Source: Escherichia phage vB-EcoP-XT32
DNA length: 64,000 nt
Reading direction: 5' to 3' (one strand)
Sequence record: OR757435
Below are positions 1-64,000 of this stretch, piece after piece. Numbering within the stretch: the stretch's first letter is position 1; each line of letters starts with the position of its first letter. The position numbers and the translations under genes were made by a program. The notes below the pieces were generated by a model. That model made no database searches. It was not told where the DNA came from and was given only the letters and a program-made list of their open reading frames with translations.

Positions 1-246
1 GAAGTAGGCATACTTTGTTTCTTTGCCATCAGTAGCCATGACACGATTACCAGAAGTTGTTTCTACAAACAGAAGCCCATCTCTTACCATACCATGAGAT
101 TCTTTGATACCAGTTAAGCTATGCTCTTTAAGAGTGCATTGCTGAACACTCTGATACTTAACCCCAATCTCTGCACTATTAACAGAGATGATACCAATGG
201 TTGTCATTAGTAGTAAGGTTGAGATGATAAAATGCTTTTGTTTCAC
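1..246 (-). CDS. exported protein, 3' end truncated by window edge
   Basis: Frame open from window start to GTG at 246 (in-frame ATG at 207), GAGG upstream; N-terminus KQKHFIISTLLLMTTIGIISVNSA looks like a Sec signal peptide; not in ORF track because partial. Confidence 0.35.
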   Translation of the reverse strand, partial: MKQKHFIISTLLLMTTIGIISVNSAEIGVKYQSVQQCTLKEHSLTGIKESHGMVRDGLLFVETTSGNRVMATDGKETKYAYF

Positions 247-264
247 ATTAACCTCTGAATTTGT

Positions 265-474
265 TTAACTGAAGATACGCAAGGCCACATCATGACCTAT
301 ATGACCGGGGACTTTATGCTGTTCTATTTTCAAACAGCGTTTACAGACACGAGATACACGAGACTCTTTCGCTTCAACTGGAGTGTCTTTAGCGTGAGTG
401 ATATGTAAGTTTTCAGTGATCACCCACTCATGTTTACATCCAGAATCTTCGGGCTTTTTCTTACGAAAGAACAT
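265..474 (-). CDS. hypothetical small Cys/His-rich protein
   Basis: 69-aa ORF; CxH...CxxC spacing suggests a zinc-binding fold. Confidence 0.4.
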   Translation of the reverse strand: MFFRKKKPEDSGCKHEWVITENLHITHAKDTPVEAKESRVSRVCKRCLKIEQHKVPGHIGHDVALRIFS

Positions 475-649
475 AACACCTCTTAGATCATATCCCGCTT
501 AGTGATATGACCACATGTTTTACATCGAAGTATGTAACGAGTTCCGGTACTTTCCAGTTTACCAAACTCATTGTATGTATTTAAACTAACCGCTTTGATT
601 GTCTCCCACTCATGGAGATGGAAGAGATATTTAAACCACTTGAACATAA

Positions 650-883
650 TTATACCACCTCAACGAGAGATGTTTTCCACCCAAACAGAGGTCCATTATC
701 ATTAAGATAAACAGCCCCTCCAGTCTCGAATGGAGTTCCATAAGGGAGTGCCCAAGCATACCCACGAATTTCTGGCTTATGAGTAAACCCATACACTTCG
801 CCGTTGCTATCAGTTGCTAAATATCTTATAGAGTTACCTATTTTAATAACTTCACCAAAATATTTAACCTCTTTAGTCTTCAC
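650..883 (-). CDS. hypothetical protein, repeat-containing (paralog of 891..1142)
   Basis: GTG at 883 preceded by GAGG that overlaps the stop of the upstream gene; N-terminal part of the longer track ORF 650..1057 is low-complexity and overlaps the neighbour; shares a RY[IL]A.D..G.V.....KP motif with 891..1142. Confidence 0.3.
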   Translation of the reverse strand: MKTKEVKYFGEVIKIGNSIRYLATDSNGEVYGFTHKPEIRGYAWALPYGTPFETGGAVYLNDNGPLFGWKTSLVEVV

Positions 884-890
884 CAGAACC

Positions 891-1142
891 TCAAACACAA
901 GCAGGGAGAGTAATGATTTTATACTGACCTTCAAACTCTCCAAATAAACCCAAGAATGTAGGACTGTAAGTACCAGTACAAACAAACTCGTCAAACAATG
1001 CGTTATAGCTAGGCTTAATCTTCCAAGCCCATACATAACCCATCTTGTCAATTGCAATGTAACGAGTGTTCAGAGGAACAGTCATCATCACATCACTAAC
1101 TGCGATCGCTTTAGTTATTGGTGCAGCTTGGAAGTTTTTCAT
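891..1142 (-). CDS. hypothetical protein, repeat-containing
   Basis: 83-aa ORF; motif RYIAIDKMGYVWAWKIKP echoed in the downstream ORF. Confidence 0.4.
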   Translation of the reverse strand: MKNFQAAPITKAIAVSDVMMTVPLNTRYIAIDKMGYVWAWKIKPSYNALFDEFVCTGTYSPTFLGLFGEFEGQYKIITLPACV

Positions 1143-1363
1143 CCTACTCTCCTAACATTTAGGGTAGCTTGATAGTATTTGACAGGGCAAGTTCTATCAA
1201 AGGTGAATCTTGTTTCAGGATTCTTTATACAGATAGCATGTCTGTGCATAACCTTCATGTATAAAGGAGGTTTTGTATCCCCGTCTATTTCTAGAGAGAA
1301 TACATCACCATTACGTAGACTACCAAAAGTATTATCTTTAGGTTCAGAGTGGACGATAATCAT
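1139..1363 (-). CDS. hypothetical small protein (GDVF-motif family)
   Basis: 74-aa ORF, ATGA overlap with neighbour; NGDVFSLE motif shared with 2118..2336 and 2337..2594. Confidence 0.45.
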   Translation of the reverse strand: MIIVHSEPKDNTFGSLRNGDVFSLEIDGDTKPPLYMKVMHRHAICIKNPETRFTFDRTCPVKYYQATLNVRRVG

Positions 1364-1371
1364 ACTTTACC

Positions 1372-1536
1372 TTTGATAAAAATATCATTACCACAGACAC
1401 AGCATGAACGAACAACAGTAGCGCCACGCTGAACGATACGAACCTCTTCCTTAACCAGATTAACACGAGCACCACAGCAAGGAGAGTTAACATAAGAGTA
1501 ACCAGCTTGTGTATTCTTGATTGTTTGCTTAGACAT
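1372..1536 (-). CDS. hypothetical zinc-ribbon-like small protein (54 aa)
   Basis: ATG at 1536 with GAGGAAG RBS; protein MSKQTIKNTQAGYSYVNSPCCGARV...SCCVCGN has paired Cys motifs; below ORF-track length cutoff. Confidence 0.4.
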
Positions 1537-1587
1537 TTGAGCTTCCTCTTGTTAGTTTAAGTAAGAGTTGTCCCTTAATTAAAACAA

Positions 1588-1620
1588 CAAAGGCCGCCCG
1601 AAGGCAGCCTTTTATTTATT
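1588..1620. terminator. hairpin flanked by T-tracts on both strands (bidirectional terminator candidate)
   Basis: aaAGGCCGCCcgaaGGCAGCCTtt stem-loop followed by TTTATTTATT on plus and TTGTTGTTTT on minus. Confidence 0.45.
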
Positions 1621-1759
1621 AACTGTTATATGTCCAATTACCTTGCTTGTTACGAATAGCCGACATTGCATGAACCCAGAAGCCTTCCAGTTTCAGAGCA
1701 CCGTTAGCTACTGCATCCATACGCTCAGGGCGGTTCATACGTTTGGTTGATACTTTCAT
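1619..1759 (-). CDS. hypothetical small protein (46 aa)
   Basis: ATG at 1759 to TAA at 1619; weak RBS; below ORF-track cutoff. Confidence 0.25.
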   Translation of the reverse strand: MKVSTKRMNRPERMDAVANGALKLEGFWVHAMSAIRNKQGNWTYNS

Positions 1760-2117
1760 ACCTATCTCTCTTTGTTAGTGGAGGCATTATTGCCAGTTGA
1801 TATAAGGGATAGCCCTAGTCAGTAGACTAATCCTGACCGCGTACTCATTGCCGACCTTCTCTGCCTAAGAGTTCAGGTTCTAGAGCTATCTCTTATTCCA
1901 ACTGGTGAAGACTCCCTACCCCTAGGAAGTCTCCTGAATCCCAAACCAATACGTACCCCTACATACCGGAAAGTCTTTCGAAAATTAACAGGTTTTAGTC
2001 TAGCACCGGATGTTTGAGCAAGCTCTCCCTAGCGGTGTGGCATATGCCTGAATTAATAAGTTAATGAGGAACACCCTCACATAGCCCTCTGGTAAACACA
2101 AGGGCTATAAGTCGGTG

Positions 2118-2336
2118 TTACTTTTGGGATAAACACAGATCAGGACGTGGCATAATAGTGGTTGATAGACCGAAGACTTCAACATAACCACTGCTCAAGT
2201 TAGCAGCCTTACACAAACCATCAAGGGTTTTATCTTCTAGCATCAGCCAGAAACGTTTATCGTAAGAGAAAACATCACCACCCTTAACGTCTTCTGCATT
2301 TGCATATTTAGGATAATCAACCACTTTAATTTCCAT
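2118..2336 (-). CDS. hypothetical small protein (GDVF-motif family)
   Basis: 72-aa ORF; motif KGGDVFSYD. Confidence 0.45.
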   Translation of the reverse strand: MEIKVVDYPKYANAEDVKGGDVFSYDKRFWLMLEDKTLDGLCKAANLSSGYVEVFGLSTTIMPRPDLCLSQK

Positions 2337-2594
2337 TCACTTACCTTTATTAGTAATTACTGCATCTGGGATAAGGATTACAGGAAGTTTTGAATTGAGC
2401 TTCATAACCTGATTAGTTCTTAAACCAAGCACAACTGTTCCAGAATCTTTCCTGTTCGACTCGGTTACGTGTGGAGTGAATAAACTAACAACCAAATAAT
2501 GATCGACGCGTGTAGCTTTAACTTGGAACACATCTCCAAGCTTTAAATCACCCACTGTAAGGTCTGGGTCTTTTAATTCAAGATCAATCTTCAT
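2337..2594 (-). CDS. hypothetical small protein (GDVF-motif family)
   Basis: 85-aa ORF immediately abutting 2118..2336; motif KLGDVFQVK. Confidence 0.45.
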   Translation of the reverse strand: MKIDLELKDPDLTVGDLKLGDVFQVKATRVDHYLVVSLFTPHVTESNRKDSGTVVLGLRTNQVMKLNSKLPVILIPDAVITNKGK

Positions 2595-2841
2595 CTTTAG
2601 CCTCGATGTTAGTTATGTGGAGATCATTGCGCACTTGGCAGACTTCGTTTTTGCTGATAACAATAAGCTCTCCAGAAACCACGTTAACACAATTGACGTG
2701 ATAGTCAGTTGTTAATCCGGTTCTGATATAGAGAGAACCTTTAAAATGAAACAGAGCACCCGGCCTCATGTTATTTAAACGAAGTGTAGTATGATCAGGC
2801 TTAATATTAACTTTCACTGTTAATCTCCTGCTGTTTAGCAA
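2584..2841 (-). CDS. hypothetical small protein (distant member of GDVF family)
   Basis: 85-aa ORF; motif RPGALFHFK at the equivalent position. Confidence 0.4.
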   Translation of the reverse strand: MLNSRRLTVKVNIKPDHTTLRLNNMRPGALFHFKGSLYIRTGLTTDYHVNCVNVVSGELIVISKNEVCQVRNDLHITNIEAKDED

Positions 2842-3103
2842 TAGCTACTCGCAAGTCTTCATTAGCACGAGCAAGGCGCAATACTTCATGGTTGAGATTC
2901 TGAAGACGCTTGTTTCTGTCCTCTACTTGCATAATAAGATCATTAAGCGTTGCTTTAACTTTCTCATTATACATCTCATCCACTCGGACTAGAGATCTAT
3001 ACATTCTCTCCCAGCTTGCTGCTTTGTTTCTGAGAACAATAAATCCTATAACGCTGATAGTTAAACAGCTTACAAAAAGGAATTTATATACTTCTAAAGT
3101 CAT
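2807..3103 (-). CDS. hypothetical membrane-anchored coiled-coil protein
   Basis: 98-aa ORF; hydrophobic N-terminus (FLFVSCLTISVIGFIVL) then charged helical region. Confidence 0.45.
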   Translation of the reverse strand: MTLEVYKFLFVSCLTISVIGFIVLRNKAASWERMYRSLVRVDEMYNEKVKATLNDLIMQVEDRNKRLQNLNHEVLRLARANEDLRVAIAKQQEINSES

Positions 3104-3302
3104 ATTATTTACCCTTTATCAGAGATTAAAAGTAATATTATTTAAGTAAGTTATATTTAGTAAACTTATTTTCTAAGAAATTTTCAAAGGGTCTATATAC
3201 AGAGCATTACCCATAGTCCCAGAATACTACCATCTTTTTCAATAAATTTACTAAGTGGTTGGTTTATAAAGGAATTTAGTTTGTCAAATCTGGCACTAGT
3301 GA

Positions 3303-3692
3303 TTATTCCCTAGAGCTATTATCGAACACTAAATCACCACAATACATAGGATTGGCATACCATTTTGGCACCCCTTCGCTCTTACTCTGAAAGTAAGTCC
3401 CACTATACAGAGGAACATAATTCTTCTTAAGGGCACGTTTAGCAAGTCGCTCGCTTTCTCCAATGGTTTGCCTAGTCATCGGATTTTTATCACGAACCAG
3501 CTTTACATAACGTTTATAAGGTTTCTCCTGTTTTAATAGTACCGGAATCCACTCAAACTGGTTCTTTTGTCTTATCACCTGTTCAGCGGTCAGTTTTCGT
3601 TGAGCCATTCTATTTATCACGGTATCCGCAACCATAGCTTTACATGCGGTTGGCTGGTCCCCTGCCTCATAATAAATAGTCAATGTCAACAT
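3303..3692 (-). CDS. cell-wall hydrolase, SleB/Hydrolase_2-like
   Basis: IYYEAG...CKAMVADTVINRM, QFEWI and YFQS...WYANP resemble the SleB-type hydrolase signature (IYGEARGE...VA.VI.NR ... QF ... YF.NP). Confidence 0.55.
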   Translation of the reverse strand: MLTLTIYYEAGDQPTACKAMVADTVINRMAQRKLTAEQVIRQKNQFEWIPVLLKQEKPYKRYVKLVRDKNPMTRQTIGESERLAKRALKKNYVPLYSGTYFQSKSEGVPKWYANPMYCGDLVFDNSSRE

Positions 3693-3740
3693 TAGCTGGG
3701 CCGTTGTTATCAGAACTTGCTACCTCCTGTTTTACGGGCA

Positions 3741-3770
3741 TAAAAAAGCCCCAGCCGTAGCCGGGGCAAA
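3741..3770 (-). terminator. rho-independent terminator (minus strand)
   Basis: Minus-strand RNA GCCCCGGC-uacg-GCUGGGGC (8-bp stem with one G-U) followed by UUUUUA. Confidence 0.6.
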
Positions 3771-3932
3771 CCTGAAAGCAATACATGACTATTGCAGTAA
3801 AAACACTCGTAAATGCGCTTACGGCAACGACAAAAGCCGCTCAAAGGCGGCTATGCGGAAGCTTCAAATGGGGAGAAGGCACGACGCGATAGAAAGAGCG
3901 TCATAGTACTAAAAGAGGGGACTATATTCCTA

Positions 3933-4376
3933 CTACTTAACCCTTGCCTCTTTGATGGGGTCAATGTATTTTTCAACTCCCCATTTGTGTTTGCTATCTG
4001 CGTAGAATACATCAGGTGCACACTGACTTGTCTTAGGAAAAGCCTGCGGGTCTTTCGTGCTACCTTTAAATTTCTGTTTACCACGGGTGCGACCATTACA
4101 GAAGATTTCTAACTTCTTCTCCTCTTCTGTTTTAGCTCCCCCGCTCTGTAATAAAGAACGTTTGTGATCGGCTAACAATAACGCATCAGCACGATGGACG
4201 CGATGGCCTACACGTTTTGCCACACTAGAAGGGATATGAGATTCAGCTTCAGCCTTTGCAGCACGACGTTTTAAACTGCGCTTACTGACGTGATTGGTTG
4301 CCTTCGGCTTCTCTTTCTCCAGTTCAGAGATAGAAAAACAACGCCCGCCCTTCATGCTGATTTTAGATTTAGCCAC
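3933..4376 (-). CDS. hypothetical basic protein
   Basis: 147-aa Lys/Arg-rich ORF; no confident motif. Confidence 0.4.
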   Translation of the reverse strand: MAKSKISMKGGRCFSISELEKEKPKATNHVSKRSLKRRAAKAEAESHIPSSVAKRVGHRVHRADALLLADHKRSLLQSGGAKTEEEKKLEIFCNGRTRGKQKFKGSTKDPQAFPKTSQCAPDVFYADSKHKWGVEKYIDPIKEARVK

Positions 4377-4445
4377 AATCTTATTCCTTTCAGTGATAAG
4401 TTATATCGGGCAAGCCCATCAAGTCGATAGGCTTGAACAAATAAC

Positions 4446-4655
4446 TTAATCGAGTAAACTAAATGACTTCCAACTGCGTAGCAGGATTGTACCGTCATCC
4501 ATAGCTACACATAATTTTAGTAGTTTCTTATTGGCACTACTCACCGTTGTAATTCTTCCGGTTGTACATTTACCTTTGTTGCTATAAAGATATACTACAC
4601 GACGGCCTAACAAGCGGGAAGGTGCTTTCTTAAATTCTGAAATGTTAGTGATCAT
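4446..4655 (-). CDS. hypothetical protein
   Basis: 69-aa ORF; ATGA start/stop overlap with upstream gene. Confidence 0.4.
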   Translation of the reverse strand: MITNISEFKKAPSRLLGRRVVYLYSNKGKCTTGRITTVSSANKKLLKLCVAMDDGTILLRSWKSFSLLD

Positions 4656-4876
4656 AATGCTTGATACCTTTGAATGTGTTCAATACGGGTGGATTGAGCA
4701 AATGATGCTTTAACAGCCATTTTTCTAACTTCTTCTTTACGCTGATTAGTGTGTACAGTATCCCAATGATTGTTATCACGTTGACGCTGTAATATCTTAC
4801 TACATTTTCGATGATTTCCCGTGCTGCGATGTTTCTCACAAATAGGACACTTGCCAAAATTGCTACTGAATATCAT
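4652..4876 (-). CDS. hypothetical Cys-containing small protein
   Basis: 74-aa ORF, CPICEKH...C motif; ATGA overlaps on both sides. Confidence 0.4.
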   Translation of the reverse strand: MIFSSNFGKCPICEKHRSTGNHRKCSKILQRQRDNNHWDTVHTNQRKEEVRKMAVKASFAQSTRIEHIQRYQAL

Positions 4877-5100
4877 TTTCTTAATCCCAGCTTTCTTAAG
4901 ATACGGCCTAACGTTGTTTCTTGCGTGATAACATAACTAACAGCGTCACGTTCCAACGTTTCAATCTTCATTGGCGACGGATACCATTCACCGGTAATAA
5001 CACATTTACATTCAACGCCATACTTTTTAGATAGGCGGTAATGTTGACCGTTGACAAGATTCCTATAAATCGTGGTATGCGTAATTAACATGATCATCAC
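4873..5100 (-). CDS. hypothetical protein
   Basis: 75-aa ORF; translationally coupled to downstream gene. Confidence 0.4.
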   Translation of the reverse strand: MMIMLITHTTIYRNLVNGQHYRLSKKYGVECKCVITGEWYPSPMKIETLERDAVSYVITQETTLGRILRKLGLRK

Positions 5101-5152
5101 CTTTGATTAGATTCTTTGATTAATGCACTGAATCAATGCACTGATAAAAGAA

Positions 5153-5180
5153 AAGGCGCTACCCGTTAAGATAGCGCCTT
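5153..5180 (-). terminator. rho-independent terminator
   Basis: Perfect 9-bp stem AAGGCGCTA/TAGCGCCTT with 10-nt loop, T-rich tracts on both sides; sits just downstream of 5203..6102. Confidence 0.6.
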
Positions 5181-5202
5181 ATGTTTATTTAGATTGTCTT
5201 AC

Positions 5203-6102
5203 TTATGCCGCCTGACGTGCCGCCATAATCTCAGCCGCTTTACGCAATACTTCTTCCTCTTCTTCTTTCGCAGCTTGTTCGGTACGGATTGCAACTGTTG
5301 AAGAGATACGACCGCGCAGATTATCCAATTTTTCCTGCATTTTTGCGATGGTTGATTCCATTTCATCGGCATATGAATCAAGTGATTCCAGCTCCTTGCT
5401 TGATGCGTTCATCAGATAGTCGACAGAGATCGCTCCCGTTGAAGCCGTGACTTTCTTGATGAGTGAATCAAAGGACTTTTTAACTTTCCCCACTTCTTCA
5501 CTCAAGGCAATAGTATTATCACTGGTAGCGCCGTTGCGCTCATCAGCCAGCAATTTGGCTTCAATACGGATTGCATTCAAGCGTTCAACTAAGGCGTAAA
5601 TATCTTGGTTAAAATCTTCCTTATTTTTCGCCGGGATTTGAAGGTGGGCCGCCACGTTGTCATTGCAACCTTTGTAAAAGTTAGGATTATCGACTTCAAT
5701 TTCACGACCGAGGGCAAAATTTTCGAAAGCATTTGACCAGCGAGCGCGGTTTTGTTCCATTTTGGCCTTAATTTGCGCTTCTTTCGCATCTTCTTTCGCT
5801 TTCGCTTCACCTTCCAGATTAATCCACTTCTTACGCCCATTTGCCGCATCGGTGTTAAACTTGATCGGAGTCAGGAAAGTAATTGCAGTGGCAATCACAT
5901 CCATATCGCGGAAACGTTCGGTTAACAGAAAATCGACCGCCGCCTGCAATACGTCCAGCTTTTTACCATTGCTACGGAAGTGCTGCAAGTGCCCTAACAG
6001 AAAATTAGAAACATCTTGTTTGATCGCCGCGTTATTGCTGCGAATGTTGTTAGCCAGTGCGTTAAAACCAGATTCTTTAACCAGATTAAAAATTTTAGCC
6101 AT
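5203..6102 (-). CDS. hypothetical protein (299 aa), helical and charged
   Basis: Long ORF; start moved from GTG 6111 to ATG 6102 with AGGTGA RBS; no recognisable catalytic motif. Confidence 0.55.
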   Translation of the reverse strand: MAKIFNLVKESGFNALANNIRSNNAAIKQDVSNFLLGHLQHFRSNGKKLDVLQAAVDFLLTERFRDMDVIATAITFLTPIKFNTDAANGRKKWINLEGEAKAKEDAKEAQIKAKMEQNRARWSNAFENFALGREIEVDNPNFYKGCNDNVAAHLQIPAKNKEDFNQDIYALVERLNAIRIEAKLLADERNGATSDNTIALSEEVGKVKKSFDSLIKKVTASTGAISVDYLMNASSKELESLDSYADEMESTIAKMQEKLDNLRGRISSTVAIRTEQAAKEEEEEVLRKAAEIMAARQAA

Positions 6103-6203
6103 GATATTCACCTTTCAATTGTAAGGGCACTATGCCCCGCTCTCTATGAGCTTTTTAAGTCGCCATTGACTTATCGATAATCACTCATTGTTAAGTAATT
6201 ATT

Positions 6204-6251
6204 GATAAGGGGGGCGGTCTTGTCAGGAGTTAACCTTGCCGCCCCCTTATC
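6204..6251. other. long inverted repeat / stem-loop
   Basis: GATAAGGGGGGCGG (6204-6217) pairs with CCGCCCCCTTATC (6239-6251) around a 21-nt loop; not followed by a T-tract. Confidence 0.5.
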
Positions 6252-6924
6252 CGTGGTGTTTCAACTGGTATCTTTAATTAGTCGCTATAAACCAAGCCGA
6301 CCTGATAGCGATGATCAATCACCACAATAAGGCAGTGCGTCCGACTCTAATTAGTTACATTGATGTAACCGTCGGCAATATCGTTTACTTTGCTTTCGCT
6401 CCCGCCTATCCTTTTATATCAGCTCTCTTTCGCTAGTCATCGCCCACTATGGGATACTATTGCGAAAGAGTCACTAACCGCCTATTATTCCGGCGTTTTA
6501 TATCTTTCGGCGAGTTTACTACATAAACCGACTATGTACTTTCATCATAAGACGAATCTCAAGCCGTTCGCATCGTAAACGTTCACACTAAACCTTATTG
6601 TTAAATAGCAATTTGCTACCCTTTAACCATCCCCCGCCGCTCTCAATTGAGCGTTATTTCGTCGGACTTGTCTGCCCTGATTAACTTATTTCACTGTAGC
6701 ACCGTGTTAGCGATGGCCGCCGCTACCCTTAACCGTGGGCGATTAGCTTAAACCGTTGCGTGTACTCAATGAATCCGCTTATCAGTGGTGACGTTTCCAG
6801 TTAAGGGATTGTAAAACTGTTTACCCTGATGGTTTAGGGAGTTTTACGCCGTTTTATCTGGTATGCTTTCCGATGGTTATTATCTTCCAGCATATTTAAC
6901 CGATATATGGGGACGTTTAAATTA

Positions 6925-7558
6925 TTAAAGAGCGGTAAATCTGTCAGCGTGCTTTCTCACGCTACGCAACTGTAAGCCGTTGTTTCGCTTTTCACTGAAG
7001 CGGTGATTTGCCTAGTGAGTACGCTCATTATGGACCATGATGTTTTTGCTGTCAACCGCTTTTTTAATCTTTTTCGTCGTTCCCGCTATTGGGAGGATAT
7101 ATCAACCAGCTTTATTTGATTGAAGATTAAGCGATAAGGCTTAAACTTATGATCCATATTGTTAAAGAGCGTTTTTAGCCTTTTATAGTGTCTGCTAATC
7201 ACTGCATCATTAAAGGCTTACTTATTCATTAACGGGGCGCCTACTCCCGAACTACTCGCTGCACTATGTGCCACCTTTCCCGCGATACGTTGACTTGGGA
7301 ACTAGTTAACGTTGTTTTGTTAACTTGTGGTTAGTATGAACTACCTTAACCACGTTTGCAACCTCTTTTTTATCATCTTCTTTTATTCTTTTCCCTTATC
7401 TCGCTTGAATCTATGCGAAAGGGCAAGATGATAAGTTTTTAAAGAGCGGGGATGTTTCACGTCATCGCTGACTTATGCTCATTATAGGTTAGGCTTTCCA
7501 GTTGTCAAATACTTTTTCAAGTATTTTTTCACTTTCTAGCCTGATTTTTAAAGAGCGG
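6925..7558. repeat. four dispersed copies of TTAAAGAGCG(G) in an ORF-free region
   Basis: Copies at 6925, 7162, 7439 and 7548; two share the longer TTTTTAAAGAGCGGGG. Confidence 0.5.
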
Positions 7559-7844
7559 GGCAATTTCTTGCCTTGTATGTTTTTCATCGTACCCGATGAA
7601 TTGAAGTATACGCCAACCAGTGAGTAATGCAATAGGGCAAAGCAAATTATTTTAAACTTTTTCGTAGAGGAGTAGGTAAAGGAACGCGCACGCGAATAAC
7701 ATACTAAAACAGGCTTGTAAAGCACTATTTGACGCTCTCAGACGCATCACAATGAGCTAAAGGAGGGTAAGGAATACAATCACCTTAGAAATGAGAAAAG
7801 CCTCACTAGGAGGCTTATAGGAAGGATTTAGAGCATCAGATAGA

Positions 7845-8168
7845 CTATCGGCACATACCGGAAAGCACAGGATTACCATTAAGATTAGATTCCGCATCTC
7901 GATAATAGATAATGGCAACCGTTTTCCCATCTTCCGTAGGAACAACCCGAAGAATTGAACCATCTTTCCGGTTATCATAGATTACAGCCTTTAAGCCATT
8001 TTCTAAAGTGATAACCTCAGTAGCGGACCAAGTCTTACCTAAAGCGGTGAGATTTTTAGCACCATTAGAGGCTGTGACCACTCCAATGCTTCCGCATTTC
8101 ATGTATGCGCTAGCACTACCAGCAAACAAAGACAAACCAACAGCCAAGCCAACGATTAACTTCTTCAT
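7845..8168 (-). CDS. exported protein (signal peptide)
   Basis: MKKLIVGLAVGLSLFAGSASA N-terminus; AGGAG RBS. Confidence 0.5.
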   Translation of the reverse strand: MKKLIVGLAVGLSLFAGSASAYMKCGSIGVVTASNGAKNLTALGKTWSATEVITLENGLKAVIYDNRKDGSILRVVPTEDGKTVAIIYYRDAESNLNGNPVLSGMCR

Positions 8169-8247
8169 TTTTAAACTCCTAACATTATGACAGCATAGAA
8201 AAGGCCCATTGCACCGACAATGGTCAAAAAGAACAGGCCCACAAGGA

Positions 8248-8622
8248 TTAAGGATTTACACACTGACCGTTACCGGATTCTACTTCATTCATAGACTCGT
8301 CAAAGAGCGTCAACGACGAGCGCATCAAGTGATCGACCGTGATTTGTTTGCCAGTGGTTTCATTCACTAGCTGAATAGTCTTAGCGTATGATTGTACATG
8401 CTCGAAATCATTTACATGTAAAATAATAACCTTAGGTGACTTTTTACCAGTCGAATAGTTTTCTACAAGGTAGGTACATTGCAAGCCGTCAACCGTAGCA
8501 GGGGAAAATGTTGCAGCCTTAACGCTACCCATAGCTGATAGCAGGACACCCAACAGAAGAACAACCAGAAAAAAGCCTACAACCGTTTTAACGACGAATT
8601 TAATAAACCACATAGTAATCAA
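8248..8622 (-). CDS. membrane-anchored protein
   Basis: N-terminal hydrophobic segment VVGFFLVVLLLGVLLSAMG followed by a soluble domain. Confidence 0.45.
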   Translation of the reverse strand: MITMWFIKFVVKTVVGFFLVVLLLGVLLSAMGSVKAATFSPATVDGLQCTYLVENYSTGKKSPKVIILHVNDFEHVQSYAKTIQLVNETTGKQITVDHLMRSSLTLFDESMNEVESGNGQCVNP

Positions 8623-8802
8623 CCTTCAATAATAAGTTTAAGAATATCGAAAGCGGCAACAATCAATAAATAGTTTAAAGAAATGAAGCCAACGACAAAC
8701 AAAAACAGAAATAACACAACCGGACCTCAAAGGATGTAAGAATAAAGCATATCAGCGACGAATGACGCCACTGTAACAACGAATAAGCACCGCCAAAAAT
8801 AG

Positions 8803-9075
8803 TCATGAATCATCACTGTTACCCTCACCAAAAACTGCTACGCTAAGTAGTTCGATCTCTTCCAGAGAAAGGAGAATCCCACGTTGCGCCAGATACTGAC
8901 CTGCTATAACGTCATCCATGATTAGAGCAACGGCAGGAAATTCAACCGCATTAGTCTTATCGCCACTAGTAAACAGGATTAAACACATGTCAGAGTTATC
9001 AGTGTATGAGAAATCAATCTCACCATAGTTATGAGTCGGGATGGTAAAGCTGTACTCTTTAGCCATTAAGACCAC
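8803..9075 (-). CDS. hypothetical protein
   Basis: 90-aa ORF in the co-directional gene array. Confidence 0.4.
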   Translation of the reverse strand: MVLMAKEYSFTIPTHNYGEIDFSYTDNSDMCLILFTSGDKTNAVEFPAVALIMDDVIAGQYLAQRGILLSLEEIELLSVAVFGEGNSDDS

Positions 9076-9275
9076 TCCTTATTGTATTTGAGCATAGATA
9101 CATATTCAGGGCCGGATAAAGTGCCGCCTAAATAAGCAACCGTAATTCGTGCGCTAAATTCCGAAAGGTTGCACAATATGGCAAGCGGTACACGACTTTC
9201 ACCGCGACTACTTGCAACTGACACAACATTATCAAAGATAGTTACGCTATCATTAACAACAACGCCATTGACCAT
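9066..9275 (-). CDS. hypothetical protein
   Basis: 69-aa ORF, short overlap with neighbour. Confidence 0.35.
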   Translation of the reverse strand: MVNGVVVNDSVTIFDNVVSVASSRGESRVPLAILCNLSEFSARITVAYLGGTLSGPEYVSMLKYNKEWS

Positions 9276-9286
9276 GAATCAATCCC

Positions 9287-9538
9287 TCACCATTTAGGCA
9301 AATCAATCTCAAGAAGACCAGAAAGCGACAAATCACCGTCAACATAGATTGATCGGAAGTCATCGCGATTAATATCAATGCGCACCAATTGAAGCCATTT
9401 TTTGGCCTCGTTAAAACTCATGGAACAAAAAGCAACGGCAGGGATTATCACATCATCTTCTTTCAAGCTGAACGCAATAAAAGTATCACAAACAAAACAA
9501 GAAAACCCGCTAGATAATTTAACTTCTTTGATAGCCAT
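9287..9538 (-). CDS. hypothetical protein
   Basis: 83-aa ORF. Confidence 0.4.
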   Translation of the reverse strand: MAIKEVKLSSGFSCFVCDTFIAFSLKEDDVIIPAVAFCSMSFNEAKKWLQLVRIDINRDDFRSIYVDGDLSLSGLLEIDLPKW

Positions 9539-9564
9539 GTTTTACACTCCCAAGAATAGGTTAT

Positions 9565-10056
9565 TTATTTACTGGCCTTGATGCAGTTGGCTAGATTAAC
9601 GTGAACAGTGTAAACAGCATTATCAGCGTTATTGTAAACAGTGGTAGCAATCATCGACTCATTGACCGGACCGTAGCTCACAAGATTGGTAACAGCTTTA
9701 ACGTCTTCATAACGTTGTACAGTGCCGAACGTCACCATATCCGCATCATTATCAGCACGCTTGAGTACCAGATCACTGTTAGGCTGACCGTCCAACGTCT
9801 TAGATTGAAAGAGAACGCCTTCATTTGTTACGTTACTAAATTTCATCTTTAACGCGATGGTATTGCCGTCACTATCCGCACCGTTGCAAATCATCCAACC
9901 TTTATTAATGGAACTAGCGAAAACATCAGCGGCATTAGTTGCAGGAGCTGGACTAGCGATAGCCTTATCAGAAAGAGATGTTACCAGTGCACTAACACCG
10001 ATCGCGGCAACCAGTACATAGCTTGCCAGATTAACTACCTGCATTACCTTAGCCAT
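9565..10056 (-). CDS. exported protein (signal peptide), first gene of the leftward block
   Basis: ATG with GAGGA RBS; hydrophobic N-terminus LASYVLVAAIGVSALVTS. Confidence 0.5.
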   Translation of the reverse strand: MAKVMQVVNLASYVLVAAIGVSALVTSLSDKAIASPAPATNAADVFASSINKGWMICNGADSDGNTIALKMKFSNVTNEGVLFQSKTLDGQPNSDLVLKRADNDADMVTFGTVQRYEDVKAVTNLVSYGPVNESMIATTVYNNADNAVYTVHVNLANCIKASK

Positions 10057-10360
10057 TTGTGAATCCTCATTGATGTGTATTTGGTTTCATGTTTCACAAG
10101 ATAGCACGTATTTCTCTTTTATACGTAGGGCCATTGCTCAGTTGGCCTCTTCACTGACTCGATAGTGTTCCAGCTTTCACCAGTCAATCGCAGAGTCCTT
10201 ATCTTTAAACATTCTCCACTACTTAGGACGATTATCCTTCATGGAGCTTACTACCATCTAGCTACTTTGCATCACTGCTTCGCTTCGATGAATACAATTT
10301 ACTACTTCTTAATAAAGAAAGCAAGTCCTACGGGTAAAATATTTCTACTATCTCTATAGG

Positions 10361-10845
10361 ACGGGGAACATACAACCGCAGGACAGACCACGGGGGAACA
10401 TTGCCAGATAGTGCGGTAATAATATACCACTTAAATAATTGTATAACTCAAACATCAAACGTTAAAAGAAAAAGACCAACAGAACGCTGAAAAAGGAAAG
10501 GAATAAACATCAATAAAAACAATCATTCTTAAAAGAATTATTAAAAGAAATATAATCATCCACTTAATTAATACATACATCATTATTGCACTCATAATAA
10601 CAACTATTGAAACTATTTACATTCAAACTATGGGGGAAGTGGGTAGTACAACACTGACGTTGTTGGTAACTAGGGGGTATTATATCGCCTATTCATAGTG
10701 CCTTAATCTAATCATTATCAGACCTATATCAGTGACTAGCCTTTCATCCATTCAGTAAAGGGGAACTAAATAAACGGGTAGGTAATGTATTGGGTAGTAT
10801 ACACGGGGGAATAATTACGGGGAGTAGGCACGGGGAAAGGTTGGA
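10361..10845. repeat. cluster of short G-rich direct repeats ACGGGG(G)AA / GGGTAG flanking an A-rich tract
   Basis: acggggaacat (10361), acgggggaacatt (10391), tgggggaag (10630), aggggaac (10760), acgggggaa (10803), acggggag (10818), acggggaaag (10831); extreme A-richness at 10400-10620. Confidence 0.45.
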
Positions 10846-10990
10846 ACGTGGAAGAAGGTGTAAAGGCATTGCCAATAACCATTTTTTATTTGAGGACTCC
10901 CCCTTTTTAACAATTCGCCGCAGAGGGCCTAGCCCCACTCGGTCAAATCAGAATTTTGAACTGTTATATATAAGCTTAAGAGAGAACTTA

Positions 10991-11152
10991 ATGAATCTAA
11001 TTAAAGTATTTAGACGGATGAAGTGTAAGCACAATTACTACCTTCTTCGTAAAGCTTACGGGGATGAAAGAATACACGGTCTCTACCTATCAACATGGAA
11101 GTGTAAGGAATGTGGTAAGTTGAGATTCAGTACGTGGGTGGATAGGTCTTAA
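10991..11152 (+). CDS. hypothetical zinc-ribbon-like small protein (53 aa)
   Basis: ATG at 10991 with AAGAGAG upstream; C-K-H ... C-K-E-C motif; upstream part of track ORF 10790..11152 overlaps the repeat region and is probably non-coding. Confidence 0.3.
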   Translation: MNLIKVFRRMKCKHNYYLLRKAYGDERIHGLYLSTWKCKECGKLRFSTWVDRS

Positions 11153-11223
11153 TGGAAATAATCTTTTGGTTAGTAATAGTCTTCTGTTTATTCATCTGCT
11201 TCTCTATAGCAAGATGTATCAAG

Positions 11224-11360
11224 TATGACTAATGACATGGCCTTAACATGAGGGTGCCTTTATGACATGCCCTTTACTTCAGAGTACACGGGTTGTTAGT
11301 ATGAGGTAGTCATCTTTGATGACGTGGCCTTTACGGGTTAGATATGACTAGCCCTTTATA
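11224..11360. repeat. iteron-like array: 4-5 direct copies of ATGAC-NN-G(G/C)CCTTTA(C/T)
   Basis: atgacatggccttaac (11232), ggtgcctttatgac (11254), atgacatgccctttac (11263), atgacgtggcctttac (11319), atgactagccctttat (11344); ends 24 nt before the first rightward gene. Confidence 0.55.
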
Positions 11361-11383
11361 CTCTTATTCAGAGGAGAAGAGTT

Positions 11384-11638
11384 ATGAATTTAGTATTAGA
11401 CTTTTTATCAGAGATAGTGCCTCGGTTCAGAACGGAGACATACGCTTTCGTAGTCAATAGTGACTCTGAAGATGGGATGGAAGCTACATGCTTAGGTCGT
11501 CTTGTTGACCTAGATGATGAAACAGATTTCGATATTACCATTGATGTGAGTAGCTTAGGTTGGCTCTTCTTTAGAGCATTCTGCACTTACAAAGTAGAAA
11601 CGTATAAAGATTACAGCAAGGGAGAGACAGATGAATAA
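11384..11638 (+). CDS. hypothetical acidic protein
   Basis: 84-aa ORF with GAGGAGAAG RBS; first gene of the rightward block. Confidence 0.5.
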   Translation: MNLVLDFLSEIVPRFRTETYAFVVNSDSEDGMEATCLGRLVDLDDETDFDITIDVSSLGWLFFRAFCTYKVETYKDYSKGETDE

Positions 11639-12263
11639 TCAAATAATCGCACGTAACATGGAAGGTATTTATGGAGGTAGTTTCCCTTCTGGCTCTCCTT
11701 TCCACACCCAAGCGATGGACCTTAACGAGTATAATTCACAGCTATGTCGCTCTGGTTGTAGCTTACAACATTTAGAAACTATGGGAAACATCTCAGGACT
11801 GGCTGTACAAGATTTGTATAGTGGAAGTATTCTTAAACCAAATATTACGGAGAACAAAAACATGTTAGATTTGATTCATACTACTCGCCCTAACTCTAAA
11901 ACTAAAACACAACCATCTACTCTGGAAGTAGTTGAATATGAATCTACTAAACATGATCACCTTCCTGACTATGCTCGTGCAATGATTGAGATGATTGAAG
12001 AAGCTGAATATGAAATGCTCCATGATTACATTACCTCTAAAGATGAATGGCATCGTGATGTTCGAATCGAAGAAGATGGTACAGAAACAATTACGTGGAT
12101 TCACAAGAGTGAGTTAGTAGACGACGCACTGCGAGACTACGAAAAATTTTTGGTCGACGGCTCTATTCTTTTAGAGGAAGAGAAGGGTGTAGAACTTCCG
12201 TGGGAGGGTGAGATAGTTACTTTAGGTAAGATGTTTAACCTGTCCGTTGGTGATTGTAAGTAA
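11631..12263 (+). CDS. hypothetical protein
   Basis: 210-aa ORF, GGGAGAG RBS, 8-nt overlap with upstream gene. Confidence 0.5.
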   Translation: MNNQIIARNMEGIYGGSFPSGSPFHTQAMDLNEYNSQLCRSGCSLQHLETMGNISGLAVQDLYSGSILKPNITENKNMLDLIHTTRPNSKTKTQPSTLEVVEYESTKHDHLPDYARAMIEMIEEAEYEMLHDYITSKDEWHRDVRIEEDGTETITWIHKSELVDDALRDYEKFLVDGSILLEEEKGVELPWEGEIVTLGKMFNLSVGDCK

Positions 12264-12267
12264 TGTT

Positions 12268-12290
12268 TGCCTCCCTTGGGAGGCTTTTTG
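12268..12290 (+). terminator. rho-independent terminator
   Basis: GCCTCCC-ttg-GGAGGC followed by TTTTTG directly after the stop of 11631..12263. Confidence 0.6.
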
Positions 12291-12319
12291 TGTTGTTGAT
12301 AATGTAGAAGGAGTATAAA

Positions 12320-12793
12320 ATGTTTGGAGAAAACGGAGAACTCACACCTGCACAGGTAGCTGAGATTACAGGAAGATTACCCGGAGTAACGGAAGAACTT
12401 GAAGGCCGTGGTATGAACCCAAGCAATGGGAAGTTTCAAAAGGGAAATAAATTCGGACGACCCAGAGGTAGTAGAGGTAAACTGACACAATTAATGTTGG
12501 ACCGTGTTGCTGCAAGTCATTTGTCTCCTGATGAAGTGTTAATTCAAATTTACGAAGATCCTAATATTCCACCTGATCTTAGATTCAAGGCTGCATCAAA
12601 AGTTGCAGATCTGGTATATCCTAAGGCGGCCTCTGTTGAAGTTAAGATTGAGGAAGAGAATGTAATTAACGAAGAATCATTGAATGCACAAATCAAGGAC
12701 TTCTTGACTGGAGCACTTGGTATCGACGTTATGCCTCCAGAAGAAGACAACTCTGAGGACGCTGAAAAGGGGGAGGAAGCGGACGAGAGTTAA
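12320..12793 (+). CDS. putative terminase small subunit / DNA-binding protein
   Basis: Immediately upstream of the large terminase; Gly/Lys-rich GKFQKGNKFGRPRGSRGK motif; acidic C-terminus; assignment is positional. Confidence 0.4.
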   Translation: MFGENGELTPAQVAEITGRLPGVTEELEGRGMNPSNGKFQKGNKFGRPRGSRGKLTQLMLDRVAASHLSPDEVLIQIYEDPNIPPDLRFKAASKVADLVYPKAASVEVKIEEENVINEESLNAQIKDFLTGALGIDVMPPEEDNSEDAEKGEEADES

Positions 12794-12954
12794 TTAAAGG
12801 AAACAGGGAGCTGTCGAAGATCATCTGATTAGCAATCTAAGGGTTGTTATAGTTTTATTGCCACGATGTTCTTTTGCAGTGTACCCTTGTAGTGGAGAGG
12901 GGAGGTTCTTTGACGAAGGGACTTTCCCTTTTCTATTTTTAAACTGGAGGAAGT

Positions 12955-14496
12955 ATGTCATTAGATAAACAAATTTATGAAGCTCTAACTGGTAACAACC
13001 TTAGTGTAGACGAAAAGAAAGCACTATTGAATATGTTGAAAGAGCGTGACCAATGGAGGAAGTATAATAAGATTTTGTCTTTCAAGGCGTATGACTTCCA
13101 AAAGAAATTTTATGCAGCAGGATTGAAGCATCGCTTTAGATTCTTGTGTGCAGCGAACCGTGTTGGTAAATCTTATAGCGAGGCATACGAGTTTGCTTGT
13201 CATGTCACAGGTCGCTACCCAACTTGGTGGACAGGATATAAATTTAAAAGACCTATCTTAGCATGGGCAGTTGGTATTACAGGGGATTCCACAAGGAAAG
13301 TATTGCAAAAGGAATTGTTTGGTACACCTATCGGAAAGGATACAAATTTATTAGGGACAGGTGTCATTCCTCGTGATGCTATCGTCATTGATACGATAGA
13401 ACGAGATGGTAACAAACTTCAAATCGTACAAATCAAACATCAAAATGAGAGAGGAGAGTTTGACGGTTTAAGTACATTAGAATTCCGTTCAACCCAACAG
13501 GGTGAACACACATTGATGGGTGCAACAGTTGACTACATTTGGTTAGACGAAGAAGATCCATACGAGTCTATGGCTATATTCGCACAGTGCGTCACACGTA
13601 CACTCACAACTAAAGGTCTAGTTACAATTACAGCTACACCAGAGAACGGTTTAACTGAACTGGTAGATAAATTTATGAAAGGTGAAGGAGATGAGAACAC
13701 AGGTTCTCTGTATTTCCAGAATGCTTCTTGGTGGGATGCTCATGCAGACCTAGGTGGACACATCACTGACCAAGATATAAAAGATATGACTGAAGGTATT
13801 CCAGCGTGGCAGTTAGAGATGCGTTCAAAAGGTATGCCATTGTTAGGAAGTGGTTTGATATATGATGTATCGGATGACACAATTAAATGTGAACCATTCG
13901 AAATTCCTGATACGTGGAAACGTGTCTGTGCAATTGATATTGGTATTGATCACCCAACTGCTGCTGTTTGGACAGCTTACGATGCAAACACGGATACTAT
14001 CTATGTTTACGACTCATATAAAGAAGGTGGCTTTACTCCAGTGTATCATGCTCCAGCTATTAATGGTCGTGGTCAGTGGATTCCTGTCATCCTACCGCAT
14101 GATGCGGACAATACTGAGAAAGGTAGTGGCTCATCTGTTGCTCAATTCTATAAGAATGCAGGAGTTAACGTACAGAGTGAGACCTTCTACAACAAAATTG
14201 GAATGGATGGTAAAAAGAACTTCTTTGTAGAACCGGGAATCACAGATATCCGAGAAAGAATGATGAGTGGACGCTTTAAAGTCTTTAACACAGCCGCTAA
14301 CGCTAAGCTATTCGAAGAGAAAGCTAGATATCACCGTAAGGTTGGTAAGATTATTAAAGAACATGATGACTTAATGGATGCAATGCGCTATTCAGCGTGC
14401 TCTGTTACACATCGTGGTCGCTCTAAGCATGATGTTAGCTACGGAAGCGCTTCTTTGTATGAGGCAAACGTAAGCAGATGGAATCAGAGCTACTAA
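12955..14496 (+). CDS. terminase large subunit
   Basis: 513 aa; Walker-A-like CAANRVGKS near N-terminus, acidic nuclease-like region (DIGIDHPTA ... HDAD); GGAGGAAG RBS. Confidence 0.8.
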   Translation: MSLDKQIYEALTGNNLSVDEKKALLNMLKERDQWRKYNKILSFKAYDFQKKFYAAGLKHRFRFLCAANRVGKSYSEAYEFACHVTGRYPTWWTGYKFKRPILAWAVGITGDSTRKVLQKELFGTPIGKDTNLLGTGVIPRDAIVIDTIERDGNKLQIVQIKHQNERGEFDGLSTLEFRSTQQGEHTLMGATVDYIWLDEEDPYESMAIFAQCVTRTLTTKGLVTITATPENGLTELVDKFMKGEGDENTGSLYFQNASWWDAHADLGGHITDQDIKDMTEGIPAWQLEMRSKGMPLLGSGLIYDVSDDTIKCEPFEIPDTWKRVCAIDIGIDHPTAAVWTAYDANTDTIYVYDSYKEGGFTPVYHAPAINGRGQWIPVILPHDADNTEKGSGSSVAQFYKNAGVNVQSETFYNKIGMDGKKNFFVEPGITDIRERMMSGRFKVFNTAANAKLFEEKARYHRKVGKIIKEHDDLMDAMRYSACSVTHRGRSKHDVSYGSASLYEANVSRWNQSY

Positions 14497-14663
14497 AATC
14501 CTAAGAGTTTCTAGAGAGACTTAGGCCAGAAATTGGTCTTTCTAGTGTAGGGGACAAGCATTCTGGCGGCTTGTTGGGGAGAGTAGGCTACGACCTCCCT
14601 TTTAGTCTTATGGTTAAGAAATTCAGGTGATTTGCTACCTTAAGTGCAGCTAGAAAGAAAAAC

Positions 14664-14696
14664 AAGAGGGGAGGTTTGTCCTCCCTTCTTTTATTT
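14664..14696 (+). terminator. rho-independent terminator/attenuator between terminase and portal
   Basis: AAGAGGGGAGG-tttgt-CCTCCCTTCTT hairpin followed by TTTATTT. Confidence 0.55.
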
Positions 14697-14722
14697 AAGC
14701 TATCAACCGAGGGAGAGAATAG

Positions 14723-16966
14723 ATGGCTAAGCAAAAATATAGTGAAGAGGTGTTGGACGAGTTACGTGTTGACCTTCAACGTCGTTTTAATTACGCTCAA
14801 GGTTACGTTGACATGGCTGTTAAGGGCTATGCTCGTGAAGCTTGGGAATATTTCTATGGTAACTTACCTGCACCAGTAACTGCTGGCAGCTCTAGTTGGG
14901 TAGATCGTACTGTTTGGGAATCCGTTAACGGTACATTGCAAGATATTATTAACGTATTCTGTTCTGGTGATGAAGCAGTTACTTTTGTAGCTGATAACCA
15001 ACAGGACTCTGATGCTGCTGATGTAGCAACTAAACTAGTTAACCAAATTCTTCTGCGTGACAATCCGGGATACAATATTATCTCCTCTGCTGCACAAGAA
15101 TGTCTAGTTACTCGTAACTCTTTTATCAAGTATTATTGGGATGAGCACACTTCTACTCAAACTGAAGAAGCTGAAGGTGTACCACCGGAAGCGTTGGCTG
15201 CATATGTTCAGGGATTAGAAGCTGGTGGACTCAAGAATCTGGAAATCTTCACTGAAGAAAATGAAGACGGTACAGTAGATGTTAAAGTTACTTATGAACA
15301 AACTGTTAAACGTGTGAAAGTTGAATATGTTCCTTCAGAGCAAATCTTTGTTGATGAACATGCTACCTCTTTTGCAGATGCACAATATTTCTGTCATCGT
15401 GTACGTCGTTCTAAAGAAGATCTGGTTGCTATGGGCTTCCCTAAAGATGAGATTGAAGCATTTAATGACTGGACAGACACGATGGATACCACTCAATCTA
15501 CAGTTGCTTGGTCTCGTACTGACTGGCGTCAGGACATTGATGCTGACATTGGCACAGATACTGAAGATATCGCTACTATGGTTTGGGTTTATGAGCACTA
15601 CATCCGTACTGGTGTTCTAGATAAGAATAAAGAATCTAAACTCTATCAGGTTATTCAAGCTGGTGAGCATATCCTTCACACTGAAGAAGTAACTCACATT
15701 CCGTTTGTAACCTTCTGTCCGTATCCGATTCCGGGTTCCTTCTATGGTCAGTCAGTCTATGACATTACGAAAGATATTCAGGATTTACGTACCGCGTTAG
15801 TTCGTGGTTATATTGATAACGTCAACAATGCTAACTATGGTCGATACAAAGCTCTTGTTGGTGCATACGATCGTCGCTCTCTGCTTGATAACCGTCCCGG
15901 TGGAGTGGTTGAAATGGAACGTCAGGACGCTATCGACCTGTTCCCATACCATAACCTACCTCAAGGTATTGATGGCCTCCTAGGTATGTCTGAGGAGCTT
16001 AAAGAGACACGTACTGGTGTAACTAAACTTGGCATGGGTATCAACCCTGATGTGTTTAAGAACGATAACGCTTATGCAACCGTAGGCTTGATGATGAATG
16101 CTGCACAGAACCGTCTCCGTATGGTATGTCGTAACATTGCTCACAATGGTATGGTTGAATTGATGCGTGGTATTTATAGCCTTATCAGAGAAAATGGTGA
16201 AGTTCCTATTGAGGTACAAACCCCTCGTGGTATGGTTCAGGTAAATCCGAAACAATTACCAGCTCGTCACAATCTTCAAGTTGTTGTAGCTATCTCTCCT
16301 AATGAAAAAGCAGAACGTGCACAGAAACTGATTAGCTTGAAGCAGCTGATTGCAGCAGATGCACAGTTAGCACCTCTCTTCGGTTTGGAGCAAGACCGTT
16401 ACATGACTGCACAGATCTTTGAGTTGATGGGTATTAAAGACACTCACAAATACCTACTGCCTCTGGAACAGTATCAGCCTCCTGAGCCGTCTCCGATGGA
16501 AATCCTCCAGCTCGAGATGACTAAAGCACAGGTTGAGAACGTACAGGCTTCTTCTCAGAAGATGATTGCTGATGCATTCGACCAGCGTGAACGTACTACA
16601 TTCGAACAGCAGAAAGCTGCGGATGAATTAAGTCTGCGTCAGGAAGAGTTGCAGTTCAAGCAAGAAAATGCAGCAGATGCTATGACTCTGGAAAACCGTA
16701 AAGAAGATAACAATGCAACTCTGGAACAAGCTAAGCACAAGTTAGCTCTTATGCAACAGCAGGTCCGTCAGTATGAGTCTGTACTGAAAGAATTGCAGAT
16801 GGTTATGGAACATCAGGTTGACCAAGAGAAGATTGTTCAGCAATCTCGTGTTCAGGATAAAACTTTGGAACTCCAGAAGAAAGAAGCAAATGTAACTAAG
16901 AAAGAGCAACAAGCTTCTCTCAAAGATTCACGGATTCCAGGCAAACGTCTTGGAAGTAAAAAGTAA
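14723..16966 (+). CDS. portal protein (putative), with C-terminal coiled-coil extension
   Basis: 747-aa ORF directly after the terminase and before scaffold/capsid; C-terminal 200 aa Q/E/K-rich coiled coil; assignment by synteny and size. Confidence 0.65.
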   Translation: MAKQKYSEEVLDELRVDLQRRFNYAQGYVDMAVKGYAREAWEYFYGNLPAPVTAGSSSWVDRTVWESVNGTLQDIINVFCSGDEAVTFVADNQQDSDAADVATKLVNQILLRDNPGYNIISSAAQECLVTRNSFIKYYWDEHTSTQTEEAEGVPPEALAAYVQGLEAGGLKNLEIFTEENEDGTVDVKVTYEQTVKRVKVEYVPSEQIFVDEHATSFADAQYFCHRVRRSKEDLVAMGFPKDEIEAFNDWTDTMDTTQSTVAWSRTDWRQDIDADIGTDTEDIATMVWVYEHYIRTGVLDKNKESKLYQVIQAGEHILHTEEVTHIPFVTFCPYPIPGSFYGQSVYDITKDIQDLRTALVRGYIDNVNNANYGRYKALVGAYDRRSLLDNRPGGVVEMERQDAIDLFPYHNLPQGIDGLLGMSEELKETRTGVTKLGMGINPDVFKNDNAYATVGLMMNAAQNRLRMVCRNIAHNGMVELMRGIYSLIRENGEVPIEVQTPRGMVQVNPKQLPARHNLQVVVAISPNEKAERAQKLISLKQLIAADAQLAPLFGLEQDRYMTAQIFELMGIKDTHKYLLPLEQYQPPEPSPMEILQLEMTKAQVENVQASSQKMIADAFDQRERTTFEQQKAADELSLRQEELQFKQENAADAMTLENRKEDNNATLEQAKHKLALMQQQVRQYESVLKELQMVMEHQVDQEKIVQQSRVQDKTLELQKKEANVTKKEQQASLKDSRIPGKRLGSKK

Positions 16967-16975
16967 GGACGTCGA

Positions 16976-17212
16976 ATGAACATTAGGCATCAATTCAATA
17001 AAGAGCACGCCGCCGCTTTGGCGGCTCTCAATCTTAACGGCAGTCTTGACGCAGCATTAGAGGCATTGAAAGAAAGACTCATGACAGAGATAGTTCAAAC
17101 TGAACCTCATGAGAATAAGAAACGCGAAGATTGTTATCAAAAGTATAAAATGGTGGGTAGCTTAAAAGAGGTCATAAAAGCTGCTATCAATAGTGCAGGA
17201 GATGTTTCATAA
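16976..17212 (+). CDS. hypothetical small protein
   Basis: 78-aa ORF between portal and scaffold. Confidence 0.45.
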   Translation: MNIRHQFNKEHAAALAALNLNGSLDAALEALKERLMTEIVQTEPHENKKREDCYQKYKMVGSLKEVIKAAINSAGDVS

Positions 17213-18297
17213 TGCCACAAGATAATTATATTGACCCGAACGATTTTAAATCTTTCCTCCAACTGGATGACCTGAAAGGTTCTTTTAAAGAAGAACTTGG
17301 TCGATTAGAATCTGAACAAGAACCAGAAGTGGACATTGACGATGAGTTCCCGGAAGATACCGGTGACAATTTCGACTTTGATACCGACCTTCTCGGTGAA
17401 AGCGATGAGCTTAAGTTCGAAGATGAAGATGGTTGGGAAGATCATGATGAGGAAGGCGAAGTCGAAGAAGATGGGGATGACTCTGATGAAGGTGATGAAA
17501 ACACTGAAGCAGAAGAGGAAGACTCAAGCGATGCAGGGTATGAAGATGATTCTGCTGACGGTGATGGTGAGGTCTTTGATGTAGACTACGAAACCGTTAT
17601 CACCCTTCCTGATGGACGTGAGATGACTATTGAAGAACTCTCCAATGGCTATCTTACTGGTGCTGACATGACCGAACGAGAATCAACTCTTCAGCGTCAC
17701 ATGGAAGCATTTGAGGAACGTGTAGTAGGTTTGAAGGATGTATTAGAATTAGCGTCTTTAGAAGCAGACCGAGTAATTGAAGATTACAACGGATTTGATT
17801 GGGACAAGCTTGCAGTAGAAGATCCTCAAGCATATGTTGAAAACAAACGTTTCCTAGAGAAGTACACAGCTCGTCGTAACCAGCTTGAACAGGCTCAGAT
17901 GCGTGTTAAGCAGGAAGCAGCAGCTAAAGAACAGGAAGCTTTCCAAGCCAAAAGTATTGAGTGCGTTAATATTCTGAAACGTGAGATTCCAAATTGGGAT
18001 GAAAACTTATATCAAAACTTAATGCAATATGCAATTGACTTAGGTGCTACTGAAGAAGAAGTATTGAAGGAAAACCGTCCGTCTATTTTCCTAGCTCTCC
18101 ATAAAGCATACCAATTTGATAAAGGTAAGCAGCAGGTGATGGCTAAGATTAAACGTCCCGGTGCTCCACGCAAGGTTGTGAAGTCTGATGCTGCAAAGTC
18201 TCGTACTTCCAATAAGCCAGACAACGCTAAGGTTGCCAAGGCATTCGCAGAGGGTCGCGTTAGTCACGAAGACGCATTCAAATTCCTCGTAGATTAA
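17212..18297 (+). CDS. scaffolding protein (putative)
   Basis: 361 aa, strongly acidic D/E-rich N-terminal half and helical C-terminal half, located immediately upstream of the major capsid gene. Confidence 0.55.
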   Translation: MPQDNYIDPNDFKSFLQLDDLKGSFKEELGRLESEQEPEVDIDDEFPEDTGDNFDFDTDLLGESDELKFEDEDGWEDHDEEGEVEEDGDDSDEGDENTEAEEEDSSDAGYEDDSADGDGEVFDVDYETVITLPDGREMTIEELSNGYLTGADMTERESTLQRHMEAFEERVVGLKDVLELASLEADRVIEDYNGFDWDKLAVEDPQAYVENKRFLEKYTARRNQLEQAQMRVKQEAAAKEQEAFQAKSIECVNILKREIPNWDENLYQNLMQYAIDLGATEEEVLKENRPSIFLALHKAYQFDKGKQQVMAKIKRPGAPRKVVKSDAAKSRTSNKPDNAKVAKAFAEGRVSHEDAFKFLVD

Positions 18298-18338
18298 TCG
18301 ACAAATTAATTATTTAATAGTATAGGAGCTAACATAAC

Positions 18339-19400
18339 ATGGCTAATCCAACTTTATTTGTATCGTATGACCAGAATGGTAAAAAACTTTCTTTTGCTAA
18401 CTGGATTTCTGTTCTGTCCCCTCAGGATACCCCGTTCGTATCCATGACCGGTAAAGAGTCTATCAACCAGACTATCTTTAGCTGGCAGACCGATGCACTG
18501 GCAAGCGTTGATGGTAATAACGCACACGTCGAAGGCTCTCGTGCTGAAGACGGCGAAATGAAACCGACTGTTATCAAGTCTAACGTTACTCAGATTCTGC
18601 GTAAGGTTGTTCGTGTTTCTGACACTGCTAACACCACCGCTAACTACGGTCGTGGTCGCGAACTGATGTACCAGCTGGAGAAGAAAGGTAAAGAGATCAA
18701 GCGTGACCTCGAGAAAATCCTTCTGTCTGGTCAGGCTCGTACCGACGTTCTGGCTGACCAATACCTGACTAACTCTGCCGCTGACCCAGATCAGATTGGC
18801 AAGAACGACACCCATGCAGCTCGTAAGACTGGTGCATTCCAGTTCCTGTGTGCTCACGGTGGTCTGGCTGGCGGCGTTGTTGACAAGACCAAGAATGGTC
18901 CTGCTGACCCGGATACTGGTGCAATCACTGTTAAAGTTGCACAGAACGCTTCTAACCCGGCTACTAACATCGGCTTTGATGAAGCAGATATCTTTGATAT
19001 GACTCTGCAACTGTACACCGCTGGTTCTGAAGCAGATATCATCATGATTAACCCGGCTCATGCTAAGATCTTCGCTGGTCTGCAAGAAAATACTCAGGGT
19101 TCACGTAAGCGTATCTTTGAAAACACCAAGCAGTTCATTTACGAAGTTAACAGCATCACTGACCCGCTGGGCCAGAGCTACAAAATCATCGTTAACCGTT
19201 GGATGCCTACCGATGCAGTTTACTTCTTCCGTAGCGCTGACTGGACTCAGATGGTTCTGCGTGCTCCGAAACGTACTGAACTGGCTAAAGATGGTTCTTA
19301 CGAAAAATGGATGATTGAGATGGAAGTTGGTCTGCGTCACCGCAACCCGTATGCTTCCGGTGTTCTGTTCACTGCTGCGGGAAAGGCAGTGGCGGCGTAA
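18339..19400 (+). CDS. major capsid protein (putative)
   Basis: 353-aa ORF with strong RBS (TAGGAGC), followed by a strong terminator after the downstream extension; position after scaffold. Confidence 0.7.
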   Translation: MANPTLFVSYDQNGKKLSFANWISVLSPQDTPFVSMTGKESINQTIFSWQTDALASVDGNNAHVEGSRAEDGEMKPTVIKSNVTQILRKVVRVSDTANTTANYGRGRELMYQLEKKGKEIKRDLEKILLSGQARTDVLADQYLTNSAADPDQIGKNDTHAARKTGAFQFLCAHGGLAGGVVDKTKNGPADPDTGAITVKVAQNASNPATNIGFDEADIFDMTLQLYTAGSEADIIMINPAHAKIFAGLQENTQGSRKRIFENTKQFIYEVNSITDPLGQSYKIIVNRWMPTDAVYFFRSADWTQMVLRAPKRTELAKDGSYEKWMIEMEVGLRHRNPYASGVLFTAAGKAVAA

Positions 19401-19927
19401 CAGTAGATACCATAACTGTTAGTCCTTCGTCGGTTGCAAGCCTTCCGACGGGGGCTACTCAGCAGTTTACAGCTACAGCACAAATCAGTGATAGCTCCAC
19501 ATCAACAACTGGATTTGTTTGGTCCGTTGAGGGTGGTGGGGCTATTTCTGTTTCTGGACTGTATACTGCACCGAGTGCGTCGCAAGAATCCCCGATTACA
19601 GTGAAAGCTACTAAAGGTGGTAAATCCGGTACATCTACGATCTCAGCTATTGCTGACCCTGAACCTACCCTTGTTAGCCGAGGGCCGATTTCAGGGAAGG
19701 TGGGTGGATCAACAACCGCATTCTCTACTATGTTTACAGCAACAAACTCTACCGGAAGTGACTATACTTTTGAGGTAACTCCTCCGGAAGCGGGCACTGT
19801 TAGTGCAGCTGGTCTTTTGACTCTTGCTGATACTGCTACGGGTGCAGTCTCTGTTACAGCTACACACGAGACTAAACCTCTTGTAACAGCCACTTGTGAA
19901 TTCACAGGTGTAACACCTGCTGCTTAA
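18339..19927 (+). CDS. major capsid protein long isoform with C-terminal Ig-like (Big_2-type) domain, predicted via -1 frameshift at 19379-19385
   Basis: -1 frame after the slippery site reads GKGSGGVTVDTITVSPSSVASLPTGATQQFTATAQ..., a Gly-rich linker plus a Big_2-like pattern; no start codon with RBS for an independent gene until 19601. Confidence 0.5.
19379..19385 (+). other. candidate -1 programmed ribosomal frameshift site (slippery heptamer G GGA AAG)
   Basis: GGGAAAG in the capsid zero frame 14 nt before its stop; the -1 frame is open from 19319 to 19927. Confidence 0.55.
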
Positions 19928-19932
19928 AATTA

Positions 19933-19965
19933 GACCCTGCCTTCGGGCGGGGTTTTTTCGTTTTA
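19933..19965 (+). terminator. rho-independent terminator after the capsid region
   Basis: ACCCTGCC-ttcg-GGCGGGGT followed by TTTTTTCGTTTT. Confidence 0.7.
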
Positions 19966-20028
19966 AGACCTATACAAGCTAGTGTGTAATGTATATTCTT
20001 TGTCTACATATAACAAGGAGGACAACCT

Positions 20029-20541
20029 ATGGCAATGCCAGATTTCAGAGGAGCTTTTACATATAACCCAAATACAGGGCATCTTTTCTGGTCTATGAGT
20101 AACATATTCAATAAACAGAAAGGGCAACGTGCTGGATGTATTAATAATAAGGGATATCGTGTACTAACCTTCAAGAAGAAATCGTACCTAGAGCACAGGG
20201 TCATAGCTGAACTCTTTCTTCCTAAAGTAGAAGGGAAGGATTATGTCAACCATAAGAATGGAATAAAAGATGATAACAGGATTGAGAATCTAGAGTGGTG
20301 TACTCAACAAGAAAACTGTGTACATGCTTATGAAACAAAACTCTCAACACCAAGAAATCTTGAGGATAACCCTAATTCCAAACTTACTAAAGAACAAGTT
20401 CTTTTCTGTTTAGAGAACTATAAACCGAGGGACAGACAGTTCGGAGCTAGAGCTTTAGCTAGGAAGTTTGGAGTCTCTTCAAGTACAATAAGCCTGATAA
20501 TCAATGGCACAAACTGGAAGGAGGTATCCTATGTTGCCTGA
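20029..20541 (+). CDS. HNH homing endonuclease (free-standing)
   Basis: GYRVLTF...EHRVIAELFL...VNHKNGIKDDNRIENLEW matches the HNH_3-type motif; AGGAGG RBS; inserted between capsid and tail genes. Confidence 0.75.
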   Translation: MAMPDFRGAFTYNPNTGHLFWSMSNIFNKQKGQRAGCINNKGYRVLTFKKKSYLEHRVIAELFLPKVEGKDYVNHKNGIKDDNRIENLEWCTQQENCVHAYETKLSTPRNLEDNPNSKLTKEQVLFCLENYKPRDRQFGARALARKFGVSSSTISLIINGTNWKEVSYVA

Positions 20542-21280
20542 CGTTCAATACCCCATCAATACCTATGGGTGGCTAAAGAAGGCCGTGGCCCTCTGGGCAG
20601 ATAGGGACGATGACGAATTTGTTAATCAAATTCCAAACTTTATTAACTTTGCAGAGAAAGAGATTTATCGTAATTTACGTATCCCTCCTCTGGAAAAAGA
20701 AGTGTATTTAGATATTAAAGATGGAGTAGCTTACATTCCTCCTGATTACTTAGAAGCTCAATGGATGATGAGAGCCAAAGATGGTACAATCTTCCAAGTA
20801 ACATCTCCTGAAGAGATTAGCTATCGTAGACAGCATGGAACAATTAACCCATCTCATTGGAACAATCAACCTGTTAACTTTGCTCGTTTCGGTAGTCGTT
20901 TCATTTTCTATCCTAGCATCGAAGCAGACACTCCGTATTACCCTGATGATGGAAGTCCTTTGATTCCAGCAGAAAACTCAGTAATTCTTAGTTATTATGC
21001 AGACCCACCGGAATTCCATGAAGACACAGACACTAGTGCTATTCTTACTATCGCACCAGAACTTCTTCTGTACTTTACTCTACGTCATGCTTGCTTGTTT
21101 GTTCAAGATGACAACGGAGTTCAGAAATGGTCAGCATTAGGAAAAGCTATCCTTGATGAAATGGTAGAGCAGAATAAGAAACAAGAGTACTCAGGTTCAC
21201 CTATCGCAATTCCGAATAACATGACTCGGCTTCAGAGCAGCTTGCCTGATATTTATGGTATTCGTACTTCTCGTGTATAA
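20531..21280 (+). CDS. virion structural protein (putative adaptor/tail component)
   Basis: Start moved to ATG 20531 (GGAGG RBS, 11-nt overlap with HNH gene); 249 aa; function by position only. Confidence 0.45.
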   Translation: MLPDVQYPINTYGWLKKAVALWADRDDDEFVNQIPNFINFAEKEIYRNLRIPPLEKEVYLDIKDGVAYIPPDYLEAQWMMRAKDGTIFQVTSPEEISYRRQHGTINPSHWNNQPVNFARFGSRFIFYPSIEADTPYYPDDGSPLIPAENSVILSYYADPPEFHEDTDTSAILTIAPELLLYFTLRHACLFVQDDNGVQKWSALGKAILDEMVEQNKKQEYSGSPIAIPNNMTRLQSSLPDIYGIRTSRV

Positions 21281-21289
21281 GGAGATAAT

Positions 21290-24200
21290 ATGATCAGTTA
21301 CAACAATTCAGCACCTACAGCGGTGAATAATGTAGGCCAATTTGGTGCTACAGAAGGATCAATTGGTGCTTATAAATCAGCGGCTGAGTATGCAGCTGAT
21401 GCTAAATATTGGGCGCTGTTATCCCAGACTAAATATTCTTCAGTAGATGAGATTCTTGCTGAGGTAGAACGTCTATACGCTCAAGGGTTCCTGCTAGAGT
21501 CTGACATTAAGCAACTTAAAGAAGACTTTGAAGCACAGAATCAGACTCTTCTAGGTCTTATTCAGTCTACGGGACAGGCTATTGACAATACAAATGCAGC
21601 TACAGATCTTTCAAGAGAAGCAACGCAGCAAGTCCTAGAACAGCTTGATATTATTTCTAATATGACGGTACAGACGACGCTACTACCCCCAGGTAGTTTG
21701 GCAACGGGTTCCTATGACAATACAACTGGTGTATTCTCTTTTGGTATTCCAGAAGGGAAGCCGGGTCGTGACGGAACAGATGGTACAATTTCAGACATTG
21801 GGGAAACTCCTGTTGGTATTCCTGTGTCGGATGATTATGGTTTTTTCGTAGATAAGGACTCTGGTGGGCTGTATAGAACCTCAATGGTTGACATTGCTAA
21901 TCTAATCCCCTCTGTTCGGTCAGTATCTCTTAATGGAGGTGTTGCTCAAACAGGAGAAGTTTCTTTACAGGTGGTTTCCAGTTTTAACTCACGGACAGGT
22001 GTTGTATCACCGCAGGCCGGAGACTATACTGTTGAGCAGATTACCGGTGCAGCTAAGAGTGGCTCTAACTCAGATATTACCTCCCTCTCAGGTCTAACCA
22101 CACCTCTCTCTCTGCTCCAAGGCGGTACGGGTTCTTCCACGGCAGAGGGGTCTAGATCTAATTTAGGATTAGGTGATGTTTCTGTAGAAAATATTGTTCC
22201 TATTTCGAAAGGTGGTACAGGAGCAATTAATACTACTATTGCTAGATCTAATTTAGGATTAGGTGATGTTTCTGTAGAAAATATTGTTCCTATTTCGAAA
22301 GGTGGTACAGGAGCAATTAATACTACTATTGCTAGATCTAATTTAGGATTAGGTGATGTTTCTGTAGAAAATATTGTTCCTATTTCGAAAGGTGGTACAG
22401 GAGCAATTAATACTACTATTGCTAGATCTAATTTAGGATTAGGTGATGTTTCTGTAGAAAATATTGTTCCTATTTCGAAAGGTGGTACAGGAGCAATTAA
22501 TACTACTATTGCTAGATCTAATTTAGGATTAGGTGATGTTTCTGTAGAAAATATTGTTCCTATTTCGAAAGGTGGTACAGGAGCAATTAATACTACTATT
22601 GCTAGATCTAATTTAGGATTAGGTGATGTTTCTGTAGAAAATATTGTTCCTATTTCGAAAGGTGGTACAGGAGCCTCTTCTCCGGACACGGCAAGGCTCG
22701 CACTGGTTGCGGCTAAGAGTGGGGCTAACTCAGATATTACTTCGATGACAAATAAGGTAACTTTTTCTCAACCTATACGTATACCAAACGCCGTTGAGAG
22801 TGACGAAGCAGTGGCATTAGGTCAGGTATCTAATGTGGTCTCTCAAGAACTAGGCCTGCCTACAGGGTTTAATCTTATTGGAGATCTCCCCTCTATTGAA
22901 CAACTTCAGACCTTAGAGGGAGCTTCTGTAGGTGACAAAGTCTTTGTAAGATCTTATGTCGAAGGGGCTAATATGGGAGGGGGTGTGTTTGTAGCAATAG
23001 ACAATTCAGAAACAGCTGATGGGGTGGTGGTTTTCAGTGGAGTTTCTGTAAAATGGAAGAGGTTGCTATTCTCTGGAGAAGCTTCTGTGTTTGATGCAGG
23101 CTACACTGGCAGCGGGGATATTGCTGTTTATATCAACAAAGTGAACTCCTCTGGTTACGATTGTATAGTTCCAACTTCTGGATCCGTATTATCTGAGATA
23201 GCTATTGACGTTTCTAAAGGAGCCTTGATAGGCTATAATAATTGTAAGCTTCAGGAAGGGGCTGGAGCAACAGGTCAATATTTCTTGAAGATTATAAATT
23301 CAAACACAGATTATGGGCTTAGAGATTCGATTTCTTCAACAGCTAAGATATCAGGAGTGTCCTTTGTTGGTCTAGGTGCCAGAAAGGTTGTAATTGGAGG
23401 GACTGATAGTGGGGAGGTGTCGGAAGTTCGGATAGAAAATTGTGGTTTTATCTCAACAGCTGGTCTTGAATTCCTTGATAATTCATATAGGATCCTTTTT
23501 GACAAATGTGCAATAAGTAGAAGCTTTACGGACACGGTTGTTTTTAAATCAAGAGCGAACTCTGGAGAAGTTATAAAGTTCAATCACTGCTGGTGCGTGG
23601 ATAACGGAGGACCTTTTACTTTTGAGAATGGACAATTCATCTTTGATACGTGTTCACTTCCTGCTGGGAAAAAGTCTGGATATTTTGACCCAACCATTAT
23701 AATGACAGACAACGCCACAGTTGTTTTTTCTAATGGGAACATTGAGTATCAACCGGATCAGTCTTTTGTTTCTTTTTCTGTTAATGGTAGTTCGAGATTG
23801 AGCATAAAAGATTCGACAATTTTGGTCCCTGTAGGTTTTAGTTCTGTCCCTATAGTAAGTAATGGGGATGGTTTTGTTTCTCTGACAAACTGCTCTCTAC
23901 CTCTGTATGGCAACAATACTCTAGCCACTGGTTTCCCTACTCGCCAACTCATCGGCGGTGATAGTAAGAGAGTTGTGTCTAACGGATGTTACCCTAGAGC
24001 TGGTTTTGTCTTAAGTAGGTGGGATCTTGGATCTATTGTAAGCCCTTACATTAATAGTCTTAGTAATGGTTCCGGGCAATTCTTAAATACATCTAACTGG
24101 ACATTTAGTCAAACAGGATCAGGGGTAGTGTCAGTTTCTCAACCCAATGATGTTCCGAGTTCGTCTCCTATGTTTAACACATCATTCTCTTTTGGTGTCC

Positions 24201-24505
24201 CAGATACGACTAGCTCGGCAAACTTCACCCAATCAGTGAGTGAGTGTCATCCCGGAAGATACTTTCAGTTTGGTTTTTGGGCTAAGAATACAACCACTAC
24301 ACTAGCATCTATTAGGTTTCTAGATTCAGCAGGTAATGCAGTTTCTGAGTCTATTGGATATTACATACCTAGTAACAACTCGTTCAGTTTCTATGCTGTT
24401 ATTGATTCAGTTCCTCCAGGGTCCAGTAAGGCTGAAATTAATTTCAACATAGGTGGCGCAGTTGGGGGGTGTGTTCTTCACAACATCATCTATGGATTGA
24501 TATGA
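21290..24505 (+). CDS. tailspike/tail fibre protein with tandem 30-aa repeats and C-terminal beta-helix-like domain
   Basis: 1071 aa; N-terminal helical region; AAKSG(S/A)NSDITS fibre-type motifs; 5.8 identical repeats RSNLGLGDVSVENIVPISKGGTGAINTTIA; C-terminal half rich in NG/GS turns with Cys-containing rungs typical of right-handed beta-helix enzymes. Confidence 0.65.
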   Translation: MISYNNSAPTAVNNVGQFGATEGSIGAYKSAAEYAADAKYWALLSQTKYSSVDEILAEVERLYAQGFLLESDIKQLKEDFEAQNQTLLGLIQSTGQAIDNTNAATDLSREATQQVLEQLDIISNMTVQTTLLPPGSLATGSYDNTTGVFSFGIPEGKPGRDGTDGTISDIGETPVGIPVSDDYGFFVDKDSGGLYRTSMVDIANLIPSVRSVSLNGGVAQTGEVSLQVVSSFNSRTGVVSPQAGDYTVEQITGAAKSGSNSDITSLSGLTTPLSLLQGGTGSSTAEGSRSNLGLGDVSVENIVPISKGGTGAINTTIARSNLGLGDVSVENIVPISKGGTGAINTTIARSNLGLGDVSVENIVPISKGGTGAINTTIARSNLGLGDVSVENIVPISKGGTGAINTTIARSNLGLGDVSVENIVPISKGGTGAINTTIARSNLGLGDVSVENIVPISKGGTGASSPDTARLALVAAKSGANSDITSMTNKVTFSQPIRIPNAVESDEAVALGQVSNVVSQELGLPTGFNLIGDLPSIEQLQTLEGASVGDKVFVRSYVEGANMGGGVFVAIDNSETADGVVVFSGVSVKWKRLLFSGEASVFDAGYTGSGDIAVYINKVNSSGYDCIVPTSGSVLSEIAIDVSKGALIGYNNCKLQEGAGATGQYFLKIINSNTDYGLRDSISSTAKISGVSFVGLGARKVVIGGTDSGEVSEVRIENCGFISTAGLEFLDNSYRILFDKCAISRSFTDTVVFKSRANSGEVIKFNHCWCVDNGGPFTFENGQFIFDTCSLPAGKKSGYFDPTIIMTDNATVVFSNGNIEYQPDQSFVSFSVNGSSRLSIKDSTILVPVGFSSVPIVSNGDGFVSLTNCSLPLYGNNTLATGFPTRQLIGGDSKRVVSNGCYPRAGFVLSRWDLGSIVSPYINSLSNGSGQFLNTSNWTFSQTGSGVVSVSQPNDVPSSSPMFNTSFSFGVPDTTSSANFTQSVSECHPGRYFQFGFWAKNTTTTLASIRFLDSAGNAVSESIGYYIPSNNSFSFYAVIDSVPPGSSKAEINFNIGGAVGGCVLHNIIYGLI
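22152..22674 (+). repeat. perfect tandem repeat, 90-bp unit x about 5.8 copies, in-frame inside the tailspike gene
   Basis: Units start at 22154, 22244, 22334, 22424, 22514, 22604 and are identical at nucleotide level. Confidence 0.9.
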
Positions 24506-24534
24506 TCTTGATACTCTATATGTGATAAGAACAG

Positions 24535-24572
24535 CCCATCAAGAATTTTTAGCAGTACCTTTTCTTGATGGG
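24535..24572 (+). other. 10-bp perfect stem-loop downstream of the tailspike gene
   Basis: CCCATCAAGA ... TCTTGATGGG with 19-nt loop; no clear U-tract. Confidence 0.4.
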
Positions 24573-24620
24573 TAATGAAACTAATATATCTCAAGAGGTT
24601 AATATATAGGAGACACTTAA

Positions 24621-24839
24621 ATGAAAATGATGAAACAAGCTGCATATGGTTTGGTGTGTTTAGGTGCAGGTGTTGTGGTGTCGACCGCAGTTCCTGTAGG
24701 TGCAGTTCACCCATTAGTAAATATCCCTGCTCCAGTAGAGAAACTTAGTTCTCAATGTAAGCAGAGAATAATTCAAAATAACTTAGTTGTTATTTGTCCT
24801 GATGCTGAATCTAACGCTCTGAGAAAGATATTACCTTAA
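24621..24839 (+). CDS. small protein with N-terminal hydrophobic segment (signal-anchor; weak holin candidate)
   Basis: 72 aa; AAYGLVCLGAGVVVSTAVPVGAV hydrophobic stretch; directly upstream of the lysozyme gene. Confidence 0.35.
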   Translation: MKMMKQAAYGLVCLGAGVVVSTAVPVGAVHPLVNIPAPVEKLSSQCKQRIIQNNLVVICPDAESNALRKILP

Positions 24840-24868
24840 TCTAAAGGGACTACAAAAGGAGGTTAGAA

Positions 24869-25360
24869 ATGGATAACGCCGCATTGCCACCTGTACAATT
24901 AAACTTAAGCCCAGCTGGAATTGAATTTATCATGAAGCATGAGGGTATGAGAACTAAGGCTTATAAAGATTCCGCAGGTATCTGGACGATATGTGTAGGG
25001 GCTACGCGCGATATGAATGGTTATCCGGTTAGACAAGGATTAACGTATTCTATAGAGGATTGTCTAGCTCTGCTAGATAGAGACACACAAGACTCTGTTC
25101 GTGCTACTCAGAAGAACATAAAGGTTCCTTTGCTAGTTCATGAGTTTGATGCACTCACCTCTTTCAACTTTAATGTTGGTAGTGGGGCTTTGAGCACATC
25201 TAAGTTAAGGAAGGTTATCAATGGAGACGTTAAAGGGGATGTATATTCTGAATTTCTTCGTTGGGATAAGATAACGGTCAAGGGAGTGAAGCAGAGAAGT
25301 CAGGGTCTTCATAACAGAAGGGTTGCAGAAGCTGATCTTTATACCGAAGGTAAATATTAA
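24869..25360 (+). CDS. lysozyme (T4-e/GH24-like muramidase)
   Basis: FIMKHEGMRTKAYKDSAGIWTICVG matches the GH24 catalytic region (E..EG.R...YKD..G..TIG.G); AAGGAGG RBS. Confidence 0.75.
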   Translation: MDNAALPPVQLNLSPAGIEFIMKHEGMRTKAYKDSAGIWTICVGATRDMNGYPVRQGLTYSIEDCLALLDRDTQDSVRATQKNIKVPLLVHEFDALTSFNFNVGSGALSTSKLRKVINGDVKGDVYSEFLRWDKITVKGVKQRSQGLHNRRVAEADLYTEGKY

Positions 25361-25372
25361 TGGAGGTGCCTC

Positions 25373-26176
25373 TTGGCTATTGAAACTAATGCGGTAGTAG
25401 TTACCGACTTAAACCCTCTCTATCCTCGTGATAGAGATTATATCTATGAAGGTGCAGCCCAGCTGCGCCTAGTTAAGCAAGTATTACAGAACACATTCCC
25501 CAACTTAACTGAGCCTATGACAGTAGATTCTGATACACTAGCCGCCATCTCTGACAAGATCTCTTTTGCTGGTGACTATATGGATGTTGGTGGTCTGATG
25601 ATTAAGAACGGTACAGCAGGTACTGGTAATAGCGACTTTACCACCAAAGCTCAAATGGAATCTTTTATGCTCAACTGGATGCAGAATAAGATTTACAGGG
25701 TTGGGTCTTATTACATCACTGAGGAAGATATTAACCCTGGAGATTCTACATCTTTAGGGTTTGGTATCTGGACAGCAGTTACTGGTGTTATCATGGGTGC
25801 TGGGGTTGTGAACCCTGATGGGACAGTCCCTAATGCTCAGCGTGTGGAGTTTACTGCTGGTGCTACAGGTGGTCGTGTTTACAACACAGTTAAGACAGAG
25901 AACCTGCCATTGACTACAATCTCTGGTTCAAGTTTTTCTCTTTCTAACTATACACACTCACACACTACATCATTTGGACGTGGAGATGCAAGTGGTCATA
26001 ATAGCTCACCTAACTGGTACAGTCCAGGTAGTGGATATTCTGCTGTAACAAGTTCTGATACCCACACCCACTCTATCACTGGCAATGCAACATTTGGCTA
26101 TGATGACGTATCTCGTCAACCTATAAATACGCTACCACCTTTCCGTGCAGCATATATCTGGAGACGTATTAGTTAA
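25373..26176 (+). CDS. tail fibre-like protein with C-terminal His-x-His motifs
   Basis: TTG start with GGAGGTG RBS; C-terminus YTHSHTTSFG ... DTHTHSITG resembles HxH metal-binding motifs of phage fibre tips. Confidence 0.45.
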   Translation: MAIETNAVVVTDLNPLYPRDRDYIYEGAAQLRLVKQVLQNTFPNLTEPMTVDSDTLAAISDKISFAGDYMDVGGLMIKNGTAGTGNSDFTTKAQMESFMLNWMQNKIYRVGSYYITEEDINPGDSTSLGFGIWTAVTGVIMGAGVVNPDGTVPNAQRVEFTAGATGGRVYNTVKTENLPLTTISGSSFSLSNYTHSHTTSFGRGDASGHNSSPNWYSPGSGYSAVTSSDTHTHSITGNATFGYDDVSRQPINTLPPFRAAYIWRRIS

Positions 26177-26185
26177 GGAGGAAGT

Positions 26186-29143
26186 ATGGCTCTCTACCCA
26201 ATAAAATCTTTGGGTGCGGTTGGTGTTATTGCCGACCAATCTCCTACAGATCTGGCTCCTAATGCATTCACTAATGCAATCAATGCTCGGTTTGTAGAAC
26301 AGCGTGTGTTTAAAACGGGGGGCTCTGCCCCTCTTTCTTACGTTGAGAGTGATAAAGAAATAAAACCATTATCATTCGCTTCAATGCCTTTTGACTACTT
26401 TAGCGCTAACAATAGCTTCTTGCTGGTAGGTACAGATAAGAGTATTTTTAGACTGAACAACGAATCTATGATTGATGTTAGTCGAAGAGTGGCTACAGTC
26501 ACCAAAAAAGCTGTGTCTTATGTTAAGATAAATCCTGTACTAACGGAGATCATCCCTAAAGAAACGTCTGTCATTATGAATTTTAATGAAAGCAAGACTC
26601 TTGAGGTATCTCTTCTTCCGGAGGGTGTTACTACACCATCTCTTGTGTGGGAGGTTAGTAATCCTTCTTATGGTTCAATACTAGTTGATCCTGATGATAG
26701 TAAGAAAGCTACATTGAGTGTCTTATCTAATGAGGGCAGCTTTACTGTCACTGTCTCTAATGAAGATGATTCTGTGACTGCCAGCATCTCCGTAAGGGTT
26801 GTTGATTCTGATTCTGGTATCTTCCTTAACCGGGACTCTGTCCAACTCCGTAAAGGCGGAACAACCACACTTACAGCAACATCCAGTAAGACCCCTCTAA
26901 CATGGACTTCTTCTAACCCAGCCATTATTTCTGTAGCTCCTAACGGTGATACTACTACAGCAGTTTTATCCGCTCAAGGAGTAGGTAATGCACTAATAAC
27001 TGCAAGCAATGGGTCTAAGACCTCAGAATGTTCTGTTAGTGTTATTAATCAAATTGACAGTATATCTTTGAGTCAAACAGATTTACAAATTAACCGTGGG
27101 GCGTCATATGTCTTGTATGCTAGTTTAATCCCATCAAATGCTGCAAATCAGAAAATAACTTGGACCTCCTCTAATCCAAATATTGCTACTGTTTCTGGAA
27201 CAGGTCTTCAAGGTACTATCTCTGGACTCACAGCTGGGTTCACAGTTATAACAGCAACTACGGAAGAAGGTGAGAGGACAGCTACCTGTAGTGTTAGAGT
27301 TGAGCTGTCAAGTAGAACCCTTTTTGCTGCTGCATCAGCTCCTCCTGAAGAACCGAGTTCTACGGATTCAGGTATCGACACTTCGGCTATGTCAGAGGGC
27401 AACCCTTTTTATGACTATTCTATGGTTGATGGAGTCGAAGCCTATTCTTTAAATGCAGTTATGTCAAGGTCAGCTCAACTTGAAACTTTAACTCTTGACA
27501 TTGTGGATACTGAAATTGATGTTGGAGATGAATTAGTAATAACTGCAACGGCATTCCCTGAAGGAGACTATCTTTATAATTGGGTGGTAGATCAGCCGGG
27601 ATATGTATCCTCTACTTCCACTACTGGGCCTTCCTTTACCTTAACTGCTATTAAGACTGGCAAAGTGAAGATAACCTGTACTGCTAGTCAGGTAGCTCGT
27701 AGAGACTATGAAGCGTTTGAGGAATATCCTTGGTACAATACGATTATTTCTAACTGCGCAGTATTCACCACTCACTACGAAACCCCTCAAGTAAAAGAGT
27801 TTGCCTCTGAGTACTTCACAGATCTTCCGGGGTGGGGGGAGCAGACGATAGTTGATGCTAACGGAAACCCATCTGTTGTAAAATATAACTGGAAGTGCGA
27901 AAGGATTCGTGCATTTAATAATCGCCTATTTGCTCTTAATATGCGAGAGTCTAATGCATCAGGGGTTACCACTCACTATCCTCTTCGCCTTCGCTGGTCT
28001 AATTACGCTAATGAGAATAAGGCACCTACTTTATGGGATGATTTTGCTTACGATAGATATGTGACTTCAGACTTAGCGGCAAACGTTGTAGGTCAGACTG
28101 AGGCTCTGGAAAATGGATATGCTGGGTATATAGATTTAGCTGACTCAAACGGTAGTTTAGTTGAGATTCTTCCTCTTAAGGATTACTTATTTATCTACAC
28201 AGAGTTTGAGACTTACATCGGATCCCCAACTAACAACACATATCAACCACTAATGTTCAAGAAGCTCTTCAACGATTCTGGAATCTTAGCTCCTGAGTGT
28301 GTGGTTGAAGTTGAGAGCAGTCACTTTGTTGTTACTCAGAATGATGTTATTCTACACAATGGTGCAACTAAGAAATCTATTGCATCCAACAGGGTCAAGA
28401 ACATGCTTATCAACGAAATCTGTTTAGTAAACCCTTTAGCCACTAAGGTTCACTTACATCAAGATAAGAAGGAAGTGTGGATTCTCTATGTTGGACCCGG
28501 AGAGCCTGCTGGGAGTTTTGCTTGTACTAAAGCCGCTGTATGGAACTATGAGTTTGATACATGGTCTTTCCGTACAATCCCATTCTCTCATTGTATCGGT
28601 TTAGTTGATCCTCCAACTCTAGAGAAAGGTCCTACTTGGGTGGATTTCCAAGAGTATACTTGGGATGACCCTTCAATCAGTGAACTTGTGTGGAGAAAGG
28701 ATTCTACTAACTTCCGTCAGAGAGTCACTGTAGTAGGTTCTTGGATGAAAGGCTTTTACCAAGTGGATGTAGGTCCTTATGACTACTCATTCGATAGGTT
28801 GAATGATATTGTTGTCAGGAAGCCTTTAGAGATGAAACTGGAAAGAACTGGTATAGATTTTGACAATGTAACTAACGAATGGAATCAGAAGCACATAAAC
28901 CGATTCCGTCCACAAGTAACAGGGTCAGGTACCTATATATTCCAAGCTGGCGGTAGTCAGTATTCTGATCAGGAAGATAGACATATTCACAGTGAAAAGT
29001 CTTATACGATTGGTGTGGACAGACATGTAGGTGTCCGACTGAACCATCCGTATCTATTCTATAATGTTATAGATAATGATGTTAACAGTAATGCAGCTAT
29101 CAATGGCCTAACTATTGAATTTGCTGTTGGCGGGCGAAGATAA
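26186..29143 (+). CDS. tail protein with multiple Ig-like (Big_2) domains
   Basis: 985 aa; at least three Big_2-like segments (e.g. TLTATSSKTPLTWTSSNPAIISVAPNGDTTTAVLSAQGVGNALITA); AAGGAGG RBS. Confidence 0.55.
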   Translation: MALYPIKSLGAVGVIADQSPTDLAPNAFTNAINARFVEQRVFKTGGSAPLSYVESDKEIKPLSFASMPFDYFSANNSFLLVGTDKSIFRLNNESMIDVSRRVATVTKKAVSYVKINPVLTEIIPKETSVIMNFNESKTLEVSLLPEGVTTPSLVWEVSNPSYGSILVDPDDSKKATLSVLSNEGSFTVTVSNEDDSVTASISVRVVDSDSGIFLNRDSVQLRKGGTTTLTATSSKTPLTWTSSNPAIISVAPNGDTTTAVLSAQGVGNALITASNGSKTSECSVSVINQIDSISLSQTDLQINRGASYVLYASLIPSNAANQKITWTSSNPNIATVSGTGLQGTISGLTAGFTVITATTEEGERTATCSVRVELSSRTLFAAASAPPEEPSSTDSGIDTSAMSEGNPFYDYSMVDGVEAYSLNAVMSRSAQLETLTLDIVDTEIDVGDELVITATAFPEGDYLYNWVVDQPGYVSSTSTTGPSFTLTAIKTGKVKITCTASQVARRDYEAFEEYPWYNTIISNCAVFTTHYETPQVKEFASEYFTDLPGWGEQTIVDANGNPSVVKYNWKCERIRAFNNRLFALNMRESNASGVTTHYPLRLRWSNYANENKAPTLWDDFAYDRYVTSDLAANVVGQTEALENGYAGYIDLADSNGSLVEILPLKDYLFIYTEFETYIGSPTNNTYQPLMFKKLFNDSGILAPECVVEVESSHFVVTQNDVILHNGATKKSIASNRVKNMLINEICLVNPLATKVHLHQDKKEVWILYVGPGEPAGSFACTKAAVWNYEFDTWSFRTIPFSHCIGLVDPPTLEKGPTWVDFQEYTWDDPSISELVWRKDSTNFRQRVTVVGSWMKGFYQVDVGPYDYSFDRLNDIVVRKPLEMKLERTGIDFDNVTNEWNQKHINRFRPQVTGSGTYIFQAGGSQYSDQEDRHIHSEKSYTIGVDRHVGVRLNHPYLFYNVIDNDVNSNAAINGLTIEFAVGGRR

Positions 29144-29146
29144 TAC

Positions 29147-29177
29147 TAAGGGAGCTTCGTGCTCCCTTTTCTTGTTT
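29147..29177 (+). terminator. rho-independent terminator
   Basis: AAGGGAGC-ttcgt-GCTCCCTT followed by TTCTTGTTT. Confidence 0.65.
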
Positions 29178-29193
29178 ATAAGAAGGAGGTTAT

Positions 29194-30162
29194 ATGGGTG
29201 CTGGTGGCTTTCGTAAGAATACCGGAAGAAACAACACAACACAACCTTATAGTGTGGGTTTTCTAAACACCTCTGAGAGTGTAGAAACTAACAACGTTGC
29301 AATATATGATGAACTCCAGAATATCAGTACTGCAACTAATCAAATGTTCCAAGCTATAGATGAAATCCATGAGGAGATTGATGTTCGTATTAAAGCTCTT
29401 CATGCTATGAATTTACAATTCGATGAACTAGAGAACCGTGTTACTACAGAGATTGAGACTGCCATTGCAGATATCATAACACAAATGGGTAATCTATCCA
29501 CTGATGACATTTGGGATAATTCTGTTAGTCCTCCTGTCAAGCTGGATTCAACTGTGTCCGGTATCAAAACGTCTATAGAAGGAAATACAGCATCTATCCA
29601 AACTGTCGAAGGGATTGTTAACGACCAAGGACAAGAGATAGCTCTTATTCAATCTGATCTCACTAATGGCACAGGAAGTGCATCTCAGTATATGAAGCTC
29701 ACCGAGTATGAGGCTACTTGGGGTGTTAATTCCACAGTAAACGGCAAGACAGCAGGGGTAAAGCTAACAAACAATGGCACTATAAGCCAGTTCCAAGTAA
29801 CAGCTGATAAGTTTGTGGTATCTGATGGCACGTCAGGAAGTACCCCATTCAGGGTTGAGAACGGTAGAGCTGTTATGGAGTTTGCTGATATCACTAACGT
29901 AGTTATCACCTCTGCTCAAATTGCAACTGCTACTATTGAGTGGGGGCAGATTACCAACGTATCAATCACCAATGCTCAGATTCAAAGTTTGTCTGCTGAT
30001 AAAATAACTGCTGGTACAATGTCAGGTACTAACTGGAGGTTTACTGTTGGAGGTGATTTCGTTATGGGTGGCACAGGTGGGGCACAATTATGGATGAATG
30101 GAAACAGGATAGACTTCTATGATGGAAGTGGTGCTCTGAGAATTAGGATAGGGAGTTGGTGA
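29194..30162 (+). CDS. tail fibre/structural protein
   Basis: 322 aa; N-terminal coiled-coil then Thr/Ser/Gly-rich beta-type region; AGGAGG RBS. Confidence 0.45.
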   Translation: MGAGGFRKNTGRNNTTQPYSVGFLNTSESVETNNVAIYDELQNISTATNQMFQAIDEIHEEIDVRIKALHAMNLQFDELENRVTTEIETAIADIITQMGNLSTDDIWDNSVSPPVKLDSTVSGIKTSIEGNTASIQTVEGIVNDQGQEIALIQSDLTNGTGSASQYMKLTEYEATWGVNSTVNGKTAGVKLTNNGTISQFQVTADKFVVSDGTSGSTPFRVENGRAVMEFADITNVVITSAQIATATIEWGQITNVSITNAQIQSLSADKITAGTMSGTNWRFTVGGDFVMGGTGGAQLWMNGNRIDFYDGSGALRIRIGSW

Positions 30163-30163
30163 T

Positions 30164-31195
30164 ATGGCATATGGAATTTGGACACAACCGGTAGGGCCGG
30201 GACCAGCTACACCAGCCCCTCTTTTCATAGACAGTGGAAGTACTTTCCCTCAGTTCAAGAATAGTATAAGAGGAAGTTTTAACTTTAACGGGGCAGGGAG
30301 GTCTTTCCCTATTAGTGGGTGGGATGGCAGTGGTCAGATAGTTATTGTTCCTACTGGTTCTTTATGCTGGCAATGGGAAGTCCCTCCTAACCTAGTTCCT
30401 GATGTTTATTGTGTGAATGATATCTACGTAGAAAACAACTCCTCTTTTAGAGTCACTCTGAATCAGAACCCAGGTAGTAACCCTCTGTTCGACTGTGGGT
30501 TCAACGTATACCAAATATGGCCTAGAGCGGATAGGAATTATGGAATTACCTTTTCCAATACAGCAGACTACTTCTCAATATCGGATAGTGGGGTTGTTGG
30601 TCAATGTATTTGGGCTTGGCAGGGGACCATAAACAACTCCCTTCAGATACCAAATATTGGTGGGTTCAATATGACCAATGCTGTTGTATTTGCTAATTGG
30701 TCTGATGGAGGGGTTGGTTTATCTTACACATCTGATGACAGGATTATTCGAGTCTATCAGAATAGGCCTTATGTCAACGGAAACACTAATGAAGGAGGGT
30801 CCGTCTTTGTGAGGATTGCCGTATTCTGCAACGGAGCTGGCGTTCCTGAGCATAACGGGGGTTTGAATATCTACTCTCCGGGCACCACTCAGTGCGTCTT
30901 CTCTACTAACAGAACACCTTTCACTGTAGATACTTTTATAGGTTCAGGTGGTGGTAACACTGGAATGTCGTATCCTATGATACCTCTTACTTCTGGAATA
31001 GGTGCAATAAAAGGCCAAGGTAGTGGATGGAGATATCAGCAAATGAGATCTCACACAATGAGCGGCTCTAGCATAGGAACTGGCTATGGAAGATACCTAT
31101 TTCAGTGGGATCAAAATTACGACCTAGGAGCTGACACTGTAGTTAATCTATCAGTTCCTGTAATGAATGCAGCTAAGGTTTTTGCTGGACTATAA
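30164..31195 (+). CDS. virion structural protein (hypothetical)
   Basis: 343-aa Gly/Asn/Ser-rich ORF in the tail gene array. Confidence 0.45.
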   Translation: MAYGIWTQPVGPGPATPAPLFIDSGSTFPQFKNSIRGSFNFNGAGRSFPISGWDGSGQIVIVPTGSLCWQWEVPPNLVPDVYCVNDIYVENNSSFRVTLNQNPGSNPLFDCGFNVYQIWPRADRNYGITFSNTADYFSISDSGVVGQCIWAWQGTINNSLQIPNIGGFNMTNAVVFANWSDGGVGLSYTSDDRIIRVYQNRPYVNGNTNEGGSVFVRIAVFCNGAGVPEHNGGLNIYSPGTTQCVFSTNRTPFTVDTFIGSGGGNTGMSYPMIPLTSGIGAIKGQGSGWRYQQMRSHTMSGSSIGTGYGRYLFQWDQNYDLGADTVVNLSVPVMNAAKVFAGL

Positions 31196-31207
31196 CAAGG
31201 AGATATT

Positions 31208-31990
31208 ATGGCAATTAAAATGGGTATTGAAGAACTAGACCCAATGGTTCAACAGGCTTCAAAGAAGTATGGAATACCAGCTGCTTTGATTCATGCTGTA
31301 ATCCAAAGAGAGTCTAGTGGACGTCCTAAAGTGGCCTCTGGAACTGGTCCTGTAGGTTTAATGCAGATCAGTAAAGGGTTGGCTAAAGACTATGGATATA
31401 AGCTGGAAGATAGACTGGACCCAGCAAAAAATATTGACATGGGTGCTCGTTATATTAGAGATAACTTAAAGGCTTTTAATGGTGATGTTAAGAAAGCAAT
31501 GGTTGGTTATTCAGAAGGTATAGGTGGTGCTAAGCAGATGTTCGCTGGTAAAAGAGGGTTTACCCCTCAGGCTCTTGATTCAATGAACAACAAACATTTT
31601 CTCCCTTTCTATGGTGATGCAGCTTCTCAGATTGCTAACCCTATTGGAGCTTTGCAAGCTGTCCAACCGGTCAACCAGTTTAATCCAGAAAATCTAAATA
31701 GAGAGAAGGCTGCACAAGCTCCAACTCAGGCAGAGATTTCTGCTTCTAAGACAGGTGCTTTAGGTGGTAATCCGGTAGAGTTTTACTCTGATGAAGTACA
31801 GGAAGGTGAAGACCAGAAGCCTCAACAGAACTTTGGTAATGCAGTATTAGGAGTAGCTGCTATGCTTGCTGGTAAACCTCCTACTTCTCAAACAGTTCAG
31901 AGAGTGAGTACACCTCATGCAGCAGGTTCTCAGTACAGTCCACAAACACAAGCAGTGCTTAGACGTTTGGCTAGCATTGGTGTTAAGTAA
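31208..31990 (+). CDS. lytic transglycosylase (SLT domain), probably virion-associated
   Basis: IHAVIQRESSGRPKVASGTGPVGLMQI matches the SLT signature (catalytic E-S, GLMQ); located with ejection-protein-like genes. Confidence 0.75.
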   Translation: MAIKMGIEELDPMVQQASKKYGIPAALIHAVIQRESSGRPKVASGTGPVGLMQISKGLAKDYGYKLEDRLDPAKNIDMGARYIRDNLKAFNGDVKKAMVGYSEGIGGAKQMFAGKRGFTPQALDSMNNKHFLPFYGDAASQIANPIGALQAVQPVNQFNPENLNREKAAQAPTQAEISASKTGALGGNPVEFYSDEVQEGEDQKPQQNFGNAVLGVAAMLAGKPPTSQTVQRVSTPHAAGSQYSPQTQAVLRRLASIGVK

Positions 31991-32009
31991 TAGTCATTAA
32001 GGAGGACTT

Positions 32010-33062
32010 ATGTCTTTATTTGGAAAATCAGCTTCTAGCAAAACCACAGTGGCTCCTTCCTCTCAGGTTGATGCCCTGCTGAAGCAGATTGTTGCTAATG
32101 CTCAGAATATGCAGAACAACGATCAGGGATTTATTTCCCAACAGCTGGCTGGGTTTAATGGCAACCAACAAGGTGCTCTGAATAACTTAGCAGCTTCTAC
32201 AACTCAAAAGCAATTAGCTGATATGTACACACCTCGTACACAGCAAGGTTTGGACCAACTCAACTCTCTTGCTCAACAGTATCAGAATATTGTCAATGGT
32301 GGTGGAGTTACGGCTGAGGGTGTTAATAACTTTAGTAAAGGACTAAACAACTCAGCTCTTGCACAAGCTACTAGCAAAGCAGCTTCTAATGTCTCTCTTG
32401 GCAATGGCTCTGATTCTGGTTCTCTCCGTAGGGCTGCGGCTCAAGGGGCTGCTTTGAATGGTGCTAATACAAACCTGTCTCGTACTATCAGTGGCAAGAA
32501 TATGGGTGTAAGTGCTTTGCAACAAGATCAGAACTTCCAGAGAGGGTTACTTGGTGCTCAATCCGGTCTAGCTGGACAGAACCTCAACCTAGGTGCTCAA
32601 GGTGTTCAGGCAACTCAACAGGCCATTCAGAATCAACTCATGGCTGGCAATCTGCAACAGCAACAAGCCCAAGCTCAGGCTGATATTAATTGGCAGAATG
32701 CTATCGGCTCTCAGCAGTATGGATGGAATCAGCTTAACAATCAGCTTAATGTACTAAATAGTGTAAGTCCTATGGCTGGATACACGATTAAGAATGCTGC
32801 TCCGGGGATTAATACTGGACAACAGCTCCTAGGTGCTGGTATCACTGGTTTGGGTATTGCAGGTCGTATGGGAGTTTTCTCTCCTAACCAACAGACTCAG
32901 AATGCTTGGAGTTCCTATAACAACTCAGGTGGGCAATCTGGAATGGCTGGTCCTATGATTGGAGGTTCTAATCTTTCTCAACAGAAAGGTCAGTCTAACT
33001 GGTTATCCACAACGGGTAATAATATCTTAGGTGGGGTCTTAGGGGCATTCGGAGCAAACTAA
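32010..33062 (+). CDS. Q/N/G-rich virion protein (putative internal/ejection protein), paralog A
   Basis: 350 aa; shares N-terminus and NQ.(G/E)ALNNLA motif with 33075..34043; Gly-rich hydrophobic C-terminus. Confidence 0.45.
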   Translation: MSLFGKSASSKTTVAPSSQVDALLKQIVANAQNMQNNDQGFISQQLAGFNGNQQGALNNLAASTTQKQLADMYTPRTQQGLDQLNSLAQQYQNIVNGGGVTAEGVNNFSKGLNNSALAQATSKAASNVSLGNGSDSGSLRRAAAQGAALNGANTNLSRTISGKNMGVSALQQDQNFQRGLLGAQSGLAGQNLNLGAQGVQATQQAIQNQLMAGNLQQQQAQAQADINWQNAIGSQQYGWNQLNNQLNVLNSVSPMAGYTIKNAAPGINTGQQLLGAGITGLGIAGRMGVFSPNQQTQNAWSSYNNSGGQSGMAGPMIGGSNLSQQKGQSNWLSTTGNNILGGVLGAFGAN

Positions 33063-33074
33063 AGGAGATTTAAT

Positions 33075-34043
33075 ATGGGACTTTTCGGAGGCGGGGGTAG
33101 TAAGACTACTTCTCAAATGATTCGCCCTGAATACATTCAACAGTATATTGACCAGCTTAACCAGCAGATTGGTAATACTAGTTCAGGGGATTATGTTTAT
33201 CGTGACAATGTAGGGTTTAATAACAACCAGACAGAAGCTCTTAACAACTTGGCACAATCTGGTGCTCTAGGGACTCTCTCACAACAATACATGGATGCAG
33301 CAGGCCAAGGGTTGGGTTATCTAGATAATGCCTATAAAGGCTACCAGAGCCTTTCTGGACAAGGTGGGGTTACTGGAGAACAGATTGGTGCTCTTGCTGG
33401 TCAATTGTATGATGACGATGCTGTGCAAGCAGCTATTACAGCTAATAACGAACAAGTTCAACAGAACCTAGCACGTAATGCTTTGCCTCAGTTAGCTCAA
33501 CAGTATGCTGGTCAGCAGGGTTCAGGTGCTCGTATGGCTAAATCTTTCGCTCAAGGCGATGCTCTGAATCAGATGCAAGGACAAGCAACAGATATTACCA
33601 ATAGCGCCTATAACTCAGCTATTAGTCAAGCTGAAAGCATCCTCTCTGGTAATAGGCAGAATCAGGCAGCTGCTCTCTCAGGTCTTTCTACTATCGGTTC
33701 TAATCTTTCTAACTTAGGCCAGCAAGGTGCTAATTTGTCTCAACAGCAAATGATGAATCAATGGAATGCAGGGTTGCAGCAACAACAGCAACAACAGAAT
33801 GAATATGATAATGCCTACCAGAATGCTCAGAACGCAGCTAACTGGGGATGGCAGGACATTAACAACCAACTAGGTGCAGCAGGTGTACTTAACGGTGCTC
33901 TCGGACAAACTACAACTACTAAAACATCTGGTGGCAAAGGTGGTTTCCTTGGTGGAGCTATGAGTGGTGCAGCAGCTGGCTCTTCTTTTGGTCCTTGGGG
34001 TGCCTTGGCTGGAGGGGTGATTGGCGGGATGGCTAGTTCTTAA
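33075..34043 (+). CDS. Q/N/G-rich virion protein, paralog B
   Basis: 322 aa; same architecture as 32010..33062. Confidence 0.45.
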   Translation: MGLFGGGGSKTTSQMIRPEYIQQYIDQLNQQIGNTSSGDYVYRDNVGFNNNQTEALNNLAQSGALGTLSQQYMDAAGQGLGYLDNAYKGYQSLSGQGGVTGEQIGALAGQLYDDDAVQAAITANNEQVQQNLARNALPQLAQQYAGQQGSGARMAKSFAQGDALNQMQGQATDITNSAYNSAISQAESILSGNRQNQAAALSGLSTIGSNLSNLGQQGANLSQQQMMNQWNAGLQQQQQQQNEYDNAYQNAQNAANWGWQDINNQLGAAGVLNGALGQTTTTKTSGGKGGFLGGAMSGAAAGSSFGPWGALAGGVIGGMASS

Positions 34044-34056
34044 TTAGGAGATAAAT

Positions 34057-35712
34057 ATGCAACAGACAACTTACGCTCAGGTCAGAAGTCGTGACCCGAG
34101 AAATACTTTCTACGGTGTTAATCCGGGAGCGGCTTCGGCCTCTCCTTATATGGCTAGACCTACTCAGACAGCGGATGTTTCTATGTACCAGCGTCCTGCT
34201 GTACCTTCATCTCTCGCAGGTCTTGTCTCTCAGGCAGAAGAAGATCAGAATGCTATGATGAATCCGGGATTCCAGCAACGTCTTATGGAACAACAGAATC
34301 AAGGAACCCCAACAAGTCTTCAGGGTATTGACATTGGAGCACCAGCCCCTGTAGCAGCTAATCCTAATTTATCTACTGATCAAGGTTTGCAGGATGCTGG
34401 ACTTATGCCTAGTGACCCTCTTCCGGTGACACCTCCTGCCAAGCCACTAGAAACTGGTCCTATGGAGTTTACTCCTTCTCAGGTTGAACAAGCACAAGGT
34501 GTTGTTAATACTCTTGCTCAAGGACAAGACACCGGTGACGGAATGGCTGCTGCTACTCGTACTAAAGATCAAGAGCGTGTTAACAATGATATCTTGCAAG
34601 TTGCAAAAGCTAAAGATCCTTCAGAAGCTTGGAAGAAGTTACAGAAAGAACCTTTCTATCAGAACTCTAGTTTCTATACAGGTTTAATGGGTGTAGGTCT
34701 TTCTATCATGTCAGGTAAATCTCCTATCGAAGCATTCCAGATTGGTCAGGGGATGGCTAATCAAGATGAGACTAAAAAGCAACTGGAAGCTAACCGTGAT
34801 GCTCTGATTGAACAAGGTTTCTCTCAAGACTCAATTGCAGCTGCTATAGCTCAGGGTGATCCTTCTCTTCTGAAGATGAAAGCTAAAGACCCTCTTCAAC
34901 AGGAAGCTCTGTATGCTGCTCGTGAAGAACGTCAGAATGCTGAATGGGATAGACGTCAACAGATTCAAGAGCAGTCTATGCGTGAACGTGCTGAGGAAAC
35001 TCGTCGTGCTGCTGAAAAGAGAACTGACATGAACTTTGAACGTCAGAAAGAGTTGATTGGTTATCGTGATAAAGTTAAGGCTGAACGTGCTGAACAAGTT
35101 GCTCAGAGTTTTAACTTTAACCCGAAAGAAGTTCGTCTTGCTCAGAACACAGCTGAAGGTACAGTTGCTAAGCAGTGGGCAGAGAAAGGTGGTCTGTTTA
35201 ACCAGTCCAACAAAGACTTGGATTTGGCTGACAAAGCAGTTAAAGATAAAGACTACCAGACAGCTCGTTCTGCTTACATGCAGGCTATCATGAACTCCGC
35301 AAGGGCTGAAATCGGTGCTACTCGTTCCCTTACCGAAGAAGACTTGGGACACTTCGCAGAAGACCCATCAATCTTCATTCGTGTTGGCAACAAGTTTGCT
35401 CTTAAGTCAGGATGGCGTCCTACTGACTCTGCTCTTTCTTATGCCCGTAAGCAGGCTAATGTTGGTCATACATCTGCAATGAAAGGTGTTGCTGATGCTA
35501 AGAGAGCTACTATCGAAGCGTACATTGGTTCAGGTATGGATAAGAAGAGGGCTACTGCATTGGTTAACCGTGCAATTCCTTCTGGTGGTTTCTATGACCC
35601 ACTCGGTGTTTTCTCTGAACAGGCAGAAGAGGCAGTTGGTGGTGCAGCAACCAATCCTAAACTAAACGGTGCTTTATCAGCTGTTGAAGACACCAGCTGG
35701 TTCGCTCAATAA
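34057..35712 (+). CDS. virion protein (hypothetical)
   Basis: 551-aa ORF with TAGGAG RBS in the array of ejection-protein-like genes. Confidence 0.45.
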   Translation: MQQTTYAQVRSRDPRNTFYGVNPGAASASPYMARPTQTADVSMYQRPAVPSSLAGLVSQAEEDQNAMMNPGFQQRLMEQQNQGTPTSLQGIDIGAPAPVAANPNLSTDQGLQDAGLMPSDPLPVTPPAKPLETGPMEFTPSQVEQAQGVVNTLAQGQDTGDGMAAATRTKDQERVNNDILQVAKAKDPSEAWKKLQKEPFYQNSSFYTGLMGVGLSIMSGKSPIEAFQIGQGMANQDETKKQLEANRDALIEQGFSQDSIAAAIAQGDPSLLKMKAKDPLQQEALYAAREERQNAEWDRRQQIQEQSMRERAEETRRAAEKRTDMNFERQKELIGYRDKVKAERAEQVAQSFNFNPKEVRLAQNTAEGTVAKQWAEKGGLFNQSNKDLDLADKAVKDKDYQTARSAYMQAIMNSARAEIGATRSLTEEDLGHFAEDPSIFIRVGNKFALKSGWRPTDSALSYARKQANVGHTSAMKGVADAKRATIEAYIGSGMDKKRATALVNRAIPSGGFYDPLGVFSEQAEEAVGGAATNPKLNGALSAVEDTSWFAQ

Positions 35713-35719
35713 GACCTAA

Positions 35720-35766
35720 GTCCTGCCTTCTATAATGTATATAGGGGGTAGGACATTTTTATTTAT
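35720..35766 (+). terminator. candidate terminator/attenuator hairpin
   Basis: GTCCTGCC ... GGTAGGAC (8 bp with G-U) with 19-nt loop, then ATTTTTATTT. Confidence 0.35.
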
Positions 35767-35779
35767 AAAAGGAGACGTT

Positions 35780-38700
35780 ATGGCTAACATTAAACCGTGG
35801 GAAGAAGCTTCCAAAGCTCCTGCGTATCTGAATGCCTCTCCGGAGCGTCAAGCTCAAATGAGAGAACAATATAAGGCAGCAGGTGGCTCTATTCCTGAGG
35901 AACAACCAGTAGCACAACCACAACAAGAAGAACGTGGTGCTATAGGTGAGTTTGCTCAAGGTGTGTCAAATGCTCTTCAATCTGGTGGTGCAAACATTGC
36001 AGCTAGTGCTGCTAAAGGTATTGGTGGTTTAGTTGAGATTGGTGAGAATCTAGCTGGAGCACAAACTAGTTATGGTAAGCGTATCCAAGAGAACTCTCAG
36101 AACCTTCTGAAAGATCGTATGGATAAGATTGAGGATGGGATTGGTAAAACTGCTGGGCAATATGCTGGCGTTGTTGGTGATATTGGTTTGACTGTTGCTA
36201 ACCCATTAGCTGCCGCTGCTATCATTGCAGGTCGTGAGACAGGTCGTGCATATGCAGACCAAACTCCTGAAGAGGGAGAAGATAAGTCTGTTCTGGATGC
36301 CGCTCTAGTTGGTGGTGCTAACTATGCAGCTCAGAGAATCCTTCCGGGTGCTGTTGGTACAGCTGAGTCTACACTTGGTCGTATTGGTCAGAACGTTGCT
36401 AGTAACGCAGTGGCTGGTGCTAAAGGTGGTGCTCTTGTAGGTGCTGCTGAAGCTCAGAACAAACATGGTGATGACACAACCTTTTCTAATGTCTTAGAAG
36501 GTGCTATTGAAGAAGGCGCTATGGGTGCTGCATTCGGTGGTGCAGTTGGTGGTGTCCATGGTTTGATTAGTCGTCCAGATTCTGCTGTCTTTAAGAATAC
36601 TCCAGAGTATGCAAAGACTGACATTGCTGCTGATGATGAATTAATTCGTAGTGCTAAGAACATTGATGAGCTGAAAGAAGCATACTCTAAAGCTGAAACT
36701 GCTAACGCCGCTTCTGCCCTTAACCTTCTGGATGAGAACGGATTCCGTATCACAGATGCTGTTGCTGTAGACTCTCCTGCTGCTCAGCGCATCCTTAATA
36801 CAGACCAAGCTCGTGCCGAGAAAGCTGCTTCTGTTCAGAAAGAACATTCTAACATTCCTGGCCTCAATCCTTTGGCTTCTCCTTCTAAAGTTCGTGGTAA
36901 AGCATTCGCTGATAACGAGCACAACCAGAAGCAAGCTGTTGCTATGAAAGATGCAATGGCTGATTACACAAAGGATAACACTAAAGCTCTTACAGATGTT
37001 CTGGATAATCTTGATCGTGAGTTAGTGTCTCTCCGAGCTTCTGGTGATTTTCCTGGTAGTCCGATTGACATTAAGAACCGTACACAAGCTGACCGTGATT
37101 TCATTGATGCTTACAAGACTTTCTACAATGAAGCAAATCGATTCAAAGCTCGTGATGGTGAAGACTTTAATAACTTTGTAGAGAAAGCTGCTGAACTACA
37201 GAAGATGGCTGATAATGTTTCTCCAGAGATGAAGAAAGCTATTGGTGGGTTGAAGAAACTGAAAGGTATGCCTGAAGGTTTTAATCCTATTCAAGATGCT
37301 TACACTCTGAATAATACAGCTAAGTTCATGAGCAACCAAGACCGTGGTTGGACGTCCCTGACTGATGATGGATTCCGTGAGGCTTCTTCTCCTAGTCTGG
37401 TTATGAACACACTCGGTGCTGCTAAGTATGCTCTGAATCGCTTCTCTTCTCAGCGTGCTCGCTCTCAACGTGTTAAGCAACAAGAATCTAACAGTGAAGC
37501 TATCCGCTCTCTGGCTCGTGGTGATTTGGAAGTTGCTCGTGCTAAGTCTACTGCTGATGAAGCTCGTGCTAAAATGGAAGAAGAACCAGTTGTTGGTGAC
37601 ATTAAATTTAAGACGCAAAATGACGTAGAAACCGAACCGGTTCGGGAGCCTTCTTCTAGTACTGTGACGGAAGAAAATCTTTCTTCTTCTGCTCCTCAAG
37701 AAACCCCTCTTACAGCTCGTGATTTAGTTGCGCAAAGACGTGCTATCCGTCAGGCTGAACAGCGTCGCGCTGAAGAAGAGGCAGCACAGGCTCAAGAAGC
37801 TCCGGTCGAACAAGCTCCACAGGCTGAACCTCTCCCTGCTCGTAACCCTTTAGAGGAACGTCGTGCAATGGAACAGCAACGTGCTCAAGAAGAGGCCGCA
37901 CAGGCTCCAGAACCAACCGTAGAGGAACCAACAGTCAAAGCTGAGCCATTACCTGCCCGTGCTCCTAAAGCTCCTAAGGAAGCTGTACAGGACGTTAAAC
38001 CGGCAAGTGGTGTAGAACGTTTAGCTGCTATGTCTAGTGCTGCTCGTCAGGCTACTAAAGATCGTGCAGAACGCTTTGCTCGTTCTCTGTACTCTGAGGC
38101 TGCTAAGGCTAAAGCTACTGCTGAAAACTTCTTGGCTTATAAAGGTGGTACTAAGGAATTGATGCGTCGTATTCGTCAGGAAGATAATGCTATCAACACT
38201 GAACGTCATGAAGAAATGGCTCGTAACCAGTTGTCTTCTCAGCAAGGTATTGCTACTGCTAAGAACAACACTGTACGAACTAATTTTGCTGAATGGGTTA
38301 AGGAACGTGGTCTGCCAGAAGATATTGCTACTAAGGCATTACGTGCTGAAGAGAAAGGTTTAGGTGGGAACGTTACTAACTTGGATAGTCTGAAACGTCG
38401 TGCTGAAAGATTGTATCAGAAGCAGCGTGAGGATGAGTTTGATAGACTGTATCAACAAGCTCTAGAAGAGAACAAAGCTTTTGATAAGAAAGATGCTCCT
38501 AAACTGGTTGACCAGAAGAAAGAGCTTCAGTCTGAGATTGACACTTTGATTGATTCAGAACCTTTACGTCCTGCTCAGAAAGATGCTATGCGTAAGCTGA
38601 TGAATGATTATGTAGATGGGAAGTTTAAATCTTCAGAGAAGGCTGGTAGAGAAGAGGCTTTGGAAGTTGGTCAGATGAAGGATGTTTGGGATGGGTTTAT

Positions 38701-40201
38701 TAACACCTATAACAGAGAAGTGAATGCCTTCAACAAAGCTAACAAGAACTCTCAGTATGAAGCTGCTGCTAAGCATTTACAGGCTCGTGAAGAACGTCTT
38801 GCCACTCTGAAAAACAAAGCTCAGGCTCGTTCAGATGCTAAGGCTGCTGTTGAGAATGAACGTAAAACTCTAGAGGCTATTGCAGCTCAGAAGAGTGAGA
38901 TTGAGAAGATGATGGAAGGTTTACCTAAACCTGTTCGTGAGGCTCAGGAATCTCGTACATTGAAACAGTTGGCTGCTCACCATGACAAGAACTCTCCAGT
39001 TCCTCCAGAGAAGTTCCGTAGTTACATTGAACGTATCCACAACGCCGAGTCAGATTACCTTGATCGTCAGCGTCGTTTAACTGATGCAGAGGAAGATGCT
39101 CGTCAGGCCAAGTGGAACAAGATGTATGAGCAAGCGGAAGAGATGAACCGTAAGTTTGATGTGGACAAGAGAGTTAAGCGCAGTGAAGAGCTTAAAGCGG
39201 CCCAAGAGCGTGAGAATGACCTTATGGCAGTACAACGTCAACGTGATGACATTCATCGCCGTCTGGTGCGTACTATGGAAGATAAGGGCATATCTAGAGA
39301 GGATGCTGAAGCGTTTGCTGGTTCCTACATGGATAACCGTTATGCACTTCTTGAGAAGCCTATGACTCCAACTGAACATCAGAATGCTCGTTCTCGTATC
39401 GAGGCTGATGTTGAGAAGTTTGCTAAGAAGTACGAATCAATGACTCCTATCGAGAAAGAGATTGTTAAGGTTACTGGAGATACTGAAGGTAAGATTGATA
39501 ATTTGGATTCGGATACTAGGAAGGCTATTGAGGAAGCTCAGAAGGTTGACTCTGATATTAAGAAACTGCAAGAGGAAGAGATGGAGATGGAGAAGATTCG
39601 TTCTGCTCTGCCTGACGATGAAAAATCTCAAGCAAATTCTGATATCTTGGAAAGTATTAAGCAGCAGGAAGAAGTCTTTGCTGATAAAGTAGAGAAAGCT
39701 TTCTTGAGTGGGAAGAGCTTGGATGAGTTAGCTAGTGTGGCTGAAGTTTTAGACAGGGTTCATGGTGCAGATAAGGCTGGTAACAACCGTCGCTTTGTAC
39801 GTGCATTGCAGACTGCTGCTGAAAACAAGAAGAAGTATGGCGATAATCCGGTAGCTTGGTTTAGTGCTGATGATTATTCTGCTATTGCTAAACTTGGTGC
39901 TTCTTCCGCAGGTGGTAACAAATCCAGAGCACTGGAGAAGATCTTTGGTTCTACAGCTGAACAGGCTAAGAGTAAGTTGCTTGGCAGGGATGATGTAGCG
40001 AAGATGAGACGTGTGATTGAAGAGAACCCTGATGTTAAGATTCCTTCTTACAAGACAACGAATCGTACTGAGTACTTGCAGTTCTTGGAGAAGTTTAATG
40101 ACGAAGGGAAGCCGAAGATTAAACGTGGCTCATTGTCAGAGAAGCTTGAACGCAGTAAGCGTCAATCGAGACTCCGTGTAAGAGTTCGACCTAAGGAGTG
40201 A
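35780..40201 (+). CDS. large virion protein (1473 aa), coiled-coil rich; putative internal/ejection protein
   Basis: Start set to ATG 35780 (AAGGAG RBS); Ala/Glu/Lys/Arg-rich helical protein with internal EEEAAQA...EPLPAR duplication; last gene of the morphogenesis block. Confidence 0.5.
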   Translation: MANIKPWEEASKAPAYLNASPERQAQMREQYKAAGGSIPEEQPVAQPQQEERGAIGEFAQGVSNALQSGGANIAASAAKGIGGLVEIGENLAGAQTSYGKRIQENSQNLLKDRMDKIEDGIGKTAGQYAGVVGDIGLTVANPLAAAAIIAGRETGRAYADQTPEEGEDKSVLDAALVGGANYAAQRILPGAVGTAESTLGRIGQNVASNAVAGAKGGALVGAAEAQNKHGDDTTFSNVLEGAIEEGAMGAAFGGAVGGVHGLISRPDSAVFKNTPEYAKTDIAADDELIRSAKNIDELKEAYSKAETANAASALNLLDENGFRITDAVAVDSPAAQRILNTDQARAEKAASVQKEHSNIPGLNPLASPSKVRGKAFADNEHNQKQAVAMKDAMADYTKDNTKALTDVLDNLDRELVSLRASGDFPGSPIDIKNRTQADRDFIDAYKTFYNEANRFKARDGEDFNNFVEKAAELQKMADNVSPEMKKAIGGLKKLKGMPEGFNPIQDAYTLNNTAKFMSNQDRGWTSLTDDGFREASSPSLVMNTLGAAKYALNRFSSQRARSQRVKQQESNSEAIRSLARGDLEVARAKSTADEARAKMEEEPVVGDIKFKTQNDVETEPVREPSSSTVTEENLSSSAPQETPLTARDLVAQRRAIRQAEQRRAEEEAAQAQEAPVEQAPQAEPLPARNPLEERRAMEQQRAQEEAAQAPEPTVEEPTVKAEPLPARAPKAPKEAVQDVKPASGVERLAAMSSAARQATKDRAERFARSLYSEAAKAKATAENFLAYKGGTKELMRRIRQEDNAINTERHEEMARNQLSSQQGIATAKNNTVRTNFAEWVKERGLPEDIATKALRAEEKGLGGNVTNLDSLKRRAERLYQKQREDEFDRLYQQALEENKAFDKKDAPKLVDQKKELQSEIDTLIDSEPLRPAQKDAMRKLMNDYVDGKFKSSEKAGREEALEVGQMKDVWDGFINTYNREVNAFNKANKNSQYEAAAKHLQAREERLATLKNKAQARSDAKAAVENERKTLEAIAAQKSEIEKMMEGLPKPVREAQESRTLKQLAAHHDKNSPVPPEKFRSYIERIHNAESDYLDRQRRLTDAEEDARQAKWNKMYEQAEEMNRKFDVDKRVKRSEELKAAQERENDLMAVQRQRDDIHRRLVRTMEDKGISREDAEAFAGSYMDNRYALLEKPMTPTEHQNARSRIEADVEKFAKKYESMTPIEKEIVKVTGDTEGKIDNLDSDTRKAIEEAQKVDSDIKKLQEEEMEMEKIRSALPDDEKSQANSDILESIKQQEEVFADKVEKAFLSGKSLDELASVAEVLDRVHGADKAGNNRRFVRALQTAAENKKKYGDNPVAWFSADDYSAIAKLGASSAGGNKSRALEKIFGSTAEQAKSKLLGRDDVAKMRRVIEENPDVKIPSYKTTNRTEYLQFLEKFNDEGKPKIKRGSLSEKLERSKRQSRLRVRVRPKE

Positions 40202-40203
40202 TA

Positions 40204-40245
40204 AAAGAAAAGCCCTCAAGGAGAAATCCAAGAGGGCTTTATTAT
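40204..40245. terminator. bidirectional terminator at the convergence of the two blocks
   Basis: AAAGCCCTC ... GAGGGCTTT hairpin flanked by A-tract upstream and TTATTATTT downstream; lies between the converging stops at 40201 and 40246. Confidence 0.55.
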
Positions 40246-40611
40246 TTAACGTCCCCAATCTTTATTGGTAAACGTTTTCAGTCTGTGACAGTTCGCACAA
40301 AGTGTTTGAAGGTTTTCTTCTCTGTTATCTTTGTGGTTACCATTTATGTGATCTACATCTAATTGGCAAGTGTGTTTAGGGATGAAACCGCACATCTCGC
40401 ACACTTCTTTCTTAAAGTCTACATATGGTGATTTATACCTTCTAGTACGCTCTCTGTGTGCATCCATATTCTCATACTCTCTTTTATTACAAGGAGAGCA
40501 CAAGGGTGCAAACTTTCCACCACCCTTTGATTTCTGAGGGTTCTTGTTGCACAAAACACAAAGACCACGAACATTAGATGGCTCTGTTTTTCTAAACCTC
40601 CATGTTCCCAT
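40246..40611 (-). CDS. HNH endonuclease
   Basis: CEMCG ... HTCQLDVDHINGNHKDNREENLQTLCANCH matches the HNH zinc-finger nuclease signature. Confidence 0.75.
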   Translation of the reverse strand: MGTWRFRKTEPSNVRGLCVLCNKNPQKSKGGGKFAPLCSPCNKREYENMDAHRERTRRYKSPYVDFKKEVCEMCGFIPKHTCQLDVDHINGNHKDNREENLQTLCANCHRLKTFTNKDWGR

Positions 40612-40881
40612 TAATCCTCCTTGGAAGGGGCTTTATTTATTTCTAGATTTTCTTGTAAGTGATAGTTCCTTCTTTAACAGCTTTATCATAAGCCGCTTTG
40701 AACTTTTTCATCATATCAATTTTGCTCTGTTTTATCTTTTCAAGATCCATCAAATTCATCCTCATACATCCCAATTCTCTTCAGAAATCTGGATGTTCAT
40801 CTTCAAAGCATCCTGAGATGCCTCCATAGAACCAATCTGATTTACTGCCAAGGATAACAACTTCTTCATTCATATACCCTC

Positions 40882-41043
40882 CTAGATTGTGTTTATAAAA
40901 TTAGTAAGTTTCTCTTCGCTTTCATCAAAAGCTTTTCCAGCTGCTTCCATCTCCCAAGTCTCGGCATTGTCAATAAAGCTCTGAGCTTCTAATAGATCGT
41001 GGATTAAGTCGAAGAGTTTATTTTTATCTGCTTGTGTGATCAT
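40882..41043 (-). CDS. hypothetical small acidic protein (53 aa)
   Basis: ATG 41043, TAG 40882; AGGAA RBS; next ATG preceded by GGAGGG; below ORF-track cutoff. Confidence 0.25.
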   Translation of the reverse strand: MITQADKNKLFDLIHDLLEAQSFIDNAETWEMEAAGKAFDESEEKLTNFINTI

Positions 41044-41051
41044 GTCAGTTC

Positions 41052-41309
41052 CTAGATTAAATCGTAATACTGAATAATGTCAGAGAGTTTGAACTCTCGA
41101 ATCTCATCTTTCTCTACATCTATCGCTGTCATAATCCAACAAGGTTTGCCACCGTTATGAAAACGGGAGCTAGCAACGGAGGTTCGGAGTGGAATAACGG
41201 ACCGGTCAGCAATCTCGCCTCTCCAATTGCGATAGCGAAAGCGAAGCACTTGTTGCGTAGATTTTTGATCATCACTCATTTCCTTTTTTGAATTGTTTTC
41301 TTGCATCAT
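41052..41309 (-). CDS. hypothetical protein
   Basis: 85-aa ORF overlapping the end of the upstream HNH gene. Confidence 0.4.
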   Translation of the reverse strand: MMQENNSKKEMSDDQKSTQQVLRFRYRNWRGEIADRSVIPLRTSVASSRFHNGGKPCWIMTAIDVEKDEIREFKLSDIIQYYDLI

Positions 41310-41694
41310 TTTCCATCTTAGTTTTTAGTTTATGACAAGGGTCTTTACACAGAACCTGAAAACCTTCTTTCTCACACAGAGCACGAGAGATAATTTCATC
41401 CCAAGTTGCTTCATGGTCAAGAGGAACGATAGGATTTATATGATCTATAGCCATATCCTTTACAGGGTGATCAGAACCACACATGGCACACTTAAAGTGC
41501 ATTGCCAGTCTGCCTGTTTTTGGATTAATCTTCTGCTCTGTCTTGGCGTCTGCTAGTGCATCGAACATGGGCTTCCACTTTCTAGTCAGAGAACGAATCC
41601 CTGACTTGATGAAAGAATTGTAACGAGCTTCAGTCCACATTCCAGAGCATCTAGTCTTCTCAGACTTCGCCATAATCAGCTTCTTCCCATACAC
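41272..41694 (-). CDS. HNH endonuclease
   Basis: CAMCG ... DMAIDHINPIVPLDHEATWDEIISRALC...LCKDPCH matches HNH. Confidence 0.7.
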   Translation of the reverse strand: MYGKKLIMAKSEKTRCSGMWTEARYNSFIKSGIRSLTRKWKPMFDALADAKTEQKINPKTGRLAMHFKCAMCGSDHPVKDMAIDHINPIVPLDHEATWDEIISRALCEKEGFQVLCKDPCHKLKTKMENDARKQFKKGNE

Positions 41695-41839
41695 GTTTAT
41701 CTACTCGATGTGATACTTTTTCACGCTTTTCTTTAATATAGCGATTGCCTAATTCATGACTATATTTAATACGCTGCTCTTTTCGAGATTCGCGATTGGA
41801 GGAGTTTTCATCATATGAACGATAGTCAAATTTACCCAT
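41660..41839 (-). CDS. hypothetical basic small protein
   Basis: Start moved to ATG 41839 (AAGGA RBS) to avoid a 95-nt overlap; 59 aa, Lys/Arg/Glu-rich. Confidence 0.35.
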   Translation of the reverse strand: MGKFDYRSYDENSSNRESRKEQRIKYSHELGNRYIKEKREKVSHRVDKRVWEEADYGEV

Positions 41840-41852
41840 TATAATATCCTTA

Positions 41853-42671
41853 TTACCAAGTTTTTTCGAGCCACGACCAATCAAATAGGTCTTCCGGAGT
41901 CTGACCAACAAAGAGCAGCCGAGCATTCTCAAGCATCTTCTCTTCATCTTCAGTATCGAACTTCTTATAATATTCCATTCGTACTATATGATACATGGTC
42001 CACTTGTCTGTAACACCAGCCAACAACTTAGCTGCTGCTTTCTTCCCTATTCCTTGACGTCGAAGCTGGAGCTTACCTCCCCACATAACTTCTTTACGTT
42101 CTCCACATCCGGGGATATTATCTGTACCGTCTCCAATCAACATCTGATAGAAGAAGTTTTGCCACGAAACTAAATCAGATACATAGTGAGGAGGAACTTC
42201 TTTCTGTCTTTCTCCACAAGCCCAACGGTAGTGCCATCCGGGAGTTATCAACAAATCCTTGTCTCTAGTACAGATGATAGTGTTCTTATCTCTACGCTGT
42301 CTTTCAGCTAGTGCATCATCAGCCTCTCTCCCAAATACATCTATGTATTCATATTTACCTTTAATGTAATCACCAACGTTCTGCCAGTGAAAAGGTCTTT
42401 CTCCGGGAGGTCTGTTTGCCTTGTAGTCTTGCTGCTTAGCAACATCGAAACGGAAGTTACCACCTTCGCTGAAGTAGAACACAACCTTACTGCAACCTGA
42501 TCGAGCAATTATAGTATCTATCTTGTACTGAAGTCGTTCAATCATGAAATTGTAATCAACTGGAACACGTCCTGTGTCAAGGAAGGGATGCTCCTGAGTA
42601 AGAGCACCCACTTCATATCGAAGAACGTCAGCATCCACTATAGCTACTTCAGGGAGCTTAACTTCTTCCAT
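41853..42671 (-). CDS. 5'-3' exonuclease (FEN/flap endonuclease family)
   Basis: VDADVL, YKANR, GREADD and GDGTDNIPG match the conserved FEN family acidic clusters. Confidence 0.8.
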   Translation of the reverse strand: MEEVKLPEVAIVDADVLRYEVGALTQEHPFLDTGRVPVDYNFMIERLQYKIDTIIARSGCSKVVFYFSEGGNFRFDVAKQQDYKANRPPGERPFHWQNVGDYIKGKYEYIDVFGREADDALAERQRRDKNTIICTRDKDLLITPGWHYRWACGERQKEVPPHYVSDLVSWQNFFYQMLIGDGTDNIPGCGERKEVMWGGKLQLRRQGIGKKAAAKLLAGVTDKWTMYHIVRMEYYKKFDTEDEEKMLENARLLFVGQTPEDLFDWSWLEKTW

Positions 42672-43262
42672 AAACTTTATCTCTATTTTCAGCTATAATC
42701 CAATCCAAGTAGTACCGAGCTTCCGAAATAGTTCGATTGTTGGATAATGTACAAGTTTCTAACTGCTCCCCTTCAATATAATTCCTAGAATCTCCAGAAA
42801 AATCACAACCATTCCTGTGAACTTGAACTACTACTACATTGAAAGACTTTTCTAGCTCTCTCACCTCTGCTTCAAACCCACCATCAGTAAACAGGATAAC
42901 ATCATTGTGATTCCTTCCTTCTGACTTGATACTATTTACTGCTTGGGTTCCCATGTAGTTCTTACCAAACATAGGTTTTAAGTAATCTTCACTTGTGGAA
43001 ATCATTAAATCTCTGACAGACCTACCTCCCCATTCAGGCCTAGGTTTTTCTTTCCAGTTTCGATCTTTATAAAACTCCAGAAAATCCTCCAAGTTCAAAC
43101 CTAATGCTGCGGAGGCGACTTTGTACATAGGCTCTTTAAATGATTTAATATAACGAGAATAAGACGCAATGTGGGATTTTAGTAACCACTCCTCAGCTAT
43201 CGTATCCTTACCACAACCCGGAGGCCCATTAAGAATTACTACTAAAGGTTTAGGCTCATTAC

Positions 43263-43272
<10 letters not shown>
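42658..43272 (-). CDS. P-loop nucleotide kinase, dNMP-kinase-like
   Basis: GPPGCGKDT Walker A near the N-terminus in a 204-aa protein; resembles phage deoxynucleoside monophosphate kinases. Confidence 0.5.
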
Positions 43273-44758
<1,486 letters not shown>

Positions 44759-44762
<4 letters not shown>

Positions 44763-45019
44763 TCTACTCCACGCTCTTTCAGAGCTTCTAACAATCCATT
44801 GTGATTAGCAGCACATTCTGTGTACTGGTCCTGATACCACTCCAACGTAGTGGCTAGTGCCTTTCCTTGAGCACTCTCTAAAAGAGGCAGGTCAACCCTA
44901 CATTCAGCTTTTAGGTTTGTTGGTAAGGGCATCGATTGCCTGCTGCTGTCGCTCGTTGAACATGCGGATGTAGTCATCACTAGCGCAGACATTATAAAAA
45001 ACTGGTTTAGTTTTCTCAT
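44759..45019 (-). CDS. o-spanin (outer-membrane lipoprotein spanin subunit), putative
   Basis: Starts inside the i-spanin gene in another frame and extends beyond it; MRKLNQFFIMSALVMTTSAC has a signal peptide plus lipobox-like TSAC; mature part Pro-rich with Cys. Confidence 0.5.
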
Positions 45020-45254
45020 AATGCATCTCTTTATAAACGGTTTCCGTGTTCTTCTTCCAGTTGGATAAACCGGTAAGAACTCTCTGAGCAACTTCATCAG
45101 CTGCCTTACTTCTTTCAATCTCTAACTCTTGTTGATGCTTTTCTTTATCCAGATTGTTACTGTCTGTTCTGTACTCATTAAACTTCATACCACCAAAGAA
45201 CACCAGAGCAGAGAAGATAACAAATCCTAGATTATCACTTAAAGTGCTTTGCAT
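44904..45254 (-). CDS. i-spanin (inner-membrane spanin subunit), putative
   Basis: Start set to ATG 45254 (GGAG RBS); N-terminal TM helix GFVIFSALVFFGG then charged coiled-coil region; overlapped architecture with the o-spanin. Confidence 0.5.
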   Translation of the reverse strand: MQSTLSDNLGFVIFSALVFFGGMKFNEYRTDSNNLDKEKHQQELEIERSKAADEVAQRVLTGLSNWKKNTETVYKEMHYEKTKPVFYNVCASDDYIRMFNERQQQAIDALTNKPKS

Positions 45255-45264
45255 ATTGACTCCA

Positions 45265-45290
45265 ACGAAAAAAGCCACCCGAAGGTGGCT
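45265..45290 (-). terminator. rho-independent terminator (minus strand)
   Basis: AGCCACC-cgaa-GGTGGCT with A-tract on plus side (U-tract on minus transcript); downstream of 45312..46058. Confidence 0.65.
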
Positions 45291-45311
45291 AAGCTATAAC
45301 AAGGAGAGTTA

Positions 45312-46058
45312 TCAGAATGGGCTGTCGTTGTCATCTTCATAAGTAGAAGCAGGCTCTTTATCAATCGTAGGGATTGAAGGAGTAGCTTCTTTCTGCTCTG
45401 TTTCAGAAGCACGAGTAATTTCACGACCAGCCAGAGGCATGTTCTTAGCGTCATTAGCTTGAGTAAGCAGGTTGCGCTGGAACGGGAACATCAGTTGATA
45501 GGATGCTACGTTCTCATCGGTTTCCGCATACGGTTCGAAGAATACCAGAGGACTGCGAGCTTCACCAACTGCTGCACGATATTTGGTTGGGATTGGAGAA
45601 ATGGTCTTGATGGAGTTTTTAACTTCACCAGCTTTGTTAGTGTAGGAGTTAACCAGAATGTTAACAGGCTGACCTAACAACACATCCTTAAACCAAGACA
45701 GATCACCTTTCAGTGCTTGAATGCTTGGGTCAATCATCTTGCAGAGATCAAGAATACCAGAGTTCTTAGCTCGTGGGTTTACATCATAACTCTTGAACTG
45801 GCAAGCAGGACGTGGTTCTAATGCCTTACCATCGGAATCTTTACCAGTAGCATCAACACCAATCAGCTCGAAAGCCAAATCCATACGGAAAGCTGGATTC
45901 TTAGGAGTTACTGCTTTGGTCTTCGGGTCAACCCAAGGATCACGATTGTGAACACCCAAACCTACTACACGAACGATACGTGCTTCATATTCACCATCAG
46001 GGATAATATCGTAGTTGGATTTACGAGAAGAAGTTGCGATAGTTGGGATCATGCTCAT
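45312..46058 (-). CDS. single-stranded DNA-binding protein, T7 gp2.5-like (putative)
   Basis: 248 aa with acidic C-terminal tail ending in Phe (EDDNDSPF), a hallmark of gp2.5-type SSBs; located in the replication block and followed by a strong terminator. Confidence 0.45.
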   Translation of the reverse strand: MSMIPTIATSSRKSNYDIIPDGEYEARIVRVVGLGVHNRDPWVDPKTKAVTPKNPAFRMDLAFELIGVDATGKDSDGKALEPRPACQFKSYDVNPRAKNSGILDLCKMIDPSIQALKGDLSWFKDVLLGQPVNILVNSYTNKAGEVKNSIKTISPIPTKYRAAVGEARSPLVFFEPYAETDENVASYQLMFPFQRNLLTQANDAKNMPLAGREITRASETEQKEATPSIPTIDKEPASTYEDDNDSPF

Positions 46059-46391
46059 TATTAATTTCCTTATTTAATTTGAAAGATTGTTGCTCTCTTT
46101 GAGCGGTTATGTATAGTATACATTACGCTTATACCGATAAGGGTACTATATAATATAAGTATCTTTGGTAGTAGATATAACACACTAGTAATGTATATAT
46201 TGTATAGCTAGTAAAGCTATTGCAGGCTTGTATATTGGGCAATCATCGTAACCCTTGCAAGTACCGAAGGGCAGGAGACACCTGCGAGATAAAAATAGAG
46301 AATTGAGGAAATCCTTGATTTAGGTTGAGGACTCCTAGGACTTTGATTCTCTATTAAAATCAAAAGAAAACTTAACTTAAAACAATAACTT

Positions 46392-47030
46392 CTACCATTC
46401 TAAAAGACCTTTAAAACTAGTTTGTTCTACTGTTCTCTGAAAAAGTAAGTTAGATTCTGCTTGAGATTCTAATTGAATCTTCTTTCGGATTTCATCCAAT
46501 TGCTCTCTACTTTTATCTCCCACTGGAAATAATGTAGTTTCTAAAATGCTTTTTCTTGCAGCGAACTCTTTACGAATTTCTTGCAGAGACACAGCTCTGT
46601 AATCAATCTGTTCCATAGAAGTACAAAAGTATCTCCAATCTCTGATAGTAGAATTATGAGTATGAGCATAGATATTATACTTTCCTCTCATTTCATCAGA
46701 GTGAATAGGAATATGAGTTACCCAAAACTCTTTATATTTAAAGTCACCAGAGATTCTACGGAAGACTTTCATCATATCAGGGAGAAGTTCTAATCTGTCA
46801 TGATTTCCTAAGACCAGATGCTTCTCTCCTCTAACTTCAGCGATGATGTCAAGGGCATACTTTTCAAACACCCAATCACCGGTAAAGAAAACTTTATCAC
46901 GTTTGGTTACGTGGTCAAAAGCAGCCAGAATTGCTTTGTCATGTTCTTCGATGTTTTTAAATTGCTTACGAAAACTACAGATGTTTCGATGGCCTAAGTG
47001 ACCATCTCCTGCAAAATAAACTTCAGCCAT
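46392..47030 (-). CDS. calcineurin-like metallophosphoesterase (protein phosphatase-like)
   Basis: GDGHLGH, FFTGDWV, LVLGNHD and THIPIH match the metallophosphatase motifs GDxHG / GDxxD / GNH[DE] / H. Confidence 0.65.
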   Translation of the reverse strand: MAEVYFAGDGHLGHRNICSFRKQFKNIEEHDKAILAAFDHVTKRDKVFFTGDWVFEKYALDIIAEVRGEKHLVLGNHDRLELLPDMMKVFRRISGDFKYKEFWVTHIPIHSDEMRGKYNIYAHTHNSTIRDWRYFCTSMEQIDYRAVSLQEIRKEFAARKSILETTLFPVGDKSREQLDEIRKKIQLESQAESNLLFQRTVEQTSFKGLLEW

Positions 47031-47039
47031 AAAGACCTC

Positions 47040-47522
47040 TTAGGTAGTTAATTTATGATCTTCCTCCGCTCTGTTTCTAACAGAGACGGCTTCCTCTAGG
47101 GTTGAGAAAGTTCCTAGGTATTTAGTTTTACCTCTAATATGTATGTTGGCTATGTACTTCCCTCTTGAATTGAGGTATACGCCCTTAGCTCCTGATGTGT
47201 TGTTAGAGTTCAAACCCTTGTTCCAAGAATTATTCTCGTTGTTAACTTCTCTAAGGTTGCCTATGGAATCGTTGGAAGGGTTTCGATCAATGTGATCTAT
47301 TTGATCTTTAGGTAAAACACCATTAGCAAAATACCAAATGATGTGGTATCTGTAAATGGCTCTTCCTTTCAATCGAATAAGCACTCTTCCATCCTTTTTT
47401 GAAGTTCCTGCCTCGTCACCCCGCCTGCATTTTGTTCCGTTGTGAATTCTCCAGAACACTTTCCCAGATGATAAATCACAAACAAAGAACTCATCCAGAA
47501 GATCTTCTATCATATCATGCAA
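47040..47522 (-). CDS. HNH homing endonuclease with AP2-type DNA-binding domain
   Basis: QIDHIDRNPSNDSIGNLREV (HNH) plus SGAKGVYLNSRGKYIANIHIRGKTKYLGTFSTLEEA (AP2-like). Confidence 0.7.
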   Translation of the reverse strand: MHDMIEDLLDEFFVCDLSSGKVFWRIHNGTKCRRGDEAGTSKKDGRVLIRLKGRAIYRYHIIWYFANGVLPKDQIDHIDRNPSNDSIGNLREVNNENNSWNKGLNSNNTSGAKGVYLNSRGKYIANIHIRGKTKYLGTFSTLEEAVSVRNRAEEDHKLTT

Positions 47523-47761
47523 CCATCACAGGTTAAGTCACCTAGCAGGGACAAGGAAAGTAATCTGGATTGCTCATCACTGTATAGTTGATCAATTTCT
47601 TCTTTAAGTTTTGCCAATTCAATAAAGTTGATAAGCTGTCCATGTTCTAAACAGTCTGTTTTCAGTACGAACAAAACTTCAGCGTCTTTTGAATCTTCAC
47701 TTGAGTATTTATCAATGTATTCCATTTTACACCACATCTCCTTGTTTGTTGTTAATAACAT
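47510..47761 (-). CDS. hypothetical protein
   Basis: 83-aa ORF. Confidence 0.35.
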   Translation of the reverse strand: MLLTTNKEMWCKMEYIDKYSSEDSKDAEVLFVLKTDCLEHGQLINFIELAKLKEEIDQLYSDEQSRLLSLSLLGDLTCDGCMI

Positions 47762-47948
47762 CCAGTGCTGTGTAAGCCTTACCTGTTCCTAGATATTCTA
47801 GAACCGGAGGACTTTTCTTTTCTTCAGCGACTACATAAGGTGTGATCTTTCCTTTCAGTACAGCCTGAGATGCTTTAGCACTGTCTTCAGATGTGTGAAC
47901 AGTAGTAAGCCCTTTCTTTCCAATTCTATAAGTGTGAATCCAAATCAT
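47727..47948 (-). CDS. hypothetical protein
   Basis: Start at ATG 47948 in ATGA overlap with upstream small gene. Confidence 0.35.
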   Translation of the reverse strand: MIWIHTYRIGKKGLTTVHTSEDSAKASQAVLKGKITPYVVAEEKKSPPVLEYLGTGKAYTALDVINNKQGDVV

Positions 47949-48112
47949 ACTTCTTCCTCGTATTCCCAATTTCTTTCATAATATCCAGAGTTATAGTTTA
48001 GGGCGCACTTCTCGGCCTCTTCTATATCATCAGTGTTTAGGATATTAACCCATCCACCAACTTCATCAAAACCTTCTTCTACCTCGTTAAACCATACACT
48101 ATACTTTTTCAT
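47945..48112 (-). CDS. hypothetical small acidic protein (55 aa)
   Basis: ATGA overlap at both ends (48109-48112 and 47945-47948); below ORF-track cutoff. Confidence 0.3.
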   Translation of the reverse strand: MKKYSVWFNEVEEGFDEVGGWVNILNTDDIEEAEKCALNYNSGYYERNWEYEEEV

Positions 48113-48501
48113 CGAATCACCAGAGGCTCTTCAGAGTACACAGGAGCGGCTATTTCTACAGGAGGTGCTGCCCTAAGGTCATTAAGTCTTACACCCTTCA
48201 GCATACCATCTAGGTGGTCCTTTTTGGGGATTCCAACAGGGAAATCGTCAATCCAGATATCTACAAAGAAACCTAACTGTCGACAAACCTCATCCTTCTG
48301 CACACCATTACAAAAGATGATAGGAATTTGCAAACACTCTGCATCAATCTTAATGTCGTGATTATCATATCCATTAGGCTCTGCAAAGCGATAAGTTACA
48401 AAACGTACATCATAACCTTTAGCTTGCATTAATGCCACCACAGAGCGCCACAGCTTCTTATCTGAGGTGTAAGTATCATCGTAATCTAAACCAATATTCA
48501 T
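48109..48501 (-). CDS. HAD-superfamily phosphatase (nucleotidase-like), putative
   Basis: Start set to ATG 48501 (AAAGGA RBS); N-terminal MNIGLDYDDTYT fits HAD motif I (DxDxT). Confidence 0.45.
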   Translation of the reverse strand: MNIGLDYDDTYTSDKKLWRSVVALMQAKGYDVRFVTYRFAEPNGYDNHDIKIDAECLQIPIIFCNGVQKDEVCRQLGFFVDIWIDDFPVGIPKKDHLDGMLKGVRLNDLRAAPPVEIAAPVYSEEPLVIR

Positions 48502-48515
48502 GTCAAATCCTTTAG

Positions 48516-48541
48516 ACAAGAAAAGCCGCCCTAAGGCAGCT
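48516..48541 (-). terminator. rho-independent terminator (minus strand)
   Basis: AGCCGCC-ctaa-GGCAGCT hairpin preceded on plus strand by an A-tract (U-tract on minus transcript). Confidence 0.5.
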
Positions 48542-48547
48542 TCTTAT

Positions 48548-48724
48548 TTAACTTTTTACTTTAGCTTCAAGTGTTTCATTTTCAATACTCAAGTCAATCA
48601 CTACACCAGTAAGCTCAACGACTGCTTGGCGAAGGGCATCTTTACCCATAGAGTGTACTTGAGTTAGGAAGAAAGCTTTACCTTCTTCAGTGGACATGGT
48701 TTCTTTCAATTCAGTTGCAGTCAT
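48548..48724 (-). CDS. hypothetical small protein (58 aa)
   Basis: ATG 48724 with GAGGAAAAG RBS; below ORF-track cutoff. Confidence 0.3.
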   Translation of the reverse strand: MTATELKETMSTEEGKAFFLTQVHSMGKDALRQAVVELTGVVIDLSIENETLEAKVKS

Positions 48725-48917
48725 TCTTTTCCTCTCTCTCTTTCCATAGTTCAGCGAGTTCTAAATAAAACTCAGCTTCATCAGGACGTCCTTGTTCATT
48801 ACAGATGGCGCTCTGACGATAACACCAATCCGATTGCATCTCTTCCACTTCAATCTCCTTGTTATGAACTAATCAATAAGACTAGTTCATTTGTATTCCA
48901 ATCTTTCAGTTCTGAAT

Positions 48918-50762
48918 TTAGTGAGTTTGCATCCAATTCAATCCGATTTTACAATCAGAAGCTAGTTCACAGTGCATGTTTAGATATTCACCTGCCTTCT
49001 TAACACAAGTCTCAGCTATCTTCTTCATTTTATCAACGTCGTTACGGTTGACAGACCACTGTGCTTCATCATGATAATCGATCACTTTGTTTCCTCTAAT
49101 ATTCTGCTGCTCTACCCATTTGTTTGTAAACAGAATAGAGTACTTCATGACAATGGCACCTGCACTCTGAAGTAGAGTATTCAGTGCTTTATGCACCATA
49201 ACCTTACCAGTAGCATCTCGTCTCATAGTTAACTTACGACCATCCACACCTTCCAAAGTGCCTGATTCCGCTCGGGCCTGAACTCTCTCCAGTACGATAG
49301 GAATACAAGGACATTCCGCTAAGAATCGCTCTCTAAGAATTTCACCTTCTTGAGCACCCCCTCCAACTATTTCCCCAATTTTAGCTGCTCCTGCTCCATA
49401 CAGGAATCCATAGATGAAGGTTTTTGCATTGTCACGAGTTGGAAGCCCAGCGAGTTTCTGATTGTGGGAATGAATATCACCAGACAGCAGTACATCTCTG
49501 TATGTATAGGCAGCTTCTAAGCCTTTCTCAGCTCTTAGATATTTAACTTTGTCATTTTCTAGTTTAGCCTCCTCCATCATATCAAGGCACTCTTTTACTA
49601 GATAATGTACCAGCATACGCAACTCTAACCCAGAACCATCATACCCTAAGAATACTTCTTTACCAGCGGGTATGTAATATTTGTAAGCACCTACAGGCTT
49701 ATCTTTCTTCCCCGGCTTACCTTTCTCGTAAATTACGTTAGTACCTTTTCGTATATAACAACCATCAGGAACAACGTTAGTAATAACGAAAGGACGAGAG
49801 TGATCATCATCTGAGTTATAGTCAGACTCAAACAAACTGCGACACTCATGACCAAACAAACCACGGGAGGGAATATTAACCACGATACGATGTTTGAATC
49901 GAAAAGTCGGCGTAGCGCAGCTGTTAGCTTCTGCCGAAAGTTTACCATCTTCGCGTTCCTTTGCTATTAGTCCACTGATAAGACCTAGCCTGTGAGCCGC
50001 TACAACGCGTCTCTTAAGCAAACTTCCGACACTTCCTAACTCACCCCCTAACCCTTCTTCAAGAGTCTCCTCGAGGTTTGTAGGAGCTGTAGGCCACTTG
50101 TTTGAGGTAGCTAGTGCTATCTTAATCTCGTCAAAAGTGATAGGTCTACGTCGGTTAGGATTTAAACCTAAACCAAATACATAAGCCTTCATATAGTTCT
50201 TAGTCTTAAACCTAAAATGCTTTTCTAAGAACTTCCTAATATCAGCGTCAACCATCTCGGCTGTCTGCTTCTGTTTAGCATTACCTCGCATCCAAGCTGA
50301 ATACCATGCTTGGTATGTTCCATACTTTCGCATATCTTTCTTGATTTCAAAAGTATTCCAAGGTTTCTTTGATACGTTAAACTCTGGAGGAAGAAAACCC
50401 TCATCCATAAGGGCTTCTTTAACTCGTGCATCTTTCGATGGGTCAAAGTCTACGTATTCAACACAGGTGAATGCTCCACCAATGTCTTCTCTCTTAAGTC
50501 CAACTCTATCACAATAGGCTTGAGGCCATTTCTGTAAAGCTCCAGACTTCTTAAATGGTTTCATGTAAGTAGAGCCATCTAATCGCATCTTAGGTAAGAG
50601 AGGAATCAGTTCTTTGTCAATATTAACAATAATCTCTTTAAGGAGGTGAACATACCACCGAGCATTTCTTCGGTTGAAACTCACTCCGTGCTTCGCTTGC
50701 TTAGAGATTATATCAGCGACAGTCATCTCTGTCAAAAATGGGAGAGCGTCCGGGTTGCTCAC
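48918..50762 (-). CDS. DNA polymerase, family A (T7-like), polymerase domain only
   Basis: Motif A DGSGLELRMLVHY, motif B RDNAKTFIYGFLYGAG, motif C HDE; lacks 3'-5' exonuclease motifs, which are encoded at 60053..60607. Confidence 0.85.
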   Translation of the reverse strand: MSNPDALPFLTEMTVADIISKQAKHGVSFNRRNARWYVHLLKEIIVNIDKELIPLLPKMRLDGSTYMKPFKKSGALQKWPQAYCDRVGLKREDIGGAFTCVEYVDFDPSKDARVKEALMDEGFLPPEFNVSKKPWNTFEIKKDMRKYGTYQAWYSAWMRGNAKQKQTAEMVDADIRKFLEKHFRFKTKNYMKAYVFGLGLNPNRRRPITFDEIKIALATSNKWPTAPTNLEETLEEGLGGELGSVGSLLKRRVVAAHRLGLISGLIAKEREDGKLSAEANSCATPTFRFKHRIVVNIPSRGLFGHECRSLFESDYNSDDDHSRPFVITNVVPDGCYIRKGTNVIYEKGKPGKKDKPVGAYKYYIPAGKEVFLGYDGSGLELRMLVHYLVKECLDMMEEAKLENDKVKYLRAEKGLEAAYTYRDVLLSGDIHSHNQKLAGLPTRDNAKTFIYGFLYGAGAAKIGEIVGGGAQEGEILRERFLAECPCIPIVLERVQARAESGTLEGVDGRKLTMRRDATGKVMVHKALNTLLQSAGAIVMKYSILFTNKWVEQQNIRGNKVIDYHDEAQWSVNRNDVDKMKKIAETCVKKAGEYLNMHCELASDCKIGLNWMQTH

Positions 50763-50778
50763 TTTATACTCCTTTAAA

Positions 50779-51195
50779 TTATTGGTAAAGTAAATCTGTA
50801 AATGCTTGGTTATCTTCTACCACATCTAACATGGTAGCTTCGTCACTATAAGCCCTAACCATCCCATTGATAACTGTACGAGGAGGAGGTGGTGCATGGT
50901 TAGCCCCAGCTTCACGAGGTTGCTCTCGTACTAAATGGGCCACAACCCTTTGGTTAGCGACTTCTTCTCTTTCTCGAATAGCTCTCTGGATATAAGCTAA
51001 CTTCATACCCCAAACTTCTTCAAACTCTTGAGGGTGCTTATCACTGATAACTACATACTGACGATCAGGGATACCAGAGCGAATCTCTGACAACAGTTCA
51101 TGGAACAAATCAAGTTCGTGTTCAGTGAGATTCATTTCGATATCATCCCACTTGAGAACTAGGAATCTGTTTTGATGTCTAGCTGGTAATGGCAT
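50779..51195 (-). CDS. hypothetical protein
   Basis: 138-aa ORF immediately upstream of the polymerase gene. Confidence 0.45.
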   Translation of the reverse strand: MPLPARHQNRFLVLKWDDIEMNLTEHELDLFHELLSEIRSGIPDRQYVVISDKHPQEFEEVWGMKLAYIQRAIREREEVANQRVVAHLVREQPREAGANHAPPPPRTVINGMVRAYSDEATMLDVVEDNQAFTDLLYQ

Positions 51196-51197
51196 TC

Positions 51198-51355
51198 TAC
51201 TCCACCTCTACTTCAATGTAAGTTCTCTCACCAACGTCATCTTTTAAGACCCACGCCTTAGCATCTTCTTCAGACTTAAAAGCTTTCACAACGCTGTATC
51301 CACCTTCCCATTCATCACCGACCCAGCGCTTTCCTACGTAAATGTATTCTTTCAT
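51198..51355 (-). CDS. hypothetical small acidic protein (52 aa)
   Basis: ATG 51355 to TAG 51198, tightly packed between neighbours; below ORF-track cutoff. Confidence 0.3.
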
Positions 51356-51358
51356 CAC

Positions 51359-51634
51359 TCAACCTTTTGGGAATGGCGTTAAAGATTCCATAGCAGATTT
51401 AATTTCGCTATTGATTCGAGCATCTCGATAAGAGATAAACTTACCTTTGCTGTCACGTAACATCACATGGGTTCTGGCTGTTTTGTGAGGGAGCAATGTG
51501 ATACTGGTTGGGATAGTGTCAACCCCTGCAAGATATGTGTCAATAGTCTTGCTTTCAGTCAACAGATAAGACCAAGTTTTCTCCGGATGGTTAGGGTATA
51601 TGTCTCGAATCTGAACCATAGCTAATTTATTCAT
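51359..51634 (-). CDS. hypothetical protein (paralog pair member)
   Basis: Shares (H/P)KTART.V.LR...GKFISY ... FPKG motif with 51636..51884. Confidence 0.45.
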   Translation of the reverse strand: MNKLAMVQIRDIYPNHPEKTWSYLLTESKTIDTYLAGVDTIPTSITLLPHKTARTHVMLRDSKGKFISYRDARINSEIKSAMESLTPFPKG

Positions 51635-51635
51635 A

Positions 51636-51884
51636 TTAAACTCCTTTAGGGAATGGGATGAGGTTTTCTACTGCAACACGGAATTCTTTCTCTACATCTT
51701 TATTCTTATAAGAAATGAACTTCCCATCAGCACCACGGAGGATTACGTTAGTACGAGCTGTTTTTGGGTTATGACCAATCTGGTTTGCAATGAGATTAGC
51801 AATGCCATGATTGTTGGTGAATTTCCACTTAACCAGACGGACAGTCATTACATCAATAATAGTTACAGTTTTTACAATAGACAT
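51636..51884 (-). CDS. hypothetical protein (paralog pair member)
   Basis: Same motif as 51359..51634; tandem arrangement. Confidence 0.45.
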   Translation of the reverse strand: MSIVKTVTIIDVMTVRLVKWKFTNNHGIANLIANQIGHNPKTARTNVILRGADGKFISYKNKDVEKEFRVAVENLIPFPKGV

Positions 51885-51952
51885 AGTTATTACCTAAGAA
51901 GTTTAATTCGGTTTATATAAAAGAAAAGGCCACCCATTTGGGTAGCCTCATA

Positions 51953-52276
51953 TTACGAGGAGCTTAAAGCTCCTTTTCGCTTAGCAGCGCCAGCTGCCTT
52001 CCCAGCTCGATCTCCACTTTTGCCGCCAGCTGAACGATTTCCGCTGACTGTTTCAACACGTAAGTTGCTTGACGCATTAGAGCCTCCTGACTTGATGGCT
52101 CGCTTGTGTCCAACGTCTTTACCTCTGACAGCAGCTTTTCCATCGCGCTTTTCAACGATGCGACGTGCACGGTGGCGCTGAGCATCTCCGCTCTTGCTAC
52201 CAATTCCCGTTTCACCCCTTGCGATGGCGGTACGTCTTTCTTGTGCATAATCTCTCTTTCCTACATGGTCTGCCAT
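51953..52276 (-). CDS. basic Gly/Lys/Arg-rich protein (possible nucleic-acid binding)
   Basis: Perfect AAGGAG RBS before ATG 52276; 107 aa, highly basic, low complexity. Confidence 0.45.
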   Translation of the reverse strand: MADHVGKRDYAQERRTAIARGETGIGSKSGDAQRHRARRIVEKRDGKAAVRGKDVGHKRAIKSGGSNASSNLRVETVSGNRSAGGKSGDRAGKAAGAAKRKGALSSS

Positions 52277-52332
52277 TTAAAACTCCTTAATATATCAGTG
52301 TACACTAAGGAGTATACATTATAAGTTACTGT

Positions 52333-53070
52333 TTAAGCTTTCTTTTCCATTGCTTTAACAATAGCTTTACAGAAACCAGAACGAACAATGTCATCTGATT
52401 CGCCGTCTACAATCTCAGCGAACTCATACAGATCATGTTCATCAATAAAGTTAGTAGCCCAAGTAAGACCACTCTCACGACCACGCATATCATGCTGGTT
52501 TGTATCACCCATGCAGAACAGCTGAGAGGTTTCTCCCAATCGAGTCATGATTGAGAAGGCTTCATCTTTAGTGGTGTTCTGGAACTCATCAACGATAACG
52601 ATAGCATCATTGAAAGAACGACCACGGAGATACTCCAGAGGTACAAACTCAATGTTACTATTACCGAGCTGGCATTCATAGAACCCCTTACCATATCTCT
52701 GAGTAATAACATCAATGATTGGCATCAGATATGGTTCAAATTTCTCACGCATTCCTCCCGGAAGCAACCCAAGTGAGTTACCCATGCCAACAGAAGGGCG
52801 ACTCAGAATGATCTTCTGAATCTTACCACTCTTCAGTGCATCAATAACTGTGGAAGTGATTACAAAGGTCTTCCCGCAGCCCGCAGGAGCGTCTGTGAAC
52901 ACAACTTGTTTAGTCTTGATAGCATTGAGCAGTTCAGACTGGAACTGGTTCTGAGGGACTACAGGCTTTGCTAAAACCACCTCTTCAAACTCGCGCTTAC
53001 CCTTACGAGTGACAAGTGCTTCCCGACGAAGGTCTTTCCGTGATTCTTTCCGTGATTGACGACGACTCAT
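52333..53070 (-). CDS. phoH: PhoH-like ATPase
   Basis: Walker A DAPAGCGKT and overall length/pattern of PhoH-family proteins. Confidence 0.7.
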   Translation of the reverse strand: MSRRQSRKESRKDLRREALVTRKGKREFEEVVLAKPVVPQNQFQSELLNAIKTKQVVFTDAPAGCGKTFVITSTVIDALKSGKIQKIILSRPSVGMGNSLGLLPGGMREKFEPYLMPIIDVITQRYGKGFYECQLGNSNIEFVPLEYLRGRSFNDAIVIVDEFQNTTKDEAFSIMTRLGETSQLFCMGDTNQHDMRGRESGLTWATNFIDEHDLYEFAEIVDGESDDIVRSGFCKAIVKAMEKKA

Positions 53071-53279
53071 TTACGCTCTCCAATTTCTTCGTAATGACAT
53101 TCAGTAGTTAAACAATCTTTACAGATTGCTGTATAAACCCTGACGTTAGTAAATCGTTTGTTCTTCCCTTTGGTTGGAGAGCCTTTGGCAAGCTCTCTGA
53201 TAACCTTGTTACTTAAATGAAGGTTTGTCCCTTCACATCTAGAGCACTTCACCACAATGTCCATTCGGTAAGAGACCAC
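53067..53279 (-). CDS. hypothetical zinc-binding small protein
   Basis: CSRCEG ... CKDC...C motif; ATGA overlap with phoH. Confidence 0.4.
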   Translation of the reverse strand: MVSYRMDIVVKCSRCEGTNLHLSNKVIRELAKGSPTKGKNKRFTNVRVYTAICKDCLTTECHYEEIGERK

Positions 53280-53449
53280 AGAGAGTCACCTATGTGGGCA
53301 TTGTCATTCCTGATGAGGTCTTTGATTTTATCAACATTAGTTAAGTGAGTCACATTCAAAATATCCTCAACATCTGGGGCATATTTAAATATGGCAACAA
53401 TACTGTTGTGATCTTCAGCATATCTTTCTAGAACATAAACTACGCTCAT
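53249..53449 (-). CDS. hypothetical protein
   Basis: 66-aa ORF. Confidence 0.35.
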   Translation of the reverse strand: MSVVYVLERYAEDHNSIVAIFKYAPDVEDILNVTHLTNVDKIKDLIRNDNAHIGDSLWSLTEWTLW

Positions 53450-53769
53450 GCGAAGTTAACCTCTTTATGAAGTCTGTAAACAGCTGTCGCCATACAAGCA
53501 ACAGCTTCGTTATGTGGGAGATGCATCCCTGTAGAACCATCCCAATCTTTGAACTCATTGTCAAAGACTCCGGTAGGCTCTGGATACAAGGCTTGCAACT
53601 CAACCAAATCGTTAGCAACTTGTTGCCATTTATCATCAGACCAGATAGGGTCATCCAACCAGTAATACAAATAGGAATGGATGATCAATTGCCTTCTGTG
53701 CCGATTAATCACTTCAGCGGGACTTATTTCACTTCCATTTGAAGTCCTAAATGTATTACCGTCAATCAT
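53446..53769 (-). CDS. hypothetical protein
   Basis: 107-aa ORF; HSYLYYWLDDPIWSDDKWQQVANDLVELQALYPE loosely recalls the N-terminal helical region of NAD-dependent ligases, but no catalytic motif. Confidence 0.35.
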   Translation of the reverse strand: MIDGNTFRTSNGSEISPAEVINRHRRQLIIHSYLYYWLDDPIWSDDKWQQVANDLVELQALYPEPTGVFDNEFKDWDGSTGMHLPHNEAVACMATAVYRLHKEVNFA

Positions 53770-53972
53770 TATGAAAATTTCCGTTCTGTTAAAAAGTACT
53801 GAACTTCATTATCCGGAGACCAAACCTTTTCTCCATTTACCAGCTTCTTAGCATCTTCATATGAAGCACAATCCAAAGCAGGGTTCTCGGGTGTTGGTTT
53901 CCCTAGGAAATATTTCCAAGTCCAACGCTCTCCGTCATCATCTTGACAGTCAAGAGTCCATAATGTTTTCAT
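53769..53972 (-). CDS. hypothetical protein
   Basis: 67-aa ORF. Confidence 0.35.
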   Translation of the reverse strand: MKTLWTLDCQDDDGERWTWKYFLGKPTPENPALDCASYEDAKKLVNGEKVWSPDNEVQYFLTERKFS

Positions 53973-54187
53973 TTAACAACCTTAAATTTGAATGTTGTTG
54001 GGTGATAATAATGCAACCTGTTAATGGTGTGCTTTGTTTCAAGATATATCCTACAAGAGTGACACATAACATGAGACAGACCAGTTACAGGATTAGGTTT
54101 GAAGTTGATGATAGTCTTCTCTTTCTTACAGAAGCTACACACTTTATGTGTCATTAACTCTCCAAAGTTTTCTTCAGAGCTGCCCAC
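53969..54187 (-). CDS. hypothetical zinc-finger small protein
   Basis: CSFC ... CHSC motif. Confidence 0.4.
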   Translation of the reverse strand: MGSSEENFGELMTHKVCSFCKKEKTIINFKPNPVTGLSHVMCHSCRIYLETKHTINRLHYYHPTTFKFKVVK

Positions 54188-54801
54188 GAGATTGGGTAGA
54201 GTTTAGCCATCTCTTCATCCAGAGATTGAGCAAACACTCGAACTTCATACTGAGCATGGGAGGATAGTCGCTGACGACACAACTCAAACCAGCCATACAA
54301 AGAACCAGTCCAGTACCAAGTAGTTACCATACCTTGAGGTAAAACAAATCTAGCCTGTTCAGGAGCTACGAACTTAATTAATTCATCATAACTAGCAAGA
54401 GATGCCTCATATGCAGAGTTAAACAAAGCTAAAGCCTTTACCTCTTCATCTCCTTCAAGGAGTGTTCCAGAACCCGAATGTAGATCATCGGGGCGAGAGA
54501 AGATTTCTTTAGGTATAAAAATATCCACTGCTCCATCTTTATATCTACGACTCATCTCATTCCAAGAAAAACCAACTTGATGCTTCTGTAGCTGACGTGC
54601 AATTGCTATAGGGGCTTCGCATCTGAAGCTAGCTTGTGGGTGGCGAAAAGGGCTTACGTGTCGCTCTCGAGCTAGGAAGTTAATAAGCCGAGTATCACTT
54701 TCTTTCAACTCCTCTCTTTCTACCCCCATAGTCACACGAGCAGCATTGACCACAGTAAGGTCGGAACCGAAGTTATCAATTAGTGAAGCTTTGATTGTCA
54801 T
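54154..54801 (-). CDS. thyX: flavin-dependent thymidylate synthase ThyX homolog (divergent signature)
   Basis: HVSPFRH ... APIAIARQ ... KHQVGFSWNEMSRRY ... FIP and VLPQG...W...SHAQ align with ThyX; canonical RHR of the RHRx7S motif reads KHQ here. Confidence 0.7.
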   Translation of the reverse strand: MTIKASLIDNFGSDLTVVNAARVTMGVEREELKESDTRLINFLARERHVSPFRHPQASFRCEAPIAIARQLQKHQVGFSWNEMSRRYKDGAVDIFIPKEIFSRPDDLHSGSGTLLEGDEEVKALALFNSAYEASLASYDELIKFVAPEQARFVLPQGMVTTWYWTGSLYGWFELCRQRLSSHAQYEVRVFAQSLDEEMAKLYPISWAALKKTLES

Positions 54802-55267
54802 TTATATAAGTCTCCTTGACTTTATTATATGCTTTAGAGGCTTCTTCTATAGTTGAGAAGAGTCCTATGTGCTTAGATTTGAATACCGCCCGGTAAGCAA
54901 TAGAGCCACTTTTCCTTCTATGAAGAGTTACTCCAATCACTCCGGTTGATAAGTTGTTACTTTGGGCTATTTTGTTGAGTCCATTCCCTGACCTAGTAGT
55001 CCCTCTAAGGTTCTCTCTTTTGTTATTTAGTCTGTTGCGGTCTACATGGTCCACTTCTTCAGGAAGCAATCCAGTGTCCCACCAGTAAGCAAGTCGATGA
55101 GCATAATACCTAACACCTTTATAAACGATTCTCAAATACCCGTTGGTATTTATAGAACCAGCTATAGACCCTTTGCGCCCTTTTCCATAAGTTTTAACCC
55201 ATCGGAAATCTCCAGTCAAAGGGTCATAATCAAGAGCTTCTTTTATTGATGGATCAATATCATTCAT
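54776..55267 (-). CDS. HNH homing endonuclease with AP2-type domain
   Basis: EVDHVDRNRLNNKRENL (HNH) plus TGVIGVTLHRRKSGSIAYRAVFKSKHIGLFSTIEEA (AP2-like). Confidence 0.7.
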   Translation of the reverse strand: MNDIDPSIKEALDYDPLTGDFRWVKTYGKGRKGSIAGSINTNGYLRIVYKGVRYYAHRLAYWWDTGLLPEEVDHVDRNRLNNKRENLRGTTRSGNGLNKIAQSNNLSTGVIGVTLHRRKSGSIAYRAVFKSKHIGLFSTIEEASKAYNKVKETYINDNQSFTN

Positions 55268-55282
55268 CCGTGAATTTCCTTA

Positions 55283-55492
55283 TTAATATTCTTTTACATA
55301 ACAAACCACTAAGGTTCCCTTCTCTGACAATGTTGATTTATGTAAGCTTACTTTACTATAAATCTTTGGAGACATCTTAAGAGCCTTCTTAAAACGGCGA
55401 GCATCTTTACGAGTAGCAAAGTGCTCTGTAACAGGTATAGCCGGGTCTTGGTAGAGGTAATATACCACCGTCCAATATTTTTTCATAATCAA
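55283..55492 (-). CDS. hypothetical small protein (MKKxW paralog family)
   Basis: MKKYWTVVYY ... ATRKDARRFKK shared with 57448..57962 genes. Confidence 0.4.
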   Translation of the reverse strand: MIMKKYWTVVYYLYQDPAIPVTEHFATRKDARRFKKALKMSPKIYSKVSLHKSTLSEKGTLVVCYVKEY

Positions 55493-55761
55493 ACACCTAG
55501 GGCAGTAGTTAAGAATGCTTTCAGGTTTGCTTCGGTCTGCATACCAGAGAGACTATAGTGTGCACCACTATTACGGTCAGGTACAACGAAAGCAGGGATG
55601 CTTCTTACACCATACTTAACAGCTTGTTCACGACCATCACCTTCAAGGATGTTAATCTCTTCTACTTCTACATCGAACTCCTTAACAACCTTCTCAAAGG
55701 TAGGAGCCATTGCTTTACATGGAGCACACTGATCGCTATAAAACTTAATCACTTTAGACAT
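55489..55761 (-). CDS. thioredoxin-like protein
   Basis: Start set to ATG 55761 (AAGGAA RBS); CAPC active-site motif at the thioredoxin position (YSDQCAPCKAMAP), cis-Pro context SIPAFVV. Confidence 0.7.
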   Translation of the reverse strand: MSKVIKFYSDQCAPCKAMAPTFEKVVKEFDVEVEEINILEGDGREQAVKYGVRSIPAFVVPDRNSGAHYSLSGMQTEANLKAFLTTALGV

Positions 55762-55762
55762 T

Positions 55763-55939
55763 CTATTCCTTGTTAATAAACAGGTTGATATGACGTTGGG
55801 TAGCAGGAACAACAATAAAAGATTTATACTGACCTTTTGCTAAGTCATGAGCAATCTTCTTTGTTTGACCAAGACCCATCACACAGCCACTAACGATAAT
55901 GGCATGTGCTTGTAATTCTTCAGGTAGGTTTAGTTTCAC
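55763..55939 (-). CDS. hypothetical small protein (58 aa)
   Basis: GTG start with AAGGAAA RBS; stop 1 nt before the thioredoxin start; below ORF-track cutoff. Confidence 0.25.
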   Translation of the reverse strand: MKLNLPEELQAHAIIVSGCVMGLGQTKKIAHDLAKGQYKSFIVVPATQRHINLFINKE

Positions 55940-55951
55940 TCTTTGGTTTCC

Positions 55952-56137
55952 TTATAGCATACAAAGAATAATAACAAGAGGTAGTGTTATAGCAAAATGT
56001 ACCAGAACAACACTGCCTAGCTTGATAGCTTTAACATCCTCTTCTGCTGGGTTTTCTTTAATTGCTAAATTTCGAGCTTTATATATAACAGTACCAACTA
56101 TTAACGACCACACGGCCCACACAATCAGTGAAATCAT
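55952..56137 (-). CDS. small two-helix membrane protein (paralog A)
   Basis: 61 aa with two hydrophobic segments; paralogous to 56147..56326. Confidence 0.45.
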   Translation of the reverse strand: MISLIVWAVWSLIVGTVIYKARNLAIKENPAEEDVKAIKLGSVVLVHFAITLPLVIILCML

Positions 56138-56146
56138 ATCAAACCC

Positions 56147-56326
56147 TTATGCAGTCAGGAGGTGAAGCAGGAATGGGATAACAACAGCTACGACAACCAT
56201 GATGGTTGATGCTGTTTGAATCTCACCTTTCTTGTCAGGAGTTTCTTCAATAAGCTTGCCAGAAGCCCAATAGATACCACCACCAATAAAGACAGCCCAA
56301 ATACCCCATACGATTGCTGATAACAT
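56147..56326 (-). CDS. small two-helix membrane protein (paralog B)
   Basis: ATG 56326; MLSAIVWGIWAVFIGGGIYWASGKLIEETPDKKGEIQTASTIMVVVAVVIPFLLHLLTA; in a different frame from track ORF 56188..56442. Confidence 0.4.
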   Translation of the reverse strand: MLSAIVWGIWAVFIGGGIYWASGKLIEETPDKKGEIQTASTIMVVVAVVIPFLLHLLTA

Positions 56327-56387
56327 ATATCTATATCCTTATAAATAAGTTCGCCCCACCTCGGGTTAGGAGACAGGGCGGAGGTTT

Positions 56388-56951
56388 TTAGTAAGACACA
56401 TCGCCACTTGAGTGGGACATGTTGCTCTTGACGAAGTAGCAATACTTGCCAAGACCTTCATTAATTTCTTGAAGCATACTCTGATCAACTGGATAAGTGG
56501 CTAAATCACCATCAAACTCATCCATCTTCTCAATAATACACATCAAGGTCATGCACATATCAGAGAGCATACCGTCCATATCTAGGTCAGCATTACCCTC
56601 TGAGAACCAAGCATGGGAGAGATAATTGGCTGCTGTGGCGTCCACTTTAACACAGTGGTAACGCATACGTTCAGCAATACGATCTCCTACTTGTCGTGCG
56701 TAATCTTCCAGCTCATCAAACATACCATGAACACCCTGAAATCCTGCACCAGAGACGTTCCAATGGTAGTTTTTAGCTTTGATATGCAAGAGTTCTATGT
56801 TAGCTTGTAAGCAGCTCAGGATGTGTTCTAGGCTGTTTCCACTAATCATACCCTGCATTGTTTCAAGGCGAGAGATTGAAAGCTCTGATCGGTCTAACAT
56901 ATTATATTCGGCACGACCAATCTCAGGTAAATCAAAAACATTCTTATGCAT
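56388..56951 (-). CDS. dps: Dps-like ferritin-fold protein
   Basis: LHIKAKNYHWNVSGAGFQGVHGMFDELEDYARQVGDRIAERM matches the Dps signature (KN.HWNV.G..F..VH..FDE ... D.IAER); start codon is 2 nt from the N-run, so upstream context is unknown. Confidence 0.65.
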   Translation of the reverse strand: MHKNVFDLPEIGRAEYNMLDRSELSISRLETMQGMISGNSLEHILSCLQANIELLHIKAKNYHWNVSGAGFQGVHGMFDELEDYARQVGDRIAERMRYHCVKVDATAANYLSHAWFSEGNADLDMDGMLSDMCMTLMCIIEKMDEFDGDLATYPVDQSMLQEINEGLGKYCYFVKSNMSHSSGDVSY

Positions 56952-56952
56952 T

Positions 56953-57447
56953 NNNNNNNNNNNNNNNNNNNNNNNNNNNNNNNNNNNNNNNNNNNNNNNN
57001 NNNNNNNNNNNNNNNNNNNNNNNNNNNNNNNNNNNNNNNNNNNNNNNNNNNNNNNNNNNNNNNNNNNNNNNNNNNNNNNNNNNNNNNNNNNNNNNNNNNN
57101 NNNNNNNNNNNNNNNNNNNNNNNNNNNNNNNNNNNNNNNNNNNNNNNNNNNNNNNNNNNNNNNNNNNNNNNNNNNNNNNNNNNNNNNNNNNNNNNNNNNN
57201 NNNNNNNNNNNNNNNNNNNNNNNNNNNNNNNNNNNNNNNNNNNNNNNNNNNNNNNNNNNNNNNNNNNNNNNNNNNNNNNNNNNNNNNNNNNNNNNNNNNN
57301 NNNNNNNNNNNNNNNNNNNNNNNNNNNNNNNNNNNNNNNNNNNNNNNNNNNNNNNNNNNNNNNNNNNNNNNNNNNNNNNNNNNNNNNNNNNNNNNNNNNN
57401 NNNNNNNNNNNNNNNNNNNNNNNNNNNNNNNNNNNNNNNNNNNNNNN
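56953..57447. other. assembly gap (495 N)
   Basis: Continuous run of n characters. Confidence 1.
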
Positions 57448-57556
57448 GTTTCTTAGCAATACGAGCCTCTTTGCGAGTGTCAAACAATTTGATGCTATCT
57501 TTTCTCGTGTGTTGATCAAGATCCCAAACAACACGAATCGCCCACATCTTTTTCAT
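57448..57556 (-). CDS. hypothetical small protein (MKKxW family), 3' end lost in assembly gap
   Basis: N-terminal MKKMWAIRVVWDLDQHTRKDSIKLFDTRKEARIAKK then N-run. Confidence 0.35.
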
Positions 57557-57765
57557 TAGTAATGTACCTTTCCGCTGATATAAACACGACCAGAAGAATA
57601 CTCCTTGGCCTTATGGATACTGATACTATTGACCACGTCACCAGTAAGCATAGTCTTTTTAAAATCTCGAGCCTGTTGACGAGTAGGAAGTGCAGTCATA
57701 GTCATACCACCTGATGCCCACTTAATCTTTGCTAACCAAAACTGTCTCATAGTGATTGGTCTCAT
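57556..57765 (-). CDS. hypothetical small protein (MKKxW family)
   Basis: 69-aa ORF; ...TRQQARDFKK motif. Confidence 0.4.
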   Translation of the reverse strand: MRPITMRQFWLAKIKWASGGMTMTALPTRQQARDFKKTMLTGDVVNSISIHKAKEYSSGRVYISGKVHY

Positions 57766-57962
57766 TAATAATAAACCTTGCTGTTGGCAAAAAGAGCACC
57801 TTCGTTATTCACAATAGCTTTTCCTATTGTAACCTTATTGAGTCTAAAAGTAGACTTGTATTGGTTTTTGACCCTACGGGCGTGTTCTCGAGTGTTAATA
57901 AAATCTACAGCTACCAAGTCTCCAGTCGTATCATCATGTACACGAACAATCCACTTTTTCAT
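57765..57962 (-). CDS. hypothetical small protein (MKKxW family)
   Basis: MKKWIVRVHDD ... NTREHARRVKNQ. Confidence 0.4.
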   Translation of the reverse strand: MKKWIVRVHDDTTGDLVAVDFINTREHARRVKNQYKSTFRLNKVTIGKAIVNNEGALFANSKVYY

Positions 57963-58165
57963 TTTACTAAACCCTTCATATAGTTATAAAGATCGTTAGA
58001 GGCTTTACCCCATTCAAGGTGCTTCTTATCCATATAGCTCTTACAAGCTTCTTTACTGCTTTCGACGCATATATCAAATTGATGACATGCTCGACCAAAT
58101 GTCATAGCTTTTAATTGAACCTCGGTAGTCAAACCTTTCAGTTCTTGGAACTCTTCTTCAGTCAT
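57959..58165 (-). CDS. hypothetical protein
   Basis: 68-aa ORF, ATGA overlap with neighbour. Confidence 0.4.
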   Translation of the reverse strand: MTEEEFQELKGLTTEVQLKAMTFGRACHQFDICVESSKEACKSYMDKKHLEWGKASNDLYNYMKGLVK

Positions 58166-58699
58166 TTACACACCTTTAGATGCAACTACACCTTCAGAGT
58201 TATTATAACGCCCCTTCACTGCATAGGAATGTTCCCCTGCATGAGAGTGCTCAAACATCACCATCTGACCAACACGCATACCAGCACGAACTCGTAAACT
58301 GTGGTGCTTGGTTACGTTATGGAATTCAAATGTCAGCTTACTGCTATTAAATCCTGCATCTGCCCAACCGGCGTGAAGGTGGTTCAAACCACAACGAGCC
58401 ATAGACGAACGCAGAACAAACAGACTTGAGATGTTATCTGGAAGATTAAACTCCTCCATGGAGTGAGCCAAGAAGAACTGACCCGGAGTGATAACCAAAC
58501 CCTCTTCAGGAATTTTTACTTCCTTCCACTGAAGATTTTCTTTCGCATCAATATCAACGATGCCATCAGCCTGTTCTTCAACAAGGATAGTATCACCAAT
58601 ACGGATATCCACACTAGCAGCGTTAACATACTTATGCTCCGCATCCAGATAGCCATTATCAATTACATCGTGTAGTTCAACACTTCCTAGTAAACTCAT
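58166..58699 (-). CDS. dcd: dCTP deaminase
   Basis: AASVDIRIGD, HAGWADAGFNSSKLTFEF and C-terminal YNNSEGVVASKG match the Dcd signature (VD.RLG, GW.D.G..G...LE, Y..QQGAVASR). Confidence 0.75.
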   Translation of the reverse strand: MSLLGSVELHDVIDNGYLDAEHKYVNAASVDIRIGDTILVEEQADGIVDIDAKENLQWKEVKIPEEGLVITPGQFFLAHSMEEFNLPDNISSLFVLRSSMARCGLNHLHAGWADAGFNSSKLTFEFHNVTKHHSLRVRAGMRVGQMVMFEHSHAGEHSYAVKGRYNNSEGVVASKGV

Positions 58700-58708
58700 T
58701 TTTATTCC

Positions 58709-59785
58709 TTAGTTATTTGTTTCCATGTCAAAAGAAAATCCACGACCCGCTTCATCGGCAAACCGAACTGTACGGGTTTGAGGCTCTAATACTTCAGGGT
58801 TGTTAGCAACAAACCGATCAGCGAGACTTTGGTTGACAGTTTCAGCGAGTTCCCCATGAGAGGGAATATTAAGATCGGCGAGATTATCAACCACATCTTG
58901 GGCCACGTCTTCATCAGTCCATACAGCCCTAACAGGTGCGTTGAAACTCTGACCAGAGAACTGGTGACGGCTAACAGTCAAACCATTTGATTGACCATTA
59001 GAACGTCTAGACAACCACTGCTCAAATGAATCGCCAGTAACACCAAGAGCTTCTTCAAAAGATGTTCTACGAGTAGAGCTTAGATTTCGTGCTTCGTTTG
59101 CTCGACGTCTTGCAGGGGCTACAAACACCCCTTCAACTGCATTGTGCCGATTAGGTTCATCTTCTCGACCAAGGAGATCTCCTCCTGTATTAGTTGTTAA
59201 GTTTGTCAACCCTTCAGACCAATATGCACGAATCTGGCTAGAGCCGTGAATGATTGACATTAACTGAATCTCTTCATAAGGGATTCCAAAGAATATACTC
59301 ATGTCTCGGTTAACACAATATTGAGCACTTGTTGTATCCTCAATAAGAGAAACCTGACCTAATCCACTAACCAGATGACTAACTGGCTGAGGTGTAGGAA
59401 GGTATCGAGTTTGGGCCATATATTGATATGCAACAGATGGAGCTGAGAATCTTAACACTTGTGAATTAGGCCACTTTTTGTGAACGTATCTGATTTCACG
59501 ACTAGAAACAACCACCGGGCAAGGAGCGGTCATAGCCAAATATCCATGAGGAGTCATGAATAGGTTTTCAAGGGTCATCGCACCACGACACATCATAGGA
59601 AAATTATCCAATACCTCTTCGATAGAAGTGGGATAATTAAACATGAATTGGATTCGAGTTCCCTGCCACTGAAATTCAATGATATCAGTGAATGTTAATT
59701 GGGAAGTTCCTGTATATGGTTCATCTGTAGTTTCAGCAAGAAGAGATGAATACTCAATATCTTGTGACTCTAGCCACTCTTTCAC
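58709..59785 (-). CDS. hypothetical protein (358 aa), partner of the upstream nucleotidyltransferase
   Basis: GTG start in ATGA-type overlap with the NTase stop; no ATG in frame upstream; no recognised motif. Confidence 0.45.
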   Translation of the reverse strand: MKEWLESQDIEYSSLLAETTDEPYTGTSQLTFTDIIEFQWQGTRIQFMFNYPTSIEEVLDNFPMMCRGAMTLENLFMTPHGYLAMTAPCPVVVSSREIRYVHKKWPNSQVLRFSAPSVAYQYMAQTRYLPTPQPVSHLVSGLGQVSLIEDTTSAQYCVNRDMSIFFGIPYEEIQLMSIIHGSSQIRAYWSEGLTNLTTNTGGDLLGREDEPNRHNAVEGVFVAPARRRANEARNLSSTRRTSFEEALGVTGDSFEQWLSRRSNGQSNGLTVSRHQFSGQSFNAPVRAVWTDEDVAQDVVDNLADLNIPSHGELAETVNQSLADRFVANNPEVLEPQTRTVRFADEAGRGFSFDMETNN

Positions 59786-60051
59786 ATTGCTTTCAATCTC
59801 ACGCCCAAGAGCTTGCCACTGAAAGTGTTTTGAGTTCTTGGTGTCTGTCCTCTGACAATAAAGATATCGATGTCATGAGGTGCTATGTTATTAAGAACAG
59901 CGTCACGAACAGCCCCACCAGTAATGATGGGACAGATACCATCTGGAATCAAGTTGTTGTTAATCAGCTGTTCAATGAAGTGACGACCGACAGTGATATC
60001 AGGTTGTTGAGCAACCTTATCTTCAATTCGGTTAATCGGGATAACAATCAT
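59782..60051 (-). CDS. pol-beta-superfamily nucleotidyltransferase (CCA-adding/poly(A) polymerase-type head motif)
   Basis: GGAVRDAVLNNIAPHDIDIFI matches the GGxVRD...DxD signature of class II tRNA nucleotidyltransferases; ORF stops 24 aa after the motif. Confidence 0.5.
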   Translation of the reverse strand: MIVIPINRIEDKVAQQPDITVGRHFIEQLINNNLIPDGICPIITGGAVRDAVLNNIAPHDIDIFIVRGQTPRTQNTFSGKLLGVRLKAM

Positions 60052-60052
60052 T

Positions 60053-60607
60053 TTACATTTTCCAATATAATGAAGGTGGGTCGTAAGGGTCAAATCCTGT
60101 GAGTTCACACAAGTATTTATAAACCTTAACGGTTAAGTTAACGTCCTGTTCACAGTAAGTAAACATATCTTCAGTGAAAGCATCCCATGCTTCCTCTTGC
60201 TCACCGTAGTCTCCTTTAAGTTCCTCTAAGAACTCACCCCATTGCTTCAAACCATGACCTCTTGGGCCATGTCTAGGGTCACCTTTCGGATACTCAGGAC
60301 TGTCACCAATACGGTCAGGTTTAAGATATCGACTAAGACACAAGGTGTCGAAGACGTTAAAACGATAGTCGATCAGATTGGGATACATCTTCTTCAGAGC
60401 ACAAAGGTCGAAGTCAATAATATTATGACCTACGAGCACATCAGCTTCTGTAAGTTTACGAACCCCATCTTCAATTTGGTGAGGCCGATAGCCCCACCTT
60501 TCACCAGTTTCAACATCGAAGATGTAAATACACCATACTTTAGTTATGTCATCGTATAGTGCATTACTCTCGATATCAAAAGCAAACACTTTCTTTTTCT
60601 TTACCAC
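60053..60607 (-). CDS. 3'-5' proofreading exonuclease domain of T7-like DNA polymerase, separately encoded
   Basis: Exo I FDIESNAL, Exo II HNIIDFD, Exo III YCEQDV; alignable along its length with the T7 gene 5 N-terminal domain. Confidence 0.75.
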
Positions 60608-62391
60608 GGTGAAGCTCCATCTGCTTGATTGACGAGAGAAGCTGCATCCTCTCCGTTAGTCAAAACGAATGGATTATCTTCATCAACTTCAAAGTCTTCC
60701 CTTTCTACAAGTCTACCGGTTTCGCTGATATACTTAGTATAGCAGACACCTGTCTGACCGTAGTTACGTTCTTTCAGTAATCGAATGACTGAGAGGTTCT
60801 TAGCTAAGCCGTCAGCTTGCTTGTCACGCTCAAAGCCAATGATACACTGACACCAACGCATAAGGGAACGAGAGCCAGTGAACTGTACTTCACGTACCTG
60901 TCCACCTTCTTCGTGAGGAGCACCACCTGCCGGAGCATTAAGGTGAGATAGCACGAAAGCGGTAAAGTCTAACTCTTTACACATACCAGCAAGCTCTGAA
61001 GCAATCTTACTGATCTCAGTGTTAATCTCTGAAGGTGTTAAATGAGATACCAGAGCGGTAATGTTATCGAGGATGATGAACTTACACTGGTTTTCAACTA
61101 CCCAGAAACGGATACACTGTTTAATGTCTTCCCATTCGTTCTGCCCGAAGTTGTCATACAAGAAGAATTTGTCTGCATAACGAAGTGCTTCATTACGCAA
61201 ATCCTCTTCATCATATTCAACATCTGGTCGGTGGAAAGGAATTGATGCTGACTTACCAGCGATGTTCTTAACAGACATGCCTACCTTCTCTTCCAAGAAG
61301 AAGCCACCTCCATTAAAACCATGCTCTAAGCACAGATGAGCAACCAGCTCGTGAGCAATTAGTGTTTTACCACTACCTACACCACCACCGATGGCTACCA
61401 CCTCTCCCCATCGAATACCGAAGGTCATCTCATTCAGAGTCTTCCACGGATATGGAATACCCCACTCCGCTTTCTTCAGAGCATCATCAAGGCAATCAAA
61501 GATTGTTACAGCACCAGCAGGAGATTCCCGCTTTGCTGAATACTTGAGAATGTTGAATAACTCTTGACCACGACCAGACAGAAGCATGTCATTCGCATCC
61601 TTAATCTCTTTCTCCACACCGTTGTATGGGAAAGTTCCTTTAGGAATACGAGCAAACTTGACATGAGGGAATAAAGAACGACCTTTTGTTAAAGCTATCT
61701 CACCTGCATCGTCATTGTCCATGCAGAGCACAACCTCCTCAAAACCATTTACGAAGTCTCGATTACGAGACAACACAGAAGAGATTGAACCTGCACCGAA
61801 CGGTAAAGAAACACATGCTGGCTTAATATTTGTTGCATTTGTAAAAGCTGTAAGGACATGGAAACCAGACATACAAGATAGCGGGTCTTCAAAAATAAAC
61901 AGCTTCTTGTTGTACACATCTCCACGTTGAGCTTGTGCCATACCAAATAAGTCTGCTTCTTTCACACTGCCAACGTAATAAAACTTCTTACTATCTAGCA
62001 GCTTAACCTCGTAACCAACAATGTTTCCATCACGTTCACGAGGAAAGAAGTAGCTGTCTGGAGTCTGACCATCAGTCTGACTTAGACCAATGCGACACTC
62101 AAAACGCTCTGATACAGCTTTAGGGATTAAACGTCGAGTAAGTTCACCCTGAGGAAGCTCTAAGCAATCATCTAAGACTTCTCTTAACTCTTCAGGGGAT
62201 AACTCTTTCTTCTCATTTGGAGTAGGTGTAGTGCCCTTTTCGAACACTTCGTAATTCCCACAACGGTTACAACTTCCCCACTCCTCACCTGTCTCTTCGT
62301 TACGGAAGAGAATCATGTGGTTGTGGGTTTTATCACGACCATGAGAGATACATTCCTTACAACCTGTGTCTCCCAAAATGATCTTTGACAT
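60601..62391 (-). CDS. primase-helicase (T7 gp4-like)
   Basis: N-terminal Cys4 zinc ribbon (CKEC ... CNRC), TOPRIM-like acidic region, helicase Walker [10 protein letters not shown]; AAGGAGG RBS. Confidence 0.85.
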
Positions 62392-62417
62392 GCTCTTCCT
62401 CCTTGGAATCCTTGAGC

Positions 62418-62621
62418 TTAGTAGAACGAACGAATTTCATCCCACACTTGTTCCTGTTCTTTCCTATAAAAAGAAAGTTGGGTCTTGAACATCTCCACTG
62501 ATGATTCAAAGTTTTTAGATTGTGCAGCTTCAACGAAACGTTCATGTCGGTTGATTTTGCACCGTAGCATTAAATACTTGGCTTCAAGTCTCCGAAGAGC
62601 CTGTCTTTTCTCAAGATTCAC
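62418..62621 (-). CDS. hypothetical small helical protein
   Basis: 67-aa ORF directly upstream of the primase-helicase RBS. Confidence 0.4.
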   Translation of the reverse strand: MNLEKRQALRRLEAKYLMLRCKINRHERFVEAAQSKNFESSVEMFKTQLSFYRKEQEQVWDEIRSFY

Positions 62622-63030
62622 TTTTCAGATACTCTGACCAGTCGCCAGATTCAACCAGAACGTCTTGTTCTTCGTCAATGTGATAAATCCAAGCGATAAC
62701 AGTTTCACCTGAGTCCAGCTTAACGGCAATCTGGGTGCGTTGATAGAAGCTGTCTTCAGGGCTACGTTTGTTGTAACCTTCCAGTCGGTCATATGGGCCT
62801 TCCAGACCTGCTTTGTCAGTAGCAAACACTTCTACACGAACAGGCTTATTGTTATTGCTGTGTGCAAGAGAGATGCTTGGGAAGTAGGAACCACCATAAC
62901 GGAACAGATCAAAGTTGTCTTCAGTCCAACCTTCACCGATTGACTTAGCACCAGCTCGGTCATTAACTAGATAGTTAGCTTGACCACGACGAAGAGAACC
63001 ATAAGTTGCTACGTAAATTACTTCTGACAT
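62611..63030 (-). CDS. gamma-glutamyl cyclotransferase-like (GGCT/AIG2 family) protein
   Basis: N-terminal YVATYGSLRRGQANY matches the AIG2/GGCT motif (Y.F.YGTL..G..N). Confidence 0.55.
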   Translation of the reverse strand: MSEVIYVATYGSLRRGQANYLVNDRAGAKSIGEGWTEDNFDLFRYGGSYFPSISLAHSNNNKPVRVEVFATDKAGLEGPYDRLEGYNKRSPEDSFYQRTQIAVKLDSGETVIAWIYHIDEEQDVLVESGDWSEYLKSES

Positions 63031-63031
63031 T

Positions 63032-63241
63032 TTAAATACCTTTCCAGTCTTTCATGATGTTTTCAATATAAGCACACTGCTGATCAGTGGCTCCTGTTAC
63101 AAACACTTCTAACCCCAACTGCTCGCAGAAGGGATTAAGAATCAATATTCTGGTTTGTCCGTATGAGTGATGCTCTCGGTAGATAACACACCCGGCATCC
63201 CATACAGAGTCAATGGCTTTACTTAATCTTTCATGTTTCAT
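63032..63241 (-). CDS. hypothetical protein
   Basis: 69-aa ORF. Confidence 0.35.
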   Translation of the reverse strand: MKHERLSKAIDSVWDAGCVIYREHHSYGQTRILILNPFCEQLGLEVFVTGATDQQCAYIENIMKDWKGI

Positions 63242-63294
63242 AAAACCTCCAGTTTATCCGAACTAGCCTCCTCTTTCGAAGAGGCTAAAGCAGA

Positions 63295-63480
63295 TTACTC
63301 TGTAATAAAGATTTTGATTACACCGCAGATTGCCGCACTTTCAAACACTGCAACAGCTTCACTTCCTTGAAAGAAGGCCACTTTGCCATCAGAGAAGTTA
63401 AACATGTCAGCATCTAGGTCCATAGCTCGCATTTCGCCAGCTGCATTGGTGTCTTTAAACAGAACTTTATACTTATTCAC
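63295..63480 (-). CDS. hypothetical protein
   Basis: 61-aa ORF; hairpin in the gap downstream. Confidence 0.35.
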   Translation of the reverse strand: MNKYKVLFKDTNAAGEMRAMDLDADMFNFSDGKVAFFQGSEAVAVFESAAICGVIKIFITE

Positions 63481-63725
63481 AGATATGTTACTCCTTTGTC
63501 TTGTTGTGCTTCAGTGATGATACGTTCTACGCATTCCATAGAGTATTTATCACCACGTTTTAGGAAAGTTACAATTGCAGAGAATTGATTACCAACCATT
63601 CGCTGATTAGTAATACCCCACTCCTCACACAATTTACGCAACTCTTTACGAGAGCCTACAATAAGAGGCTCTTTTTGTTCCATCATTCCATTTTGTACTA
63701 GATCTTCCAATGAAAACATATCCAT
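63477..63725 (-). CDS. hypothetical protein
   Basis: 82-aa ORF with ATGA overlap. Confidence 0.4.
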   Translation of the reverse strand: MDMFSLEDLVQNGMMEQKEPLIVGSRKELRKLCEEWGITNQRMVGNQFSAIVTFLKRGDKYSMECVERIITEAQQDKGVTYL

Positions 63726-63731
63726 ATATCC

Positions 63732-63980
63732 TTAGTAGTTTACAACAGTGCCATCATTCAGGGTAAGACTATTAATCTGCAACACACGACCAAGCTGACG
63801 ATCGCTAATCGGTGCGTTCCAGCCAGAGCGGTAGAAGTTACGACCACAGAAGAACAAGATCACATTACTTGCTACAGTTGAACCGTTCTCAGGGTGCTTG
63901 ATGTTAGCAATATAATAGCCACGACGTAAAGCACGACGGGTTACAGGGTTGATCTCTAACCCTTGTTCTTCAACTTGCAT
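63732..63980 (-). CDS. hypothetical protein
   Basis: 82-aa ORF near window end. Confidence 0.35.
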   Translation of the reverse strand: MQVEEQGLEINPVTRRALRRGYYIANIKHPENGSTVASNVILFFCGRNFYRSGWNAPISDRQLGRVLQINSLTLNDGTVVNY

Positions 63981-64000
63981 TGTTTCAGGAACAGGTTCCG

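Follow-up and report, generated by a model that had tools for sequence, protein, structure and literature searches.

Tandem promoter-boxA cassettes and a large structured RNA in a probable rrn-like early transcription unit of phiEco32-like coliphages

Modification of RNA polymerase by boxA and Nus factors is textbook knowledge for rrn operons and for lambdoid phages. GOLLD, ROOL, and OLE are RNAs of more than 500 nt with many covarying helices, which are associated with phages or bacteria and whose biochemical function is not established; to our knowledge, large structured RNAs lacking an assigned function are rare. In gamma-proteobacteria boxA follows the consensus GYTCTTTAANA, and the main role of Nus factors on rRNA is now thought to be in RNA folding and not in protection against Rho (PMC5725501). 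Outside rrn operons, boxA is found upstream of CRISPR arrays (Stringer 2020, PMC7665894) and of suhB (Baniulyte 2017, PMC5725501). The phiEco32-like coliphages have been described as poorly studied (PMC11990801), and for the related phage 7-11 the strategy of antitermination was called 'to be defined' (PMC8948821). For phage SU10, three early promoters were published 'between CDS120 and CDS121' (S2 Table of PMC4281155), and the arrangement of early promoters is the same in phiEco32 as in SU10 (PMC4281155). Virulent coliphages of the phiEco32 type are widespread and in therapeutic use.

The window, a stretch of 64,000 nucleotides from Escherichia phage vB-EcoP-XT32 (sequence record OR757435), is 99.9% identical to Escherichia phage vB-EcoP-XT18 across positions 5200-8200; with about 97 podoviruses of the phiEco32 type (subfamily Gordonclarkvirinae) the identity is 80-95%. 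An earlier note on this DNA had drawn attention to a region devoid of convincing ORFs, which is borne out: positions 6103-7844 are gene-free, the flanking genes (5203-6102 and 7845-8168) are both on the minus strand, and no ORF between them, on either strand, is longer than 78 aa. Within 6103-7033 the transcribed strand stays open for at most 41 codons. Base composition is unremarkable (GC 0.40-0.43), a tRNA/tmRNA scan gave no match, and blastn against 5,426 E. coli genomes gave no match that would indicate host-derived sequence. In phiEco32, genes 124 and 125 enclose the homologous gap, and the right end of the genome is about 2.8 kb away. GenBank records of several relatives place short hypothetical ORFs in this spacer, up to 11 in the case of CHD5UKE1 and 101114UKE3, and these are almost certainly spurious. 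The earlier note described the plus strand; it is the minus strand that carries the feature. We consider it probable that the ORF-free region is the front of a leftward early operon which is transcribed by the host polymerase, resembles rrn operons in its architecture, and comprises an RNA of about 850 nt and the gene for a 299-aa protein (Table 1).

Table 1. Features of the proposed leftward transcription unit, in the order of transcription (positions are those of the window)
Feature	Position	Strand	Remarks
Intrinsic terminator of the upstream (rightmost) early operon	7798..7816	-	AAGCCTCCTAGTGAGGCTT then TTCTCATTTC; right edge of the unit
P4, putative, most upstream promoter	7605..7632	-	TTGCAT-16-TATACT; read from sequence; below scan threshold, weakest call
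boxB-like hairpin	7559..7572	-	GGCAAgaaaTTGCC; abuts boxA-4
boxA-4	7546..7556	-	GCTCTTTAAAA; perfect GYTCTTTAANA match
P3 promoter	7481..7508	-	TTGACA-16-TATAAT (12/12); homolog of the published SU10 early promoter at 73996
boxA-3	7437..7447	-	GCTCTTTAAAA; 33 nt after the -10 of P3
P2, putative promoter	7333..7361	-	TTGCAA-17-CATACT, 8/12, weak; read from sequence; A-rich tract upstream
boxA-2	7160..7170	-	GCTCTTTAACA; in ACGCTCTTTAACAAT, 12/13 bases as in rrn boxA
P1 promoter	7027..7055	-	TTGACA-17-CATAAT (11/12); conserved in all relatives; homolog of the published SU10 early promoter 73511
Large structured non-coding RNA, about 39 helices	6124..6990	-	Covariation, fold energy, non-coding substitution pattern
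boxB-like hairpin	6946..6963	-	AGCGUGagaaagCACGCU; 10 nt 5' of boxA-1; helix 3 of alignment A1
boxA-1	6923..6933	-	GCTCTTTAATA; invariant in 25 genomes; largely unpaired between helices 4 and 5
RNA domain I	closed by 6909-6921/6622-6634	-	Consensus fold
RNA domain II	closed by 6592-6601/6324-6333	-	Consensus fold
RNA 3' hairpins	6124-6323	-	Consensus fold
RNA helix 34/35 (long stem-loop of the earlier note)	6204..6251	-	Arms GATAAGGGGGGCGG, GCCGCCCCCTTATC; 13-14 bp, one-G bulge
299-aa gene, phi32_124 homolog	5203..6102	-	phrog_13018; ATG at 6102 (ORF listing: GTG at 6111); always downstream of the RNA
Intrinsic terminator ending the unit	5153..5180	-	12-bp stem then TTCTTTTATC

The repeated motif TTAAAGAGCGG, for which the earlier note had listed four copies, is indeed present as three exact copies (6925, 7439, and 7548) and one copy with a single mismatch (7162), all on the plus strand. 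With up to one mismatch allowed it occurs 5 times in 64 kb, compared to an expectation of 1.06, and none of 100 shuffles reached 5. Since the genes on either side are encoded on the minus strand, the reverse complement CCGCTCTTTAA is the appropriate reading of the motif, and this sequence is boxA, all four copies fitting the gamma-proteobacterial consensus perfectly on the minus strand. The window as a whole holds 6 matches to GYTCTTTAANA, where 0.6 would be expected; those on the sense strand are the four of the spacer only, and the other two are antisense to genes. Copies of CCGCTCTC on the plus strand (6137 and 6637) were considered as inverted boxA elements and rejected, as they belong to the arms of helices 38 and 18, two hairpins of the RNA. 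Weak hits to the Rfam family Ysr197 coincide with the boxA copies and are not real.

When the motif search was extended to relatives, as the earlier note had suggested, boxA proved to be conserved on the sense strand there, in addition to its enrichment in the window. The strand count was performed on 40 related loci amounting to 284 kb (13 loci at first). Each locus carries 3-5 perfect copies, and 150 of the 153 consensus matches are on the transcribed strand, with 3 on the opposite one. The sequence from promoter to boxA varies from phage to phage and whole modules are swapped; the flanks are mosaic while boxA is invariant in 25 genomes. boxA is selectively conserved.

Every boxA copy lies 20-160 nt downstream of a sigma70-type promoter on the minus strand, in most cases directly behind a small hairpin. 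The three published early promoters of SU10 are the ones upstream of boxA-3, boxA-2, and boxA-1. The counterpart of P4 in relatives reads TTGCAA-16-TATACT (9/12) and is located 48-53 nt before boxA, and the P2 module of other relatives has a different, stronger promoter, either TTGACA-16-TAGAAT or the SU10 promoter at 73668. A terminator is annotated in SU10 and 4E8 at the site homologous to the right edge of the unit. With regard to the hairpins, 67 of 82 distinct upstream contexts from the 40 related loci show one that ends at most 12 nt from boxA, and 40-mers upstream of boxA have a mean minimum free energy of -7.0 kcal/mol versus -4.7 kcal/mol for random or shuffled ones (p about 1e-11). 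The stem next to boxA-4 is kept with changes, as GGCAAGgaaaCTTGCC in MN05 and as GGCAGG..CTTGCC in IME267. Similarly, the hairpin preceding boxA-1 (helix 3 of the alignment described below) shows three compensatory pairs and a pairing of 100%, and its loop GAGAAA is similar to that of the hairpin in the rrnB P2 leader. The sequence of the boxB-like hairpin varies between modules and phages, which argues against a specific hairpin-binding protein.

From boxA-1 to the ATG at 6102, about 830 nt follow which contain neither a promoter nor a boxA. The RNA stretch is conserved to the same degree as the adjacent coding sequence and lacks codon periodicity, its variable columns being distributed over the three phases as 127/132/136 versus 88/58/250 in the coding sequence (p = 8e-36). 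Gap runs in the RNA alignment are mostly of a single base (467 counted, 25 rows) and all frames are closed. A hidden protein-coding function was rejected on the basis of periodicity, indels, and stop codons.

Alignment A1 comprises 25 distinct genomes, and its consensus fold, obtained with RNAalifold, has 239 predicted pairs, with 99.2% of cells paired. In 74 of these pairs both sides have changed, compared to 34.2 ± 3.3 in shuffles (none of 500 reached 74) and 5-9 with slid partners; because the genomes in A1 share ancestry, the shuffle counts should not be read as probabilities, and some of the covariation is due to common descent. When the covariation bonus was switched off, the leader showed 78 compensatory pairs with 2.8% broken cells, versus 25 pairs and 11.3% in the adjacent coding sequence and 53 pairs and 4.8% on the antisense strand of the same genomes. 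When structures derived from single genomes are applied to the 24 remaining ones, 94-96% of the pairing is kept and 64-79 pairs are compensatory; the corresponding values in the coding sequence are 71-85% and 15-26 pairs. Folding of the 867-nt RNA yields -278.7 kcal/mol versus -218.1 ± 7.8 kcal/mol for shuffles (z = -7.74). The sense strand outperforms the antisense strand in folding and in covariation, and the helices make use of G-U pairs. In the consensus fold boxA-1 is mostly unpaired, two of its bases lying within an unsupported long-range helix. No covariation supports this helix, by which the entire RNA would be closed (6930-6940/6106-6116), and 8 of its cells in A1 are broken.

The inverted repeat at 6204-6251 that had been reported in the earlier note is present with arms of 13-14 bp and covaries in relatives: 5 of 7 core pairs show compensatory changes and pairing is 100%. 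No U-run follows this stem-loop on either strand. A search of the 64 kb against Rfam 15 returned nothing at the gathering threshold, and at E<=10 only noise was obtained for 6000-7900. The covariance-model search proposed in the earlier note thus yielded no known Rfam family, whereas our own covariation analysis supports a structured RNA, and the structured non-coding RNA, one of the candidates put forward there, is supported. In summary, the minus strand encodes an RNA of about 850 nt that is non-coding and whose fold is supported by extensive compensatory covariation.

The order of the unit is promoters with four boxA copies, RNA, one gene, and terminator, and the strong intrinsic terminator after the 299-aa gene is annotated also in SU7, 4E8, and WFI101126. 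For the 299-aa protein no Pfam family and no sequence match in the PDB were found, its PHROG has no assigned function, and its structural model (pLDDT 78) gave no structural neighbour. A protein search with the 299-aa sequence detected homologs of 68-70% and of 47-50% identity, whose contigs measure 22-96 kb. Four contexts were examined, and in each of them a gene-free gap of 3.0-3.4 kb precedes the homolog. Each of these divergent gaps carries sigma70-type promoters and 2-3 perfect boxA copies, which occur on the sense strand only, the last one 901-936 nt before the ATG, and displays nhmmer homology to the RNA with E values from 1e-109 to 3e-20. The divergent sequences were not part of the fold derivation and were aligned by sequence only. 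In this alignment 52-77% of the pairs are retained (29-50% with slid partners), and each sequence shows 34-53 pairs changed on both sides; for the two relatives that diverge most, the retained share is just 52-61%. A covariance model of the best sub-domain retrieved two divergent relatives and did not find the two most divergent ones; in the alignment that includes the retrieved pair, 16 of 31 base pairs show both-sided changes. An invariant 24-mer of the RNA was encountered only within the same phage group, on 5 contigs of IMG/VR and 8 from metagenomes. Neither Salmonella phage 7-11 nor Cronobacter phage GAP52 showed a boxA on the sense strand, and the RNA was not detected in them by a profile or a covariance model. 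Both phages were formerly grouped with phiEco32 and are now placed in another family. Among 2.9 million viral contigs, tandem boxA occurs at about the chance level for 18 specified bases. The only striking case there, Corynebacterium phage P1201, is an unrelated tandem repeat.

By analogy with rrn operons, the unit would work as follows. Host RNA polymerase would start at a tandem series of three to four sigma70 promoters on the minus strand, and each transcript would present, within 20-160 nt, a small hairpin and then boxA, the predicted loading site for NusB-NusE(S10). NusA, NusG, and SuhB might then join to give a fast, Rho-resistant polymerase that aids RNA folding, and the modified polymerase would proceed through the RNA of about 850 nt (about 39 helices) and the 299-aa gene and stop at the intrinsic terminator. 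Binding of Nus factors at boxA, and the antitermination or chaperoning that would follow, are what we infer from this analogy. Nus-assisted folding may apply to the phage RNA too, because this RNA is likewise highly structured. It is also G-rich and may resist Rho unaided, in which case boxA would serve for speed or folding and not for antitermination.

As to the RNA, it might act in trans, form a ribonucleoprotein with the downstream protein, or constitute a cis-acting leader. Tentatively, we propose that the Gordonclarkvirinae carry a new family of large RNAs, made early and abundantly from an rrn-like cassette, and that the RNA acts in its own right, for example by serving together with the co-conserved 299-aa protein as a scaffold or ribonucleoprotein, or by decoying factors of ribosome biogenesis, RNA processing, or defence. 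If the RNA does act in this way, it would be among the largest functional RNAs encoded by phages, and in a tractable E. coli system; phages that carry it grow on derivatives of E. coli K-12, which makes deletion, probing, and cryo-EM feasible. As judged from sequence, polymerase modification by boxA, organized in a virulent phage as one cassette per promoter that drives a large, so far undescribed RNA, would be new. We found no paper in the literature searched that ties boxA or a structured RNA to these phages, though the primary work on phiEco32 transcription may mention one or the other. It appears that these virulent coliphages use boxA in the absence of an N-type nut site, with a separate copy at every early promoter, and such cassettes offer a testable answer to the question of how polymerase passes through long untranslated phage DNA.

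Less likely than an RNA acting in its own right, though still deserving attention, is that it is merely a long cis-acting 5' leader which controls stability, translation, or timing of the 299-aa gene, with boxA only blocking Rho on the untranslated stretch. About 20 nt separate the 3' end of the RNA from the Shine-Dalgarno sequence, a terminator between RNA and gene is lacking, and the two always co-occur, divergent relatives included. The predicted long-range helix would join sequence adjacent to boxA-1 to the Shine-Dalgarno region, and boxA-dependent occlusion of a Shine-Dalgarno sequence is known for suhB (PMC5725501). However, covariation does not support this pairing, which TH42 and TH43 disrupt. 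Also, about 850 nt and about 39 covarying helices far exceed the needs of any known bacterial or phage leader, and the RNA is conserved like a coding sequence.

That the boxA copies form a sponge for NusB/NusE, starving host rrn operons or competing lambdoid prophages during host takeover, seems quite improbable. Each genome does carry 3-5 perfect copies behind strong promoters, and each promoter has a copy of its own, compared to a single one in T7. A sponge, however, would not need the conserved RNA downstream, and a position right after each promoter is exactly what polymerase modification in cis requires. We regard as very improbable a role at the DNA level, be it as replication origin, as packaging site or genome end, or as sites for DNA-binding proteins of phage or host, although a long non-coding stretch that lies close to a genome end and contains both repeats and an inverted repeat might suggest it. 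The 193-bp terminal repeat of phiEco32 maps to 10738-10909, about 3 kb away and at a strand switch, which speaks against the genome terminus or packaging site considered in the earlier note. Moreover, the motif is strand-specific (150 to 3), G-U pairs and the better folding and covariation of the sense strand point to RNA, and compensatory changes over 39 helices are not expected for protein-binding DNA. Finally, it is scarcely credible that the motif, though repeated and intergenic in a phage encoding its own sigma factor (a gp36 homolog), marks promoters for that factor, as it lies downstream of sigma70 promoters and matches boxA. The gp36 consensus is tAATGTAtA, 6-8 nt upstream of the start (PMC4281155), and its form TAATGTATA has no exact copy in the spacer, with exact copies at 19987, 35733, 46117, 46189, and 52313. 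Of the phage-sigma promoter cluster suggested earlier, the cluster itself therefore stands, made up of early promoters of the host sigma70 type on the minus strand, but the phage sigma factor does not.

Among known systems, the leader of E. coli rrn operons (P2 - boxB hairpin - boxA - boxC) is the closest counterpart to the proposed rrn-like unit. Both have, in this order, one or more strong sigma70 promoters, a hairpin, boxA within tens of nucleotides, and a long, highly structured untranslated RNA, and both end at an intrinsic terminator. The boxA sequences are identical or nearly so, ACGCTCTTTAACAAT in the phage versus CTGCTCTTTAACAAT in rrnB, the boxA region of the E. coli rrnB leader, fetched for comparison with the copy at 7160-7170, reading CTGCTCTTTAACAATTTATC. 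In some relatives up to 18 nt match the rrnB P2 leader (GCTCTTTAACAATTTATC). In the phage unit, by contrast, the RNA resembles neither rRNA nor anything else from E. coli, every tandem promoter has its own boxA, and a protein gene follows the RNA. By eye, no GU-rich boxC of the rrn type was seen 3' of the phage boxA.

The early region of T7 (A1, A2, A3, and the gene 0.3 leader) likewise belongs to a virulent podovirus and has tandem strong host promoters near a genome end that are transcribed first. The T7 genome contains a single GYTCTTTAANA match, at 813-823, 63 nt after A3, which we take to be the element previously described as boxA. It might be viewed as a minimal analogue of the cassettes reported here, but in T7 one boxA serves three promoters, the leader is just about 100-430 nt long, and there is no large structured RNA. 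The N-dependent nut site of lambda (boxA-boxB) resembles the phage cassettes in that boxA on early phage transcripts recruits host Nus factors, as is predicted for the cassettes. In lambda, however, boxB comes after boxA and binds N, whereas in the present cassettes a hairpin of variable sequence comes before boxA, and an assignment as lambda-type nut site was rejected on these grounds. The boxA elements of CRISPR arrays and suhB, which carry polymerase through a long untranslated RNA or regulate a downstream gene, are comparable in that respect; they are single chromosomal copies, in contrast to the multiple copies in front of a structured RNA in a virulent phage. With GOLLD, ROOL, and OLE the phage RNA shares its size class, its many covarying helices, and the association with phages. 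It differs from them in having no Rfam match to any of the three even at E<=10, in its hosts, the Gordonclarkvirinae coliphages, and in being embedded in an rrn-like promoter-boxA unit.

In GenBank, the spacer, which carries the promoter/boxA modules and the covarying structured RNA, is packed with 9-11 'hypothetical proteins' in the relatives 101114UKE3 (2603-4273) and CHD5UKE1 (1414-3004). These proteins are only 30-50 aa long, are encoded on both strands and overlap the covarying RNA as well as the boxA modules, and they almost certainly represent over-annotation. The gene-free gap is larger, 3.0-3.4 kb, in the four divergent relatives L163, L165, L166 and L168 (at about 1100-3000), and their extra ~1.5 kb lies upstream of the boxA modules and adjoins divergently oriented genes.

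To the right of the spacer, a minus-strand gene at 7845-8168 encodes a product of 107 aa with a signal-peptide-like N-terminus, for which no match was found in Pfam or PHROG. For most relatives, homology with the window ends at about 7848, so this gene seems to have replaced phi32_125, one of the two phiEco32 genes bordering the homologous gap, in a lineage-specific manner. In the annotation of relatives, phi32_125 is labelled 'terminase', a dubious label.

Within the spacer, a long hairpin is located immediately 3' of boxA-3, and many relatives also have this element after boxA. As a T-run comes next on the opposite strand, the hairpin could serve as a terminator of antisense transcription.

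Elsewhere in the window, the phage-sigma promoter motif TAATGTATA, attributed to the phage-encoded gp36-type sigma factor, is clustered on both strands at 46107-46206, and the kilobase holding this cluster has a low GC content (0.349). Middle/late promoters probably diverge from this cluster. The segment 10738-10909 matches the 193-bp terminal repeat of phiEco32 with 85% identity, and both gene strand and GC skew switch there, so that it is the likely physical end of the genome. An AT-rich island is found at 57001-58000 (GC 0.213), the rest of the window being at about 0.41.

Phage-sigma motif matches and hairpin stems in the window
Feature	Position	Strand	Sequence or remark
Exact motif match (motif scan of window)	46117	minus	TAATGTATA
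Exact motif match (motif scan of window)	46189	plus	TAATGTATA
Near-matches to motif	46107 and 46198		within 46107-46206 cluster
Hairpin, outer stem	7368-7438		UUAUCAUCUU/AAGAUGAUAA
Hairpin, inner stem	7368-7438		GCCCUUUCGC/GCGAGAUAAGGG

Elements resembling boxA, the rrn-type antitermination signal, were also encountered in other phages. Corynebacterium phage P1201 (NC_009816) has a tandem array at 2236-2900 made up of seven perfect copies of a 109-bp unit, each containing GAGCTCTTTAAAAAT. Their 109-nt spacing equals that between boxA-3 and boxA-4 in the window, which is probably a coincidence because P1201 is unrelated and infects an actinobacterium. The genome of phage T7 (NC_001604) harbors a single perfect boxA consensus, at 813-823, which lies 63 nt downstream of the early promoter A3, with gene 0.3 following about 100 nt further on.

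Follow-up and report, generated by a model that had tools for sequence, protein, structure and literature searches.

A putative genome terminus with an oriented array of short G-rich motifs in the divergent region of the phiEco32-like phage vB-EcoP-XT32

The stretch of DNA analysed here in its entirety, hereafter the window, comprises 64,000 nucleotides of Escherichia phage vB-EcoP-XT32 (sequence record OR757435). The region of interest finds its best matches among the Kuravirus phages, the phiEco32-like podophages of the Gordonclarkvirinae, and the gene order across the window is that of phiEco32. XT18 and XT73 are the closest matches, with 97-99% identity over the matched parts of 9500-11700; over 10300-10960 the identity to XT18 falls to 84%, which indicates that this junction evolves faster than its flanks. 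Leftward early genes extend to 10056 and a rightward block begins at 10991, comprising in order a 53-aa gene, an 84-aa gene, a 210-aa gene annotated as 'ABC transporter', a 157-aa protein (12320-12793) and the large terminase (12955-14496), the latter with PF03237/PF17289 matches. The 157-aa protein, whose gene lies 1.4 kb to the right of the junction, has been assigned as the small terminase in the paper on phage YF01 on the basis of HHpred (PMC9965538), and this small terminase is classed as PaP3-like, a nonamer bearing helix-turn-helix (HTH) motifs, nine in all (PMC9965538, PMC7672466); a sequence search of the 157-aa protein against solved structures returned no meaningful match. Gene order bears out the original prediction insofar as it placed the stretch at 10361-10850 between two divergent gene blocks, in what is the non-coding hub of the genome.

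Comparison with phages of mapped ends gives this hub a more specific identity. The phiEco32 record opens at its mapped left end, and its first 193 bases recur at 77362-77554. The first base of the phiEco32, Paul and YF01 genomes falls in each case on position 10738 of the window when aligned, and the homologous interval (10738-10930, + strand) is exactly 193 bp long; over its full length it shares 165/193 positions with phiEco32, 168/193 with Paul and 165/193 with YF01 (85-87%). The same boundaries were reached independently in Paul, in which the direct terminal repeat (DTR) is annotated at 1-193 (PhageTerm) and the record ends in ...GTGCT, in YF01, whose ends were obtained from full-length nanopore reads in a study tabulating DTRs of 192-193 bp for 30 phages (PMC9965538), and in SU10, whose ends were recognized from sharp read drop-offs and are blunt (PMC4281155). 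As in Kuravirus, the interval has the last leftward early gene on its left, and on its right gene 1 and the genes for both terminase subunits, small and large. With its ends placed by homology, the flagged stretch is therefore almost certainly the genome terminus and DTR of a phiEco32-like phage, and a physical terminus or concatemer junction would be what the original prediction missed. The repeat was found in one copy in the 64-kb window, as in a replicative concatemer or in a circularly permuted (collapsed) assembly.

Both boundaries carry the hexamer CTAGCC, which occurs only 10 times on the + strand of the 64 kb. The left one (10736..10741, + strand) would be cut as CT|AGCC at 10737|10738, following the base-1 alignment of phiEco32, Paul and YF01, and the right one (10929..10934, + strand) in the same manner at 10930|10931, following the alignment of the DTR. 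On the left flank the relatives read ...GTGCT|AGCCTTTC and the window ...GTGACT|AGCCTTTC; on the right flank the relatives read ...GGCT|AGCC(CC)ACTCGGTCAAATCAG and the window ...GGGCCT|AGCCCCACTCGG, the DTRs of phiEco32, Paul and YF01 finishing in ...GCGGCT, followed by AGCC or AGGC. Two further ideas on the boundaries were discarded: the resemblance between TGACTAGCCTTTCAT at the left boundary and the unit TGACTAGCCCTTTAT at 11345 was judged compatible with chance, its pre-cut part not being conserved in relatives, and a symmetric model placing an inverted G-motif about 20 nt inside each boundary was rejected, as the two distances, 22 and 27 nt, are unequal and phages outside Kuravirus lack the left copy.

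Conservation around the terminus was assessed from an alignment of 16 junctions of Kuravirus and Nieuwekanaalvirus, in which identity to the window was measured in 14 relatives. The most conserved part of the DTR is a core at 10863..10909 on the + strand (AAGGCATTGCCAATAACC-T6-A...GAGGACTCCCCCTTTTTA; 90% conserved), which carries the sole C-run, corresponding to one inverted copy of GGGGGAGT on the - strand. The YF01 paper likewise located conserved DTR positions at approximately 130-170 (PMC9965538), and length variation of the T-run has been described in the SU10 paper (PMC4281155). A scan of IMG/VR with this core recovered 7 loci, one of them unrelated. Just outside the DTR, a stretch of 32 nt on the + strand (AGCCCCACTCGGTCAAATCAGAATTTTGAACT, 10931..10962) is 93% conserved, while the spacer to the left of the terminus (10639..10737) is variable, being 39% conserved and rich in indels, and includes a GGGTAG at 10641 and a TAGGGGG at 10673 that are not conserved.

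Gene 1 (10991..11152, + strand) encodes a 53-aa Cys/His zinc-ribbon-like protein with a C-x-H...C-x-x-C pattern, homologous to phi32_1 / NJ01_012 (phrog_7696, E = 3e-16). Its ATG at 10991 and the protein were recovered in 14 of 15 relatives, the divergent copy of SU7 showing no in-frame start in an automated scan. In 9/15 relatives a stop codon interrupts the frame no more than 31 codons upstream of this ATG, and an indel of approximately 26 nt is also found there. These stops reject 10790-10990 as coding sequence, in agreement with the doubt cast at the outset on the open reading frame starting at 10790 (10790..11152), which is only a chance extension of the real 53-aa gene at 10991-11152 and which spans the DTR boundary. 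The coding sequences of XT18 and Paul that start inside the DTR are probably over-extended as well.

The short G-rich elements that had drawn attention to the stretch were recovered where they had been placed, all of them on the + strand. The seven copies resembling ACGGGG(G)AA start at 10361 (ACGGGGAA), 10390 (ACGGGGGAA), 10630 (ATGGGGGAA, reading ATGGGGG), 10758 (AAGGGGAA, reading AAGGGG), 10803 (again ACGGGGGAA), 10817 (ACGGGGAG) and 10830 (ACGGGGAAA), and three GGGTAG repeats are found at 10641, 10776 and 10792; an additional copy, ACGGGTAA, is present at 10330. Nine G-motifs, all + strand, were delimited from the alignment. The first three, in right-end unique DNA, are spaced by 31 and 29 nt: motif 1 (ACGGGTAA, 10330..10337), with a core 87% conserved; motif 2 (ACGGGGAAC, 10361..10369), with a core 96% conserved as against 43% for the spacer at 10336-10360; and motif 3 (CACGGGGGAAC, 10389..10399), which is 91% conserved. 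Motif 4 (TATGGGGGAA, 10629-10638) is situated at the end of a block that is 90-100% conserved. Inside the DTR, motifs 5 and 6 (TAAAGGGGAAC and AACGGGTAG, 10756..10781) are 88% and 94% conserved, and motifs 7, 8 and 9 (CACGGGGGAA, TACGGGGAG and CACGGGGAAA, 10802..10838) are spaced by 14 and 13 nt and conserved at 99%, 87% and 95%, respectively, with 68% for the spacer at 10809-10816. Motifs 1-4 are thus left of 10738 and motifs 5-9 in the left half of the DTR, so that the distances from the left cut, about -108 and +20 to +100, fall on both sides. Relative to the proposed terminus, the left motifs and the A-rich tract beside them would be non-coding DNA of the right genome end, and the right motifs would belong to the repeat itself.

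Clustering and orientation of these elements are strongly biased. All four matches to ACGGGGRA in the 64-kb window are inside the flagged stretch; of 81 + strand runs with at least four G, eight are within 10361-10850, as against none of the 66 C-runs (Poisson 3e-7). For ACGGG on the + strand, seven of 30 copies are within 10330-10850 (0.24 expected), a count matched by 0/20,000 random placements, and further copies extend out to 11333, giving ten within 10330-11340, again reached by 0/20,000 random placements. The array is also kept in the relatives, where lack of repeat conservation had been named as evidence that would speak against a function: G-motif cores are 87-100% conserved in the 14 relatives versus 39-80% for the spacers, those separating the cores from one another giving 43-80%, and each of 18 junctions from three genera carries 7-12 AYGGG on the + strand and 0-2 on the - strand. 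SU7 (Suseptimavirus) retains the array with altered spacing and mostly as AYGGGTAR. The individual GGGTAG at 10792 is polymorphic, reading GGATGG in about half of the relatives. Conservation in relatives implies that the motifs reflect more than chance or composition and, considered together, the clustering, strand bias and core conservation suggest the behaviour of protein sites, not that of coding sequence or RNA structure. In the more distant relatives 7-11 and Privateer, the corresponding region contains arrays of short repeats particular to these phages.

The A-rich tract between the motif groups is equally real. Positions 10400-10620 contain 49% A on the + strand (AT skew +0.33), and 10431-10630, which is flanked by the motif groups, has the lowest GC content of any 200 nt in the whole window (23%). 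The tract is 39-49% conserved in the 14 relatives, with many indels and three conserved islands. The first, block A (TGCGGTAATAATATACCACTTAAATAATT, 10412..10440), is 96% conserved and contains a GGTA..TACC palindrome; on its - strand, TGGTATATT (10429-10421) resembles a leftward extended -10 element, and its TGG-TAWWWT is kept in Kuravirus, Nieuwekanaalvirus and SU7. An A-rich, indel-rich spacer follows (10441..10555, + strand), which is 39-49% conserved, varies in length among relatives, and includes the second island, the invariant ACGCTGAAAAA (10484-10494, + strand, 99% conserved), as well as a 12-nt tandem, ATTATTAAAAGA x2.4 (10525-10553, + strand), the only array found in the A-rich tract by a tandem-repeat scan. 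The third island, block B (TCCACTTAATTAATACATACATCATTATTGCACTCATAAT ... TTGAAACTATTTACATTCAAAC, 10556..10638, + strand), is conserved at 90-100% together with the adjacent ...TTACATTCAAACTATGGGG. Only two occurrences of CCACTTAAWTAAT exist in the 64 kb, at 10427 and 10560.

T7-type packaging has been assumed for this group of phages (PMC4281155, PMC9965538, PMC7881722, PMC10438801), according to a scheme in which each concatemer junction contains the repeat once, the DNA is cut site-specifically at two positions and the repeat becomes duplicated (PMC4281155, PMC9965538, PMC10438801). Within this framework, the explanation that we tentatively prefer is that of a terminus and DTR equipped with a G-motif array for the recognition and processing of the concatemer junction, a reading that appears plausible as a whole while falling somewhat short of probable. 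By analogy with other phages, the G-motifs themselves could, with slightly less assurance, be regarded as packaging or junction-processing signals. The oriented AYGGGKAR motifs, about 8-12 per junction, would be conserved short protein-binding sites of the concatemer junction, through which the small and large terminase would find the junction and orient themselves. The terminase would then cut site-specifically at both CT|AGCC sequences, which are separated by 193 bp, with duplication of the repeat following the T7 model. The A-rich tract, with its three conserved islands, might act as a flexible, easily bent or melted spacer, and it may also hold a weak leftward promoter for the host RNA polymerase (RNAP).

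Several observations bear on this packaging role. In the 14 relatives, several short conserved sites adjoin the terminase cut site, as in a pac- or cosB-like array, and a nonameric HTH small terminase, as the predicted assignment has it, would suit an array of multiple sites. Within Kuravirus the small terminase shows 98-100% identity, and in SU7, where the preferred motif variant differs, it is still 91% identical; the protein is so nearly invariant that comparing it with the motif variants tells little, and no clear co-variation of protein and site emerges. The DTR core at 10863-10909 and the 32 nt beyond the DTR are at least as conserved as the motifs and are equally good candidates for a terminase site. 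Furthermore, G-motifs 1-3 (10330-10399) are 340-400 bp from the nearest cut, and with ACGGG copies up to 11333 a role apart from the cut site is possible.

The systems with which the junction can be compared differ in how closely they resemble it. The DTRs of phiEco32, SU10, Paul and YF01 are homologous, of the same 193 bp, with the same boundaries and in the same genomic place, and nothing essential differs; the internal CC(C)T5-6A repeats described for SU10 are also present in the window. At the junction of T7 and T3, a short exact terminal repeat similarly occurs once per junction and is duplicated during packaging, and the terminal repeat of T7 is reportedly adjoined by arrays of short repeats in the same orientation. 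Packaging specificity in T7/T3 is determined by sequences no more than a few percent away from the ends (PMC3276506). Similarity to T7/T3 in sequence is lacking, however, and part of the array is here inside the repeat; moreover, transcription relies here on the host RNAP and a phage sigma factor instead of a phage RNAP, so that the RNAP-pausing step of T7 cannot be assumed. The cosB R-sites of lambda and the pacL/pacR sites of SPP1 also consist of several short sites at the cut, close to the terminase genes, and arrays of this type are recognized by an oligomeric HTH small terminase (PMC7672466), but lambda has cohesive ends, SPP1 packages by headful, and no IHF site was found here. The LUZ24-like phage tf offers a further parallel, with a 186-bp DTR and the same short, partly palindromic core at both cuts, reminiscent of the CT|AGCC pair; this shared core was proposed to be the core site of the terminase (PMC3517423), and the small terminase of tf belongs to the family assigned to Kuravirus (PMC9965538). 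The core of tf, by contrast, is GATATCcc, and one of its ends has a 4-nt 3' overhang whereas the SU10 ends are reported as blunt.

Alternatively, the junction might be a transcription control region, with a leftward host-RNAP promoter in block A, starting near 10412-10414 from TGGTATATT, a rightward promoter for gp36, the phage sigma factor, in the DTR, starting near 10797-10799 from TAATGTATT, and the G-motifs serving as regulator sites or as leader elements (C-rich in the leftward RNA, G-rich in the rightward RNA). We regard this as unlikely, even if the leftward genes at 7500-10056 and the rightward genes at 10991-12263 need promoters. Consensus sigma-70 early promoters on the - strand, homologous to those of SU10 and phiEco32, are found at 7055 and 7508; the last gene lacks the upstream promoter that it has in phiEco32 and SU10, because in the window this gene is a 163-aa C-terminal version (phrog_36409 129-290). 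This absence and the conservation of TGG-TAWWWT across three genera speak for the transcriptional reading. A position-weight scan nevertheless gave about 130 sites scoring 8 or more in 128 kb, approximately one per kb, and no site in 10040-11000 rose above this background: the top score there is 8.7, the extended -10 candidate of block A reaches 8.6, and the 32 nt after the DTR, considered by the SU10 authors as a possible sigma-70 promoter for gene 1, score 5.1. The clustered early promoters suggested by the original prediction are consequently not borne out. As regards the rightward direction, TAATGTATT (10783..10791, + strand) is a candidate gp36 promoter toward gene 1, matching the consensus tAATGTAtA (PMC4331800, PMC8948821) at 8/9 positions and followed by GGGTAG, much like the homologue of the validated late promoter P26 at 35733, which reads TAATGTATATAGGGGGTAGG. 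Experimental mapping in the relative 7-11 placed early sigma-70 promoters at the right end and one late promoter ahead of gene 1 (PMC8948821). Against this, the site at 10783 reads TAATGAAT in about half of the relatives, and none of the six published gp36 promoters of phiEco32 is upstream of gene 1 (PMC8948821). The mapped early promoter of phiEco32 is to the left of motifs 1-3, which would thus be upstream of it and not transcribed from it, and promoters alone fail to explain 8-12 repeats on the same strand.

A replication origin, the main idea of the original prediction, is in our view rather improbable, somewhat more so than transcriptional control. In this reading the A-rich tract would serve for unwinding, the oriented G-motifs on either side of it would be recognized by an initiator or a primase, and replication of the linear genome would begin near the end entering the cell first. 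What stands of that proposal is the A-rich tract of strong A/T strand asymmetry and lowest GC content in the window, with repeats of one orientation on both sides, to which may be added that block A, ACGCTGAAAAA and block B are conserved islands lacking another explanation. The primary origin of T7, too, combines a promoter with an AT-rich stretch and is found near the leading end, and the searchable literature on the phiEco32-like group maps no origin, and hence holds no contradicting data. The machinery expected of such an origin was however not found: DnaA boxes (TTATNCACA, up to 1 mismatch) are absent from 9000-11363 and a perfect IHF site from the region, no initiator-like family is recognisable among the neighbouring genes, and the repeat unit of 6-9 bp is well below the 17-22 bp of iterons. 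The A-rich tract is itself the least conserved part and rich in indels, the DTR, which is known to function in end formation, contains five of the nine motifs, and the GC-skew switch merely tracks gene orientation. Direct repeats of one orientation beside an AT-rich stretch do recall the origins composed of iterons and an unwinding element, such as lambda ori and plasmid oriV, but here the unit is much shorter, an adjacent initiator gene and DnaA boxes are missing, the AT-rich tract is conserved neither in sequence nor in length, and half of the repeats are in the terminal repeat.

Finally, a G-quadruplex or hairpin formed by the G-runs at the genome end, for end protection, pausing or a T7-like hairpin intermediate, is very improbable despite three or four G-runs within 45 nt (10792-10835) and the complementarity of GGGGAGT (10819-10825) to the ACTCCCC (10896-10902) that precedes the T-run, since no Kuravirus junction has a canonical quadruplex pattern (loops no longer than 7), a long-loop pattern occurs in only 6/16 and is not conserved, shuffled controls fold better than the DTR + strand itself (z = +2.2), the DTR - strand (z = -1.4) and the left cluster (z = -0.5) are not significant, and a search of Rfam yielded no family, its single match being due to chance (E = 0.37).

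Returning to the terminus with its junction-processing array, the DTR and its boundaries have already been published for relatives, and the motif array would be the new part. The paper on SU10 mentions only CCCTTTTTTA repeats (PMC4281155) and that on YF01 only the conserved 130-170 segment (PMC9965538); the oriented ACGGGG/ACGGGT array, the CT|AGCC pair and the right-end islands are not described in the accessible papers on the DTRs of relatives. More speculatively, and with a lower likelihood than the packaging role itself, the AYGGGKAR array might constitute an undescribed cis-acting recognition system of Gordonclarkvirinae ends, of about 8-12 copies over ~1 kb, extending from the right-end leader through the left half of the DTR and on to the repeats that separate gene 1 from the gene after it. 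It could be read by a dedicated phage protein, possibly the small terminase or the adjacent early 53-aa zinc-ribbon protein, which would impose a polarity on both cuts at CT|AGCC and thereby define the 193-bp repeat; in an alternative version of this conjecture, the array would link the recognition of the ends with replication initiation.

Among phages with short exact terminal repeats, T7/T3 are the only ones for which the recognition and duplication of the ends are understood in outline, and for the phiEco32-like phages, which are common coliphages present in therapy collections, only the positions of the ends have been known so far. A conserved, oriented array beside identical CT|AGCC cuts provides concrete, mutable candidates for packaging signals, which would be of use in engineering, for instance for the packaging of synthetic genomes, and in correcting genome orientation and annotation, as many deposited records are permuted and some have a coding sequence running through the repeat. 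Should the array mark an origin or a regulatory hub instead, a function as yet unmapped in this family would thereby be localised.

The junction at which the genome ends meet is a mosaic, in which entire segments of the A-rich tract (10400-10620) and of the spacer preceding the cut have been swapped between lineages. In the comparison with phage XT18, the junction (10300-10960) matches at 84% and is far more divergent than the genes around it, for which the figure is 97.5% in those parts of 9500-11700 that align. Elsewhere in the window, 495 consecutive N (56953-57447) represent masked or unresolved sequence.

Both boundaries of the 193-bp direct terminal repeat (DTR) carry the identical hexamer CTAGCC (10736-10741 and 10929-10934), the cut position lying within its CTAG palindrome, and a third copy occurs at 11348. 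Slight variants of this boundary hexamer, namely TATAGCC, CTGGCC, CCAGCC and CTAGGC, were found in relatives. Within the terminal repeat, the deposited annotations place the start of a coding sequence in XT18 (WPK41856.2, positions 1063-1482 of the compared locus) and in phage Paul (CPT_Paul_001, 104-415); comparison with relatives indicates that both correspond to the 53-aa gene 1, over-extended. The DTR also shares an 18-mer, TGAGGACTCCCCCTTTTT, with an unrelated IMG/VR contig (3300037067_004737, 2340-2455 of the compared locus), where a terminator-like hairpin (GGGGAGTCCTCA...) uses it as its 3' arm; in the phage DTR the 18-mer has no 5' arm nearby.

Upstream of the cut, the conserved block A contains a palindrome, GGTAATAATATACC (10415-10428), whose SU7 counterpart is perfect (GGTAAT-AA-ATTACC, locus L019 866-879), which suggests a putative site for a dimeric DNA-binding protein overlapping the extended -10-like element. 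Near-consensus sigma-70 promoters were identified on the minus strand at 7055 (TTGACA-N17-CATAAT), 7508 (TTGACA-N16-TATAAT) and 50735 (TTGACA-N17-TATAAT), the first two matching early promoters that SU10 and phiEco32 carry between CDS120 and CDS121. The early promoter ttgacagcc...tatagt of phiEco32 and SU10 is missing from 10057-10330, the stretch upstream of the last leftward gene. The product of this gene (9565-10056, minus strand) is limited to the C-terminal part, 163 aa, of the phi32_128 family, whose members are 290 aa long (phrog_36409 129-290).

Short repeats also occur in distant relatives and to the right of gene 1. The distantly related Salmonella phage 7-11 bears an array analogous to that of the window: upstream of its gene 1, four same-strand copies of YGTRTGGATAR (907-990 of the compared locus) adjoin TGATGTTATA repeats. 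In the window, the interval separating gene 1 from its right-hand neighbour holds five ATGAC(A)TG(G)CCTTTA units on one strand (11232-11359), several of them followed by YGGGK. The same repeat family is present in phiEco32 (locus L002 420-680) and SU7 (locus L018 505-625), and the equivalent region of Proteus phage Privateer (locus L030 1347-1763) holds five copies of ATATGACMTSSCATCAA and three of TTTATCAGAG. The ATGAC(A)TG(G)CCTTTA repeats may be part of the same end-recognition or promoter system as the junction motifs.

Follow-up and report, generated by a model that had tools for sequence, protein, structure and literature searches.

An array of direct repeats near the left genome end of phiEco32-like phages, with related arrays in distant relatives: a candidate recognition site for the small terminase

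Repeated sites for terminases, initiators or regulators are, as a kind, well known, and the small terminase of phage lambda, gpNu1, is an HTH-containing protein. Apart from T7 and T3, phages whose genomes end in short exact direct terminal repeats (DTRs) have, to our knowledge, no known recognition site, none has been defined for a PaP3-type small terminase (TerS) in DTR phages, and T7-type DTR packaging makes no known use of repeat arrays of the kind described below. Phages of the Kuravirus group (phiEco32, SU10, ES17 and others) are both therapy candidates and structural models. For lambda, TerS binds its own cos sequence specifically, and for PaP3, TerS is a nonamer whose N-terminal HTH motifs bind DNA sequence-specifically, in what have been proposed to be adjacent pairs (PMC7672466). 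How small terminases recognize DNA in general is unsettled, with wrapping, threading and interdigitation models in competition (PMC7672466).

We analyzed a window of 64,000 nucleotides (the whole stretch taken from sequence record OR757435, Escherichia phage vB-EcoP-XT32), in which positions 10000-15000 were 95-99.7% identical to the Escherichia phages XT18, XT73, NJ01, 172-1 and SU10 (megablast). By sequence comparison, the window is a circularly permuted genome of a Kuravirus (phiEco32-like) podophage of the Gordonclarkvirinae. Position 10738 is the start of at least 11 related records whose ends were determined by experiment or PhageTerm (including phiEco32, SU10, Paul, YF01, IMEP8, WFI101126, CHD5UKE1, ES17 and 4E8), and since the related records with determined ends all start there, the assembly at hand must be permuted. 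The initial annotation had placed the repeats at a divergent junction; the site is instead next to the physical end of the linear genome, with a DTR at about 10738-10930, and is not a divergent promoter region. The annotated DTR length is 193 bp in Paul and 206 bp in 4E8, and 192-193 bp has been reported for the phage group (PMC9965538, PMC4281155). Both DTR boundaries read CT/AGCC, the slash marking the boundary (left ...GACT/AGCCTTTC, right ...GGCCT/AGCCCC), and did so in all relatives checked, which makes them candidate nicking sites and a plausible assignment as such. Left of the DTR lies the right-end unique region, whose leftward genes are classed as early in the literature, and most early genes are found at the genome end opposite the array (PMC4281155, PMC9965538). 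Right of the DTR, the gene order is gp1, gp4, gp5, gp6, TerL and the portal gene (14723-16966), with the following features.

About 10738-10930, no strand: DTR of 193 bp, the left physical end, located from the ends of related records and present as a single copy in the permuted assembly.
10991-11152, plus strand: gp1 homolog (phi32_1), 53 aa, with a CxH...CxxC zinc-ribbon-like pattern (PHROG 7696).
11152-11232, plus strand: micro-ORF, 26 aa, hydrophobic, inserted between repeat copy 0 and copy 1, with a TAATG overlap at both ends.
11384-11638, plus strand: gp4 homolog, 84 aa, acidic, starting 25 nt past the array.
11631-12263, plus strand: gp5 homolog, 210 aa, followed by an intrinsic terminator at 12269-12284.
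12300-12307, plus strand: -10 element TAATGTAG of the late promoter of terS, recognized by the phage sigma factor gp36.
12320-12793, plus strand: gp6 homolog, putative small terminase (TerS) by profile matches, directly upstream of terL.
12955-14496, plus strand: large terminase subunit (TerL), with Pfam Terminase_6N and Terminase_6C.

Identity of gp1 ranges from 52 to 94% among Gordonclarkvirinae, and the protein has a weak match to a zinc-finger PHROG (E = 0.006). The micro-ORF was found in 4E8 and was absent from phiEco32, Paul and SU10. The left-end gene gp4 is classed as early in SU10 (PMC4281155 Table 1), and an IMG/VR scan with gp4 had phiEco32 and NJ01 as its only matches. The database label 'ABC transporter' for gp5 found no support in Pfam. 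At the terS promoter, an upstream TTGGGAG supplies the G at -37 and the A at -34.

The repeats lie between gp1 and gp4. A repeat search recovered four 16-nt copies (11231-11246, 11261-11276, 11318-11333 and 11343-11358; 81-100% identity to the reference copy), and a pattern search added a weaker fifth at 11248-11262. All five are on the plus strand and exceed chance, so that the four to five direct-repeat copies of the initial annotation were confirmed. Comparison with 12 relatives refined the unit to 15 nt, RTGR-N4-SCCTTWA, in which, over 43 distinct copies, positions 10-13 and 15 were invariant, positions 1-4, 9 and 14 strongly biased and positions 5-8 free. The refined motif had 5 matches in the 64-kb window, all on the plus strand and all within 11232-11358, against a chance expectation of 0.43 on average and 3 at maximum per 64 kb (first-order Markov simulations). 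Likewise, five copies of the core SCCTTWA fell inside 130 nt, compared with at most 3 in 200 simulations. In the closest relative, XT18 (complete genome of 77,671 bp), the motif was present exactly 5 times, 5/5 in the array. The search for the unit elsewhere that had been suggested at the outset found none outside the array in the window (64 kb) or the XT18 genome (77.7 kb), and this confinement to one spot fits a once-per-genome signal and not a promoter family. Start-to-start spacing was measured as 16, 14, 57 and 25, which does not agree with the uniform 20-30 bp first described and divides the copies as follows.

11138-11152, plus strand: copy 0, degenerate, GTGGATAGGTCTTAA, overlapping the end of gp1; a full copy, GTGGATAGGCCTTAA, in most relatives.
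11232-11276, plus strand: cluster A, three head-to-tail copies starting at 11232, 11248 and 11262 (ATGACATGGCCTTAA, ATGAGGGTGCCTTTA and ATGACATGCCCTTTA), with spacing of 16 and 14 bp.
11277-11318, plus strand: spacer, with a conserved element CTTCAGAGTACACGGGTTGTTAG plus an 18-bp insertion TATGAGGTAGTCATCTTTG.
11319-11358, plus strand: cluster B, two copies starting at 11319 and 11344 (ATGACGTGGCCTTTA and ATGACTAGCCCTTTA), 25 bp apart.

Copy 0 is made up of the last five codons and the stop of gp1. Among the aligned relatives, the 18-bp insertion TATGAGGTAGTCATCTTTG was found in the window only, and the spacer element CTTCAGAGTACACGGGTTGTTAG resembles the ...CATCTATCAGTGTA that trails copies in Grimontviridae. 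The array starts 208-300 bp inside the nearest DTR boundary, and from the end of its last copy at 11358 it is 25 nt to the gp4 ATG at 11384. It had been annotated as ending 24 nt before the first rightward gene; gp4 does not hold that rank, being preceded on the same strand by the reading frames at 10991-11152 and 11152-11232. The array is without mention in the SU10, YF01, Privateer and gp79/gp36 structure papers with respect to repeat and packaging terms (PMC4281155, PMC9965538, PMC7881722, PMC12276001) and is apparently undescribed so far; the original phiEco32 papers (Savalia 2008, Pavlova 2012) may mention it.

Two further ways of reading the units were rejected. The units read RTG..CCT-TAA/TTA in frame, giving mini-ORFs such as MTWP followed by a stop, and because this is not conserved in the Grimontviridae motif we treated the mini-ORFs as a by-product of the motif. 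Nor is the genome terminus a full repeat unit: AGCCTTT alone is shared, and the upstream RTGR is not kept in XT18, PGN6866 and Bas94.

Conservation in relatives, whose absence the initial annotation had named as an observation that would speak against it, was found throughout, with 5-8 same-strand copies in 13/13 Gordonclarkvirinae examined (members of Kuravirus, Suseptimavirus and Nieuwekanaalvirus). The first cluster in these phages consists of 3-5 copies at a spacing of 16, 14, 16, 14, and the second of 2 copies 16 or 25-27 bp apart (EP335 has 3 copies, with spacing of 14 and 16 bp). The gap between clusters is 38-40 bp, extended to 57 bp in the window and to about 180 bp, with an insertion, in phiEco32. 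The end of the array usually keeps a constant distance ahead of the gp4 start, and within Kuravirus the position relative to the DTR is also fixed, copy 0 lying about 208 bp from the right DTR boundary. An alignment of relatives showed that the differences between phages are whole units gained or lost, with invariant cores. Judged from this alignment, such whole-unit turnover is typical of selection acting on repeated binding sites, and not of coding sequence or neutral duplication. Genome-unique, carried by every relative examined and turning over by copy with the motif kept, the array looks like a set of functional protein-binding direct repeats. That part of the initial interpretation stands; the two identities it had offered for regular repeats, iterons and operators, are both disfavored by the evidence given below.

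Homologs of gp6 were also present in Grimontviridae and Lahexavirus. We found related same-strand arrays upstream of the terS homolog in most of 18 lineages checked, at an array-terS distance of about 80-1100 bp across lineages; contigs L025 and L038 had no clear array upstream of the gp6 homolog. The arrays were of the following types, with TATGAC-NN-SSCATCWA common to the first four phages.

Salmonella 7-11, positions 1302-1607: TATGAnnnSSCATCWA, four copies 26-27 bp apart and a fifth about 210 bp upstream, with terS at 1750.
Cronobacter A24, upstream of terS: TATGAC-NN-SSCATCWA type, 3 copies.
Salmonella PKM.Hi.22.6, upstream of terS: TATGAC-NN-SSCATCWA type, 3-4 copies.
Proteus P59, upstream of terS: ATGACATGGCATCAA and ATGACCTCCCATCTA types, 6 copies.
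Aeromonas BUCT695, upstream of terS: TATGACCTCTCATCAA, 3 copies.
Aeromonas LAh_8, upstream of terS: TATGAnnRGSCATG, 4-5 copies.
Vibrio Vp_R1, upstream of terS: eight tandem 11-bp TAATGATAGGN units, then three AATGAYAKGGCAT.
IMG/VR contigs with a 66%-identical TerS, at most 200 bp from terS: GCC(A/C)TTCAT-type repeats.
A 125-kb IMG/VR contig (L045), about 1.1 kb upstream of terS: ATSACCTCCCATCAA, 3-5 copies.
Two metagenome contigs, upstream of terS: TATGAnnnGGCATGAAGG, 3-4 copies.

As in Kuravirus, the motif can be confined to its array: across the whole 89.9-kb 7-11 genome, ATGANNNSSCATC was found five times, 5/5 in the array at 1302-1607. About 3/15 positions differ between the Kuravirus and Grimontviridae motifs, and a downstream extension is kept on one copy (...CCCTTTACTTCAGAGTA in Kuravirus versus ...CCCATCTATCAGTGTA in Grimontviridae), which together argues for shared descent of the two arrays. 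A single degenerate regex run over all lineages gave 56 same-strand and 17 opposite-strand matches upstream, and 12 and 7 downstream; this is a crude pattern and less informative than the lineage-specific motif lists.

The genes around the array did not follow it in the same way. Neither the complete 7-11 genome nor the loci of A24, PKM and P59 had a detectable homolog of gp1, gp4 or gp5, whereas TerS (44-49% identity) and TerL (59-65%) were the sole left-end genes tested that had homologs there. The array therefore co-travels with terS and terL, and not with gp1. The reading frame at 10991-11152, which the initial annotation had put forward as a possible binder, is the gp1 gene, and it loses that role because Grimontviridae carry the homologous array with no detectable gp1 homolog in their loci.

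We then considered the gp6 product, which is encoded by about 150 codons directly ahead of terL. A profile of 28 gp6 homologs matched the small terminase 7JOQ (E = 0.0019) and PaP3 TerS 6W7T (E = 0.058), with the match spanning the conserved DP..LR(F/L)KAA..D...E(V/L) oligomerization core, and alignment of the profile with LUZ24 gp68, annotated as TerS, covered the same region (E = 0.005; hhalign). It was the profile search alone that gave matches, as the single gp6 sequence had none against the PDB. Pfam returned a sub-threshold DUF5681 match only, the PHROG families of gp6 carry no functional assignment, and a Foldseek search with the AlphaFold monomer (pLDDT 68) returned nothing significant, PaP3 TerS appearing at rank 37 (E = 5). 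The YF01 paper made the same TerS assignment for its gp6 homolog by an independent HMM-HMM comparison (PMC9965538). We regard gp6 as a probable PaP3/NV1-type TerS on these profile comparisons.

Together, these observations suggest, at a probability of about 0.5, that the array is the recognition site of TerS (gp6), comparable to lambda cosB or a pac site and adapted to short exact DTRs. A TerS-binding array best fits the combination of a single cluster, strict polarity, a position near the terS/terL end, co-inheritance with terS across three taxa, tolerance of gene insertions between array and terS, and a bipartite 15-bp unit present 5-7 times. Packaging recognition is pointed to by the terS gene and the genome end staying with the array across families; proximity of the array to the genome end is itself established for Kuravirus alone. 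In Kuravirus, two genes and a terminator separate the array from terS, which has its own gp36 promoter, so that the array does not serve as a terS promoter element; insertions of this kind between array and terS are tolerated by a packaging signal.

Under a packaging role, a ring-shaped PaP3-type TerS oligomer would bind the five to seven same-strand 15-bp sites late in infection. Within each site, roughly one turn of the helix separates the conserved half-elements ATGA and SCCTTWA, and the sites recur with a period of 14/16 bp in the first cluster and of 16 or 25-27 bp in the second. The alternating 14/16-bp paired spacing would suit adjacent HTH-domain pairs on the TerS ring. Bound to the array, TerS would mark concatemeric phage DNA 200-430 bp rightward of the terminal repeat, so placing TerL to cut at the CT/AGCC boundaries and to package rightwards from the left end. 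The same TerS complex may also read the cleavage sites at the DTR boundaries, of which the left end begins AGCCTTT and so resembles the core of the repeat. The location of most early genes at the other end fits a right end that enters the cell first and a left end that is packaged first. Probably, then, the right end is both first to enter and last to be packaged, and packaging would start at the left and run rightward past the array.

Several observations count against a TerS site or leave room for a different reader. A coding gene, gp1, stands between the DTR and the array, and the TerS assignment is based on weak profile matches (E = 0.002-0.06). The array is also more distant from the nearest DTR boundary than cosB is from cosN in lambda. 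TerS is one of about 40 core proteins common to these families, so another shared DNA-binding protein could be the binder, and in Kuravirus the left-end unit around the array is early according to one source, which would allow a transcriptional role. A broader proposal follows from the distant arrays, namely that the array is the first defined DNA element for a PaP3-type TerS in short-exact-DTR phages, ancient and common to Gordonclarkvirinae, Grimontviridae and Lahexavirus, with a 15-bp motif that has drifted by lineage (SCCTTWA, SCCATTCAT, SSCATCWA, GGCATG) alongside TerS. We put this forward tentatively and consider it rather doubtful in its full extent.

The alternative that survives best, though we think it unlikely, is an operator or roadblock for a phage regulator (an autoregulating gp1, for example, or a protein of the middle or late phase) that controls gp1-gp4-gp5; in the roadblock version, the regulator would halt RNA polymerase reading rightwards from a promoter beside the terminal repeat. 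The array does sit between gp1 and gp4, inside the unit classed as early in SU10 (PMC4281155), with its first copy overlapping the gp1 stop in most relatives and its last ending about 25 nt before gp4, but homologous arrays occur in Grimontviridae, which are without gp1, gp4 and gp5 homologs. Similarly, the CxH...CxxC pattern and weak zinc-finger PHROG match would suit gp1 as the regulator, yet gp1 identity falls to 52-60% within Gordonclarkvirinae while the motif is unchanged. The repeats are also direct and asymmetric, not dyads, and no sigma-70-like or gp36-type promoter is found in the array.

The promoter scans behind this last point covered both types. Promoters read by gp36 have tAATGTAtA at -10, with G at -37 and A at -34 (PMC12276001; SU10 Table S2). 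Exact or near matches were found at 10783, 12300, 19987, 35733 and elsewhere in the window, and the array had no match to TAATGTAT with 1 mismatch or fewer. We rejected tandem sigma-70 promoters as well: ATGACA resembles TTGACA, yet there is no -10 at the right distance, and the scan of 11224-11360 was empty.

We consider it improbable that the repeats are iterons of a replication origin to which an initiator, from phage or host, would bind close to the left end, where coding strand and GC skew both switch. Genome-unique tandem same-strand repeats are typical of iteron origins, but an alignment of relatives shows no conserved AT-rich unwinding region; on one side the array borders on the micro-ORF or, where relatives lack it, on the coding sequence of gp1, and on the other side on the ribosome-binding site of gp4. 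The cumulative GC skew does reach its minimum near 10-11 kb; the genome ends and the change of transcription direction fall at the same place, and the skew therefore says little about an origin. DnaA-box clusters occur in the same long non-coding region in some distant relatives (three TTATCCACA in A24 and three near-consensus boxes in 7-11), but they lie 300-1100 bp from the arrays of these phages and are not conserved with them, and in the window the nearest DnaA box (at most 1 mismatch) is at 12294, about 900 bp off, with none between 4400 and 12290. No initiator-like gene is found near or around the repeats: gp1, gp4 and gp5 carry no domains of the Rep, O or DnaA type, and distant phages that retain the array have none of the three genes. 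The phages carry T7-like replication genes (primase/helicase and a family A polymerase), and T7-type origins are promoter-based.

Least probable of the three is another architectural factor, of host or phage, that would bind at the genome ends in terminal-repeat duplication, concatemer resolution or control of DNA ejection, with TerS not the reader: the fixed array-DTR distance in Kuravirus and the occurrence of an ACGGGG or ATGGGT family in the DTR and beside array copies would fit it, but the DTR and spacer motifs do not covary cleanly (SU7 and TH34 fit, 4E8 and IME267 break the pattern), the repeats match no host-factor consensus that we know of, and no conserved link other than that with terS was found. 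This ACGGGG or ATGGGT family is a second set of repeats, distinct from the array units. A structured RNA was rejected, as no Rfam family reached the gathering threshold in the whole window and the fold of 11150-11400 was no better than that of shuffled sequences (minimum free energy z = -1.0, not unusual).

A TerS site, if that is what the array is, would provide a defined packaging signal for engineering, for example of transducing particles, natural pairs of site and TerS variants across three taxa for studies of specificity, and a way into the mechanism that produces the 193-bp terminal repeat. If the wider proposal is true, the matched TerS/site series could be used to study tandem-site recognition and terminal-repeat formation by a ring-shaped terminase. 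Should the array prove to be an operator or origin instead, it would nonetheless remain the chief cis-regulatory landmark at the left end of the genome.

Compared with known systems, the array shares with the iterons of the lambda origin and of plasmids a single cluster per genome of direct repeats (there 4-7 repeats of 15-22 bp). It differs from them in being without an AT-rich unwinding element, an initiator gene and DnaA boxes, and in its alternating 14/16-bp spacing, where iterons have a helical phasing of roughly 22 bp. Pac sites are closer in kind: the pacL/pacR boxes of SPP1 and the pac hexamer repeats of P1 are short repeated motifs near or inside terS that serve as landing sites for an oligomeric TerS (PMC7672466). 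These belong to headful packaging with permuted ends, unlike the exact ends here, and motif length, number and spacing differ. PaP3, NV1 and LUZ24 (Bruynoghevirus) have a homologous TerS, and LUZ24 has the layout of DTR, non-coding region, terS and terL, with three direct repeats (GGGTATACCTATAGAAC-like) between DTR and terS whose sequence is unrelated to the array. Published binding of PaP3 TerS used a single 20-mer 'cos' oligonucleotide, and no repeat array was described there (PMC7672466).

Lambda cosB, with the repeats R3, R2 and R1 bound by gpNu1, is set apart from the array in several respects. Lambda has 12-nt cohesive ends in place of a 193-bp DTR; R3 is inverted relative to R2 and R1, with an IHF site between, whereas all copies here run in the same direction and we identified no IHF site; cosB adjoins cosN directly, whereas 208-300 bp and a small gene separate the array from the DTR boundary; and the TerS here is of a PaP3-like fold class, not a gpNu1-like one, and its site in the array is putative. 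In both cases, however, there are several repeats of about 16 bp, genome-unique and spread over about 120-130 bp, just inside the genome end where the terminase genes lie and directly ahead of those genes, and in this the layout of the array parallels the order cosN-cosB-Nu1-A.

Both boundaries of the 193-bp direct terminal repeat (DTR), whose start is the physical left end of the packaged genome, carry the sequence CT/AGCC (slash, boundary):

10737/10738, left DTR boundary, reads ...CAGTGACT/AGCCTTTC
10930/10931, right DTR boundary, reads ...GAGGGCCT/AGCCCCAC

The same CT/AGCC stands at both DTR boundaries of phiEco32, Paul, SU10, ES17, IME267 and 4E8, and of the further genomes XT18, NJ01, PGN6866, Bas94 and TH34. 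From their sequence, the boundaries are plausible candidates for the terminase nicking sites. The AGCCTTT at the genome left end also resembles the core of the five-copy array upstream of terS, the putative small terminase gene. A single copy of this core (GTGCCTTAAT) was observed at 10697-10706, in the right-end unique region ~35 bp left of the DTR, and PGN6866, NJ01 and Bas94 have a GCCTTAA or GCCTCAA-like sequence at the matching position. This copy may be a flanking site across the concatemer junction, or may be there by chance.

Within the DTR we found a second repeat family, ACGGG(G/T), present four times at 10770-10840, with the last three copies (TACACGGGGG, TTACGGGGAG and GCACGGGGAA) spaced 13-14 bp apart; in SU7 and TH34 the family is replaced by TAYATGGGTA. 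An ACGGGT or ATGGGT element also follows array copies (11288 and 11333). Covariation of the DTR element with this array-side element fails in 4E8 and IME267. The DTR additionally holds a rightward, exact match (TAATGTAT, 10783-10790) to the -10 element of late promoters read by the phage sigma factor gp36, with a G at -37 and an A at -34 upstream of it (AAAGGGGAA); the phiEco32 counterpart of the site is TAATGAAT. Exact -10 matches number only six in the window, and several of the others coincide with known SU10 promoter positions. The site at 10783-10790 is a candidate late promoter, which may transcribe across gp1 (a zinc-ribbon-like ORF) and the array.

Between gp1 and the array lies a hydrophobic micro-ORF of 26 aa (MEIIFWLVIVFCLFICFSIARCIKYD, 11152-11232) with TAATG overlaps at both ends, joining the gp1 stop to its own start and its own stop to the ATG of array copy 1; it was found in 4E8 and is missing in phiEco32, Paul and SU10. 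Cluster A, the first group of array copies, is bracketed by the arms of a 14-nt inverted repeat of 86% complementarity (11218-11231, ATCAAGTATGACTA; 11307-11320, TAGTCATCTTTGAT). This inverted repeat owes its existence to 18 bp inserted into the spacer of the array, an insertion found among the aligned relatives in the window only. Many database entries, and also PHROG 12176, label the downstream gp5 homolog (11631-12263) an 'ABC transporter', but it has no Pfam domain. Proteomics found the protein in SU10 virions (PMC4281155). The label appears to be an annotation mistake passed from record to record. The apparent 21% GC at 57001-58000 in the composition profile is due to a run of N (masked sequence) at 56953-57447.

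In two distant phages, the long non-coding left-end region contains three-box DnaA clusters, which precede the arrays near terS by ~550-1100 bp:

Cronobacter phage A24 (locus L008), 57-231, three perfect DnaA boxes, TTATCCACA
Salmonella phage 7-11 (locus L007), 907-963, three near-consensus DnaA boxes, reverse orientation

No counterpart to these left-end clusters was found in Kuravirus. Vibrio phage Vp_R1 (L022) carries eight head-to-tail copies of an 11-bp unit (TAATGATAGGN, 2148-2224), directly followed on the downstream side by three copies of AATGAYAKGGCAT, then terS. Judged by sequence, the 11-bp units are an expansion of the motif's 5' half that repeats once per helical turn. In Pseudomonas phage LUZ24 (L019), the interval that separates the 184-bp DTR from the gene annotated as terS (gp68) holds three GGGTATACCTATAGAAC-like direct repeats (~3690-3800, minus strand) as well as tRNA genes. 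The layout is like that of Kuravirus, but the LUZ24 repeat sequence is unrelated.

Follow-up and report, generated by a model that had tools for sequence, protein, structure and literature searches.

A capsid frameshift that adds Ig domains has already been described for phiEco32-like phages. In SU10, the frameshift was identified at GGGAAAG, and forms of 38.5 and 55.4 kDa were reported from mass spectrometry (PMC4281155). The phiEco32 frameshift is known through a citing paper (PMC7881722) and the GenBank note on phage Paul, whose quoted line reads 'Frameshift at GGGAAAG; Frameshift in PhiEco32 major capsid protein product as well (PMID: 18294652)'; joined capsid CDSs are annotated for Paul and YF01 (GenBank MN045231 and OQ025076). 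A capsid frameshift at GGGAAAG is stated for the Kuravirus-like group as a whole (PMC9965538) and is published for YF01 too, and for Privateer, with the same heptamer, two bands and mass spectrometric detection of a minor capsid protein in virions were reported with citation of phiEco32 and SU10 (PMC7881722). Outside these phages, the minor C-terminally extended capsid protein of T7 and T3 gene 10A/10B is present in heads, as cited in PMC7881722 and PMC9965538, and lambda G/GT slips at about 3.5%, as quoted in PMC9965538.

The locus analyzed here lies in a window of 64,000 nucleotides from Escherichia phage vB-EcoP-XT32 (OR757435), and all of its features described below are on the plus strand. 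The source phage is a Kuravirus (phiEco32/NJ01-like), and the locus is 99.8% identical to that of vB-EcoP-XT18; about 125 GenBank records are similar. In the ORF list, the zero frame of the capsid gene (18339‒19400) encodes a 353-aa, 38.8-kDa protein ending in TAAGKAVAA. Direct reading of the sequence places a Shine-Dalgarno motif, AGGAG (18324‒18328), 10 nt upstream of its ATG, and this is the only ribosome-binding site for both capsid isoforms considered below. The protein matches Pfam SU10_MCP (PF17236) with an E-value of 6e-77 (259.5 bits against a cut-off of 24.1), and residues 1‒352 match the SU10 major head protein (PDB 7Z45) over the full length with an E-value of 7e-233. By these matches, the product is an SU10_MCP-family major capsid protein with the HK97 fold. 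It is 97% identical to the capsid protein of phiEco32 (gp11/gp11-12), which has the same heptamer in the same frame. The phiEco32-type Kuraviruses also share the Gly-rich linker, the Big_2-plus-repeat extension and the terminator, with fusions of 527‒529 aa, whereas the window, on the NJ01/XT18 branch, differs from phiEco32 by a 3-nt insertion (GCA) past the heptamer. Paul and YF01 have longer fusions (892‒894 aa) with more repeats. The Privateervirus genes likewise carry GGGAAAG at the end of an SU10_MCP-type capsid gene and a −1 Ig-like extension, but their capsid protein is 56% identical to that of the window, their stop codon directly abuts the heptamer, and their extension comprises I-set plus Big_2 instead of Big_2 plus the Kuravirus repeat.

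The slippery heptamer G_GGA_AAG is located at 19379‒19385, with codon boundaries G-GGA-AAG in the zero frame, and is the sole zero-frame XXXYYYZ heptamer in the capsid gene. An earlier reading of the sequence alone (hereafter the sequence-only reading) had placed it correctly but 14 nt before the capsid stop; the gap is 12 nt (four codons). The −1 frame has a TGA at 19316‒19318, is open from 19319, and ends with a TAA at 19925‒19927, so that a direct check of the sequence reproduced the open stretch of 19319‒19927 proposed earlier. In the overlap (19386‒19400), the zero frame encodes AVAA and the stop codon, while the −1 frame encodes a Gly/Ser linker, GSGGV. A zero-frame heptamer fell within the last 20 codons in 5.8% of 20,000 codon shuffles of the capsid gene, and a 182-codon open stretch would arise by chance at the local base composition with a P of ~1.4e-4. 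Of the window's 70 mechanical ORFs with 100 aa or more, counted with the artefacts of an N run left out, none besides the capsid gene combines a slippery heptamer in the last 30 codons with a −1 extension exceeding 100 codons.

From this sequence anatomy, the comparative conservation and the published proteomics of close relatives, we consider it very probable that a programmed −1 ribosomal frameshift fuses the capsid protein to Ig-like domains. Most ribosomes would stay in the zero frame at G GGA AAG and stop four codons further on, yielding the 353-aa, 38.8-kDa protein. A minority would slip back one base with GGA and AAG in the P and A sites, and because of this slip the tRNAs would re-pair, Gly from GGA to GGG and Lys from AAG to AAA. 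Reading would then continue in the −1 frame, beginning GKGSGGVTVDTITVSPSS..., past the Gly/Ser linker, first into a clear Big_2 domain and then into a second Ig-like repeat that is divergent, to give a minor 529-aa, 56-kDa capsid isoform. The masses found in SU10, 38.5 and 55.4 kDa, match the 38.8 and 55.95 kDa computed here and thus support the frameshift. The minor Ig-bearing isoform put forward by the sequence-only reading is therefore supported by anatomy, conservation and the relatives' proteomics, and its likeness to T7 10A/10B holds for mechanism and placement, a −1 frameshift near the 3′ end of a podophage capsid gene. T7/T3 gene 10 belongs to another capsid family, and has another slippery sequence and a short extension (~50 aa).

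The arrangement is widely conserved. We compared the locus with those of phiEco32, NJ01, ShigP1, SDYTW1, Paul, YF01, SU7, ECBP2, KBNP1711, several metagenomic contigs, P59 and CsaP_009. All 19 distinct Kuravirus-like sequences examined, which come from independent isolates and metagenomes, retain the heptamer in its frame together with the open −1 extension. GGGAAAG is also found in the same frame in the Privateervirus genomes P59 and CsaP_009, whose extension is another kind of Ig module, so that the conservation of the heptamer, suggested earlier as a check, is observed in both groups. Since the only indel among relatives near the site is 3 nt long, both frames are preserved there, and the −1 linker stays rich in Gly and Ser (GSGG, GGG, GSSG or GGS). 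The open Ig-like extension ranges from 171 to 547 codons, with modular growth to 374‒547 codons in some Kuravirus-like variants found in metagenome and viral pattern scans. Other matches in the pattern scans (L029, L030, L034‒L036, L047 and L048) were rejected as chance, with −1 stretches of 18‒57 codons and no capsid context. In relatives at a greater distance, the heptamer differs or a second capsid paralog, a long one, is present.

The same long protein would be produced by transcriptional slippage, in which RNA polymerase adds or drops a base at the GGGAAA run, and the cited proteomics fits either route. However, the homopolymer runs here are just 3 nt (GGG and AAA), while in bacteria and phages RNA polymerase needs runs of about 7‒9 A or T to slip productively. 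What is conserved is precisely the zero-frame X_XXY_YYZ, which is relevant to tRNA re-pairing alone, and more distant relatives carry other tRNA-slippery heptamers, A_AAA_AAG and C_CCA_AAA, at the same place. We therefore regard slippage of the polymerase as exceedingly unlikely.

The −1 extension (19382‒19927) comprises 181 codons from the re-read Lys, followed by the TAA; 180 of these lie past the Lys codon, and the fusion would have 529 aa and a mass of 55.95 kDa. The profile search suggested by the sequence-only reading, which had seen a Gly linker running into a Big_2-like pattern, gave a match above the cut-off: residues 7‒79 of the extension (19403‒19621) match Pfam Big_2 (PF02368) with an E-value of 1.4e-7 and 31.8 bits against 22.8. 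This first domain also weakly matches residues 349‒418, the C-terminal region, of the major capsid protein chain in PDB 6QVK (E-value of 6e-4). We take this protein to be gp8 of phi29, a phage with a prolate head whose surface displays the C-terminal Big_2 domain of the capsid protein. In contrast to the window, its domain would be in frame on every subunit without recoding, and its capsid body has no detectable sequence relation to that of the window in the PDB search. The second, divergent repeat (19661‒19924) resembles Big_2 weakly; searched alone, it scores 18.6 bits (E-value of 0.0018), under the Big_2 cut-off of 22.8. A profile of nine repeats gave weak PDB matches only, to residues 400‒460 of tail tube protein pb6 chains and to intimin (E-values of 0.04‒0.35), and a single-sequence AlphaFold2 prediction of the 180-aa extension had a pLDDT of 41, an unusable model. 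In its second half, the extension is thus Ig-like at best, by weak resemblance. By manual parsing, repeats of this type occur in about four copies in phage Paul.

Differences between this extension and that of phiEco32 number 43, 41 and 104 at the first, second and third positions of the −1-frame codons, from which a nucleotide identity of ~64% was computed. Since Big_2 is matched above the Pfam cut-off and the differences are in excess at the third position, the extension is, on comparative grounds, coding in the −1 frame and under purifying selection. These features bear on the view that the locus is a decaying gene, in which a frameshift mutation, or an error in sequencing, interrupts an ancestral in-frame capsid-Ig fusion and the Ig part is no longer expressed. 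In-frame capsid-Big_2 fusions do exist in the distant relatives SeKF_80, A24 and BUCT695. SU10, in which a 1-nt insertion shuts the −1 frame after 13 codons (also PMC9965538), shows that the extension can be lost. However, the same frame arrangement in 19 distinct sequences, the selection on the −1 frame, the recognisable Big_2 domain and the modular growth of the extension would be unexpected for an unexpressed remnant, and we give decay hardly any probability.

A free decoration protein, bound non-covalently to the capsid, would result if the Ig-like ORF were a separate gene, translated from GTG 19601, from a non-canonical start or by termination-reinitiation past the capsid stop. Most GenBank records so annotate the ORF (phiEco32 gp12, SU7, XT18, NJ01 and SU10 gp10), and phages of the phiEco32 clade carry a GTG 11 nt past the capsid stop, where some independent or re-initiated translation is possible. 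The SU10 cryo-EM study found no head density for the extension or a minor capsid protein, and treated gp10 as a possible separate, minor capsid protein (PMC9509320); the absence of density is offset by the 1-nt insertion that closes the −1 frame in SU10. Against a separate gene, the annotated starts differ among records, and the first start codon of the −1 frame varies in place between relatives, with no single conserved site. The window lacks both start codons used by annotators, having ATA at the position of the phiEco32 GTG and ATC at that of the NJ01/XT18 ATG. Its −1 frame has no ATG, GTG or TTG before position 19601, where the sequence-only reading had put the first internal start; the position stands, but the codon is GTG and not ATG. 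No Shine-Dalgarno motif is present within 20 nt upstream of this GTG, nor before any other candidate start. As anticipated earlier, a start at 19601 would truncate the domain, since it lies inside the first Big_2 domain and nearly all of that domain would be lost. A separate gene would also leave the conserved Gly/Ser linker upstream of the annotated starts without a reason for being kept, and does not account for the 55.4-kDa capsid form reported from mass spectrometry of SU10 (PMC4281155). Relatives with a separate Ig gene and its own start, named earlier as a finding that would speak against fusion, are present in database annotation but absent from the sequences, because the candidate starts are not kept across relatives. 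Independent expression of the Ig-like ORF is thus improbable, and we favor the ribosomal frameshift.

At the canonical spacing of 5‒9 nt past the heptamer, shuffling and covariation revealed no statistically convincing stimulatory RNA structure. The minimum-energy fold of 19386‒19470 has −29.7 kcal/mol and a z-score of −2.4 against shuffles. Within this fold, a possible hairpin A (19394‒19424, GGC-G-UAACAGU pairing with ACUGUUA-GUC) begins 8 nt past the heptamer, or 5 nt past it in phages of the phiEco32 clade. Folded alone, hairpin A is no better than shuffles (z-score of −0.6), and it gives no evidence of covariation since each of its pairs is either unchanged among relatives or altered on one side alone. 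Hairpin B (19420‒19457) starts 34 nt downstream of the heptamer, within the Big_2 coding region, and its core, GUCGG (19429‒19433) with CCGAC (19445‒19449), is 100% paired in 14 distinct sequences. The pair 19432-19446 occurs as G-C, A-U or U-A, and 19433-19445 as G-C or U-G; these compensatory changes couple an amino-acid replacement (P/L/Q/E) with a synonymous change in a Ser codon. Of the downstream structure whose conservation the sequence-only reading proposed to check, the nearby hairpin lacks covariation and the covarying one is 34 nt away. No Shine-Dalgarno-like motif was seen by eye in the 20 nt upstream of the heptamer, and a synonymous diversity scan of 18 fusion sequences showed no dip at codons 337‒366 (0.17‒0.22, compared with means of 0.14 for the capsid and 0.28 for the extension). 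Mirzaei et al. described for SU10 a hairpin that encloses the heptamer, which was considered here as a stimulator and rejected; it has −13.6 kcal/mol but a z-score of −1.0, its pairs vary on one side only, and its 5′ arm would lie within the ribosome during the slip. In the Lahexavirus-like and Privateervirus downstream regions, each has a hairpin ~6 nt past the site, none of which beats shuffles (z-scores of −0.7 to −1.4). Just past 19927, the strong terminator pointed out earlier was confirmed. This intrinsic terminator (19932‒19965), closing the capsid transcription unit, consists of a hairpin (19932‒19955; 10-bp stem with six G-C pairs and a 4-nt loop; −17.2 kcal/mol, z-score of −3.5) and a T-run, and a terminator is annotated at the equivalent position in the SU10 and Paul records.

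The heptamer of lambda G/GT is identical to that of the window, but it lies in a tail assembly chaperone gene instead of a capsid gene and its product is not a virion component. To our knowledge, slipping in lambda G/GT has no strong need for downstream structure, and it reportedly occurs at ~3.5‒4%; by analogy, the slip frequency at the capsid site may be a few percent. Trypsin would give no diagnostic junction peptide, since both isoforms would share the tryptic peptide ...HRNPYASGVLFTAAGK and the one that follows it in the predicted fusion has ~74 aa. The junction would instead be covered by TAAGKGSGGVTVDTITVSPSSVASL, a chymotryptic peptide, and TAAGKGSGGVTVD would be carried by chymotrypsin or Glu-C/Asp-N peptides.

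Since the annotation and Ig-display points are already familiar for this group, the finding confirms existing knowledge and does not extend it. The records of XT18, XT73 and NJ01, the closest GenBank relatives of the window, give a truncated "Ig domain protein" or nothing, and a joined 529-aa capsid CDS would be the better annotation. The frameshift rate of Kuraviruses could be set by hairpin B, a hitherto unreported element in that case, perhaps jointly with hairpin A within a three-way junction that begins directly behind the heptamer. Across the wider prolate-podophage group, the need for an Ig-decorated capsid subunit in sub-stoichiometric amounts may be ancient and may be met interchangeably, by at least four candidate slippery sequences (G_GGA_AAG, G_GUA_AAG, A_AAA_AAG and C_CCA_AAA) or by a duplicated capsid gene with in-frame Big_2. 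Taken jointly, the hairpin as rate-setter and the ancient, interchangeably met requirement form a tentative reading that we think somewhat doubtful. Because the capsid C-terminus bears the extension, the Ig-like domains would be expected outside the prolate head and are probably exposed on its surface, a natural C-terminal display site of interest for phage engineering. When only a minor part of the capsid subunits displays them, Ig-like domains are believed to mediate weak adhesion to cell surfaces or mucus, and those of this phage may have such an adhesive role.

The major capsid gene of the window (353 aa, 18339..19400; coordinates here refer to the plus strand) is preceded by AGGAG at 18324-18328. 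Its zero-frame product, with a computed mass of 38.79 kDa, matches Pfam SU10_MCP (E 6e-77) and can be aligned over its full length with the structure of the SU10 major head protein (PDB 7Z45; E 7e-233). The gene has a single XXXYYYZ heptamer in the zero frame, GGGAAAG at 19379-19385, read as G|GGA|AAG, and codon shuffles placed a zero-frame heptamer within the last 20 codons in 5.8% of cases. The sequence-only reading, which proposed a -1 programmed frameshift joining the major capsid protein to an Ig-like domain, located this heptamer correctly but set the stop 14 nt away; the measured spacing is 12 nt, and the zero frame continues through four codons (AVAA) to TAA.

The -1 frame, closed by TGA at 19316-19318, is then open to the TAA at 19925-19927, as had been claimed. 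From the slip it starts GKGSGGVTVDTITVSPSS... and runs for 180 codons past the Lys, giving a fusion of 529 aa and 55.95 kDa. At local composition, an open stretch of 182 codons has P ~1.4e-4, and none of the window's other mechanical ORFs of 100 aa or longer has both a terminal heptamer and a long -1 extension. The strong terminator described just past the stop is indeed predicted, as a hairpin at 19932-19955 followed by a T-run. The same reading held that no start with a ribosome-binding site precedes an ATG at 19601; no earlier ATG, GTG or TTG was found in the -1 frame, but the codon at 19601 is GTG. This GTG falls within the Big_2 domain, and no Shine-Dalgarno motif was found upstream of it. 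Apart from this codon and the heptamer-stop spacing, the earlier description was accurate.

The Big_2 pattern suspected in the -1 frame was recovered by the HMM search, with residues 7-79 of the extension scoring 31.8 bits against a Pfam gathering score of 22.8. The second half of the extension (19661-19924) is a divergent repeat that falls short of this score when searched alone (18.6 bits); a 9-sequence profile of it gave weak matches to tail tube protein pb6 chains (residues 400-460) and to intimin. An AlphaFold model from the single sequence was unusable (pLDDT 41). In comparisons with phiEco32, ECBP2 and YF01, the differences in the extension cluster at the third positions of -1 frame codons (43/41/104 against phiEco32), showing that this frame is translated and under purifying selection. 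The capsid body evolves much slower than the extension, with amino-acid diversity mostly <0.1 vs 0.15-0.37.

The heptamer has the sequence of the lambda G/GT site, G_GGA_AAG, which slips at a rate of a few percent. A_AAG is very shifty because the single Lys-tRNA of E. coli pairs better with AAA than with AAG. The 85 nt 3' of the heptamer fold into a predicted two-hairpin junction (-29.7 kcal/mol, z -2.4). Hairpin A (19394-19424) is separated from the heptamer by 8 nt, or by 5 nt in phages of the phiEco32 clade, and is weak when folded alone; since it is invariant among relatives, it gives no covariation signal. Hairpin B (19420-19457) lies in the stretch that encodes Big_2. All of its pairs can form in each of 14 distinct sequences, a small and related sample in which pair 19432-19446 occurs as G-C, A-U and U-A and pair 19433-19445 as G-C and U-G. 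Hairpin B thus appears to be maintained by compensatory changes within this sample, in which a silent substitution in a Ser codon is matched by one that alters an amino acid (P/L/Q/E). By itself, hairpin B, starting 34 nt downstream, is too distant from the heptamer for a classical stimulator. No local dip in synonymous diversity was seen around the slip site.

The window, XT18, XT73, NJ01 and phiEco32 all belong to Kuravirus (Gordonclarkvirinae). Over 1,652 nt, the capsid region shares 99.8% identity with Escherichia phages vB-EcoP-XT18 and XT73, 94% with NJ01 and 86.6% with phiEco32. The expected conservation of GGGAAAG was found in all 19 distinct capsid-plus-extension sequences compared (GenBank phages, IMG/VR, metagenomes), in the same frame and 9 or 12 nt ahead of the stop. 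An Ig-like continuation of the -1 frame (180 to 547 codons) follows in all but SU10, where a 1-nt insertion closes the frame after 13 codons, as likewise noted in PMC9965538. The only indels beside the slip site in this set are of 3 nt, and the overlap in the -1 reading remains Gly/Ser-rich (GSGG, GGG, GSSG, GGS). Where records annotate a separate Ig gene, its start codon is not conserved: the window has ATA in place of the GTG of phiEco32 and ATC in place of the ATG of NJ01 and XT18, and the first start of YF01 is at yet another position. Between the window and XT18 there are three differences in 18339-19990 (19486, 19589 and 19684), all within the extension, and that at 19486 (C in the window, G in XT18) turns the Met codon annotated as the start in XT18 and NJ01 into Ile. 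Extension lengths are modular (180, 374, 439, 445, 545 or 547 codons; noted in relatives L005, L006, L031-L033 and L038) and, by manual parsing, differ in how many copies of the second Ig-like repeat they hold; in Paul, YF01 and L038 the C-terminus is formed by an additional, distinct domain.

The gene order, as in phiEco32, is portal, small ORF, scaffold, major capsid, Ig-like ORF, adaptor and tail fibre. An HNH_3 endonuclease ORF (170 aa, 20029-20541; Pfam E 4.4e-13) follows the capsid terminator and precedes the SU10_adaptor gene, overlapping the start of the latter (~20531) with its 3' end. XT18 also has this ORF, which is missing from the corresponding site of NJ01, phiEco32, Paul and SU10 and resembles a mobile homing-endonuclease insertion. 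Elsewhere, a stretch of 495 N (56953-57447), either masked or unsequenced, produces spurious ORFs and false heptamers in mechanical scans, and ARAGORN found no tRNA genes in 1-64000.

Earlier work has already described the capsid frameshift in this phage group. In SU10, GGGAAAG was recognised by Mirzaei et al. 2014 "as in phage phiEco32", and capsid forms of 38.5 and 55.4 kDa were reported by MS (PMC4281155). For Privateer, Corban and Ramsey 2021 describe both the signal and the presence of the minor capsid protein in virions, and they state that phiEco32 and SU10 had been seen to make the frameshifted product (PMC7881722). According to the YF01 paper, the capsid protein of "YF01 and other group phages" occurs in two forms, the longer gaining an Ig-like domain through slippage at GGGAAAG (PMC9965538), and GenBank records of Paul and YF01 contain joined CDS features, Paul's note citing PMID 18294652. 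Extra density on the SU10 head was not seen by cryo-EM (PMC9509320), consistent with its truncated extension; the study also shows that prolate head assembly does not need the extension. Considering the site, frame layout, conservation and literature, we regard the observation as confirmed and the capsid-Ig -1 frameshift as very likely in the window, where its value is mainly correct annotation.

In more distant relatives, the Privateerviruses P59 and CsaP_009, whose capsid is only 56% identical to that of the window, keep GGGAAAG immediately adjoining the stop but carry a different module, I-set plus Big_2, so that the recoding site is conserved and its cargo exchangeable. Candidate slippery sequences occupy the same position at the capsid gene end elsewhere: G_GUA_AAG, not a canonical X_XXY_YYZ, before an Ig-like -1 extension in Lahexavirus-like contigs and LAh_9; A_AAA_AAG before 44 codons in one IMG/VR contig (L027); and C_CCA_AAA before an Ig_3/I-set domain in Escherichia phage PJNS034. 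In the relatives' own coordinates, they lie near 3912 (L022-L024, L010, L025), 3921 (L027) and 3885 (L014). Most extensions behind the candidate sites match Ig-family Pfam models, and no frameshift annotation was seen at these sites in these relatives. A slip site is missing from Salmonella phage SeKF_80, Cronobacter phage A24 and Aeromonas phage BUCT695, which encode two tandem SU10_MCP paralogs, a short plain one and another that ends in an in-frame Big_2 tail at its C-terminus (1984-2922 and 3001-4770 in L012, 2992-3930 and 4011-5096 in L013, and 3001-3972 and 4049-5281 in L011). With the paralog pair, the same two capsid isoforms are reached by a different genetic route, and its presence without a slip site suggests that selection acts to keep a plain capsid subunit together with an Ig-tailed one.
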